Of a stretch of 64,000 nucleotides of DNA, positions 1 to 64,000 are shown piece by piece (within the stretch, counting starts at the first letter, position 1; each line of letters opens with the position of its first letter). This DNA comes from Octopus vulgaris (taxonomy: Eukaryota). The stretch is from contig OX597814.1 of NCBI GenBank assembly GCA_951406725.2, positions 23,684,001-23,748,000 on the forward strand, given 5' to 3'. The notes below the pieces were generated by a model, which saw nothing but the letters and a program-made list of their open reading frames with translations, had not been told where the DNA came from and ran no database searches. Both the position numbers and the translations under genes were made by a program.

Positions 1-1759
1 GCAGAATCTGTAACCTGGTGTGGAAAAAAAATTTGTAAAGGAATTCTTGTTTAAAGAGAATTGTTGTATTTGTTTTTATCTTAGGCATATATTAGCTAGA
101 AATAAAAAGAAAGAAGGAAGGAAGGAAGGAAGAGGGTGGGTTGATGGATAGATGGATGGATGGATGGATAGATGGATTGGTGGCTGGAATGAGTGGCCAG
201 AAGGACATACGGCTGGATAGAAACTACAGCTTCTGTATGGTTTCTATCTATCAAATTTTATTCATAAGATATTGATTGGACAACCAGAGACAATAGCTGA
301 AAGCCTATTCTCCAAGATTCATGAAATGTGGTTAAATCTTGACCTACAAGACAGTGAAGTAAACTTCTGTAATGGATAAAACCACCTTAGTACAATTTAA
401 ACTGACGATATTACAAATTATTATTACATAACAATCGTATACATATGATTTAGAGCTTCGCATTTAAGAATTCAAGGCCAACTAAAAAGACAAACAAATG
501 TGGAGTATTCTATATAAACGAAATGAAATTTAAAAAACAACTAGATGGTAAGCTGATCAAACTTCATTGATAGTTGCAGTTGTTTTCAACTAAACATGAA
601 AAACTCATAAGATTCATGGAACAAACATGACTTCTCTACAAAAAGCCTTTAGCGATGTAACTGAACTTCTGCAAAAAATAGTCACAAAGAGGCGGAGGGG
701 AGGGGAAAATTGTGTAGAAGAATGGAAAAAATATGATATCAGTTTGTTTTTATTGCTCTCAATGCCTCTGTGTTTGAGTATATTTCACCAACAAATCAAT
801 TTTGTTTTGAAAAAGAATAAGTGTTCAAGCTAGGGGCATTTAAATAACTTTATAGAGCTTGAAAATAGTAGAGAAAAACATAAAAACAGTCATTTGTAAC
901 TATAAAAACAAATAAAAGAAAACATTTTTTATATGTTGTCATTATTCAAAGAAAAATACTTGTTATAGTCGCCATATGTTATATAAAATAATCAGTATAA
1001 GTTATTTAGTCTGTGGTTGTTGTTTTGAAGCTGTCTACCGCTTTTTGAAGAGAAATATATGAGAATTAGTGAAAAAGATATTTTGGTTTTGTTCCATTTT
1101 TGTTAAATATAAATTAGATGCAAAAATCAAATAAAAGAAGTAATTATGACAAAAGTGTCTTGAATAAGGTCAGAAGAAATTTAAACAATGAATTATAACT
1201 ATTTAAGAGATTATTCCACTTTCATGATTTTGCTAGATAAGAAAAAAGAAAATGTTTTTCTTTTTAAATTTTAACATAGATATATTTCAATTGTTTAAAA
1301 TTCTATTCAAAAACTCAAGTTTCAAATATTGATTAAACTTCTTATTTTCTATTCTAAATAATTCACTGTTATTAACACATAATACTTTCTGTTTCAGTTG
1401 TCATCTATAAATAATTTGATCAGCGTACAGATACCAGAGATGTTATTGTTGTTGGCATTATTTAGCCTCCAGATCAGTCATTATGATGCATAATTTATTA
1501 TAAAAGAAGTTCCAGTTATGACCATCCTGTCCTTTTAGAGATATGTACATCTAGATGTTTTAATGTATTCTGTCCTTATGCAAGACAGAGAGATGTGACT
1601 TGAGGGCAGATTGGCTGCTATTTCTAGAAGGTTGAGGTAGCTTCTAAAAGGTTTCATCATTTGCTAGAGCTACCACATTAGCTTGTAAAATCATAATATT
1701 TGTTGCATATGTTTGAGGGAAATTCCTCTCTCTCTCTGTTATATATACATAAATATGGA

Positions 1760-2478
1760 TGTAATAGATAACAGCTAGCCTTCAGCCGCCCGTTTAGACC
1801 CTGTTGTGTCCACTACTCTGATTGGTTGGTATTGGTACAACTTATCACTTGCTCTACTGTGCACCAATATGCAACCCAACCAATCACAGCCTTCTGATAA
1901 GGTCACATGAGACAGTCTCTTCTAAACCCCTGGTGAGCTGATTGCACCCTATACAACTCTAGCTTCACATCGAGTTGAGGTCTTTTGGTTCCAGACCTTT
2001 TAAGGTCTAGCCACTGACCACACAAGACACAGCTAGTTCCAGTGACAACACAACAGCAGCCACATGAAGACTCATTAACTTTGTCCAGCAGCATTCAGGA
2101 ACTCCATCTCTGTCACCACCATTCATCCTAACATCAACATAATCTCTCTACGTACACAGCAACAAGCAACACTTGCACAGGTTCCAACATTGCACTGTTT
2201 GTGAATCACTTCACCATGGTTAACAACAAATGCAACCTGCGAGAACTTTCTGTACCAAGTAACCGGTAGCAGCATCGTAGCCACAACTTCTCATATGACA
2301 TGTACCTCAACAGCCTTTGCATTACTGCCACATCTTCTTGATACAGCATTTCAACCATCGTGTACCTTGACTACGAACTGGTATTTATTATCTATATGTC
2401 TGAATATTCTTCTAACGTCATATTATATACCATTTCAAAGCTCTGTACTTATAGTATACGCATACATCCATGTTTGTA
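1760..2478. mobile_element. Possible solo LTR or TIR element
   Basis: GC-richer island starting TGTAA and ending TACA. It has inverted CCAAT boxes at about 1818-1890 and a short flanking imperfect inverted repeat (aaatatggatgta / tacatccatgttt). No TSD found. Confidence 0.3.
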
Positions 2479-3069
2479 CACACACACTTTGTTATCTTGA
2501 CAGCTTGTCTATTATTAAATATTTGCAGAGTAGTAGTAGTAGTAGTAGTAGTAGTATGAGGTCATGTGTTGTAGCAGCACGTCACTGTATCCACCATCAG
2601 TTAGTGATTCCCTACTCCTGGTGGATGACACCTTGGCACCACTCAAGTGCCAACCCACCAATCCATGGGTCTGTTTAAGTAATTATTGTTGTTGAAGGTT
2701 TTTAGAGCTCAGAGTACAAATCGTACCTCAACCTCTTGTAGTTGCCTTTTACATTACATAGAGGAAATACTGAGGCTATTCTTTGACATGCTGACCCCCT
2801 TAGAAAAGTAGTAATGTGAATTTTAATGAGTGCTGTGAAATACAATACAATCCCAACAAGCATGCATAATAGTGTGTTTAAAAAGGTTGCTTCCCAACTA
2901 CATGGTTCCAGGTTTTATTTCACTGCTTGACAGCAATCTTCTGCCATTGCCTTGGGTTGAATGATAATTTTTGATGTGAATTTGATACATGGAAACCACA
3001 GACTCATTACAAAGGCTAGATAAACTTGACATTCAGTGATGATATCTCCAAGCCATCTCATCTTCATAA

Positions 3070-3540
3070 CATCATCATCATCATCATCGTTGTCGTCGTC
3101 GTTTAACGTCCGCTTTCCATGCTGGCATGGGTTGGATGGTTTGATTGAGGGCTGGCAGGCCAGAAGGCTGCACCAGGCTCCAATCTGATCTGGCAAAGTT
3201 TCTATAGCTGGATGCCAACCACTCCGAGAGTATAATGGATGCCTTTTATGTGCCACTGGCACCAGGCCAGTCAGGTGGTACTAGCATTAACCACGCTTGA
3301 AATGGTGCTTTTTACATGCCACTAGCACAGGAGTCAGTCAGGCGACACTGGCATGGGCCATGCTTGGATGGTGCTTTTTACATGCCACCAACATGGAAGC
3401 CAATCAGGCCACACTGGCAATGATTATGCTCAAATGGTGCTTTTTACTTGCCACCGATATGAGAGCCAGTTAGGCTCCACTGGCAACGATCACACTCGAA
3501 TGGTGCTTTTTACATGCCACTGGCACGAGACCAGTAATTT
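3070..3540 (-). mobile_element. RTE-type 3' UTR/tail repeat with internal ~65-70 bp tandem units
   Basis: (CAT)n tail followed by gtttaacgtccgctttccatgctggcatgggttgg, then repeated atggtgctttttacatgccac units. Same family as the tail of 45432-46138. Confidence 0.8.
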
Positions 3541-5277
3541 CACAGACTAATGTTCCATTTCAGAGCAATAAAATACTTCAGCCTTGAAGAATGGTTGACA
3601 CTCTACATGGAACAAGTAAAACCCCACAATAAAATACTGCAATTCATATCTGGGCTGCTGCAACAAAAACATCTTGGATTACATCCAAAAACAAAACAGT
3701 TTGCCTGATTGTTAAGAATTCACTCACCAAAAAGCTGTATCTTACTTTTTGTTTCTTTATTTTTTCAACTATAGTAGTATCTATCCCTCAGAACTAACTG
3801 GATGCAATCAACCCCTCTCAAGTCCATATAATACATCTATTACATCACCCATTCTGTGTCTCCTTTCTCAAGTCCTTCACTAGCACTTACCATAAAAACC
3901 CATGTAATTTACACACTTTTTTTCACAAAAATAAAAATAAGCTTTAGAGGGTGTGTAAATTATATGAGTAGATCATTTCCAGAATTTTTTAGAATTTTTT
4001 TTTTGTTGAAAAGACAAACAAAACCTAAACATTCATACCGGAAGTTGATTCATTTAATGGGTTGACTTTTATTTATGCTTGACAGTATAATGCTTGCTTT
4101 TCCTGTATAAATTTACTAAAACCATTAAATGGTTAACTACTTTTTGAAGTCTGAAGTACATGCTGGTAATCATGGTCTGAGCCATATTTTACATATTTTA
4201 TTCGGTTGAGTAAAGTGTCATCAAAGCTGATGTTTATTGGTAATTAAACATAATTTGCAACACCTGTGCAAATTTATCAGCTTTGTTTTTGTTGATAATT
4301 CCTATCAACAACTTTTCTTGTGATTGTGATTTGAGAAGACATACAGCAGTATGCTAAAGATCAGACATAATCTCTTGCGAGCAAGAAACGTAAAATAAAG
4401 TTTATATTAAACAAGATTATCCACCATCTATCTAACAACAATCTTGGGTACCATTTTGAATTCCATATGATAAACACTTGTGGACATGCTTATAAAATCA
4501 AAAAAAACGACACAGCATCCATGACTTTCGGAAACATTTTTTCATGCTCAGAATTGCTGAAGCATGGAATAAACTACCCACATCAGTTGTTTGCTGTCGA
4601 GATACTACATCCTTCAAAACTTCCATGCTTTCTGAAATCTGCCAACAGTACAGCTGATGGATTTTTTTTAGTTGTAGTGCACCTGAGCACTATATACAAC
4701 AATTTCCTTCATTATATGATACATACATGCTCACAATTTGTAAAATAATACTTTGGTTATTTCCAGTTACGCAGAGATGCACATACATACAGGTACGTGC
4801 ATGCACGCACACACACATACAAACACACACTGTCTCATACAGTTACATACACATACAAACACACACAATCTTATGCAGTTATGCATACACACACAAATAC
4901 ACTTAAACACAGTCTCATACAGTTACATGCATGCAAACACATGCACAGAGTCAGAGTCATATTTTTCATCTATTTATTTTTATTATTGGAACACTAACGT
5001 CGAGGGAAGAAGAGGGTATACCGAGTGGCTACAGCAGATTGCCATTCTCAGGAGGGTATACTGAGCGGGTAAAATGGACTGACATGTGTCAGTCCCACAA
5101 AACCAATTTTATTTATATGGACAGCACAAACACTTTGTAATTTAATAGCTTTTAATGTAATATCTGTTAAACAGAAATTAATTTTATTTAATGAAAATTT
5201 AATAAAATCTAATCATAAGTAAGTGAAATCATGCTAAATACAACTAAACTGAAAACCTTTTCCCCACCTGGTCATAT

Positions 5278-5514
5278 ACTCTTACTCTTTTACTCTTTTA
5301 CTTGTTTCAGTCATTTGACTGCGGCCATGCTGGAGCACCACCTTTAATCGAGCAACTCAACCCTAGGACTTATTCTTTGTAAGCCTAGTACTTATTCTAT
5401 CGGTCTCTCTTGCCAAACCGCTAAGTAACGGGGACATAAACACACCAGCATCGGTTGTCAAGCAATGCTAGGGGGACAAACACAGACACACAAACACACA
5501 CATGCATATATATA
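5278..5514 (-). mobile_element. 3' half of CORE-like tRNA SINE
   Basis: Reverse complement of the 3' half of 63381-63776, including the (tactctt)n tail. Confidence 0.85.
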
Positions 5515-5892
5515 TCTCTTATTATAAAAGGCAGATTTTATCTGCCTCCCTTTGGGAGTTATACAAATCTACAATATAGGATTTCTTCAATTACAATTTA
5601 CCTAGCAATTTTAAGAGTACAATGCATCGCGTCATGCCAGGTATAGTTTTTAAAATTTAAACTCCAATTAAGCAAAATTTACAGAAAACTCACATTCTGG
5701 TGTGTGTGTCAAATGCTTTTCTTAGTCTGGTTTACACCACACGCAAACGCACACACACAGTGGGCAGCGAATAAAATGAAAGTAATTTACTTACTGTAGT
5801 GAGTGATTCTTTCACTCTGCCTCCCACTTCCTCTTTCAACACAGACACGCAAATATATAAATAAAATTGTAAGCTAACGTGCGTGTGTGTGA

Positions 5893-5929
<37 letters not shown>

Positions 5930-6016
5930 TGAGGGTGCGCGCGCGTGTGTGTGTGTGTGTGTGCGTGTGCGTGAGTGTGTGACAGGAAAGTTTTTTACGA
6001 CGAATATAAGTAGCAG
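5515..6016 (+). mobile_element. Probable non-autonomous Helitron 5' portion
   Basis: Starts a|TCtcttattataaaag, similar to the Helitron at 7368. No 3' CTAG end identified. Confidence 0.4.
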
Positions 6017-6606
6017 AAAGATAAGACAGTAAGGTGTGATTTGAGGGAGATTTGGCTGCTATTTCTACCATGTCTAGCTGCCATGTAGGGGTCTCCCTCA
6101 TAGGCTCATACATACATATATACATAGATAAGACAGTAAGGTGTGATTTGGGGGAAATTTGGCTGCTATTTCTACCAGGTCTAGCTGCCATGTAGGGGTC
6201 TCCCTCATAGGCTCATACATACATATATACATAGATAAGACAGTAAGGTGTGATTTGGGGGAAATTTGGCTGCTATTTCTACCAGGTCTAGCTGCCATGT
6301 AGGGGTCTCCCTCATAGGCTCATACATACATATATACATAGATAAGACAGTAAGGTGTGATTTGGGGGAAATTTGGCTGCTATTTCTACCAGGTCTAGCT
6401 GCCATGTAGGGGTCTCCCTCATAGGCTCATACATACATATATACATAGATAAGACAGTAAGGTGTGATTTGGGGGAAATTTGGCTGCTATTTCTACCAGG
6501 TCTAGCTACCATGTAGAGGTCCCCCTCATTGGCTCATATATATATACATACATAAGACAGTAAGGTGTGATTTGAGGGAGATTTGGCTGCTGTTTCTACC
6601 AGGTCT
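6017..6606. repeat. 107-bp tandem array, about 5.5 copies
   Basis: Unit begins agataagacagtaaggtgtgattt. The central units are essentially identical, and ORF starts recur at 6191, 6298, 6405 and 6512. Confidence 0.97.
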
Positions 6607-6938
6607 GTTAGGCCTTCTCATGTAAACTCAAGCTTTCTTATGCCTTGAACATAAGACCAAAGCAGAGAATGTATTCTTTTATTCTTCTGCTTTTTCCAGC
6701 CATTGGTCTGTGGCCATGCTGGGGCAATGCCTTGAAGAATTGTAGTTTAATGAATCAACTCCAGTTTTATTTTTGTAAGCATTGTACTTATTCTATCTGT
6801 TTCCACTAGGTGACAGGGATGTAAACAAACCAACATTCGTTGTCAAGCAGTGGTGGAGGACAATCACAAGCACAGACACGCACACACACACACATACATG
6901 CATACATACATATATATATATATGTGTGTATATATATA

Positions 6939-7197
6939 TTGCAGCGTGGAAGGTGTTTGTAAGCCATTTAAGAAACACACAAAAACCGTTACATTCACTT
7001 CAACATTTAAATTTCATTTGCCAAAATATTTTCGTCGCTTTGAGACCGCGACCTGTTCACTGACAAAAATATCGTGCTAACAGGTCGCGGTCTCAAAGCG
7101 ACGAAAATATTTTGACAAATTAAATTTAAATGTTGAAGTGAATCTAACGGTTTTTGTGTGTTTCTTAAATGGCTTATAAACACCTTCAACGCTGCAA
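6939..7197. repeat. Long hairpin with 119-bp arms and a 21-nt loop
   Basis: 6939-7057 is the reverse complement of 7079-7197 with about 5 mismatches. Confidence 0.97.
7017..7067 (-). ncRNA. Minimal type I hammerhead-like motif, G3-C8 core variant
   Basis: Minus strand reads UUUGUCA GUGAACA G GUCGC ggucucaaa GCGAC GAAA AUAU UU UGGCAAA, giving a 7-bp stem I, a 5-bp stem II and a palindromic tetraloop. Confidence 0.65.
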
Positions 7198-7273
7198 CTG
7201 TTTTCGTTCCAGCACACGATCTCAGATCAAGTCACTTGCTATGCAAGTACATCTCTGTAACTATTTATACATT

Positions 7274-7304
<31 letters not shown>

Positions 7305-7367
7305 TGTTAAAAACAGTAAGATAACAAAAGAAAGAAAGAGACCTCAATATTATGTAAATAGAGGAAA

Positions 7368-7762
7368 TCTTTATATATAAAAGTGAGGTTGTGTGTCTGT
7401 CTCCTACGATTTAGATTCCTAACTACTCCCACATTTTGCGGTGCAGTTTAACCAAAAGCGGGTATCTTATAGTCGTGATTCATATCGAGACCGTCTGGGT
7501 ATTAGCGCGCGTCTACGATGAGTCTACGATTTAAAAAAAAAATTACCATCAATTTTTCCCATTTTTAATCCATTTTTGACATATATAAGGGAAGTAACTC
7601 TCTAAAATTTATTATTAAATCTCAGAACGTAAAAAGCTACAGTAACACCCCTCCCCCTTTGTGGTTAGCCATATTGAGATGGCTATTATACTTTACATCT
7701 CTAAAAATGCTTATATAATTATTTCCCTTACAAACCCGAGCAACGCCGGGCGATACTGCTAG
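7368..7762 (+). mobile_element. Non-autonomous Helitron
   Basis: 5' TC, 3' hairpin cccgagcaacgccggg followed by CTAG, inserted between A7367 and T7763, no TSD. Confidence 0.85.
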
Positions 7763-7763
7763 T

Positions 7764-7927
7764 ACATATATATGACGGGCTTCTTTCAGTTTCCGTCTAC
7801 CAAATCCACTCACAAGGCTTTGGTCGGCCCAAGGCTATAGTCGAAGACACTTGCCCAAGGTGACATGCAGTGGGACTGAACCTGGAACCATGTGGTTGGT
7901 AAACAAGCTACTTACGACACAGCCACG
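7764..7927 (-). mobile_element. 5' (tRNA head/CORE-like) half of SINE
   Basis: Reverse complement of about 63381-63540. Confidence 0.85.
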
Positions 7928-8189
7928 AAAACTTTTGGATATGAATTTTACATGAGTAAAAGCTTTTTTTAACAATTTTTATCCTGAAAATCGTCTTTGT
8001 AATTTACACAGGTGCACAATTTACATGGGCTTTTACGGTATATCCACACCTTTGTCTGCAGAATACCAATTCTCTGGAATTACTTTCCTGCCTATGTTTT
8101 TCTCACAAGCACCATCTTGTACCAATTCAAACAAAAGTCATTTCACCAGTTTTACCAGATAAGGTTATGGGCACAGTAACATCCTTCTT

Positions 8190-8720
8190 TATCTTTTACT
8201 TGTCTTAGTAGTTGGACTGTGGCCATGCTGGGGCACTGCCTTGAAGGGTTCAGTCAAACAAACAGGTACATAAACAAGCCAATATTGGTTGTGAAGAAGG
8301 TGGTAAGCTGGCAGAAACATTAGCATGCTGGGTGAAATACTTAGCGGTATTTCATGTCTTTACGTTCTGAGTTCAAATTCTGCCAAGATCGACTTGCCCT
8401 GTCACTCTTTCAGGGTCGATAAATTAAGTACCAGTTGCATGCTGAGATTGATCTAATCAACTGGCCCCTCCCCCAAAATTTTGGGCCTTGTGCCCAGAGT
8501 GGAAAAGAATATTGGTTGTGAAGCAGCAAAAATATACGCACACACACACACATATACACAACAGGTTTCTTTCAGTTTCTGACTACCATATCCCCTCACA
8601 AGGCTTTGGTCAGTCAGAAGCTATAGTTGAAGACACTTGCTCACAGTGCTGTGTAGCAGGTTTGAGCCCAAGACCATATGGTTGGGAAGAAAATTTCTTA
8701 ACCACATAGACACACCTGCA
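8190..8720 (-). mobile_element. Older CORE-like SINE interrupted by another SINE
   Basis: Diverged match to the 63381 family on both sides of 8297-8507. Confidence 0.7.
8297..8507 (+). mobile_element. tRNA-derived SINE (ggcggcgagctggcagaa family, Meta/MESC-like domain)
   Basis: A/B-box-like head, gtcgataaattaagtaccag core, and a 16-bp TSD aatattggttgtgaag at 8281-8296 and 8508-8523. Confidence 0.88.
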
Positions 8721-10496
8721 CCTCACTAAAGCTGTTAAAAAATTATAGAAAAGAGTGAGACACTTCACTATGAAAAGTAATGGAAGCTGGGATCAGCTTC
8801 ACACATAAAATATTGAATAGAAGCTGCCCCAGAATTATAGATTACATACCTACATATCTTGGTGAAAGATCTTGCTTCACTGAATTAATTATTACTAGTA
8901 GCTTCAATAGATGCTATGTTTTTTCTAGTAAACAAAAATTGAACTTGATTTCTTTGTAGTAGCTCATTTTGTTTTTACTCTTTCAAATTAAGACCAATTA
9001 AGCATATTTTACTTTCCAAATAATTTTGTATTTCATCTATATTTGATATAATTTTTCTTAATTACACATATAGAAATATTCCAGAACTTTTATGTAAAGA
9101 ACACTGCACTAAAGCTAATGTTATAATATGGCTATTCTTTCACTAACTTTTAAGAATACAAGAAATTAAGAAACTCAAATTTTTCAATACATACCAACTT
9201 ACCAACATTAAAATTTCATTTGCTAAAGGTTTCAACTGCTTAAAATTTGTTAAAAAAAAAGTTATTTTCAAGTTCGGTATTGAATTAATAATGACAAAAA
9301 CCTAAAATGATATTTAGTTTTATAAATATCACTGTCTCTTTTCCAAATATTGAAAATTTCTAGCTTAGTGTAAGACAGAAATATATTAAATTAAGAAAAT
9401 TTTCCTTAGAATAATATTATATTTCTGCAGTTCTGGCTAATTGGAAAATATTGACTTGGCAAACACTACACATTATTGAAAATTTACAAGTAACAATATA
9501 AAATTTATGAGAAAAGAAGCTCAAAGTATCTCATTGAACTACTTTTGTTTTTTATTCATATTTTATTCCTCTTTATCAAGAAGATAATTATTTGTTTCTA
9601 GTTTTTATCAAGAATGCTTTCTTGACAACAAACAATGACTGTTGCTTGTGGCATTAAGCTACGGCTCCATAACAACTTTAAATTTACCAGCTTTCCAGAT
9701 TATTTGCTATAGTTATTTCTAAACTTTTTCACTTATACAAGCACCTACAATTGTTTAAACATATGATTCTTTTCTCTTTTACAGCTGTTTATTACTATAG
9801 TTATAGATTGGACAACTTCACAAATCTAGTAGACAACTTTACAAATTTCAATATTTTAATGATTTTTGCCTAAGCAAGTGTCATGCAGGTAGCTACTCTT
9901 TCAAGCACTATACTCACTTACAATGCTGAAATAGATATTAATATGGATTCATACTATTGTTTGACTGCTAAATTGTAAGTGTATCAAAACAATATTTCTA
10001 ATTTAGTATTCTTTTACAACATTAAATCTACTATTAAATGAGATGGTTATTTTTGATTCAAAAGTTTCTCATAGTAATTAATTTCAGAAAATATACATTC
10101 AACATGTGAAGTAGTTTCTCTTTGTATTTATATTTTTTTCTTAAATAACATTTGTTTATATCTGTACAATTCAACTTTATCATATCATACTTGCAGCTTG
10201 TTTCATTATTTTACAGGTACGTTTTACAAGAATGATGAAGCTAAATTGAGTGCTTTAAAATCTTTACAACTTCAAATTAAGCATGGCTCTATGGTTAGGA
10301 AGTTTTCTTCACATCTCCATCATTTTTGGTTCATTCTCAGAGAGTGATGCCTTTAGCAAGCATTTTCTATAATAGCTGCAGGTTGACTAATGCCTTGAAA
10401 ATGAAATTGGATAAATGTAAACTTTGCAGAAACCCATCATATATAAACAGGTATGCATGTGTATCTCTCAGTCACACATACACACACACACACGAA

Positions 10497-10683
10497 TGAG
10501 GGAGTGTTGAAAAGTTACTGGCTTTGAAGGTATTCTGAAAGACCTGGCTGGAAGCCCAACCGTCCAAATTCTTTTACAGAGCTTAGAAAAACTGAAGGAC
10601 TATTGCAATAAGTGTGTGAATCTGAGAAGGGACTATGCTGAATCGTAATTAAGTTATCCTCCTGTATTTTCAGCACCTCCTTG
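10497..10683 (+). mobile_element. mariner-derived MITE
   Basis: TIRs gagggagtgttgaaaa / ttttcagcacctcctt, with an internal KCVNLR-like mariner C-terminal remnant. Confidence 0.65.
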
Positions 10684-10736
10684 TATAAGAACAAGGAGAG
10701 GACAGAGGAATAAACAATTATACTGTGAACTGCTTT

Positions 10737-10817
10737 AGCTTACAGCCGTTTCTGCTATAAGATATGGTGGACTTGTAGTTGAGTGTTTGAGTGACACATT
10801 ACAGCTTCATCAAAGCC
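10737..10817 (-). ncRNA. Degenerate minimal hammerhead motif
   Basis: Minus strand reads GGCU UUGAUGA aGCUGUAA...UUAUAGCa GAAA CGGCUG UA AGCU. Confidence 0.5.
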
Positions 10818-11599
10818 TCAAAACACAAAATGTAATTTATTTGGGAAAACAAAAACAGTTGAACATATATACAGGAAAACATTACCTATGAGAAAGTATG
10901 AATGTGGGGGATGAAATACTGGGTCTCCTCCCATAATTAGAATAAGTTTAATTCTAAGGTGTGTATACCCAGATGTATACCCTTATATTGATTATCTCGT
11001 TTCTCTGTTTGTATTTTTTCGTTGTTTGAAACATGTTTGTTTTCTGTTTTTGTTTTTATGTTTTCGTTTCTCATTGTGTTCAATGGAGAAAAACAATGAA
11101 AATATTTGAATATATCTATTCATTTACCGTATATACTGGCATATAATATGACTGGGTATACATGATTACCTCCAGGATTTCCATTTAAAAAGTCAGTTTT
11201 GAGCTATACTTGCTATATAAGACTAACCCAAGTCTTCATGGAGAGTAGCTTGATTGTTGAAGAATGAGGTTCATAACCAAAGGTGTCAGGTGAGTTGTAG
11301 CTTCTCCAGCAGCCCCTGAAGCTTCTGCTTTTCTTGTATTTCAATAGCATTTTAATTATGTTTCAACCAGTAAACTTTGTATGCAACAATTCTGCAGTCT
11401 TGGTTGTTCAGAATTTATCCAGTTCTTTTCAAAAACTGGCCAAATAACCTACTATAATGCACATCAAATGTACCTGGCTGGTGCAAACACTACCATAGTG
11501 ACATCACTTAAGCATCAGTTATTTTGCAGGAACTAACATGGTGTTATGTATATCATAATAATACCATTTACTTAAAATGGATTTACAGATTTACTTATA

Positions 11600-11815
11600 A
11601 TATTGATTTCAAATTTTTGCCTCGGGGGCAGTTTGGGGGAGGCAGTTAAGTCGATTACATCGACCCCAGTGTGTAACTGGTACTTATTTAATCAACTCCA
11701 AAAGGATGAAAGGTAAAGTCGACCTCGGTAGAATTTGAACTCAGAACGTAGCAGCGGACAAAATACTGCTAAGCGTTTCACCAGCATGCTAACAATTCTA
11801 CCAGCTCGCCACCTT
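11600..11815 (-). mobile_element. tRNA-derived SINE (8297 family)
   Basis: Reverse-complement match to 8297-8507. Confidence 0.85.
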
Positions 11816-11904
11816 GAGGTATGTATAATATATTGTAATACATTAGAAATGTTATAAAGTACACTGCTAGTATTTTCTTTAATTTGTAAATTTTGATTGC
11901 TTCA

Positions 11905-12189
11905 TCAGACTCTTGGTCTTGAAACATTGTATCCATTTTGACACTGCTCAGAGGATATGTCTGCTACATGCTTCTCTTGAATCAGCCAGTGTGCAGTGCC
12001 TCCTCTCATTGCACATTTTATCTTGCATATACTCCTTGATAAGTCTTTTTTTAATCTCCAAACTCTTACCATCTTTTTGGTTACACCATATTCTCTTGCA
12101 GCAGCACAATTGTTGTAGGACTTGGCACATGTTACAACTTTCTGCTTAAAATCAGTTACGTAATTCCTTTGTTTATCACTTGGAGCCAT
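11905..12189 (-). pseudogene. pogo transposase N-terminal DNA-binding domain fragment (Brinker/psq-like HTH)
   Basis: Translation KQRNYVTDFKQKVV...NNCAAAREYGVTKKMVRVWR is typical of pogo/POGK-like N-termini. Confidence 0.8.
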
Positions 12190-13863
12190 GAAAGTATTTT
12201 ACAGTTGCTGGAAAAGTATTGTTCACCCAGTCAGAGTACTGCTACTTATGGAAGAGTGACAACTTGAGCCTTTTCAAGAAACCCTGTCTGTAAATGTTTA
12301 AAGGTAACTGATAACTGTAAGGTTTATTGTGATTGGTCTGACTGACACGAGCTGGCTAGTCACAGAAGATACTAGTACATGCTGCTAATCTGCCTTAACA
12401 GATAGGTTAGTTATCGTAAACTACACTTGTCCTGATAGCCCTTGGCTGGCTGAGTGCTGTATCAATAGGTGCAAATATCAGTAGAAAGTTTTGTGCTATA
12501 GAAACATAGGATCTATGCAAGTGCTTTACACAGTTTCCCATTGACATTAGTTCTATTCTAAACCACAGTAAGTTAAAGTTCAGATTTTATATGGGGTATA
12601 TACGATGACCCCCAGTTTTGGAGTGATTTTTTTAAAGTTTAAATTCCATCCTGGTATATAAATTATTTTAATTTCCTGCCTGGTTTATAGTTGTATCTCA
12701 ATAGTTCCTATCAAGGTTATAGCCAATATAAACATTTACAAGCAACCTATAATCTAGTTCCCTAAATAAAGCTTTCTTCAGTTAGCTCTGACAATATCTT
12801 GTACAAGTGTCAGTTCAATAGTTCACTTTGTTGTTGTTTGGTCCTAGGTCAGTTCTGGTCAACAGACTATAATCAAAGGCATTCTAGTCACGATGAGCGT
12901 ACCTTAATTTTCAAGAATTGGTGCATCAAGGATGAAATTATTCAATGAGTTTTTTTCTTTTAAGAAGTAAAGGTGTGATTAGAAGCATCTTCATCTTATT
13001 GATTGATATTTCTAACAGATTGAACAATAACATAGTACTCCTTCACTGACTTGAGTTGCTGAGAGAGAGCTGTCACAGTTAAGGTATCAGAGCATTTTAT
13101 TTTTAATCAGTATGCCACTACATAACCACAAAATAAGCAATGGCTGCACTGGAAATAATCACAGTTGGCACAGCTAATGCAGGAAAGAATAAATTATTAA
13201 AGATGTTAGCAAAGGTTTGCAGATCAACTCATAATCTAGGCCTAGTTTGGCAATTCATGTTGAAATTATATGAAAGAAGCAACATTTGGATACTTGTCTA
13301 ATATCAAACAAGTAGTTTATTAATCCTTTCAGTATCCCTCATACTAAAATGTTCATATTTGAATTAAAATATCAATAAAAAATTCATCATAACATGATTA
13401 GCATGTGTAAAATACCTCACTATATACAGACATACATACACACTAACACACACATGCCTGTATATTGACACTATTGGATTGAATGGTTCAGCTTTGTGCC
13501 AAAACCATAACGATGATGGGATGTCTACATTATTTAGATAAATTTCATTGTAACTGTGATGTTTATGTAGTTGTTTGTATATTTTTCTTTTTGATTCAAT
13601 TTTTTCTATAATTTTATGTTCTTCAACATCTTCTTGTTATCCTTAATTGTAGTCTTAGATATTCTGGGTCTTTCCATTGTTTAGCATAAATCCAGGTCAA
13701 GCTTTAATTGTTGCTCTTCCATTTTATTTATGTTTATATTTTTCTATCAACCATTGACTTCTGGAGTTCAACCAAGAGTTCAACCTGAACTTTTACTATA
13801 TTAACAACTACCAAAAGTTCATAATCTCAATTTAAGGAAAACTTGAAACAGCAATGAACACTG

Positions 13864-14121
13864 CACCCACCTTCTAAAACTAAATCATAAAAATGAATTC
13901 ATTAAAAATTCTGATACTTATTATTGCATTAGTTGCTTCCATTCAGCATTTATGATATGATATTGTAAATACATATGGTAAATAAGATTTACACACCCAC
14001 CTCCCAAAACTAAATCATAAAAATGAATTTATTCAAAATTCTGATACTTTTTATTGCATTAGTTGGTTCCATTCAGCATTGTTGGTATGATGTTGTAAAT
14101 ACATATGGTAAATAAGATTTA
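13864..14121. repeat. Tandem duplication, 130-bp period
   Basis: cacccac...aataagattta occurs twice at roughly 90% identity. Confidence 0.93.
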
Positions 14122-16240
14122 TGCATAAAATCCTAATGCAGTTTCTGATTTGTGTATAAAGGGATTATTTATTTACTTAAAAAAGCAGATAGTTTCTTTC
14201 ATTATTTTAAAATATTTCTACTGTTTCAAAGCCACTATTATCCAGAAGTTAATGTCTTACCCCTGAGTTTAAACTTGGTATATAGTTGCAGAATTAATTA
14301 TATTATGAATCAGTTTTGTAATATACCTTTTGGCATATTATAAAATGATTTTTTTTATATCTGTTATCATAATGGTTCATTGAAATGTATATGACAAGTC
14401 AATTATCAGAAGACCTTAAGATTTGATAAAATTGAAATGTTATCTGTTAGCACAATTTATTCCTGCAGGACAACTGATCAATATTATCTTTTAGCAACAC
14501 AGCAAGTTTGGGATGGTGAATGTCAAAAAAAATTGGCACACGTAAATAGTATGATTAAGGTTCCTTTTCTATTTTCCTAAAATGTCTGATAAATCTAAAG
14601 GTTCTTATGAAATGGAGCCTGCAGTCTAAGACTATTATTTCTCAGAAATGAGAATCTAGTTTAATATTGATAAATTTTGTTTTAAAAAGACACAGAAATA
14701 TATTACATTATCTTGAGAGAATTAAAACTTTTTCTCCATTCATATATCTTTTCTAAAGAATTATTACTTGGACAGTTATTTGTATAAATATGACTCCATT
14801 ACTATATTCTTCAATTTTGTTTTGTAATATGCTAAAAGAGAGAATTAACAGAAAAAAATGAATACTAGGAAATAAATATCAATCATCAGAATTTCTGGTG
14901 CCTTTAAGCCTTGTATCAGAAGTGTTTACAGATTAGCTCCCTTGTTGAAAGTAGAAAGCTATCAATGTAAAACAACAAGATATAAAGCAACAGACTTGAA
15001 AAAAGAAATGGAATAAGAACTTGCTCATTAAATCCTTGTGAAAATAAGTAGAGAAAGCAATTCTGTTCTGTTTTAGTATATGAAGCAAGAAGTGCTTTTA
15101 TATCTTTAAAACATGTATAGAAAAAGCTGTCATAATTTTGTAAAGTATTGTTTTGACAATTCTCTATGTTGTGCTCGAAAGTAAAGACATTACAAAAACT
15201 ACATGATGCATAATTCATGGTAAACGAGTGACTGTTATTGTTTTCATAAACAAAACCTGTCTCTTGCAAACCAAATAGAAAATACTTAATGCAATATCTA
15301 TGCAATGTCTAAGACAGTTATTCACTTGTGTTCATCAAAATTTGATTTTGAGATTATTTTTTTAAGGTATTCTAAGCTAAAGTAATAAATTAACACCAGC
15401 CGAAATTATTTAGTTTCACCACATATTATACTATTGTTTTCTATGTTTTTCCAAGGAAATTTCAGTCATATTACATTGTCATATTACATTTTCTCACAAG
15501 TGTCAAAAATATACTTTGGGGAAATTTATGTTTAAAAAATAACTCAAAAATAAATATTTGACGAAGACAAGTGTGTAAAGTTCAGGTAAGTTTCTTTTAG
15601 AGTTTTATTACATTTAGACCAGAACTTAAAACAATTTAGCAAGGAATTTACTGAACAGATAGACGATGTTCAGCAGGTGTCTGCTTTCAGCTATCTTTTA
15701 TTAATAATTATAGTTTCTGAATCAAAACCTCAAGCATAAAGATCTGGGTATCTTAAATGGAGACATCATAAGTAGTGAAGATTCTTACAATGTACAAAGC
15801 AGGAGAACATACAGCATATGATTGAGAGGAAGCACAAGTTTTATTTTGTTACTGGTACCTTGACAAAATGCATCTAGTACACTCTGTAAAGTGGTTGGTA
15901 TAACAAAGATCATCTGTCAGTAGAAACCATGCAAACAATGATACATGGAAGTGACACACAATCCTCTGATCCATCTAGGATGGTAGTAAATTTGAATAGG
16001 AACTGGTTCACATTATGATTACTGTTCAATATATGTCTACATGAAAAACAAATATGAATGAAAATGATGATGGTGTCAACATTGATGGCTGTGATGATGA
16101 TGATGATGACAGTGGCCGCAGCAGTGGAGGTAGTAGTGACAATGATAAACTTAAATGTTAGGACTGTAAGTAATCATAACAACGTATTTTGTCCAATGCT
16201 CAAAGGGTTATGCGTATTCACCATCTTTAATTTTGTTCTA

Positions 16241-16410
16241 ATATTGATTTCAAATTTTGGCACAAGGTTAGCAAGTTGAGGGTGGAGCTAAGTCAATTGC
16301 ATAGACCCTAGTACTCAACTGGTACTTATTTTATTGACCCCAAAATGATGAAAGGCTAAGTTGACCTCAGTGGAATTAGAACTCAGAATGTAAAGACGGA
16401 CAAAATACCA
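16241..16410 (-). mobile_element. tRNA-derived SINE fragment (8297 family)
   Basis: Core aactggtacttattttattgacccc. Confidence 0.75.
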
Positions 16411-17639
16411 TGCTAGTAATTCCACTAAAGGTTTTATCATTTCTAAATACGTTCCAATGTTATATATTTATGATTATTTTCCTAATATGCTGTGCATAGG
16501 TATTTCTAGATTTGATGTGGTTTTCTAGGTGTTTAGCATACTGTGTTCAGTTGTTTCAGCAATTGATAGGAAAGTCACAATAGGTATTTAATTATTTTAG
16601 CAAATGAGATCACTGCCCATCCTGAAATGTATTTATATAGTTTTCAAATACATATGTTTGAATCTGTATTTAAATTCAATTTCTCAATGACAGCCAATCA
16701 AATGTAAAACACATTAGATAGCTATATAAGAGAAGAAATTGATACATAAGCAATTGGACAGACAAACAGCTTTATATTTTATATTTTATGCTAAGCTTCT
16801 ATGAGAACCATATCAGCTTCTCTTGACAAGGTGAGAGGCTGATTTTTCTTGAACGCTATACCAAATTGAATTTAATTTAAGATCTAATTGACTTTTGTTT
16901 TATTGATTCAGCAAAAATACAACCAAAGTTCATTGCGATGAAATTTCAGCAGAGAGCAATGTAGCAAACTAGATACTGTCAAGTAACACATCTGGCATCC
17001 AACTGAATCCCAAATTTCCAATCTCTTATGATAATATTATTCACAGAATATTCAAAACTAATTACATAAATGCAAACATAGCAATGTGGTTAAAGTGTCT
17101 GCAGCACAACCACAAGATAACATACTAAGAGACTGAACCAAGAAATATGTGGTTGGGAAGAAAGATTCTTACCACACAACCATGCCTGTGTCTTCAATAT
17201 ATACATACATACCTACCTACATACATAAATATATATATATACTTTTGGAAGTTAAATGATATGACCAGCTATAACATTTAACTTCCTAAAAATATATATT
17301 CCTGCTCCAATGCTTTAGAGTGTGCTTCTTTCTTGGATTTATGAACTGTGCCCCCCCCCCACACACACACACACATTTATGTATTTGCTTCTGGTGGGTA
17401 GTGAAATAAAATATTTTATGATTTTGCATGAAGTTTTGGTGTGGTTTGGGAAAGGTTACTTCTCTTTATGTGTATTTTAATTTCTAATGTAATGAAAAAT
17501 TAAGCTAACAAACCAGAATATGGAAAGGGTTATGTTCATATATAGAGACCCCCACAGTATGTATGTCTCTTGGCTTTTGTCTTATGGTTTCAGTCAGAAG
17601 CTGAAATCATGCTGGGGCATCGTCTTTAAGAATAATTGC

Positions 17640-18135
17640 ACTTCTTTTCTGTATTGTTTCTGGTGAAGTATCAAGTTGAACAGAACTGTTCATCTTTGTG
17701 CCTCCTTCCAGAACATAGGTTCATCTGGTATCTCGGATAAGAATTTTTCCAATTGTTCTTTGAAGATTGTCATACCTCACAAATCTCTGAAATTGTTTGT
17801 CAGAAAGTTGAATAGTTATCAACCCTTGAAATTCAAGCCATTACAATACTGGGTCTTTATTCCATATGGAGAAGGCAAGATCTTTGGTTCCATGCTACTA
17901 TGCAGTGCTATCCATTTTGATGGTTGGTAAAGCATTCATTTCCAAAGTTGGGTGCTAAACATTCCAGGATCTTCCATACATATACCCAGCTTATCTTTCA
18001 TATCTCTCTAGGCGGTGGAGCTTCAGTTACTTTAGGCTCTCCCAGTATTTTATCTGTTACACCAAGTCAATTTTCTTTGTGTAGTGGTACTGGATTGCTT
18101 ATGATAGTATGTTGTGCTGATTCCACAACCATATT
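17640..18135 (-). mobile_element. CR1/L2-group LINE 3' remnant
   Basis: Frameshifted translation gives YVWKILECLAPNFG, QYCNGLNFKG and FKEQLEKFLSEIPDEP. Confidence 0.75.
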
Positions 18136-18645
18136 TTATGCATAAGGCTTTGGTTGTTTGTGGTTATGTTATAACCAAAGGGTAAAACCCCAAACTACCA
18201 TAACTCATGGTTGTGATGTAAACTTTTCAACCTCTCTGCTACACCTGTAACTGATTATTGAATGATCCTTAAAATAGCCACCATTATCTGCAAATCACTA
18301 AAGGTGGTTTAGCAGATTCACATGTAGCATATTTCTGGCAACGATATCACTTAAAAGAGAAGAGTCTGCTACAGTTAGGTCTCTTGCAATAAAAAAACAA
18401 CAACAAAAAACAAAAAAAAAATTCCTTTTTGATTACCAGAATCTGAGAAGACCAAGCAAATGAGAATTGTCAGTCATCTCAACCAATTAATAATCACCAA
18501 AATAAGCAATTAAATTATACTAGGAATTTTTTAAAGCACTTTATCTATAGAGATCATTTTTTAATTAGTGAACCTTTTCTTGCTTCCTTGGTTTTCTTTA
18601 TTCTATATTCTTCACTTGTTTTCTTCATATTTGAAATTCATAATT

Positions 18646-18962
18646 TTTCTTTTTTCCTGTAATGAAATTTTCTAACCAGCTTAAGAGTTAATACCCTTTG
18701 ACAAATAAATGCCTGATAATCAGATTGAATAGATTGAAATTTTCCATAGGCAACCAGATTAAAAAATTCAAAATGTTAATTTTAAAGAAATACCAGGAGG
18801 AGAATAAAGCTAGACATATTTTGGCTGTCATATACATATACATACATACATATATATACATATACACACACATACATATACACACACACACATATATATA
18901 TATATAAGTATATATGTGCGTGTGTGTCTGTGTATGTATGGCTATATATATATGCAAGTATA

Positions 18963-19023
<61 letters not shown>

Positions 19024-20658
19024 GTATGTATATATGTGTGTATCTGTGTATGTATGAATACACACACACACACACATATATATATCTGTAACTATGTCAA
19101 CCATGATTATAAAATTACTTTATTTTCTTTTGTTATGAAACTATGAATCTTGAGTTTGGCATTTTACTACCAGATTATTTTCTATGAATTAAATTAGGTC
19201 TACTCATTCTTTCTCCTCGCATTTTGTCTTTGTGTGTGTATGTGTGTGTACATGCGTGTGTCAGTATGTCTGTCTGTCTGTGCATGTGTATGCGTGAACA
19301 TTGTGCTATAAATGTCAACAAGTATTAAAAGAACTTAGCATAGGTGATGAGAAAGCTATTTACTTATTAATGGGAATTATGCAGCTATTCATATGTGGGG
19401 CAACCACTGATTAGAAGTAGTAGGTTTAAATAGAAAAGAGAATGATGGCAGAAGATACATAAAGGATAAAGGGAGAAGAATGTAGGAAATGCAGTGATTG
19501 GAGTGGTGGTGGGGGAGATGATAGAAGGGAGAGTAATGGAAGAGAGACAGTGATGAAAGCTACTTGTATACTGGTGAGAGAGCAAGAGATGGATTATCAT
19601 AGAGATGTACAAAAGTATAAGAGTGTGATGAGTGTCAATAAGTGACTTAGAAGAGAGTGAGAGAGAGAGAGAGAGAGAGAGATGGTTACCAACACACAAG
19701 GATATTAGTGGAGTGTATCAGATACACACAGATGTCAGACACACCCTACTTATGCATGCAATTTGTTGATTGATTTATTGATTGATTGATTGATACATAG
19801 ATAGACAGACAGTCAGACAGACAGAAGAAAGAGGGAATTAACTGATGGAGGTAGGATTGAATATGGGCTGATGGATACCTTGTCACAATGACAGAATGAT
19901 ACAGAGAGAAAGAAAGAGAATGAGTGGGGAGATTTATGAGTGATGTAAAGATCACTTAGATAATGCAGCAGTCAAATATTGAGTTTAGTTTATTCAGCTA
20001 TTTCTTTCTCCAATGTCTGAGGCCCCATAATACTCCTAGAAATCAATGTTTGAACAAAATCAATAAATCCATAAAATTTGACACTGAACTATAACAAGAA
20101 TATATTGATGTATCAACTAAATATTAATTCTATAATAAAAAGACACCAGAACAAGCTACATCACTTATAAGCTAAACTACATGATATATATAAAAATCAA
20201 AGCTTATCAGTCAAAGCTTATAGCCAAACACAAAAAATAAAGAATCCAGTCATACAGCCTGAGAAGCAACAAAATACCTTCAAACTGTTTGTTACATTCC
20301 TTAAGAAGTTTTAAGACTCTTTGGTTTCAAAATAATGGGATTAAGATACTACATCTGTATCATATGTGTGATACTCCTTACTAAAAGTAGGATTTTCTGA
20401 TAAAACAAAAAGTGAATTTTATTCTATGTAGCTGGAACATTGAAAGTTATATTGTTATATTCTTGGTAAGTTCCCAACAACAAAATATGTCTAGCTTTAT
20501 TCTCCTCCTGGTATTTCTTTAAAAATAACATTTTGAATTTTTTAATCTGGTTGCCTATGGAAAATTTCAATCTATTCAATCTGATTATCAGGCATTTATT
20601 TGTCAAAGGGTATTAACTCTTAAGCTGGTTAGAAAATTTCATTACAGGAAAAAAGAAA
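18646..20658. repeat. 178-bp inverted repeat (18646-18823 / 20481-20658)
   Basis: The arms are reverse complements with one mismatch. The ORF track shows the same peptide on both strands. Confidence 0.97.
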
Positions 20659-22815
20659 TGAATGGGCAGTAGATTTAATCTGCCTCCCAGTTCAATCCCA
20701 CCCTCTGGTATCAAGGTGCCTTTGGTCCACTTTGTGCATAGGTCTCTAGTCAAAGAAAAGCTTCTTCCATGAATGTTCAAAGGCACCCAAAAATGCTTGC
20801 AGGATATTGCCCTTCCCACTCTGATTAAGCAATACCTGACCTGAAACTTACATTTTTTCTATTCCTGCCAAACAATAAAACTAACCATCCATAGAGAAGT
20901 TGTAGAAATTCAGCAATGGATCTCTGACTTGAACATTGAAGTAACGAATATTCAAGCAAAAAAATCCATACAGAATCACACAATGAAGGATTATATTTGA
21001 AAGCTTTGCTTACAAACTTGCCCACAACCATAGTTGGTCTAGATTACAAGACATTTGTTCAGATAGTCTTGCCAAATCACTGCTGTAGATTTGTGCATTT
21101 CATTGACATTACAATAATGAAAAACAAGATTAGCCATGGCAAGTTTTGAACACAGAGCTTAGACAATTTCAATAAATACCATAAAGCATTCTATCTGTCA
21201 GTCCAACAGCTCTGCCAATTCACCAGCTAAATTGCACTCTGCAGCATTGCTAAAAACTAAGTACAAAGAGTCAAAAGTCTTAATTAGAAACAAAGGTGTG
21301 AGCAGAAAGTTCAGATAAGTGGATCACTTTGGGAATTAAAACTGCAAATATGACTTTCAAGGAGCCTACCAATAACTATTTAGTTAATTTACTACAGATA
21401 ATATAATGTACACCAAATATATGTGTGTACTTAATAATGAAGTAGAATGTATCTTGAGGCTGGTTTGCTGTAACAGCTCAAGAGTAACAGTATGTATTTA
21501 ATATTTAGACTATTTAATTAGAGAATGAAGGTAGTGCTGACAAAATTTCTGAACTATAAGAAAGATATGAGAAGATTGGTATCTTTGTAATTTACTTAGT
21601 ATTCAAAAAGTAAATTACATGGAACATTAGAAGCGTGATGTTGTATAGTAAAGGGAACTGCAAAAAGAAACCCACAGCAATTATAGGGAAATAATCTATC
21701 TTAAAAGTGCTGCATGAACATCTATGTCAAGCTCAGTGAGTAAAAGTAGACTAAGGAGATGACTGGTTATCAAAGTAATAAAAGCTGATTGCATTGGTAT
21801 AAAGATAAAAAAATAATCGATAAATTGTCTTTATATGGAAATGGATCTGAAGTAAATAAAAATCAAAGTAGTACATAAAAGACAGACAGATTTAGGTTGA
21901 GGTCAGATCTTAGAAATTTAGGTTTTCCAAGTAAAATGACAAAGGATAGTAATAAGTAGATAAAGGCTTTACAGTAGTGCCTTTGGCTCATTATATGAGG
22001 GAAAGAAATCAAAGACATTTAGAAAAGTAAGAATCAACTATGCTACTACATTAACCTACATTTTCTTTGAAAGCATCAACTTTATTCGGTGGGAGAAAGT
22101 GAGGCTGACACATTTTTAATGAACAGACTAATAAAGCTATAAATTAAAAATCTATACTAAATAATAATAGGCTTAAAGGTTTTAAAATATATAGATTTCC
22201 ATTGTTAAGGGATATATCTGCTCCAAACATCCATGTGTTGATTTTGATTTTATCTCCTAATTGGTATTCCAGAAATTTCTGTCTAACTTTGTTGTTTTGT
22301 TGAAAGTTAGTAGTTCTAGCTTTTATGGCTTATTACAAGGCAGAGATGATCTTTGAAGGTATTTAGAAAATATTTAAAAGAAATAAGCTGCTAGATATTT
22401 TAATATGGTTAGGTAGTAGCTTACGGTTTGTTTGACCTGTTAGAAATAACACAACCAACCGTTTTAAATAGAAATGAACATATTGGAATATATAGAACTA
22501 CATAAGCATGAAAAAAAGTAAAGACAATTATTGTAGCTGAGCCACCTCATGTCACAGGTTTGCTTCATCTTGATAAGGGTTAACTTGAAGCTAAATAACA
22601 ATAAAGTAGCTCACTTATAGTTTCAATACATAAATTAAATCCAAACAAATTAGATAGATAACCAGATTTCAAAAACTTTCCAATACTGTATTTGACCAAA
22701 ATACAGCAACATTAGTATGCATGGCAGCAGTTCTTCATAGGTGTTTCATTATCCTCCATTTCCTTTTAAAAAAATGGCAATTACGAACTATACAGGTAGG
22801 CAATATACAAACATG

Positions 22816-22867
<52 letters not shown>

Positions 22868-23131
22868 TACTCACATACACGCACACATGTATACATTCAT
22901 ACATACATACATACATATATACATGCATACGTTCATACATATATACATACATGCATATATTCATACATATATACACACATGCATGCATACATAAATACAT
23001 ACATACATACATACATACATACATAACATACATACATACATGCATACATGCATACATACATTCATACATACGTACATACATACATATATACATGCACACA
23101 TACATACATACATACATGCACACATACATAC
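22816..23131. repeat. (CA)n/(TACA)n compound microsatellite
   Basis: Direct reading. One of many such tracts (e.g. 18830-19085, 25870-25980, 31650-31740, 34600-34970, 47230-47390). Confidence 0.95.
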
Positions 23132-25070
23132 AAACTGAATATTGCCGTGTGAAAGGCAATACCATCAAGGTAATAAATCCTCCTCCCCAGGAGTCATTCT
23201 GGTGGGGAATCTGGGATGTAAACAAAGGATACAATCGTGATGCAGCAGCATTAAATGAAATACAGAATGAATATTATGCAAATGCCTCTCCCAAAATATA
23301 TAACATCACCAGTGAAACACTCCACATGTTTATTAGGTACAAAGAGCTCATGTTTTACAGAGGGATTCTCAAAACTCTGTTTAAAAGAAAATGGAAGCAA
23401 AACTAAATGTACCAGATTGGTTGACAGTTGCATGGACTACTCTTATACCCAAGAACAAAGAGACCCATGTGGCCAAAAACTATAGGCCCATTGCACACTT
23501 GAATACTTTGTACAAACTGTACACAGGCTATCTGAATATGTTTCTCCAAGGGCACTGTCAAACAAATGGTGGTTTTTGATTCTGTCCCTACTCATGGATG
23601 ATGGAATTACTAAACCTTGCCTAAGGATCCCACTGCTATAATGAATGCCATTCAAAGAGTGACAACAACATGGTCCACACATGGACAACTACTAATGTAA
23701 CACCTATTGTTACAGATAGAATTAAGCTTTCGAGAGGCATATTCCTGTGTGATAGTTTACTTATAATGTTGTCTGTCAGCTTTATTTATAATGTTGTTTG
23801 TCATCTGTGTTAGCAAAATGACATGGTTACATAGTGTGACATGCAAAAAAGAATAAAATTAATACTACTCACACATTTTTTGTTGATGACCTAAAGTTGT
23901 ATTCTGCTAACATAAACAACATCAAGAGACAGTTAAAACTAGTCACAACATTCTCATGAGACATACAAATGGAATTTGGGCAAGATAAATACTCATACAT
24001 GATAGCCAGCTGAGGGAAGATTGGTGACCACACAAGAGAACATGTACATCAATGGCTTGCCTATCTAACCAATTTCTAATGATGAAAACTATAAGTATCT
24101 TGGAATTGATGAGAATGTTGCATACATTGGTGCTGTGACTAAAGCGAAAGTAACAAAAGAGTACTTCAATAGACTCTAGAAAATATGGAACTCGGAGCTG
24201 ACAGCATTTAACAAGACCATATATGGTAATGCTTTTGCAGTACCACCACTAGTACCAACATTTGGGATATTGGACTGGATATAACAGCAACACCAATAGG
24301 ATCTATGTGAGATGAAGAACTTACAGTAGAAGTATAAGGTCAGTCCAATCAGTTGTTGAATATTGCATTGTATCACTCATACAATACCCAGCGAACAGCA
24401 AAGAAAGAAATGAGTAACATTGTATGCATACTCAAAAGTGAGAGCAACAACATCTTCAGAGTTGAAAAACTACTAAGCAATACTTTGAGAATAAAACTGT
24501 CTCATGCGACCCAAAGGAGGCTGGACTGGCCTGCCTAAACAAGCTTGGAGAAAAAGCTGGCATCATATCAGCAAAAAGCAATGCACAGGTACTTAGCCTG
24601 TTGTTGTTGTTTGTTTGTTCCTTCTTGAGCCGCACCAGGCTCATAGGGCCGGTTTCCCGGTTTCCTTGGTGTATAGGTTCCCCACCTGGATGGGATGCCA
24701 GTCCATCACAGGGGAGCTGCAAAAGGCAGGAGGAAAGAATGAGAGAAAGTTGTGGTGAAAGAGTCAGCAGAAGTTTGCCATTACCTTCTACCGGAACCAC
24801 ATGGAGCTTAGATGTTTCACTCATAAGCACACATGTCACCCAGTCTGAGATTCAAACCCACGATCCCTCGACCGTGAGTCCACTGCTCTAACCACTAGGC
24901 CATGTGCCTTCACACATATCCTGTTAGTTAGAGGATAGCAACAATATAGACTAACCTCACATGGACTTGTGATAGATACATTACATTCCACCTAGAAGGA
25001 TATGCCTTTGCTATCCAGGAACAGGAGATAGCTGCTAAATACCCGCTAAACAACAGATACAAAAATACCC
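23132..25070 (+). mobile_element. R4/Dong-like (RLE) non-LTR retrotransposon remnant
   Basis: Decayed RT motifs PDWL..TTLIPK..KNYRPIA.LNTLYKL, RGIF..DSL, FVDDLKLY, EFGQDK, YKYLGIDE, KIWNSEL and LEGYAFAIQEQEI. Confidence 0.8.
24600..24912 (-). mobile_element. tRNA-derived SINE inserted in the R4-like element
   Basis: tRNA-like head at the right end and a (CAA)n tail. A paralog lies at 25225-25523. Confidence 0.85.
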
Positions 25071-25224
25071 ACCAAACCTTCTTGGTATTCTGCTCTTCAG
25101 TGCCAAAAGAATAAGGCTGTAACTTTGTTACTCATCACCACCACCATCAAAGTTTTAAATTCCCTGAAAAATGGTCATGTATATTGCCTGTCCTCCTCTG
25201 GCTAAGCCACACAAAAAAGTTTTG

Positions 25225-25523
25225 TTGTTTTGTTTGTTCCTTTTCAAGCCATGTTTGGCTCATAAGGGCCAGTTTCCCGGTTTCCTTGGTGCATAAGTTC
25301 CCCACCTGGACGGGACGCCAGTCTGTCGCAGGTGAACTGAAAGATGCAGGAGGAAAGAGTGAGAGAAAGTTGTGGCGAAAGAGTCAGCAGAAGTTCGCTA
25401 TTATCTTCTGCCAGAGCAGCATGGAGCTTAGGTGTTTTGCTCATAAACACATACATCGCCCAGTCTGAGATTCAAACCTACGATCCCTCGACCGCAAGTC
25501 TAACAACTATGCCATGTGCCTCC
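25225..25523 (-). mobile_element. tRNA-derived SINE (24600 family)
   Basis: High similarity to 24600-24912. Confidence 0.85.
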
Positions 25524-25884
25524 ACTCAAAAAAATGTTTTAAAAACCACAGATACAAAAGCAATTCCAGGAAAATTACAAAATAATTTAAAACAATATAA
25601 AATGCATGTTCTCCATTTTTAGGACTCATACAAAACAAAGTAAATGCAATATTAATCATGGAATTCAGTATAAATTCTGTACCAGATCACCAATCACATT
25701 CTGTGAATATCAAGAAATCAAGGTTGTCCTGCTTTAGATCTGTTCTATGTATTTCCATTATAATCATCACAACAGTATTTAACTATACATGAACAGAATG
25801 GTGTACATAAAATGGTCTCTGAAAAGACTAATGCACCACACACACACACGCACAAACACGCACACTCACATTATATATATATAT

Positions 25885-25946
<62 letters not shown>

Positions 25947-25949
25947 ATA

Positions 25950-25984
<35 letters not shown>

Positions 25985-27219
25985 TAAGAGACTTGTGTAT
26001 AAGTGGCTATCATTATGTCTTGTATCTCCTCAAGCAGAACTGATTAGAGCTACTCAAAAAACAACTTCTACACAATCCACGGAGATACTTGAAAACCAAG
26101 ATATTACAAGACAATAAGAAACAAAACTAATGAAGAGATGTCCACATAAATTGCTTAATCTGCAATTAATACTTCTTTTTCTGAAACAAATTTTTATTGC
26201 CTTAGGTGCTAGAACTAAAGTCTGTAATATTTTATTCATAGGTCAACAGGGATTGTCATAGCTAGAGATTCAACTAAATTCTAAAGTTTAATAAAGTACA
26301 ACATAATGTAATCTATAATAGTGGCTCAATGGAAGAGTAATGTATAATTAATGACATGTTCTGCAGCTTATAATTGTATGCCTTACCTAAGGTCACATTC
26401 AATTAAATTTATTTATAGGTTACAGGAAGACATGATAAAAATTTTCTTGTTTGATATTTTTTTATTTCTGGAGTATGTTCATTTCTTCTTTGTAATTTTA
26501 TCTCTTCTTTCAAATGAATCAAATTAATTACAATAATATTTCTTCAAGTGATTCACAGCTAACTGAATTGGTAAGATGATGACCTACGAGCCACTTGATT
26601 TATGGTTTGTCTTTCTTTCCCAATGTTACACTGAGTCAAAACCAAATACACATGACTGTCATAGGCCCAGTTCACTACAGTTCTTAATGGCTAAATCACA
26701 TGTGGAGTGCAGGCTGCACTCTTGACTCTTTTCAGAACTTTGGTGATTGGAGAGAAGTAGAGAAGCTATCTTTTTGCCAAAGATGTGACCTGGTTGCTTG
26801 TAACAGTGGATACTCTAAAGATACCAAAGAGACAGATGGTAATGTTAGAACAGACAGGGTGAGAAATTAAGTCTACCACTTGTTCACTGGTGATGGCATA
26901 AAAGAAATGACCACAATAGGTGCTAAATAGCAAGAAAAGACCATATGGAGATGGTCTGAGAAGCGATTTATTAATTTACAATGTTGACACCATCACATCA
27001 CTAAACTGGCAAAGATATGCTGTTTAGTATCATGAAAACTATGATAAAATATCACAAATAATGTCACTTTCTGATCATATTTGTAGAAGAAGTTAAGTCT
27101 ATGAATTGGTAAAAAAATTGCTTTCCAACACATTTGAGCTCAATGGAAAATGTAAACAACCACTACCACCACCATCACCACCACCAACACCACCACCACC
27201 ACCACCACCACCACTAGCA

Positions 27220-27458
27220 GCATGACACAGTTTGTGATGAAGCTGGCCCTTTGAAATACAAGTATAACAGAAACAGGAAGAAAGAGTGAGAGAAAGTTGT
27301 GGTGAAAGAGTACAGCTGGGATTGCCACCCACCCCCTACCAGAGCCTCATGGAGCTTTAGGTGTTTGCACTCAATAAACACTCTCAACGCCTGATCTGAG
27401 AATTAAAACCGCTATCCTATGACCATGAATCCACTTCCCTAAACACTGGGCCATTGCA

Positions 27459-27460
<2 letters not shown>
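27220..27460 (-). mobile_element. tRNA-derived SINE (35739 family)
   Basis: Reverse-complement match to 35739-35980. Confidence 0.8.
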
Positions 27461-27500
<40 letters not shown>

Positions 27501-27750
27501 TATACATACACACAGAGGGAAAGTAGAGATGAAAACATCCAATCTTTCACTGACTCCACTGTTTAGTATCCAATTTAGTAGAGAAAACTTTACAATTCAC
27601 ATGGGTATATATTAAATTCATAAAAATGAAAAGAAAATGGAGATATACAGTTGTCAATTCAAAAATTAAAATTTATTAACGTAATATTATATTACATTAT
27701 ATTCTTATAATTATATAATATAATATAATAATATAATAAATGTTAAATAC

Positions 27751-27837
27751 AAATTACATACAATTGTTTCGATTCTTACCCATAATAAAATTATAAAAAT
27801 CTATTGTTTGTGGGTAAGAATCTCTTCAGTGTAATTT
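27751..27837 (-). ncRNA. Canonical type I hammerhead ribozyme (Penelope-type minimal stem III)
   Basis: Minus strand reads AAAUUACA CUGAAGA GAUUCUUACCCA-(28 nt)-UGGGUAAGAAUC GAAA CAAUUG UA UGUAAUUU. Stem I is 8 bp and stem II is 12 bp, both perfect, with a GUA cleavage triplet. Confidence 0.9.
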
Positions 27838-28944
27838 TTGATATATGAAGATTCACAGATCGAAGAAAAGACTGAATTTAAATATAATTGTGTTTTCAAG
27901 CATGAGTGTCAATAATTAAGAACAAAAATGAAGTTAAAACATAAAAAATAAAATATGAAAAATAAACTAATATAACGGTCTTAAAATACATTTGTATACT
28001 ATTAAGTATTTTCATCTAAATATATTTTAGTACATTAGTTTTTTAAAATACCAAAAGCAATATTTAAAAAAAATTTTAAAAGAACATGGTAAAATAAATA
28101 TTCCTTTCATTCTTTCATATTATTAAAAATACATTATAATAACAATATGCTATTTAGCTATAGGTAAATGATAAAATAATATATTTAAAATACTTTATCA
28201 TCTCTACTCAAATAGCAAATAATATTATAAATTACATTGCATTAATTATTTATAATAACCCTTACTAAAAATCAAAGATTAATTATCAGAAATTAAGTTG
28301 TTTATATAAGAAAGAAACTTTATAAAATATACTAGCATAATAACATAATTATCATAGAAATTAAATAAACACTGAATTAATTAGTTATCATAGTAACTTC
28401 ATAAATATCCTTTTCGTAATTACTCATTTCCATACTAAAAAGAATAATGCTAAAATTACAATCAAAATTACTTAGCGTTTAAGAGGAAAATATCTCATCA
28501 TAATGTTTATATGCCTTTATACTTAGAAAAGAATAGAAGGGACATAATTTCACAAAAGCAATTTACAAAGTATGTTTTTAATATGGTGTACAATAAATAT
28601 TATTTCTGCGAAAATAATTTTTATCTATACTAATTTTTACATAAATAAATGAAATTTCTTATTTTTCAGAGGACATAGTTCACTTTAGATCAAAATGTTT
28701 ATAATTTAATGCCTTTATACTTACAAAGGAATAATATAATACTAGAAATATATAATAGTTAGAATAGGGTCTACTTTAAAATTTAATTTAAATTAATATA
28801 ATTACATTTAAGATCATTCAATACAAAAGAGCAACTTTAAAACTTCCTAAGGACTTCAATATCATTAATATAATTATTCTTTTCCTATTCTAAAATTACT
28901 TAATTTATTAGAGGATTATAAGATATCGTAATGCTTATAATACA

Positions 28945-29885
28945 CACAGTGCGAGCTGCATCCTTCACTGTCTCACTGCAAAAGTGTGCTTACAATCGGT
29001 ATCTAATTTATTGGAGGAGGGATTTCCCCCACTCAGCTAGGAGTGGGCACCAAATTGGGATGTGAAGCTGCCACCCATGCTACCAGAGCTTATGCCAAGG
29101 TCATCCTCAAACTTGACCTTAAGAATGCCTTCAACTCCATCAGCCACAATGCTCTCCTCAGTAAGAGAGAAGGTCCCACAACTCTACCGCCTTGCATGGC
29201 AGGCTTATTGGGAGCTCTCCTTTCTCTCTTTTGGTGGCCAAATCATCACCTCTGCCCCAGAAGTCCAACAGAGCAACCCACTCAGGTCTACTCTGTTTGC
29301 ACTGGGCATTGATGACATCACCAAGACGGGTGTTGAGTTAGACCTCAACACCTGGTATCTCGACGAGGCTTGTTTGAGAGAACTTCTGGACAAGGTTCTC
29401 ACATTGCTCACATGATGGTTAGGGAGCTTGGTCACTGGGGTCTCCAAGTAAACAGCTTCAGATGTGACCTCTGGATCCTCAACCACCCTGCATCTCAACA
29501 TCAATCAACCATTGACCTTGTGGCAGAGTCCTTCCCTTCCATTGCAGTACCTTCCCCATCGGCTTGGTGCTCTCTAGGTGCCCCAATCACTGACCTTACC
29601 TTTGAGTCTATCTTCCAGTCGAAGGTAACTGCCCTTGAGCAATTGCTGAGAAATATTGAAGCTATCAAACCCCATCAAGGTTTTTTTCATACTTAGGAAT
29701 TACCTTTTAATCCCTAAGCTTCTATATTTAGAGTCAGCTCATCTTACCAACTCATTGTGCCTCCAACGCTTCAACAACCTAATCTTTGAGGGACTCAAAT
29801 GCCTAGTCAATGTCAGACTCTCTCCAATGTCCCACAATCAAGCTGCATTGCCCAAGTGATTTGGAGGTCTTGGTATTTGTAAGTG
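28945..29885 (+). mobile_element. CRE-clade-like non-LTR RT remnant
   Basis: QLGVGTKLGCEAATHATR, ILKLDLKNAFNSI, VQQSNPL, WYLDE and QAALPK*FGGLG across frameshifted ORFs 29043-29859. Confidence 0.78.
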
Positions 29886-29924
29886 TTCGTGCCTCTCTCT
29901 CTCTCCCCTGCTTCCTTTCTTCCA

Positions 29925-30572
29925 CTCACATCTTTATCTACCAAGGTACTGTCAATTTGGATATGTGGTCCCTCTGTTGGGTGATGTTTGGCAGACTCTC
30001 TTCCTCCTGTTCATTGTTTTCATTTAGCAACCTTCCAGAGTGGCATCTCCAAGTCTCTCAGAAGAAGCATTAAATGCAAGTGAGCCTTCATCCATGCGGA
30101 TACATTTCTCTGCTATGACATCAGGATTTTCTATCACACATTGTCTTTCAATTTGAAACACATCAAGTCTCTGATCCTCAAGACACAGAACATTTTCAAA
30201 TCTTACTTATCTGCTTCCCCTCTGGTTAATTAAACCTGTCTCCTAGCTTCCCTTCTGGCAAGCTTAAGTGGTTCCCTGCTACCACCACACTTCCAGTCCT
30301 CCCATGCTTGTTTATTCTTACCTAATGGCTCTGTCAACTACATTGTTCCACCACCTTGTTACCTTAGGGTGAGAGAGGACTTTGCATCAGCCACAGATCT
30401 GGTCAGTAGCCTTCAACAGGATGTCCCATAGAAACCTTAAGTTGTCCTCCACATTATGTGATGCTACATCTTCCTGTTTTCTGTCAAAAGCTTCAAGTAA
30501 TACATCTCTAAATCTCTGTCCCTTCTGAGTATCCTTAAGCTTCCAGACCCTTCTTTTCCATGCTGGTCGTCT
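29925..30572 (-). mobile_element. RTE LINE remnant
   Basis: Homologous to the RTE remnants at 39040-39175 and 43480-44070. Confidence 0.7.
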
Positions 30573-31454
30573 AATATATATATATATATATTCTCATATA
30601 TATATGTATATATATTACTTTATATAATTAAGGGCTCAGTAAAATAATTTACTTTACCACATACTGAAATTTTTAGAAATAGCAGCCAAAAAGTTTCTTT
30701 AGCCATTTCTACTACTTTAAGAAGAATCTCCCTGATAGTGCTTACTCAAAAATAATTCACGTAGATCTGGAGGGAAAACAAAATATTACATGTGCAAAGA
30801 TTATTTGAGAACGCTCACATTTCTAGATTAGCCGAATTAAAACTCGACATTTCTTTCATCAGCTCAACATTTCTTAATTTGGATTTGAAAGCACTAAAAA
30901 TAATGAACATACCCATCCGACATGAATCACCTCAGACGAACATCTCCAAACTGGTAGTGCTAGCGAATTCAAACAGTACAAGTAAAGAATCTATGTATTT
31001 CCCCCTTCCATCCACGTGAGTTAACATGGTTATAACGGTGAGAACCGCAGTAAAAGAGGAACAGGGAGAAATATATGTATATATATATATATATATATTC
31101 AAGAATGTTTCACAACGACTATGACCAGCATCATAACATATGCTACCAAGACCATATTCCACCACCACCACATGAAAGGCCATAACCAATAGTTGAATAA
31201 TTGCTTGTACCAACAGTTGGAGAGTTGCTGCTGCTGCTAACCCAAATGTCAAGCAGTTTAAAATAAAATAGTGAGATCAATTTAAATACACATTTCTTGG
31301 ACTGCTCCCTTCTGAAGATAATTTTTTGCACCTGAAATGTGAATTGTTTTTGTAAAACTCTGCTTTATTAGAAGCTTTCTTAATTTCCCTTTGCTTTCAA
31401 TTTCTGCTTCAGTACTACAGTGCTTTAAGCAAACTACACCACTCTTATATTTAT

Positions 31455-31489
<35 letters not shown>

Positions 31490-31682
31490 CACACATGCAT
31501 CACATGCTTCTCTCAGTTTCCCTCTAACCAAATCCACTCAAGGCTTTGGTCAACCTATGCTACAGCAAAGACACTTGCTTAAGGCTCCACACTGTGGGCT
31601 TACCCCAAAACATATGCACATCCATACACACATATATGTACAGAGAGAGAATGTGAGAGAGAGAGAGAAAGAGAGAAAGAGA

Positions 31683-31743
<61 letters not shown>

Positions 31744-33659
31744 GTCCATTACTTTTCTACTCTTCAACTGTTAATTATACTAAACAATTTGAATTTTTAT
31801 TATTTCTCTAGAGCAAACAATATTTTCCATAAATTCACTTACCAGATATACTGATTTGTGAATTCTACTGGTAAAACTTTCTTGCTTTTAGCTCATCACA
31901 TTTACCTTATGCGAAATAATATAAAAGATTTAAAATCAATGGTGAAACAAATGTGTCTTAATTTCTTTGTATTGATTAAAAGTTGTTTAATTGTCTCCTG
32001 CTAATAATAAAAAAACATCAATGTCTTGATGAAACAATTCATTTATTGAAAGCAGAAATGTAGACTAATTGAGAAAATGGAATGATTTAAGAAAAAAAAA
32101 ATATAAAAGATAACACATTTACCACACATTCAATATCTTTTTATCACATTATTATGACTGATTGGTCGAAGGAATATGAAGTTTTGACAAGGCAGCAAAT
32201 TGATTTTATAGGATAATATTCTGCTGTACATTAGCGAAAATTATTCAAACTATATTTTTATGCTGATCAATTAGGCATTTTTTTTTCTTCTGTTTTCTCA
32301 TATAAATGCACCTGTTGAAACTATTAATGTTCATTATATTATTTTTCCTTTAATGTTTAGTTAATTGCTTTAAAAAAATACCAGTTTGCTATGGGGCAGT
32401 CGTAGAGATATGCCATCAGTATATTATACAAAATTATTTTATAACGAATTTTATCACCTCTCATATCATCCAGTTTATCAATATCATTATTTTAGATAAA
32501 TTAATGCAAAACAAATTATAAATTAATGTCACAACTTTCCTTTACGTTGTTGCTATTTTGTTGCCTTTTTATATACTGCGCAACTAAACAAAGAATGCGT
32601 TTGTTAAACATTAAAACATATTTTAGCTGCATCAATCCATTTCAACATTTGTAATACCTTTTAGTTAAATAGTTTATGTGAACAGAATATATCAGATGAT
32701 TAATATTTTACAACAGCAATATCTTCTAGATACTTTTTGCTCAGCCTGATAAATTTTCAAAAGACATTTTAATGAATTTGCTGATGTGTCACCTATTGAT
32801 AATGATAAATTATATAATACTTGACAAGCAATTTTAACTGAGATTCTAATGTTATTTATTTACAGAACATCTCTACTTTCAAATAACTTTCTTCAAAAGT
32901 GATTCGGTATCCATTAATCCAAATTTTGTCATAGATATTTATTTTTGCCTTTGAGCAAGATATATTATTCAAATTAATTAGTTGGAAAATAATGATTCTA
33001 ACGATAAAAATGGCATTAAGAGGAACATACGCCTTTAAAATGTATTTTCAGATTAGTCAAGTAACACTAACTTAATTTTAATATTATTCACATGATTTTA
33101 GTATTTATTTTGGTTTTGCTGAATTGTTTTCGGAAATGTTACACTGTTATTTATGTATTTAATTAAGTAGAAGAAGTTAACTTCAAAGATTGATTATAAG
33201 TGCTTACCATTTTACTTTACCATTTGCTAATTTCTTAACCTTTTTATTAAAAGGCTGTAAATTAGCAAAGTAGTTTACAATGCCTTGGTGGAATTGTTAT
33301 GCTTCTCTGCGTTCTAAACCCACTAAAGGCACCATTTTGCTGTTTTTTTACCCTTTTGAAGGAGAGAAATAAAAGAACCAACCCATGTCAGTAGATTACC
33401 AGCATCATTAGAGAATTGGATGAAATGTCTTTTAGCATCTGTTCCAGCTCTTCGTATTTCACCAGCAATTATATTGTAATGATACTGGTACCAGGTTATA
33501 GCATCTCTTAAATTTCCTTTGGACCACATCAGTGGTATGAGAAAAGGAAGCAGTGCATGAGCACTGGGGAGAATTTCTGGGTGCTGACCAATGGTCTTTC
33601 AGAGCATATGGTAGCCCTCGTTAGATGCATCTTAACAACAAGTTTTCTTTTAGTATACT

Positions 33660-33850
33660 CATCATCATCATCATCATTTAACGTCTGTTGTCCATGCTGG
33701 CATGGGCTGGATGGTTTGACCAGGGCTGGCAAGTTGGAAGGCTGCACCAGGCTCCAGCCTGATTTGGCATGGTTTCTACAACAGGATGTCCTTCATAACA
33801 CTAACCAATCTGAGAGTATAATGAGTGTTTTTACATGCCACCAGCATGAG
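33660..33850 (-). mobile_element. RTE-type tail repeat
   Basis: (CAT)n followed by tttaacgtctgttgtccatgctggcatggg. Confidence 0.8.
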
Positions 33851-34611
33851 GAGCCATCAGTGTGACACTGCCGTTTGTGTGACGCCAAATATACTGTGTA
33901 TATCAAAGTATGAAGCAGGAAACTACTTGAACAAATGATGCAGTCTTTGATGCAGCTTAGTAAAACTATTAGAGTAGTACACTTCATAATAAGGTTTATT
34001 CTTCAAGCCGAAGGGATGAATAGAAATAAAAACAAAAACAAAAAATGCAAAGCAAACTCAAATTTGAAGTTTCCTGAAGCTTTATATTAAAAGAATTAAT
34101 TTTGAAATATTGCAAGTCTTTGTAAAATATTCCCTATGGAATGTAACTTATATTATTATGGCATAACCTAGGGCTTTGTTAATTCCACTTTTAGTATTTA
34201 TAAATGAATATTCAATTTCTGATAGTCATCTAACCTTCAATATCAATGATTTGTTTCAATCATTCTATCATTTTCTGTTATTTTGTTAGCGTCTCTTCTT
34301 TTATCTACAAAACAGGAAAAAATTTATGAGAAATATACTGATATAAGCATATATACATATATACATACATACAAATAAACATACATGCATACATACATGT
34401 CTGTGTGTGAGTGTGTGTGTATACAGATATGTACATATGCACACACATACACACACATGCACACACATAATAGTTGAGAATTGCCTCACAGTTCATGTAG
34501 TTTCAGGTTCAGCCCCACTTCATACCTTAAGCAAGTATCTGGTCTGCTGAGCACATATGAGTGAAATTAGTTGATGGAAACTGTGCAGAAGCATGTCATA
34601 TTCATACATAC

Positions 34612-34664
<53 letters not shown>

Positions 34665-34869
34665 AAAAATATGGTAAAGTAAAAGAATTATATACATATA
34701 TATATATATATAAAATTTGGCTATTTCTTCAACTGCAAATAAAAGTCTCCAGACAATAGCAGCCAAAAATTTACCATATTTTTACCATATTTTTATAAAT
34801 TAATACTTCAAATATACCGTAAATGGTCTTTACATACCGAATACTTGGTAATTTATAATTATTATTATG

Positions 34870-34967
<98 letters not shown>

Positions 34968-35738
34968 GTATGTGCTTTGTGTTTGTCTCTCACCACTTGA
35001 CAAAACAACACTGGTTAGTTTGTTTCTCTTCCTAAAACTTAATAGTTCAGTAAAAAGAGCCAGTTGGAATAATTACTGGACTTAAAATAAATATTGGGGA
35101 TATATATATTTGACTAAATCCTTGAACGAGGTTCTCTAGCATGACAGTAGTTGAATGACTGAAGCAAGAGAATAAAAGAATGCAAATGCTGATGTGTCTC
35201 TGAACCACAGGCATGGTTGTGTGGTTAAGAAGTTGGCTTCACAACCATAAGGCTTCAGGTTCAGTCACACTCCATGGAACCTTGGGTAAATCTTTTACTG
35301 TAGCACTAAGCCAGCCAATATCTTGTGTGGGAATTTGATAGAGAGAAGCTGTAGGAAGTCAATTATATATATATATATGCAAGGCCAAATGAGTCATCTA
35401 TGAAGATGACTGTGATACAGTGACATCTAGAAGATGAAGATGATACAGTGACATCTAGACCTGCTATTTGCATTAACAGCAATAAAGGCAGATTAACCAG
35501 GTCCTACACTAGTGTAATCACTACGACCAGAGATAATGACCAGTCTGAGACCAGTGACACAGATGAGGTAACCGACGACCCTAGTACCACTGCCACAGAT
35601 GATGGATAAACCATTATCATTGACACCGATAGAGTGACTAGGCTTGCATCATATGTTACCACCAGTACAATCGCTACACCTAGAGAAGATGAGCAATCGA
35701 GGACCAGTGACACAGAGGTGGTATCCTGCATCCCCAGT

Positions 35739-36120
35739 GGAGGCGCAATGGCCCAGTGGTTAGGGCAGCGGACTCGCGGTCATAGAATCGTGGTTTCGAT
35801 TCCCAGACCGGGCGTTGTGAGTGTTTTTTGAGCGAAAACACCTAACGCTTCGCGAGGCTCCGGCAGGGGATGGTGGTGATCCCTGCTGTACTCTTTCACC
35901 ACAACTTTCTCTCACTCTTACTTCCTGTTTCTGTTGTACCTGTATTTCAAAGGGCCGGCCTTGTCACTCTCTGTGTCACGCTGAATATCCCCGAGAACTA
36001 TGTTAAGAGTACACGCGTCTGTGGAGTGCTCAGCCACTTACACGTTAATTTCATGAGCAGGCTGTTCCGTTGATTCGGATCAACCGGAACCCTCATCGTC
36101 GTAACCGACGGAGTGCTTCC
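35739..36120 (+). mobile_element. Young full-length tRNA-derived SINE
   Basis: A box tggcccagtggtta, B box gtttcgattcc, CpGs retained, and a 16-bp TSD atcctgcatccccagt at 35723-35738 and 36121-36136. Confidence 0.93.
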
Positions 36121-36720
36121 ATCCTGCATCCCCAGTACCACCACTGATGATGACCAAACAATTACCATCAACACTGATGGGATGACTCCCACATGAGACA
36201 TCAGGTAGAAAATAATAGACTATCCTGGCCCATATATTAATGGGAGTGGCAGTTGCAACAATCTGCATCGTGGAGAGAACCAAAATTCTTAAGGACTTGG
36301 CTAAATCTGGTACGTTGAAGAGTTGTAAATAAATTTTCTCTAAATGTGTCCATTTCAAGCACTACCTACTGGAAAATTGGATCTCTCCATTTGCTGGTTA
36401 AGCTATCTCAGATCTGTAAGGGTTTTTTTTTATCCTCTTGTTCAGAGGAGATAACCCATCCTCATTAATGTTTTTATATGTTAGCCATTAAATCTCAATA
36501 TCTGAGCATTTTCTCATGTATGTGTGGTAGAAAGTCTTTGTATAAAGTCTGAAGAGCTGTTCACAAGGCTGTGGCTTTTGTGGATACAAAACCTTTGGTA
36601 ACTCTATGACCAGAATTTAACTTTTTGCTTTAATAATTACATCTCTATTCTTTAGAGCATGCTTCTTTTCTGATATATGTTTTATTGACTATATATACAT
36701 ATATACATTATGGTCACTAT

Positions 36721-36850
36721 AGGCGGCGAGCTGGCAGAAACGGTAGCATGCCGGGCGAAATGCGTAGCTGTATTTCGTCTGCCGTTACGTTCTGAGTTCA
36801 AATTTCGCCGAGGTCGACTTTGCCTTAGCCCCTTGTGGGTAGTAAAGAAA
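36721..36850 (+). mobile_element. Internally deleted SINE (8297 family)
   Basis: ggcggcgagctggcagaa head. The tail matches 48739-48765 in reverse complement. Confidence 0.8.
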
Positions 36851-37119
36851 TATATATATACATATATACAAGATAGCAAGCAAAAAATTAGCCTTGATTC
36901 CTTAGCATAGTGTAAATACACAAATGAATTTTCGTACATGAAAATGCACCAGGCCTTTTGTTTGAAAAGTGTCATTGTTCTACTTGAACCTTTTGTAACT
37001 TGAACGGATATTACACATTTATTGACTGTTTGCTACTTTATCCTCACCACATCCTCACCACATCCTCACCACATCAGTTAATTGAAAGTTTGCATTGAGT
37101 GAACATCTCTGGCTTTTGC

Positions 37120-39175
37120 TGCCTGATGATGTACTTTTACATGCTACCAGCACAGAGTGCCAGTTGCGTGATGCCAGTATCTACCATGACTATGATTTTC
37201 ACTCACTTTGATGGATCTTCCTTCTTAAGCACAGCATATTGCCAAAGGTCTCAGTTATTTGTCATTGCCTTCATGAGGCCCAGTGGTTGGAAGGTGCTTT
37301 TTACATGCCACTGGCATGGTTGCTAGTTCCACATCATCAGCATTGGCCACAATACATCTGGGTGGCCCAACACTCAAAAGCTGCTTATTATGTGCCACCA
37401 GCACAGTTGCCTGTTACATGACACCAACAATGTCCACAACAATGATTTCACTTGGTTCGGTAGCTCTTTGCAAGTATGGCATATCGCCAAATGTCTCGGT
37501 TGCTAGTCATTGCTTCCATGAGGCCCAGCATTCAAAGATCATGCCCACAACCTCATCCCATGTCTTCTTGGGATCCCTCTTCCACTGGTAGAGATTGGCA
37601 CATCTTCACACAGCTGCCCACACCCATATGCACCACATACCAATGCAGTCGTTTCTTTTGCACACCACATCCTATACCTCTTATGCCCAACTTTTCTCTC
37701 AAGATGCTTACACTCTGTAGTGCATGCACACTGATATTGCACATCTAGCAAAGTATACTAGTCTCATATCTTTCAAGCCTACGCCTGTCCCCAACAGTCG
37801 TAGCCCAAGTTTCACTGCTGTGTAGCATGGCTGTTCACATACACAGGCATCATACAGTTTTCCATTCACTCTGAGGAAGAGGCCCTTCATTACCAACAGA
37901 GGTAGGAGCTCCTTGAACTTTGCCCCATTTATTCTTATTCTAGCAGCTACACTTTCTGAGCATCCACCCCCACTATTGACTTAGTTACCTAGGCACCTGA
38001 AGATATGAACTACTTCTAGGTTTTCCCCTGGCATTTGATGGAGTCTATTTTTTGCACATTTTTAGTGTTAATCATACCTGTGCACATTCCACACTCAAAA
38101 ACTAGTTTCCCTGTTAACCTTCCTCTGATATTGCTGCACTTTTTATATGTCTATAGCTTACACTGGGTACATCTTACGGAATTTCTACTTACACCTTTTC
38201 TACAGATTGAGCAGGGCCATCTTTCTGAGGGGATATTTGATTTGTCTGCCTTCCTACTTACTAAGACTTTGGTTTTTGCTAGGTTAACTCTAAGGCACTT
38301 CGATTCTAGACCTTTTTTCCACACCTGAAACTTCTTCTCTAGTTCTGGTAGTGATTCAGCTATAAGAACAAGGTTATCAGCATAGAGGAGCTCTCAGGGG
38401 CATCCTGTCTTGAATTCCTCTGTTATTGCCAGGAGGACTATGATGAACAAGAGGGGGCTGAGGACTGATCCTTGGTGAACCCCTACTTCTATCCTGAGTT
38501 CCTCACTATACTTGTTGCCAACTCTCACCTTACTGCCAGCATCCCTGTACATGGCTTGTACAGCTCTCACCAACCACACAACTATCCCTAGTTTCCACAT
38601 TGACCACCAGATAAGGGATCAAGGAACCCTGTCACAAGCTTTCTCAACAAAACCAAGTACAAAGGTTTATCTTTGGCTTGGAACTTCTCCTGTAGCTATG
38701 TTACCAGAAATATAACATCAGCAGTGCTTCTCCCTCGCACAAAAAGCAAATTGCATCTTATCTAAACTAACTCCCTCCCTAATTAGTTGGGCTATGACCC
38801 TTACTCTTGACTTTTCATCATCTGATCCAACAATTTGATACCCCTAATTATTTCTGTCTAATGTGTCACCTTTATCTTTGTGGCAATTGACAATGGTGCT
38901 GCTACACCAGTCATTGGATATGACTCCTTCGTGTATCATCTGATTAGTTATATGGGTGGTTAAACTATTGCCTACACCACAAGACATTTTAAGCATCTCA
39001 GCAGTGATTCCTGATGGGTTTTCTCTGTCTTCATCTCCTTATTTACTTTATCAAGGTACAGTCAACTCGGATAGCTGGTCCTTCAGTTGGGTCAACATTT
39101 TGCAGACTCACCTTCTCCCATTCATTCTCTACATTTAGAAGCCTTTCCAAGCCTCTTTCTTCGCAGTGCATGTGA
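37120..39175 (-). mobile_element. RTE LINE remnant (RT region plus 3' UTR)
   Basis: ORF 38394-38600 gives VGVHQGSVLSPLLFIIVL, followed by ELLYADNLVL and a C-terminal G-R-P motif region. Confidence 0.88.
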
Positions 39176-39179
39176 ACAT

Positions 39180-39468
39180 ACATTTGAGCGAGGTCGTTGC
39201 CAGTGCAGCTGGACTGACTCTTGTGCAGGTGGCACATAAAAAACACCATTTCGAGCGTGGCCATTGCCTGTACTGCCAGACTGGCCCTCGTGCAGGTGGC
39301 ACATAAAAGCACCCACTACACTCTCGGAGTGGTTGGTGTTAGGAAGGGCATCCAGCTGTAGAAACTCTGTCAGATTAGATTGGAGCCTGGTGCAGCCATC
39401 TAGTTTGCCAGTCCTCAGTCAAATCGTCAAACCCATGCTAGTTAAAGGATGATGATGATGATGATGAT
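39180..39468 (+). mobile_element. RTE-type 3' tail repeat
   Basis: gcacccactacactctcggagtggttgg through to (GAT)n. Confidence 0.85.
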
Positions 39469-41519
39469 ATATATATATATATATATATATATAATGTGTA
39501 CATGTATTCACATGAATGTGTATGGATATTGATAGCCTACAGCCAGTATTCTGCTACAGTGAAATGGTGTATAATATTTACATTTCTTGTTGACTTTATG
39601 ACTGGTTGCCATTCTCTGCTTTTGAAAAGCTTGTGGAATAAAATAAATTTCCTTAGCAACAGAAAGAGCATCAAGCTGTAAAATCTTTCCCCAAATACAT
39701 CTTTGTTCAAACATATATAACCTTGGAGAAAACTGATGTTAAACAAATGAATGAAGAGCACTATATATTTTTGCACATACATCAATCTCTGTTTCTTAAA
39801 ATTCCAGTAAAAGCTAAAAACTTCAGACTTTTAGATCACATTCAAATTCCCATGGATATGCTAGATTCACTGATTACTAATCTTTCATCTAATTTAAACT
39901 TTAAATTCTTTTCCAAACATATATATACTTCCAGAATATTATTTGTGTATACTTCCTTCTTTTCTATTATATTCAGTATATAACCATTTGTAATACTTTA
40001 CTTCAAATGTTTATAAAGGAATTTCTCATTTAATAATCCTAAAATATACAAGACATACTGATAAATCATTGAATATTCGACATATATTCTAACTGCCATT
40101 TATGTTTCTATAGAAAATAGTAGAATTTAAATTGGTATAAATTGTTGTATAGTTACAGTGTTATATTTTATACATTTCATATAAAGAGATCAAAAAGAGT
40201 TTTTTTGGTTCTTTTTCTTTTGTGTGTGTGTGTAACCAGTTTCTCATTTGAAATTCTTAGTATTTTGATTTTTTATATTTAAAGGTTCTTTGTTCAAGAG
40301 TATTTAAATTTTGCTTTCTTTCAAGAGAGATTATTTTAAAAAGTTGAAAGATATGATAAAAATATTGGAAAACCAAGGAACAGGGAATGAAACTGACAAT
40401 TTGATTTAGATTGATTATTATATTGTCAATCTAGATTAAATTATTTTAATTTTATTGCTGAAAGAAAATGATTTGGGTTGCGTGATTTATGAAGAAGTTT
40501 GATTAGAAAATTTAAGTTGGAAAATAACAGGTACATTTTAGAATGATTTTTAGTTATAAATTTAAGTAATATAATATTTATAGCTTTTGTCATAAGAAAA
40601 TATAACTCCATAATAAATAACATCAAAAGTCAAATAGAAAGATTTTGAAGAGGGTTATCAAAGATGAAATCACTTAATAAATTAAATTTCTTTTCAATGT
40701 CTGCATACTGAATAGTGATTTATTTCGTATTCCCCTTTCTTTTCACTATCAATGAAATCAATATAGATTAATTGAATAAATGTAAATGAAAAATCAATAT
40801 GCAACATCAGTAGTGGAAAAAAAGCACGATTTTCTAAGTAAAGAAAATCATTAATAAATACACTTTATTTTAACTTATTATTAATAAGTTACTTATGGTG
40901 ATGGAGTGTTTCATATAGTAGGATGCATTACTAAATAATTTATAGTATATGATTATATACCTTTACACTGAGTTCAAATCCTGATGTTACATTTTGTGAC
41001 CCCAGGATTCATTAAAATATTACCAACACTATCTACATGTGTTGATTCAGGTAATTAGTACCCCTTTCCATCAAAGTTAGAATGCAATAATAAATCACTG
41101 AAATTAAAATAAACTTCACTAGTTTTTACCACATTGCAAATATTTATTACAAAAATATAAATATATATTTTCTGTCTCTGCTGAATATATATATATATAT
41201 ATATTACATTATATAATTAGGGCTTAGTAAAATAAATTACTTTGCCACATACTGGACTTAGTAGAAATATATATATATATATATTAAACTATAAAAAGAC
41301 ATGGAATAGTTTTCCTGATTAAAACATTTGATTTCAAAATTCCAATTTTCTAAACTAAAAACATAAAGAAAAATAATTTACTTTTAAATGGTAGCTTAAA
41401 ACAGTAATAGTACATTTTATAAAATACTATGTACATTGGATATAATTCCAATTCTAACCAATAGTTTGGTTAGAATTACTCCTTCAGGATAGCTATTATG
41501 CAGGGACTGCTTCGTCATT

Positions 41520-44070
41520 GTCCTCATCATCGTTTAACGTCTGTTTTCCATGCTGGCATTGGGTTAAAACGTTCAACAGGAACAGGCAAGCTGATAAAAT
41601 ACACCAAGCTCAATTTGTCTGTTTTGGAATAGTTTCTATGGCTGGACACCCTTTCTGATGCCAAATAATTCACTGAGTGTACTGGATGCTTTTTACATGA
41701 CACCAGTAGCGTTGCTAAATAGCTTGCAAAATCTCTCAGCTGAAAGAGGGAGTGGAACCGAGTGAAGAAGCTGTGAACCAGGAGAGAGGTTAGAGTACAA
41801 CAAAGTGACAGAGATAATTATCTTACTATAATTACAAGAAACTATGACATTACAACCAGCCAGGCAAAGTCTTAGCTATATTTGCAGCACCAAAGTGACA
41901 GAGATAATTATCTTACTATAATTACAAGAAACTATGACATTACAACCAGCCAGGCAAAGTCTTAGCTATATTTGCGGCACCTGCCAGAGGGAGTGTTTGT
42001 CCAGGATAGGACTACACAGCCACAGCAGGAGATGTATGAGGACATGAAATATAAAAGCCGGACTAGATTATTTTATGCACAACTTCATTGTCTCCTGAGA
42101 CAAAAAAGGATACCAACTACAACAACTATAGATGGGATACTTGGCTAATCCAGTAGGACAGAAAAGGTTAAGAAGGGGAGTGAAAATTAGAGAAAGAATA
42201 GAGAGTCAGAGTAGGAGAGAGAAAGATAGATAGCGTTGGTGATGTATTGGGGGAAAAGTGGGAGAGTATAAGTAGTCAAGAGGGAATAGAAGAGGATATT
42301 CCATAAAGTGTGAGGGGAGATATTTAGAGATGGGGAAGGCATAGCTGTAACGAGTGATGGTGAGAGAAAATGGAGTAGCTGATAGGGGGAAGGGTAGATA
42401 TGTTAGAGCTTGGAGAGAGTGCAGATGGACACAGGAAGGAGAATGGAGAGGCCTGCAGTGACTGGTGATCATAGAAAGTGGGATGGGGGTTGTTGGGAAG
42501 ATGAGTTGTAAGGATGTTTTGACAGAAGACAGATTATGTGTATGTGGTAGGGCTTGGTCATAAAGGACATGCTTGAATTTTTGGATGACCACAATTTTAC
42601 TTAGCTTGACGTCCCTTCTGAAGCACAGCAAATTACCAAAAGTTTTGGCCCCTTGTTATATCCTCTGTGAGGCTCAACATCGGAAGATCATTTCCCATCA
42701 CTTCATCTCACATCTTCCTGGGTCTACCCATTTCCACAGGTTCCCTCCATAATGAAGACTTGTACTTCTTTATGAAGCTGTCCTTATCCAAACACATTAC
42801 ATGACCATACTAGTGCAGTCTTCTCTCTAGCATATTACAACTGATGTGTCTCACACCTCAATTTATTTATACTATATTGTACATGCATACTGACCTTACC
42901 TACCCAATGGAAAATACAGGCTTCATTTCTTTCAAAACTTCTCCTGTCCTCAGTAGTCACAACCCATGTAGTATAGCTGTCATGTAGCATAACTATTTGT
43001 ACACAGGAATCATACAATCTGTCCTTCACTCTGAGGGAGAAGCCCTTCATTAACAACAAAGTTAGCAGGTCTCAGAACTTCGTCCAGTCCATTTTTATTG
43101 CAGCAGCTACGCTTTCAGAGCATCCACCTCCACTGCTAACATTGTTACCTGGGGATTGGAAGCTCTCTACAACTTTTACAGATAGCTCTTCATAAACATT
43201 TGAGGAGGTCTATTTTCTGGACATTCTTAGTGATTCTTAATGATTTGGTCTAGCAGTTTGAAATCACTGTGATTATTTTTGTCTAAGGCATCACCTTTAC
43301 CTTTGTAGCAGTTGACTATAATGCTGGTACAGTAGTCAAAGGGTAAGACTCCCTCATGGACAACCTGACTAACTATATGGGTAACTAGGCCATCTCCTAC
43401 TCCACTAGATATTTCAAGCATATCAGCAGTGATTCTTGATGGGCTGAAACTTTCCCTGTCCTCAGATCCTTAATTGTTTTATCTACTAAGTTACTGTCTA
43501 TTCAGATTGTAGATCCCCCAGTTGGGTCCAGGTTAGGCAGGCTCTCCTTCTCCCATACGTTCTCTGCATTCAACAGCCATTCATAGTGGCACTTCCAAGT
43601 CTCTTTCTTTACAGAATCACGAACTGTAAGTGAGCCATCATCCATGTGAATACACATCTCTCCTACATGATGACTTTCTCTGACACAATGTCTTGCAATC
43701 AGAAACACCTTAAACCTCTGTTCCTTACATCATAGAACATTGACAAACTTCTTCCTTTCTACTTCTCTTCTGGCTAAAGATACCTGTCTTGTAGCTTCCC
43801 TTGTAGCTACTTGATACAGGTCTCTGCTACCACCACTTTTTCAACTCTTCCAGGTCAGTTTCTTTGCTTCAATGGCCCTGACTACTACACTGTTCTACCA
43901 CCATGTCACCCTAGATATTGTTGAGACTTTGCACCAGCCACAAATTTGGTCTAAGTTGTCTCGTAGGAATTTCCAGTTGTCCTCTATGTTACTTGTCTAT
44001 AACCCCTCCTCCTTCTTCTCATTAAATCCTTAAATTAGAATCTCTGACTATTCAAAAGATCTTTAAGCTT
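41520..44070 (-). mobile_element. RTE LINE remnant with purine-biased 3' region and tail
   Basis: ORFs 42835-43059, 43227-43421 (IVNCYKGKGDALD) and 43502-43708. Tail at 41520-41700. Confidence 0.8.
41801..41980. repeat. Tandem duplication, 90-bp period
   Basis: caaagtgacagagataattatc...gcac occurs twice with one mismatch. Confidence 0.97.
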
Positions 44071-45431
44071 CCAAATAGAAACCATGCCAAATCAGGTTGG
44101 AACTTGGTGCAGTCCCCCAGCTTACCAGTTTTCATTCAAACCATGCCAGCATGGAGAACAGATGTTAAATGATGATAATGATGATGATGATGATATATAT
44201 CTGAAATGTATGCATGAGTATACTCTGTGTAGTGAATGCAGCTAATTAGTATATTAGTCTGAGCCTGAATCAAATTTTTTTTAAATATTTAATATTAGCC
44301 TTTATGAGAAGAATTTCTGCAAAAACTTCTTTCACCTTAAAGTTAAGTAGCTAGTTTTCCTACTTAGGTGATTTAATTAGTTATCAAGTGGAATCCATTA
44401 AACAAAGTATTGTTTAAAATGCCAAGTTAATGAAAGAAGTATTAAGATTGTTGCCTTTGTTAATGAGGAGAAATTGAATGTAAGAAGATTATGTCTTCTC
44501 CCTTCATTAATGAAGAAATGTATTTTTTCTCAATAAATCTGCGATTAAATTATGAGTGTATTTAATTGTGATAACAATATGAACACAATAGTTCTGCAGC
44601 AGCTTGAAAGAACTAAGTTGATATAATTTAACTGATGCCCATAATCTACACAGAACAATGAAATTGTAGACCAATCTCAGTAATACAGAAGCCAATATAA
44701 ATAATAGTTTACGTTGTAAATGAAAGTATTCTATTTTGTTGTATTCATCTTAACACAAATATAAAAATAATTGACAAATTCAGGAGAAATCTAAACTAGC
44801 ATTATGGAAGAGAGTATAAGTTGGACAAAGTCAAATCAACTGAACGTGTCAATGCTGGCTTCCCTTCAGGACAGTTTTAAATAAATATTTTTTGACACGA
44901 CTGTATAAAAAAAACAACCAAACAATTTTCTTGATTGACATGAGCTAATTATTATTCTAAACAAGATTTATACTTACTGCACCTGAATGCTTCCATCTAA
45001 ACTTCTGTTTCTGGTTTTGGCATTGACTACAAGAATTCCACAACATTAGTCTATACTCAGTATCATACACTTGCTGCATAACACCTCATACCATTTCAGC
45101 TATGTTTACAATTAGAATACCAATTCAAATTACGTAAAATTTTTCAAATGAAGTATCTTGATATATCTAAGCAGCAAAGAGGTTGAAATGAAGTTATAAA
45201 GCAAATTAAATTTTAGCAGAGATATTTAAGAGAGTCTTCACTTATCTATTGTTGATATGAGTAAGATTTGAGTGTTAACATCGAATTGAGTGTCTAACAA
45301 AATATAACACTTGTTAAATAATGCATCATTTTATTTTTTGCAAATTTTCCAGTCAGTTTGTAATTGTATCAGCTTGAACATTTTTATCAATTAAAGTCAT
45401 TATAAGAATCACACAAAATATTTTATATATT

Positions 45432-46138
45432 AGGTGTGTGAAAAAGTTCCAATCCCTAGCAGTTGAGGGAACCCGTGGAAGAGGTAGACCCAGGAAAACC
45501 TGGGACGAGGTGGTGAAGCACGACCTTCGAGCTTTAGGCCTCACTGAGGAAATGACCAGTGACCGAGACCTTTGGAAATATGCTGTACGTGAGAAGACCA
45601 GGCAGGACAAGTGAGTCCAGCCCACTTATGCATGCCTTCCTCCCTTGGACACACAAAGACCTGTTGAGGCAAGCGAAGTCGATATCGAACCTCATCCGAT
45701 GACAGGCACCCATGCCAACCCCACTTTGCTTGCGAAGACCTGTTGGGGCAAGTGAAATCGAAATCGGAATCAGAATCGAAATTGAACCAATCCTATGACT
45801 GGCTTCCGTGCCAGTGGCACGTAAAAAGCACCATCCGAATCGTGGCCGAAGCCAGTGCCGCCTCGACTGGCTTCCGTGCCGGTGGCACGTAAAATGCACC
45901 AATTCGACCCTGGCCGTTGCTAGCCTCGCCTGGCATCTGTGCGGGTGGCACGTAAAAAGCACCCACTACACTCACGGAGTGGTTGGCGTTAGGAAGGGCA
46001 TCCAACTGTAGAAACATTGCCAGAAAAGACTGGAGCCTGGTGCAGCCTTCTGGCTTCCCAGATCCCCGGTCGAACCATCCAACCCATGCTAGCATGGAGA
46101 ACGGACGTTAAACGATGATGATGATGATAATGATGATG
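45432..46138 (+). mobile_element. Young 5'-truncated RTE LINE
   Basis: ORF2 C-terminus GTRGRGRPRKTWDEVVKHDLRALGLTEEMTSDRDLWKYAVREKT, then a CpG-rich 3' UTR with ggcacgtaaaa repeats and a (GAT)n tail. Confidence 0.9.
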
Positions 46139-47280
46139 AAACAAATATTACAAAAACTTCCAAACTAGAAATGGATAATTGACAAACTTTTATTTTATAC
46201 CACACACGGATTTCATGGAAACACACTGTGAAATATTTCTAGCTAACTATTTCTAACATATGATGACAAACTTAATAATTTATAATTCAACATCTGAAAA
46301 AATTGCGGCTACCTTCAATGCACGTTCTAACATAAGACATTAGTTACGTTTGACAGTGATGACAGAAAGAGCATATAATTGTATAAGTTTTTACCAGTGT
46401 TCAACAAATTTTCACTTATCCCATATATGCATTGGTTTCATGTATCTAATCAGTAGAATTTGAGCTGTAACAAATGTAGGCCACAAGGAAGAAATTAACA
46501 GCTCCTTGTGAGTAGAGGTATGCTCACAGCACTTGCAACTGTATACCATTATTATCATCATCATTGCTGATGCTATTATGACAATTAATTTGGGAAATGT
46601 TTTTATTTTATCTTGATCTTGGAATATAACTTTTAACATATTTTCTTTCAGTTGAACTAATTGTTTATGTCCTTTAAATTTTAGATTTCTCGTCTAGATT
46701 AGATTTCTATCCACTACTCAAAACACATTTTCTTATTCATACTTATTTTATTCAACAATGATTTTCATCCTATAGAACTGGACAATAGCCTCCTTCAGCA
46801 CGAAATATATTTCATTTTCCCACCAGCACCAGCATCACCACCCCCTCCACCACCATCGCCACCCCCCCAACCACCCACTCTGGTATTTTGTTTTCAACAA
46901 ATGCGAGTAATAAAGTCTGAAAGGATCTTCAAATTTTGCAAACAAAACAAAAAATGAATAGCTTCCACAAAACTGATAATCATTATCTGTTATTCTGAAA
47001 GAAGAAATTAAATAAAATTGAAATTTGGCAAAATAAAATAAGCAATCAAAAATGCTTTTATTGCAGATTGTGAATTGTTAATGGAGAAGTTATTGATAAA
47101 ATCAGGGATTTTCCTCATCCGTCAGACTCTCTGTCTACTAATTGAATGTTGGGTTTGATATTTTGTTTTTCCAAACAATACCACTGATATTATTTCAAAG
47201 TAGGTTTTCATGAAAATCACTGAGAAATAATACATACATACATGCATACATATGTACATATGTGTATGCGTGTGTGAGTG

Positions 47281-47317
<37 letters not shown>

Positions 47318-48738
47318 ATATGTATGTATATAAATATGTATGCATGTGTATGTGTACCTATATATATATATATGTATGTATGTATATATATATCAGTCAT
47401 ACTGATATAAACAAGAGCAAGGGCAGGGGGAGGTAATGCATGGATAATGATGATTAAACGATGGCAGCAATGATTATAACAATGATGATGATGCTAGAAA
47501 TAAAGATGAGATGATGTTAACAATGACAGTAATGAATATGATACTGCTGACACCACTAATTCAGTGATGGGATATAATATCAATGTTGATGGTAATATAA
47601 TCACACTAAAAGCAACAAAATTGAAATATAAAAAAATATTAAAAAATATTAAAAAATAACAAAACTTGCAGTCATAATTTACTTCTGTTTTACAACTCTT
47701 TTTTTCCCCTTCTGTTATTATAATTTGGATATTTCTACAGGTTTGAACATTTTTCTATGGACTTAGAAAAACAGTTACTAATTGGATAGGTAAACTATTA
47801 CAAGATATGTAGAAGAAACAGGTGATATATTTCAATAGAAAGATAGTGGAAAATAATATTTGTTATTCAAGAACATAAAAATGTTGCACCATTTTCAGCC
47901 CAACCAAACCTTTAGTCTTTGTCTTACAGCTCCCTTTCAAATTGAGACCATTCTATTTCTGTATTTTATTTCTTTTCCAAGAACTATGGACTTAAAAGTG
48001 TTATATATAGCTAAAATTGTCTGCGAAGTTTCACTGCTTTGCTACCACCTTGAAAGTTTGAGGAAAGCGGTCTTGGATAAATATTGAGGCAAGCTCCAGT
48101 GGTGACCAAATCTTATGAGCCCAATTTTTTAAAATCTCAATTAAAACCAGTTAATTTTTTTATGATCTCAATGGCATTCAGAAAATCCGAGGAAAGAAAA
48201 CAATATCTTTCAGTTTTATTGTAAATTTAAGGTTTTATGTATAAGTAAAGAATCAATGATATAAATAAAAATGATGAATGTAAGGAGGCTGTGAGGGTGA
48301 TGATATCAATCAAGTAAAGGAAGATATAATGAGTGAGAGGTAAATAAAGGTCAATATAGAAATGATAGGCAATTTTCTTTATGGTATCATTAAGGTAGAA
48401 ACTGGACGTTATTCATTATTCTCATCTCCTCTACCATCATACTCACTTTCATTGAAATGTTCATATATTTGGGCTACTTTTGCTTAAACTTAGCATAACA
48501 CACACACACACACACATGCATACACTCATGCACACAACTTTCCACACATATCAACAAATTCATTTTTTCAATGTTCTCTTCAATATGACCTTGTCTCTTA
48601 CAGTATATGATCTAAATACTCCAATGAGTTAGCTGAGAGAACTCTCTATAGTTGTATGTCTAACTCAAAATGGCAGACAAACCTCTTTTATTTCTCATTG
48701 TAAAATCTGAAAAGTAGAAGGTAATAATGGATAATGTA

Positions 48739-48958
48739 TTTCACTACTGCCCACAAGGTGCTAAACACAGAGGGGACAAACGAATTATGTCGATTACATC
48801 GACCCCAGGGCGTAACTGGTACTTAATTTATCGACCCCGAAAGGATGAAAGGGAAAGTCGACCTCGGCGGAATTTGAACTCAGAACGTAACAGCAGACGA
48901 AATACCGCTAAGCATTTCGCCTGACGTGCTAACGGTTCTGCCAGCTCGCCGCCTTGCA
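48739..48958 (-). mobile_element. tRNA-derived SINE (8297 family)
   Basis: 16-bp TSD aataatggataatgta at 48723-48738 and 48959-48974. Confidence 0.9.
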
Positions 48959-51289
48959 AATAATGGATAATGTAGTCCTAGATACCCTGTTTGAAAACTA
49001 GATAGGATAGATCAGCTGAGTCCAAACAATGGAAATAACAACACTGTTCTAAAATTTTAATAATTTTTCTTCATGTCTTAGGAGAAGAAGGTCAGCTTAC
49101 ATGATTTGTTTGTAGTTTTTTCCTGTAAATAGCAATAGCCATGAAGGTAGGAATCATAAGTCCTGGGTTATCTTTATACCAAAAACCAAATGCTTAAATC
49201 AGAGTAGTCTTAAGAGCCAGGTAATGTTGTTAAACCAAGCAACAGATAAAATTGATTACTATTGGACAAATACAGTCAATCGAACAAGCTTTTGTAAATT
49301 TCCATTTAATCAATTTCGCTCACAAAATTTCAGTCTACCCACAGCAATATTTGCTGCAGTGAGATCAAATTCCAAATCATTGACTGTGAAGTAAGCTTCT
49401 TAATCATCAGGCAGTGCTGGCACGTATTCTTAACCACACAAATGTGCCTACATCCATGTCTCAATTTTTCTATCAATATATATAATGTTGATGACACATG
49501 TTCACTCTTATGTTGATGCAACTCAATCCCATGAGTTGAAATTTTCCAGTCATGACCTTCCAATCCAATTAAACTGTATCTAAGGTGACCTAATCTTATG
49601 TGTCCTTTCCATTTTTAAAACAGTAGTATGTGAGCTAAGACAGATTTGGCTGTTATTTTCAGCAAGTCATGCATAGAGAAGCCCCATTATTTGTTTGGGC
49701 TCCTTTGTGTAGTTTTTGTTCGCATAGTTAAAAAAAAAAAGAGGTGTATTTTTTTTTTTCAAATTCCGTTTATGCATCATGTTATAAAAAGGATGTTTTC
49801 AATATGGTTGCTGTTGAACTGACAGTCATTTAATTTCTTTTGAATAGTTGGCCTAGATCAATGTTGCTATAATGAATTCAGATACATTGTGAGTCGAGGT
49901 CTTCTTATACAATAAGATAAATGAGAATATCGGTTTAAAACATTTGTCAGATAAAAAGCAATCATCCTTTGTATGTTTTCTTCAGGAGAATGACCACCCA
50001 GAATTGGATATACAGTGGACAGATTAGAAACTGATATAATGGTCATATATCATGTTTGAATGCTGAGAAATTTGATTGATCAGTAATATCCATAGCTTTT
50101 AACCTCCATGTTATAACTGAAATGAGTATAGTCAATGATTAATGGCTTTCTATGCTTAGCAGCCAGCAAAGAATGATTAAATTATTCCCCTTGTTGAAAA
50201 AGATTTTTTTTTTCTTCTCTTTTCCTTTGATGAGCTTCCAGACTTATGTTAATGTCTGAGATAAACATTGAGAAAGATACATTGGTACCGTAATTTCCCA
50301 AGTGAATACTGATTCACTAGTGCTTGATCAATTTGTACTTCTCTCTACCTGCTATAAATTGTCACACAATATTCTTCAGATAATCTTCTTGTGAATTGAC
50401 AAGACATGAATCAAATTTCTAAGAATGACTTTTCTTTATTCTTTTCAAACTCTAATATTCTTTACAGAGAATAATTAAATTTCTTTTCCAATTTTTGTGT
50501 TTTCTTTTCCAAAAGTAAGTTTGAGTGTTTAATTTTTCAGACACTGGAAATAATAGTGCATTATTCCATTGGTGTTTATCTATCTTCCTGGAATAACAAT
50601 TTCTCTTCATGTAAGATTGTTTCGTAATAGAAATAAACTGCAACGTTAAAATACTAAGATCTAATAAGGTCTACACTCATTTTAATTATTACAAATATAC
50701 AGATCTTTTAAAAATAAAATCTATATGTCTATGAAAACTTAAGGAATTCATTAACGGCAGTAATTAGCTCCAGAAAGCAAGTACTTTTCTTCTTTGATAG
50801 GCCATCTACAAAATTGGGCAGCTGTAAGTTGCTAGTGTTCAGACCATTTATAGGATAGACTAATGCAAAGTACAGTATTTTTCTCTTAGCTAAGATATTC
50901 TCTTGCAGTTGCTATGGCTGAAATATAGCATTTCTTGTTCCATTGCCTGTAATAAATCTGAACTACATCAGATTCAAAATCATCTTGTTTTGGACTAACT
51001 TTGCTTTAACTCACTCAATTATTACTTGGTCAATCAGTTTCAGTCCTCTGTATTACTGCATCTCATCAGTGCATCTATTTTACGCCTGTAATTATTTCCA
51101 GTGATACTAAAGTGCCAATTAATACAAAGTGTCCATAAAGTCCCTTTACAATATTGAGTTTAAAAGTATGGAAGTTGTAAATATAATTCATAAACACCCT
51201 ATATTGCTATTACTTTCCTGCCACTCATTAGGTAAGCAAGTAACTAGCATGATATCTCCATAATTGTTTGCAAATTTTGGTATTTAAAC

Positions 51290-53350
51290 ACCAGTATCAT
51301 ACCAGCTGATTGAGATGAAGTATTTCTGACTCCCAAGATGAAGGGTAGTTTTGGAGATGCAGTAATGGCTATGTTATGGAGGAGAGATTACCAATGCTAC
51401 AACCCTTTCAAGACTACTATCTACAAAGTAAAAGATACCTTTATATCTGCACAAAGAATAACTCTACACACGTTTCAAAATCCTTCTTCCAGTTACTTCT
51501 CAGATATAATAGCTACATGAGCAGTACTTTCACAGAGACCTCTCCGACACTTTGTGGTTGCTATACATCCAATTTGAAATTGCACACACACAACAAAACT
51601 CTATTTCTTTACTCTACATAAAATGCAAAACCACTTCTTGTGGCTTAAAATCTACACGTCAATCACCGACCAAGACAAAGTCACTTCTATCACCCTGAAA
51701 TAGTGCTCACCACTTCTTAACTCCAAGTCCCAATTCTTCAGTTTTTATCTTTTGACAAGGAGATCTATCGGGAAGATTTTGCTTCCAAGATCACAATTTA
51801 TATTGGTCATGGAAACAAGATACATTGTCTCATTCACAAAACAGGCAACCTTTCTGACTCAGACAACTACCAATCTATTGTTCTCTGTTTTGACATCACA
51901 AAAATGATGGAGGAAAAAAATCAATATGAGTAATCTCTAACGACTTGAATCCTTTGCCTATTTCATTGACGACTAAATCTACATTGAACCTATTCTTTCG
52001 AATTGATTCTTGGTCAGTAAAAGTAATTCTTGGAGTAATTTCTTTGCAGTTTTCTATGGAGCGAGTATAGTGGCTGACTTCAGCATTTAGAGAAACACCG
52101 TTTTTATTCTGTTCTGTAAAAGACTACTAAAAAGACACAATTACTATAATCACTAAATATTATTCAGAATATTCAAGAGCTTTGAGTCAACATGCGGTTT
52201 AGTTTGTAAGAAGAAAGTAATTAACTTAATTCAAAAGAGAAAATCGTTTATTTCAAAAGAGAAAACACAAAACAAATATATTGTTCATGGTGAAAAGTTT
52301 ATATTTAAACAGCAAATAAGTTACATTTTATATCATGGAACTGTCAGAACTGAGGTACTGATACATTTAGCTAAATGTGTACCTAAGTGTGACAAGCTAA
52401 ATACAAGTAAATTTCTGTGACTGTTCAGTTGCTGTCAGTTTGCAAAGTTTGTATAGAAAATCTGCTGTTTTTGTAATGTCAAAAAGTGGGAAAAGTGAAA
52501 ACTGTTGTTTTACTTTGTTAAAAATTCACTATTCTGTGCTGTCCATTCATTATTTGGCTGTTAGCTGTGATGGAAAAGGCTGTCTGACAAACCCTGGAAA
52601 ATGTTGATTTTACTAACAATCTCTGCTGTCTTTTGTTGCTAGTTCCAACTGACTAGCTTTCTGATCACTTTTTAGTTGCTTGTCTTAACCATGTAAACTT
52701 TCAACTTATTATATAATAGACGTCTCTTATATTTTCTCTACCTTGTTGTCTCCAGCAGCAAAACACTATGACATCAATTATATGGGGTAGTTGAAATGAA
52801 GATTATTATTATTGTTATGTATCTAAACATCTTTGATATTTTATCAATGACATTCTTACTACCAAAATGAAGAAACAATTTCGATTTCAGAGACCTTATG
52901 CAATAAGCTGAATGTTCTGCTCACTACATGCCATCGCACTCGATATTAGTGACATTTTGACAGTACCAGATACAAGAACCTCCTTGCTAAGTTGTCCATC
53001 TATGGATCTGATCCATCTTTTCATCCCTTGGATTGTAACCTTTCAGTTAGATAGCACCATCACAGCATGCATTGATGGCACAGTCTCTGATTAAAACTCT
53101 ATCAGCTTCTTTCACATTAATAACCTGCCTTCTCTTACTTTTATCAATGCTCACTCCTATGCAGTTGACAGATTCCACCCTTCCCAACTTTACAACCTTC
53201 GTCACACAAACATTATCCACATGCAACTGAGACACATCACACCAAATTTACATTGCTTTAATGATCAAAGAACTTGAAAACAATTCTCAAATGAAGGGAC
53301 CTGACAATCTAATCTCTTTCAACAGCTCAAACACACAATTACTGCACATA
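51290..53350 (+). mobile_element. Old CR1/Jockey-group LINE remnant, interrupted at about 52000-52860
   Basis: IHKTGNLSDSDNYQSI at about 51830-51880, and ALDIS...LSIYG...WI at about 52935-53035. Confidence 0.6.
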
Positions 53351-53585
53351 AAATTGAAACAGTTTTGTAGCTCATATTCTCATTCCTGGACAGCATGCAA
53401 CTAAAATAACATAAAGACTCTACAAATGTTATGCCTCCAAATCTTTGATGATATATTTGTGGTAATCAGATATACATAGTATAGTTAAATTCTTCAACAA
53501 GCTAACCAGTTTCAAGGCCAGAAAATACTTCCACCTTGTGTCTCAACAAATTTGGTGCTGATATTTACTGTGTAAGAGATAGTTA

Positions 53586-53840
53586 AAAAAATAAATGCAC
53601 CCTTTTAAAGCCTAGCCAGGCTCATGGGCCTGGTTTCCCAGTTTCAATGGCATATGTGTTCACCAGCTGGACAGGACGCCAGTCCATCGCAGCTTTACTC
53701 ATTTTCTCCAGCTGAGTGGACTGGAGCAACCTGAAATGAAGTGTTTTGCTCAAGAACACGTGTCACCCGGTCCAGGAATTGAAACTACAAACTTACGATC
53801 ATGATGCTGACACCCTAACCACTAAGCCATGCGCCTCCAC
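53586..53840 (-). mobile_element. tRNA-derived SINE
   Basis: tRNA-like head at the right end and a 12-bp TSD aagagatagtta at 53574-53585 and 53841-53852. Confidence 0.88.
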
Positions 53841-55746
53841 AAGAGATAGTTAGCAACAACTAAATCATAGTCTTCTCTTTCATCTTCTCTGTTACCCACA
53901 CTAAATAATCAATGAAATAAAGCAAAATATGAATGATCCTACTTTGTCAATTAATTCTCTTACTCTAAGACAAACATTCATGGACTTGACTTCAAGACTA
54001 ACCTAGATCACACCAAACACTTCCTGCATGCAAATCCCACAAGTTGCTCTTCACTGTAATGCAAATCTCTCATCTCTCATCTACAACCCAACACTGCTGT
54101 TCTGGCTTCATTATATTCCACTCTCAAAAGGTATTGTCAGTATGTCTTGGGAACACTCTATAATTTTCACTAGAATTTCAGGAACAAAGTCTTCCTGTTA
54201 TCTTGGCACAAAGTTTCTGCCCCACCCCTTTCGTTGCACTAAAATCATTCTCTGTCCCATCTGCTCTCTGAAATCCTCAAACCTCCAGGAGGCACAAATG
54301 TTAGTGCTAACTTTTGGGGAAGACACAGAACAAGTGATATGCAAGTGTTAGTGTGGTTTGAAATTTAAAATATCATTCAAATTATAAACTATAAACTACT
54401 GCACTAATACAGAGAAATAATGCAAAAGAACATGAAGTGTTTAGCGGAAAAGTGCTTTCAGCTGATAAGATAGAAGATACACGTGGCAGAAAATGTTATA
54501 GGAAGTGGTGGTGTGCATGTCATGCATATCAGAATTGAAGATAGTCATGTAATGATTTACCATATTGAAAATTTGCTTAATCCATGATAGTGTAAAAAAA
54601 GTAAAAAAAAATAATAATAATGGTAACTGGTTATAAAAAGCATTATCTAATAGATGGACAACTGCCACAAAATGCTTAATCATTATGTTGATTTTTCCCA
54701 TTTAAAGATAGCTATAATATATACAGTATAAATATTGTGACTAGTCTAGTTCTATATTTACAGTTGCATTTTCATAACTTAATTTATAACACGTTAACTT
54801 TAAAGAATATGCGATAATGAAGATGATTATTATGATATTAATATGTTCCCCATCTGCTTGAATATATGAAACTCTCAAAATAGATATGCAGATGATTGAT
54901 TAACAAAAGCATTGCTCAAAAACTATGCAATAAATCTATGTACACGATTATCTCTCATTACTATATAATGAGAGAAAATCTGTCTTCAATACCACTGATA
55001 TTCTAATGTTTTCTGCTATCTAAAGCAAGTATATTAAATAAACACATGACTTTTAACCAACACATTGATCAATTGATCAAATATTTATAGACTATTCTAA
55101 GAAATATAAACAAAACCTCTCTCGCACTCTCTTTTTCTCTCACTCTCCTACACTATCTCTCTCTCTCCCATCTCTCCTCACCTCTCTCTCCCTCATCCTT
55201 CTTTCCTTCTCTTTGCCAATAAAACCTAAATTTTTATTAACCATCTCCTTTTCTAAATTTCACATGTTAATATTCTCTGATAAACATGTAATATTTAAAA
55301 TAAAACTTCCTTGCAAATGTATTTGCGTCACTTCTCCAAGCTATACTTACTAGAATTCCTTTTAAAAGTATGCCCCCAATATTATGTCTGTCTTTTCAAC
55401 TAACCTACAAAGTAACCATCTAGGGCTTCACAATCAATTGGAAAGTGTCTATGCAGTCACTTGACAAGCTAAAAATAGCAGTCAAAACTCCATCAACTCA
55501 CATTCTAATGTCTTAATATAAAAAGGAAACAATAAATGATATAGTCTTGGATATACAAAAAGTAAGTATTAGTCATTGCTGGAAACTTGATCACCAGCTT
55601 CCCTGAGATGGAGCAAAACCACAACAACAAATATATATTTAAAAATTCTATTCCCAGTCTACAAGAAGCATCAGTACTCAGATATCTTCTTTATGAACAG
55701 ATTTTAATTGTAAAATATTATCAAATGATTAATTAATTATTACTTT

Positions 55747-55928
55747 TAAAAGCACCCACTACACTCACGGAGTGGTTGGCGTTAGGAAGGGCATCCAGCC
55801 GTAGAAACACTGCCAGATTTGACTGGGCCTGATGAAGCCTTCTGGCTTCACAGACCCCAGTAGAACCGTCCAACCTATGCTAGCATGGAAAACGGACGTT
55901 AAACGATGATGATGAGGATGATGATGAT
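55747..55928 (+). mobile_element. RTE-type tail repeat
   Basis: Matches 45955-46138. Confidence 0.88.
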
Positions 55929-56087
55929 CTTTCTTGTTTTTGTAGAACTAAATTTTAATTATTATATTTCCTGACTTTCTACAGTAGAAATAATTACATT
56001 TATGAAGTATCAATATGCAACAATTATGCAAAACAATACATGGTAAATTAGCCTTTTATGTATCATGCTTATTATACACATACCACT

Positions 56088-56515
56088 AAGGTGGTGAGCT
56101 GACAGAACCGTTAGCATGACAGGAAAAATGCTTAAGGGCATTTCGTCAATCTTTATGTTCTGGGTTCAAATTCCACTAAGGCCAACTTTGCCTTTCAGCT
56201 TCTAGGAGTTTAATGAAATAAGTACCAGCTGAACACTAGGGTCGATGTAATTGACTTACACCTTTCCCTGAATCTATTAGCCTTATACCAAAATTTGAAA
56301 ACAATAGTTGATGCATACCATTAAGGCAGCTAGCTGGCAGAACAGTTAGCCTGCTGGGCACAATTGTTAATGGCATTTCCTCTGCCTTCATGTTCTGAGT
56401 TCAAATTCTGCAGAGGTTGATTTTGCTTTTCATTCCTTAGGGGTCAATAAAATAAGTACCAGTTGAGCACTGGGATCAATATAACTGATTTACTCCTGTG
56501 CCAAAATTTAGAACC
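56088..56515 (+). mobile_element. Two tandem SINEs (8297 family)
   Basis: Heads at about 56088 and 56323. Confidence 0.85.
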
Positions 56516-56578
56516 ATTATATGCATACCAATGACAGGCCAGTTACTATAGTATTCATCCTAAGATTCTATGGCAAAT

Positions 56579-56950
56579 TCATCATCATCATCGTTTAATG
56601 TCCGTTTTCCATGCTAGCATGGGTTGGATGGTTCGAACAGGGTCTGGGAAGCCAGGAGGCTGCACCAGGCTCCAGTCTGATCTGGCAGTGTTTCTACAGC
56701 TGGATGCCCTTCCTAATGCCAACCACTCCATGAGTGTTGTAGGTGCTTTTTACGTGCCACAAGCACAGGGGCCAGGGGAGGCTGGCAAACGGCCATGATC
56801 AGTTGGTGCTTTTTACATGTCATGCCAGTCCAACAGCACTGGCATCTGCCACGTTCAGACGGTGTTTTTTACATGCCACTGGCACGGGTATCTTAACTAC
56901 AATTTCCATTTGATTTTTATTTTGATGTTGGTGTTGACGTACTTGACTCA
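56579..56950 (-). mobile_element. RTE-type tail repeat
   Basis: Reverse-complement match to 55747-55928 and the 45432 family. Confidence 0.88.
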
Positions 56951-59241
56951 AAAATTGTATTACAAAATATGGAACACTTTGAATAAACTACCTTCCAAAA
57001 TCAATCTTTCACATATTTCGAAATGAAATTCAAAACATCTCAAAACACTTATTTCTCTACTGACTAGAACACACTAATACATATAGTGAAAATATAGGAT
57101 AGCAACTCTCCAATTCACCAAACTGGTACTGCATTGAACTGGTTTAACAAAACTATTTCTAATGGTGTAGGAAAATATATACTAGTAATATACTGTGGTA
57201 ATTTTAATTTAATACACTACTTACTAAATATGTGTGTGTGTGTGTGTGCATTGTACTTGTAAAAAAAATCAATATTAACAAAACATACTATAAACACAAG
57301 GTTAGAGTGTTAGAAAGACAATTTTCTGGTGAATTATTGTAGTTGAGTATGTATATGTGTGCATACATGACTGTACATAAATTAAAATACTTCCATTAGA
57401 AATACTAACAAAATATTGCCAATATAATAACATTAAATTCGAGAACCAAACTGCAACTTTATTCTATCAAGCTACTGATTAATTTATTCTTAATTCAGTC
57501 ACTGAAGATGACTCCAGACTTTAATGGGGAAAGCATCTCATTCTAAATTCATTTGGCTTTTCAGAAAAAAAAAATTGTTAAAATTTTTCTCTTTCAATTT
57601 ACTAAAAACCAAAAAAAAAAAATCAGACATAAGGAAATATACAGAATATTTTTACATTTTTTATTATTGCTTCATTTATAAATATAACACAAATAAACCC
57701 TTAACAAAATAAATATTGACAATGTGGAATGGGGGTCTTTCTTTTATATAACCCCAAGCAATTAGCCAATGAGGAGTATTGAATGCAGTCAATCAACATA
57801 CTAGAAATTTTAACCAGATCTCCTTGAAATCACACCTACATGAATCTGAACAAATGAATTCAGTTTACCCTCCTGAGATGTAACAAAGTATGTTTCAACA
57901 CACAAGTTTGCATAAGAAACTTTCAAACCAAATACAAAAGTAAAATATTCAATTTAGTATTTTAGATATCAGGATTTTGGTCTTGGAAAATTTTACAAAA
58001 GAAAAACAAAAAAAAAAGCAGAAAAAACATAACTAAAACTGCCAGCAGTGGTAATTTATACTGATATTGAATCAGTTTAAAATGAACTACTCAATTACGT
58101 CTATACAATACAATATAGATTACTATAGAAATCAACTTGAGTATGAGTAAACATTTTCATTTCATGTTGATTAGTTAATAACATAAGAGAATAGTTAAAC
58201 CAATTGAATTGATATAAACATAATAGAATTCATTATTCTCTACTTATTTCTCACTAAAAATAATCTGGTTCAGTTGTATTGATTTTTGTCAGGTACATAA
58301 AAAATAGCGACTGGTGATTTTTTTACCCTACATAAAACTGAAGGTCATTAGAGCAAAAACGAACATAGACACTCACATATAAAACGTTTAAATTTTTCTA
58401 GTTTTCTAAATTCATTTGACAATGCCCTAGCTATTCAGACTGGACTGAATATTGGAATTATTTATGTTTGGAACAACTTTGACAGGAATCAATACTGATA
58501 GCTTGCTGAGCTTCTTCAAGGCAAATGGTCTTTCACTAGAAGGAACATGAAGAATCAATAAGAGCGGGCCAAGAAGAATTTTGTGGGGAATGATTCTGAA
58601 TGGTAGACTGTCTGAATTGAAACAAAAATCAATTTCTATGTGTCATATAAAATATGCCAATATATTTTGTTTTCAAGCAGTATTAGATATCATTTTTAAA
58701 TAAAACACCATAGAAAATTAAACTGGAGAATTTTATAGTTTACTTAAGGCTAGAAGTGTTCATTTTCTTACACATAAAATCAATAAATTACATTTCGTAA
58801 AAGATATAGCATAGGTTAAGTTAAATCTAAAGACCACAGCCTGAAAGGTCTCCATCTATTTGACTTTTTTCCATAACTTTTCCTTTTAAAAGAAAAATAT
58901 AACATTAGGTTTCAACATAATAAAAACAGAAGAATAAACTTATTCAAAACAACACAAAAAAATATTATAAATGTTGCCTTAAACTGTTAATAATTGCATT
59001 TTTCTGGTGCAAATATACGTCTAAAGTAGATATAGATGACTCATATATAACTGTTAAGTTTGGAGGAACCTAAATACCAGCTCCTTTCCATGCTACATAT
59101 GTGTATATAATATGTACTATAATATACATATCCATGTGTATTCAAATGCATTTTAGAAGGTTGATGGTGGATCCATTTTAATAATTGAGAGCTCTCTCAA
59201 TCAAAATCCTGGCTATGCCCATAGATGTTTCCATTTGCACC

Positions 59242-59385
59242 CAAATAAATGTTTTGATAACCAAACATGTTTTCATTGGCAAACAAGTGTTTTGATAACC
59301 AAACAAATGTTTTGCTATCAAAACAAAATGCTTTGGTAGCCAAACAAAAGTTATGATAGTCAAACAAACATTTTGATAGCTAAAT
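59242..59385. repeat. ~20-bp degenerate minisatellite, about 7 units
   Basis: Consensus approximately ccaaacaaatgttttgataa. Confidence 0.85.
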
Positions 59386-61418
59386 TAAAAAACATCATGT
59401 ATGCTCATATAAAATGATTGTTCCATCAATAAACAAAAATATTTGAAATAAATAACTAACCAAATTCTTTAGCATTTATATTTTAATATTTTCTGGGGTT
59501 TCAAAGACTTTACTCACATTTGATGTGATAACATTAATTTTTCTGCTATCATTAATTCATTCAAAATACTATTAAGACTATCAAATAACAGATTCTTTAT
59601 ATGCCATTATTTAGTTGTTAGCAGTTCTCCTGATGCAACTCTTATTTTCTTATGCTTCTCTGAGTGTATTTAGTGATGTATATAATTATTCTCACGTAAC
59701 ATTCTATTTGTTTATATATTTCTGAAGAATTTTGAGGTCAAAGGTCCCATAGTAAATTTGCAGTTATCAAAACTAGCACTCAATTTGACTTATGAACTTA
59801 TAAGGCTAAAAAGAATCCTACAACTAAAAGTCTAATCAACAAGCAGTCTCAAACAGAATAAAGGAAAATCCAGCCATTCAGACTCCTTAGGAGGGAGGAG
59901 TAACCATTTATTGGATCTGTTCTATTAAGTGACAAATACCATTTATTTAAAATCACTGAAGACAACATTGCCAAAAATAAGTATAGTTCTGCAATCAACA
60001 CCAGGAAATTATTTGCATGCATCATACTTGTGATAGTTTACCCAGTAGAAGAAATAAACCAATAAAAATCAAAACAGAAATACTTTTCAGGAAAATATCA
60101 CAAAGATAAATTACACAGTTTGTTTTGATGTAGTATTTTCTTTTATCTCTCACTAGTTCATTTATTTATAGTTCAGAATATGACTGGTAGATATTTCTAT
60201 TGATGTTAGAAAGCTAATCCACCTCTGATATAGCTGTTATTTCAAGCTAATACGATTCTAAGTCTAATGTTGTAAAACTTACCTGCCTATTCAAAACTTA
60301 CCTACCTATCCTTATAACTTAACCTCACAACTTATTCATTATTTCATGAATTTACAACAATCATAATTTTGAAAACTTTTCTCCTGCTAATGCCATATAA
60401 AGTGAAAATTTTCAGTAATGTTCCTGGTAACATAATAAATGTATCTCTCTGCTATTAATGATCCTTTTTCTATTCTAAAAATATTCCTCCTTTTACATTT
60501 CCATTACCAATGCAACGTTTTCATTCAGTACTGTATTTTATATAATTCATTTTCTATTTCTTTGGAAACCTTTACATGAATGAATTGCTTTTGCTATAAA
60601 CTGATATATTTTCTTTTAAGGCGGAATGTGTTGTCTACAGTCAATTTGCCTGGAGGGTCTAAAAATCAACCATGAAAAGGATATTTCATTATATTTTGAT
60701 AATGTGTCGAATTTTCTTTACAAAAAGATATATTTTTCTTCAAACTTCATACCTTGTTCTATTAGCAGAATTTCATAGAACTTCCTCCTCTTTTATTATA
60801 ACAGAAATTATAATGTAATTCATTTTGCTTAAACCATACACAAAACTGGAACATTAATTCAAAACCAGACTTTCAATGAATAATACGCTTTTTTTTATTA
60901 TATCAATATAATCTCTTAGAAATTTATCATTCTAGAATCTGGAATCCTTCAGGGATTCCTTTAGAGTTACACTCTAACAAAAGACATTTTTTTTTCCTCC
61001 AGCAGAAACTATTCCTTGTCAAACAAAGCTAAGTAAAACCCTAACATTTATCTATATATCTGTCTATCTAACCATTTACCTATCTGTTTATTTAACTATT
61101 ATTTATTATTTCTTCTCTCTTTCCCTTTTTCACAATAGATTTTTGTAAGCCTTCTATTCTTTACAGATTTCAACTTATATATATATACTAATATACCTTA
61201 TGTACTCAGTGTACCTTTAACAAACTGGTCTTATTAGAAATGAAAATTTTTCCTGCAAAATGGATACTTGAATAGGTGTGTTGATACATTTATTCAGTTA
61301 CATAGCTTTCAAAACAGAGTTTCAAGGACTAACTGGGACTATCACTTTTTAACTATAAATTTACCAGTCTAAATTTTTGCTGTCATGATTTTTCAACACT
61401 TTTTTCTTTTCTGATCTC

Positions 61419-61781
61419 TTATCACCTCCGCCAAGGAAGGAGGTTATGTTTCCATCAGCGTTGGTTTGTCCATCTGTCCATCTGTGTGCAAAATAACTCA
61501 AAAAGTTGCAAATGGTATTTGATGAAGCTTGCAGGAAAAGTTGCTATTGACGGTAGTGATCCAGGAATTTTTATGGATTCGTGAAGGATTTTTCATCTGT
61601 TATATTTACTTTATATGAAGTATTACAATGTTATGTTCTTTGATTATCTCCCTTGAAAACACGTTCATCACTTCCATGTAACCTATGGTGGCGTTGCTGC
61701 TTCTAAAGTTTATTTTCGTTTCTCTGTTAGTAACTTTACTTGCGTATCTATCTTAAAATGAGCTGCTTGGTGGAGGTCTGC
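61419..61781 (+). mobile_element. Helentron/HINE-like non-autonomous element
   Basis: Subterminal inverted repeats cctccgccaag (61425) / cttggtggagg (61766) and a (ctgtccat) microsatellite near the 5' end. Confidence 0.75.
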
Positions 61782-61869
61782 AGAAGATGATCTGACAAGC
61801 CTTGACTATTGGGATGGTTCCTGTTTTTAAAGGTTTTCTTTTAAATCATATGGTTGTGTTATTTTTGTT

Positions 61870-62000
61870 TTTACTCCCACCAAGGAGGTTATGCTTTTGC
61901 CAGCATTGGTTTGGGAAATTGGGCGATTTTCAGCATGCATGTATATGGGTGGAAATGAGCTGCTTGGTGGAGGTCTGTGCTTTCCGAATGCTTTTCTAGT
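61870..62000 (+). mobile_element. Second, internally deleted Helentron-like copy
   Basis: ctcccaccaaggaggttatg through to cttggtggaggtctgtgctttccgaatgcttttctagt. Confidence 0.7.
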
Positions 62001-62372
62001 ATTTGATTGCAATATTTCTTAGTCGTAAGGTGGTGAGCTGGCAGAATCCTTATTAGCACACTGAGCAAACTGCTTAGCAGCATTTCATCACTCTGTACAT
62101 TCTGAATTCAAAATCTGCCAGTGTTGACTTTGCCTTTAACTTTATAAGAGATTAAATTTTCCAATTCAAAACTAACTATATGGTTGTTCTGATTTAAATT
62201 TCGATGCTTGGTTGGTAGTCCTTTCACAACCAGCATCTTTATTGGGTATTGTTTCCAGAATTAAGTCCTTAAAAATATTCTATTGTGTCTGGGGAGAGTC
62301 ATTTTCTTTTTGTGCCTTATAATTTAACACATTCACCTGTTAAATTTCCACTTATTTCTTACTTTTATTTTC

Positions 62373-62409
62373 CTAAAATTTTTGTTGCGTCTTGCAACCT
62401 TTTCAATAG
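62373..62409 (-). ncRNA. Hammerhead-like motif, U3-A8 variant, G12 mutated
   Basis: Minus strand reads CUA UUGAAAA G GUUGC aagac GCAAC aAAA AU UU UAG. Confidence 0.45.
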
Positions 62410-62544
62410 TCTTGACTCCGTCTGTTATTTACACTGCATTCTTTTTTGTTTGTTTGTGCACATGTGTGTGGGTCAGTGTGTGTGTGTGTACCTATGTATG
62501 CATGCATGTACGTATGTATGTGTGTATGTATGTATGCATGTGTA

Positions 62545-62838
62545 TGTATGTATATATGTGAGTATATGCATATGTATATATGTATATATGTGTGTGCATC
62601 TTTTTGTATGTATCCTGCATATTCATGTGCTTGCATGTCCGGGTTTGTGTATTTTTCTATGTATGTGTGTGTGAGTGTGTGTTTGTATATGTATGTATAT
62701 ATGTGAGTATATGCATATGTATATATGTATGTATGTGTGTGCATCTGTTTGTATGTATCCTGCATATTCATGTGCTTGCATGTCTATGTTTGCGTATTTT
62801 TCTATGTATGTGTGTGTGAGTGTGTGTTTGTATATGTA
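62545..62838. repeat. 145-bp tandem duplication within a microsatellite
   Basis: tatcctgcatattcatgtgcttgcatgt occurs at 62611 and 62756. Confidence 0.9.
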
Positions 62839-63380
62839 AGCATCTCTGTCTCCTTAAAAATGCTTCTATCTTTTAAAAAGGACAAGGGAATAACCTGAAG
62901 GAGATTTGACCACTCTATGTAGCAAACTGATTCATCACTTTCTTCAGGCCATTGCTGTCATGGGACCATTGATAACCCTTGTTGCCATTCAGCAAATCCA
63001 GTATTAATGATGTTAAATGAAAGCTGGAACGTTTTTTTACTTCCATTACAGATACTTCCAGCGAAGCATCGACATCACAATATTTCATCTCCCTCATCCC
63101 AAAAATTATTATTCATTTAGAAACAAGTATATACTAAATGTGCATGGCTTCTTATATACAATGTCTCTGAAGAATAATACCAATGTTACTTTCTGTCATA
63201 TGGTTGGTTGAGATAGTTGACATAGTATATTTTCAATATCCTTTTCTATTTGTGATAAAAATATGTTTACATTTTCATAGTTTAACTGTGGTTAGGATCC
63301 TGAAGAATAAATGCACGATATTGATATGACTAAATTTAATCTAAGGTGAAGCAAAAATACTATTAATTAAACATTTTAGA

Positions 63381-63776
63381 GTGGCTGTGTGGTAAGTAGC
63401 TTGCTTACCAACCACATGGTTCCAGGTTCAGTCCCACTGCATGGCACCTTGAGCAAGTGTCTTCAATTATAGCTTCAGGTCGACCAAAGCCTTGTGGGTG
63501 GATTTGGTAGACGGAAACTGAAAGAAGCCTGTCGTATATATGTATGTATATATATGTATGTGTGTGTATATGTTTGTGTGTCTGTATTTGTCCTCCCAAC
63601 ATCGCTTGACAACCGATGCTGGTGTGTTTAAATCCCCGTAACTTACCGGTTCAACAAAAGAGACTGATAGAATAAGTACTAGGCTTACAAAGAATAAATC
63701 CTGGGGTCGATTTGCTCAACTAAAGGTGGTGCTCCAGCATGGCCACAGTCAAAGGACTGAAACAAGTAAAAGAGTA
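63381..63776 (+). mobile_element. Full-length CORE-like tRNA SINE
   Basis: A box tggctgtgtgg, B box ggttcagtccc, caccttgagcaagt CORE-like motif, central (TA/TG)n and an agagta tail. Confidence 0.9.
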
Positions 63777-64000
63777 ATTACTAATTGCAAAAAGAAATCA
63801 CATTTTAAAAATGTTTGGTTAACAATTCCGTTGTTCTTTTACTGGTTTCAACCAGACGTTGTGACCATGCTTGAGATTGCCATTAAAATATTTGAACTGA
63901 GTTCCATATGAGCAGCTTGACGAAAATATATTTAACGATGTTCCAGTTGTGACCACCTCATTTATTTTTCTAATGATCTTGGTACATTGTCCAATCTGGC

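What the first reader, a model, noticed from the sequence alone, without database searches (positions are those of the whole stretch)
7017..7067. G3-C8 swapped hammerhead candidate
The core reads GUGAACA rather than CUGANGA, an exact reciprocal swap of the 3-8 pair. It has a 7-bp stem I (one G-U), a 5-bp stem II, GAAA, a palindromic AUAU loop and a UUU triplet. The other hairpin arm has UGACAAA, which would make stem I fully Watson-Crick. The UUU triplet is normally weak, so activity is uncertain.
Basis: partly seen in the sequence, partly recalled or inferred. Interest (0 to 1): 0.78.

Follow-up and report, generated by a model that had tools for sequence, protein, structure and literature searches.

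The report
Swapped-core hammerhead of a Penelope-like retroelement
This is a scrap of a jumping gene's self-cutting "hammerhead" RNA in which two paired core letters have traded places; the swap is old and shared by thousands of copies, so it likely still cuts in the full element, but this copy is predicted to be a silent passenger inside another mobile element.

Summary
The motif is real, on the minus strand (7067→7017). The genome holds 5,301 exact matches to the G3-C8 core plus stem II. They belong to a PLE family with a 1,025-aa open RT/GIY-YIG frame. An older subfamily, about 30% diverged, keeps G3-C8 while N7, loop II, helix III and one stem I pair differ. Sister families carry C3-G8 or U3-A8, so the 3-8 pair covaries naturally. 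This copy is the inverted arm of a truncated insertion, copied inside a 2.25-kb non-autonomous Helitron, and is predicted to be buried in a 119-bp hairpin. Cleavage is untested: copies show no pile-up at the cut site, and G3·G8 mismatch copies are in excess. The engineered swap partly rescues activity (PMC11167929). I found no natural G3-C8 in print, but a key paper was unreadable. This scan noted G3-C8 hammerheads before, on other DNA. Verdict: new variant of a known ribozyme.

The parts
7017..7067 (-). Type I minimal hammerhead motif with a G3-C8 core, extra G after A9, palindromic helix III and UUU triplet; predicted cut between 7024 and 7023
   Evidence: sequence; family comparison
7054..7060 (-). 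Core box GUGAACA (G3 at 7060, C8 at 7055)
6939..7078 (-). Inverted short copy of the PLE pseudo-LTR end; holds the whole motif and stops at the nearer of the family's two 3' end points
7079..7260 (+). Main copy of the PLE end, 5'-truncated at A6 (core incomplete), with the long tail; the ATG at 7169 matches the start of the family's reading frame
6939..7197 (.). Inverted repeat formed by the two copies: 119-nt arms, 96% complementary, 21 nt apart
5515..7762 (+). Non-autonomous Helitron, 2,248 bp: starts TC after A, ends CTAG before T; carries the PLE scrap
7735..7750 (+). Subterminal G+C hairpin of the Helitron
   Evidence: sequence
6019..6606 (+). 107-bp minisatellite inside the Helitron (5.5 units here); left alignment ends of other copies step by this unit

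Best explanation
The motif is the pseudo-LTR hammerhead of a Penelope-like retroelement family whose 3-8 core pair is G-C instead of C-G; it likely self-cleaves weakly in the full element, while this copy is predicted to be silent. SHOWN: the family has an RT/GIY-YIG frame, with the motif about 1 kb behind the stop codon and about 50 nt before the next start codon. The swap is shared by young and very old subfamilies. Sister families use other Watson-Crick pairs at 3-8. This copy is the inverted arm of a truncated insertion that was copied inside a Helitron. INFERRED: the element's capped transcript starts about 59 nt before the cut site. Two motifs would pair through the palindromic helix III, or the element's protein would assist folding. 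The base at position 8 would be held by G3 while its 2'-OH acts as general acid and G12 as general base. A cut after U17 would remove the capped leader or trim read-through RNA from tandem copies. U17 in place of C17 likely makes G3 tolerable by avoiding a G3-C17 Watson-Crick trap. Cleavage is probably slow and not needed for each jump, because most copies were made from uncut RNA.
For: 5,301 exact matches, control 0. All 10 loci chosen for long open frames carry the G3-C8 motif. The 1,025-aa frame has a GIY-YIG hit above the Pfam cut-off. Old subfamily with positions 3, 7 and 8 left free: 18 of 22 have G3, 21 of 22 have C8, none has C3-G8 (one young-family locus of the 23 set aside), at 30% mismatch downstream. 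Its majority N7 is C, stem II is 6 bp, helix III is AAUU, and one outer stem I pair is G-C where the young family has U-A. Canonical sisters: 1,085 matches, control 3. U3-A8 sister: loci L090 and L091. In 11 chosen representatives the 3-8 pair is G-C in 7 and C-G in 4, never unpaired. The extra nucleotide, G10.1-C11.1 and palindromic loop 3 are the published PLE features (PMC4209133). C3G/G8C partly restores cleavage of a PLE hammerhead, which needs the element's protein (PMC11167929). A G3-C8 variant did better with G17 than with C17 (PMC3884650, data not shown there). The 2'-OH of residue 8 is the proposed general acid (PMC6155905). 5' ends cluster 56-60 nt before the cut, and 14 of 22 copies starting there have a G before them, as a copied cap would give.
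Against: No cleavage was measured. 5' junctions are flat across the cut site: about 8 at the site against 2-9 at neighbouring places (my tally by eye of the first 100 of 463 rows). C8G copies are in excess: 42 of the first 100 of 260 changes at position 8, against G3C in 12 of the first 100 of 101 changes at position 3 (Fisher p = 2.5e-6). In 4 of 9 adjacent inverted pairs both arms carry G8, so presumably dead cores have transposed. A sister family with 1,311-aa open frames carries A9C. The predicted fold pairs G3 with U17, and the helix III duplex is marginal (-0.2 kcal/mol). The 11 representatives were hand-picked and related, so one search counts one or two events, not eleven. No rooted tree was made.
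Confidence: 0.6

Rival explanations
1. The family's motif is a hammerhead descendant that no longer cuts to any useful degree. It is kept as a folded signal or promoter-proximal sequence at the 5' end of the element's RNA, and G3-C8 was fixed once and inherited.
For: Excess of G3·G8 copies on all three subfamily backgrounds; A9C in a sister with open frames; no pile-up at the cut site; hammerhead mutants did not affect insertion in vitro in the anole element (PMC11167929); UUU triplet and predicted G3-U17 pairing.
Against: Both partners changed to give a Watson-Crick pair, and three different pairs occur among families. The core stayed fixed while N7, loop II and helix III changed between old and young subfamilies.
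Confidence: 0.33
2. This particular copy works as a ribozyme, and its many identical copies show selection on it.
For: Core and stems are complete, and 36 of the 40 scored places are 100% identical over 140 bp.
Against: The identity covers the whole Helitron. The hairpin junction is the same single insertion in 29 of those 30 loci by exact match. On the minus strand the antisense arm is made first, and the motif's stems have predicted probability 0.0.
Confidence: 0.04
3. The resemblance to a hammerhead is a chance fold in repeat DNA.
For: No Rfam match; z only -2.1.
Against: It lies at the expected place in a PLE, and homologous motifs with the canonical core lie at the same place in sister families.
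Confidence: 0.01

Closest known systems
Minimal type I hammerheads of metazoan Penelope-like elements (Cervera and de la Pena 2014, PMC4209133)
   Same: In the pseudo-LTR; extra nucleotide between 9 and 10.1; G10.1-C11.1; tiny palindromic helix III; thousands of truncated copies, some in close inverted pairs.
   Different: Core pair G3-C8. The parts of that paper I read report C3-G8 and, in Schistosoma, U3-A8. Stem I is 7 bp here against 4-5 bp in the Schistosoma motifs.
Engineered C3G/G8C double mutant of the anole Poseidon (PAc) hammerhead (Frangieh et al. 2024, PMC11167929)
   Same: Same swap; motif near the start of the reading frame; two 3' end points that give a tail; copies made from uncut RNA.
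   Different: There a laboratory mutant with partial rescue; here the natural, fixed state of a whole family, in an element with a zinc-finger-like linker.
Natural U3-A8 hammerheads (Perreault et al. 2011, PMC3088659)
   Same: Natural compensatory change at the 3-8 pair.
   Different: U3-A8 can be reached by two transitions through a U-G wobble (inference). G3-C8 needs two transversions through a mismatch and puts a purine at 3.
Non-autonomous Helitrons that carry captured DNA (features recalled, not from a paper read here)
   Same: TC start, CTAG end, subterminal hairpin, A|T target, head-to-tail copies, no coding frame.
   Different: The cargo is a palindromic PLE scrap with a ribozyme motif.

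Membership tests
Canonical-core hammerhead (CUGANGA descriptor, Rfam models) | C3 and G8 | tested here: not met
   G3 and C8; no Rfam match at gathering score. Not filed as a canonical member.
PLE minimal hammerhead, as a variant | Watson-Crick pair between positions 3 and 8 | tested here: met
   G-C possible here; G-C, C-G and U-A across families
PLE minimal hammerhead, as a variant | U4, G5, A6, A9, G12-A13-A14, A15.1-U16.1, H17 | tested here: met
PLE minimal hammerhead, as a variant | Extra nucleotide between 9 and 10.1; G10.1-C11.1; palindromic helix III | tested here: met
   G7053; AAUAUU; features from PMC4209133
PLE minimal hammerhead, as a variant | Lies in the pseudo-LTR of a PLE | tested here: met
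   10 of 10 long-frame loci. The window holds only the end scrap and no protein match.
PLE minimal hammerhead, as a variant | Self-cleavage after H17 | not testable with these tools
   No raw RNA reads were served
Penelope-like element with C-terminal endonuclease | One frame with RT followed by GIY-YIG | tested here: met
   L054, 1,025 aa: Pfam GIY-YIG 25.4 bits, cut-off 22.6. RT motifs (DKxG, YVDD) read by eye; Pfam gave no RT hit at E 0.1.
Penelope-like element with C-terminal endonuclease | 5' truncation, inverted partial copy, tail at one end, partial tandems | tested here: met
   60 inverted pairs; main arms end at +147 (50 of 60), inverted arms mostly at +84 to +93; tandem junction in L060
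Neptune clade | CX2-5CxxC linker and placement in an RT tree | tested here: inconclusive
   Linker CX3CxxC and (TA)n flanks are present, but Nematis shares a linker (PMC8557442); no tree with named elements was made
Helitron (features recalled) | 5' TC, 3' CTRR, subterminal hairpin, A|T target, tandem copies | tested here: met
   T follows CTAG in 27 of 27 ends found among 30 loci; head-to-tail copies in L008, L013, L024, L025
Autonomous Helitron (features recalled) | Rep/helicase reading frame | tested here: not met
   Longest stop-free stretch 112 aa; an autonomous partner was not searched for

The most novel reading that the evidence does not exclude
A long-lived, recently mobile animal retroelement lineage has run on a naturally inverted G3-C8 hammerhead, which needs two transversions and was made tolerable by U17. 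One genome then holds a natural series of C3-G8, U3-A8, G3-C8 and A9C cores, and the excess of G3·G8 copies marks RNAs that escaped cleavage. Searches built on CUGANGA would be missing whole families of animal ribozymes.
Probability: 0.35. Interest if true: 0.65.

Novelty: new variant of a known kind. Interest (0 to 1): 0.45.

Why it matters
The 3-8 pair positions the proposed general acid of the hammerhead. The G3-C8 swap is known to me only as a laboratory rescue mutant. A natural family that kept it across about 30% sequence divergence would be evolutionary support for the structural model. It would also show that core-based searches undercount ribozymes and may wrongly call elements ribozyme-free. 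The sister families give a ready natural panel for an open question: whether PLE hammerheads help the element, tune it or merely ride along. The copy in this window matters little in itself.

Tried and rejected
Rfam scan of the window: 0 matches. Identity of copies as proof of selection: rejected, because the 30 best loci are one Helitron family. G3·G8 copies as a surviving ancestral intermediate: not supported; they occur on old, middle and young backgrounds and in the old group are no more diverged than C8 copies (0.035 against 0.037), and none of the 22 oldest copies has G8. Pile-up of 5' ends at the cut site: none seen (tally by eye). In one search, 2 of 60 main arms start there, one explained by stem I microhomology. 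RNA evidence: no RNA holder listed; only contigs were laid, which cannot show ends. Tree to name the sister family or root the swap: not built; only pairwise identities, 50-55% to families B and C; no reading frame lay in the old-subfamily loci. A spliced leader as cause of the 5' cluster: a branch-point-like sequence and an AG lie there, but no shared upstream exon was seen. Literature searches for a natural G3-C8 found none. Lunse et al. 2017 (PMC5785218), Przybilski and Hammann 2007, Martick and Scott 2006 and Hammann et al. 2012 were not held. Sequence look-up in earlier findings: nothing.

Full report
Observation. The described motif is on the minus strand, 7067 to 7017: a 7-bp stem I with one U-G, core GUGAACA, one unpaired G, a 5-bp stem II closed by G10.1-C11.1, GAAA, a palindromic AAUAUU helix III and a UUU triplet. 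Rfam finds nothing in the window.

Local anatomy. The motif is the left arm of a 119-nt inverted repeat. The right arm is a separate plus-strand copy that starts at A6 and lacks G3-U4-G5. Both lie in a 2,248-bp element, 5515-7762, that begins TC after an A, ends with a hairpin and CTAG before a T, forms head-to-tail copies and has no long frame. These are the marks of a non-autonomous Helitron (features recalled). The 30 loci fetched from the best DNA matches are all this element, and 29 of them share the exact hairpin junction. Their identity therefore reflects one insertion copied as DNA. In a transcript through the hairpin, the motif's stems have mean predicted probability 0.0, against 0.96 in the full element's context. 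This copy is most likely silent.

Source family. The core plus stem II matches 5,301 places in the 2.8-Gb genome (control 0). The canonical core with the same stem II matches 3. One fetched locus held a GIY-YIG frame upstream of the motif. Searching with it gave copies with open frames up to 1,025 aa. All 10 loci chosen for long frames carry the G3-C8 motif about 1 kb behind the stop; among 10 more diverged loci, a stem II pattern found one G3-C8 motif, one G3·G8 and one with a change at U4. [quoted passage not shown] This fits Neptune or Nematis as described in PMC8557442 (passages); the clade was not resolved. Tandem and near-full copies show that the frame starts in the tail, about 50 nt after the cut site. 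In 60 inverted pairs the main arm ends at +147 (50 of 60) and the inverted arm mostly at +84 to +93, like the two initiation sites reported for the anole element (PMC11167929, part 1 of 4 and passages). 5' ends cluster 56-60 nt before the cut site (the sample was chosen for intact cores, so it leans that way). Of 22 copies that start at the AGATG there, 14 have a G before it (5 of these G's can come from the inverted arm). I infer a capped start site, and that most copies came from uncut RNA.

Is the swap kept? A control search on position 7 exposed an older subfamily. With positions 3, 7 and 8 free, 23 places matched; one belongs to the young family and was set aside. Of the other 22, 18 have G3, 21 have C8 and none has C3-G8. 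Their downstream DNA is homologous to the young family but differs 30% from its own majority. Most have C7, a 6-bp stem II, an AAUU helix III, and a G-C pair in stem I where the young family has U-A. The core thus stayed while free positions moved and pairs were kept. Sister PLE families, 50-55% identical in protein, carry homologous motifs: C3-G8 (1,085 matches, control 3; endonuclease pieces in 6 of the 20 loci fetched, plus one weak hit), U3-A8 (L090, L091) and C3-G8 with A9C (L082, L083). In 11 hand-picked representatives, which did not include the U3-A8 family, the 3-8 pair is G-C in 7 and C-G in 4, and one stem II pair also changes on both sides. The rows are related, so this documents the events and is not a probability. 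Contigs from 4 runs under four organism codes show no change of 5% or more at the core positions (only contigs at least 80% alike are laid).

Against activity. Single changes at position 8 number 260, at position 3 101 and at position 7 76. C8G makes up 42 of the first 100 rows at position 8; the mirror change G3C is 12 of the first 100 at position 3 (hand tallies; p = 2.5e-6). G8 copies lie on all three subfamily backgrounds, and 4 of 9 adjacent inverted pairs have G8 in both arms. Either some mismatched cores were in the template RNA, or the arms were converted. This is unexplained; it fits both a dispensable ribozyme and an advantage for RNAs that escape cutting. 5' junctions do not pile up at the cut site (by eye). 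The fold predicts G3 pairing with U17.

Mechanism. By analogy, the 3-8 pair holds residue 8 so that its 2'-OH serves as general acid and G12 as base (PMC6155905, passage). The engineered double change partly restores cleavage; that ribozyme needs the element's protein and is not needed for insertion in vitro. A remark in PMC3884650 (passage; data not shown there) implies that G3 is hurt by C17. Both G3 subfamilies have mostly U17, as do some canonical sisters, so U17 may have come first (inference). I commit to weak, dimer- or protein-assisted cleavage of the element's 5' leader or read-through RNA (0.6).

Known or new. Natural U3-A8 is in print (PMC3088659, passages; PMC4209133). Seven searches and passages of PMC6765202, PMC11014351, PMC8490949 and bioRxiv 10.64898/2026.07.22.740005 showed no natural G3-C8. 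Supplement searches showed none either (2 passages of 9 hits seen, one file not searched; 3 of 4 motif hits seen). Lunse et al. 2017, which by its title covers many PLE variants, was not held, so novelty in print is uncertain. Earlier notes of this scan report G3-C8 hammerheads in protist PLEs and phages (unchecked, not used as support). Verdict: a real new variant of a known ribozyme at family level, seen here in a dead passenger copy. Interest 0.45.

Noticed in passing
L082:8185-8232, L083:9779-9826: A sister PLE family with open frames of about 1,311 aa carries a hammerhead with A9C (CUGAUGC); its older copies have the canonical core. A second natural core variant, in a family that looks recently mobile.
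   Followed up: partly
L090:7683-7727, L091:2178-2222: A third family has a U3-A8 core with only a 3-bp stem I.
   Followed up: partly
G000, places; loci L104-L143: C8G copies are several-fold more common than the mirror change G3C, occur on all subfamily backgrounds and sometimes in both arms of an insertion. Unexplained.
   Followed up: partly
L048, L078, L113, L124, L129, L160: Copies that start 59 nt before the cut site are mostly preceded by a G not in the element, as expected from a reverse-transcribed cap.
   Followed up: partly
L050:3150-3180, minus strand: A branch-point-like CTAAC, a pyrimidine run and an AG end just where the 5' ends cluster; may be an intron end, as in the Drosophila Penelope pseudo-LTR.
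   Followed up: no
window 5283-5515, 6670-6900, 63535-63777: A common SINE-like repeat flanks the Helitron, and a piece of it lies inside, beside the PLE scrap: nested PLE in SINE-like repeat in Helitron. The SINE label is recalled.
   Followed up: no
L078, L082, L084: A second, shorter Helitron-like family shares the 3' hairpin and CTAG end with the window's element.
   Followed up: no
L059:1-1270, minus strand: A long frame with repeated C2H2 zinc-finger-like motifs lies near a PLE copy (read by eye).
   Followed up: no
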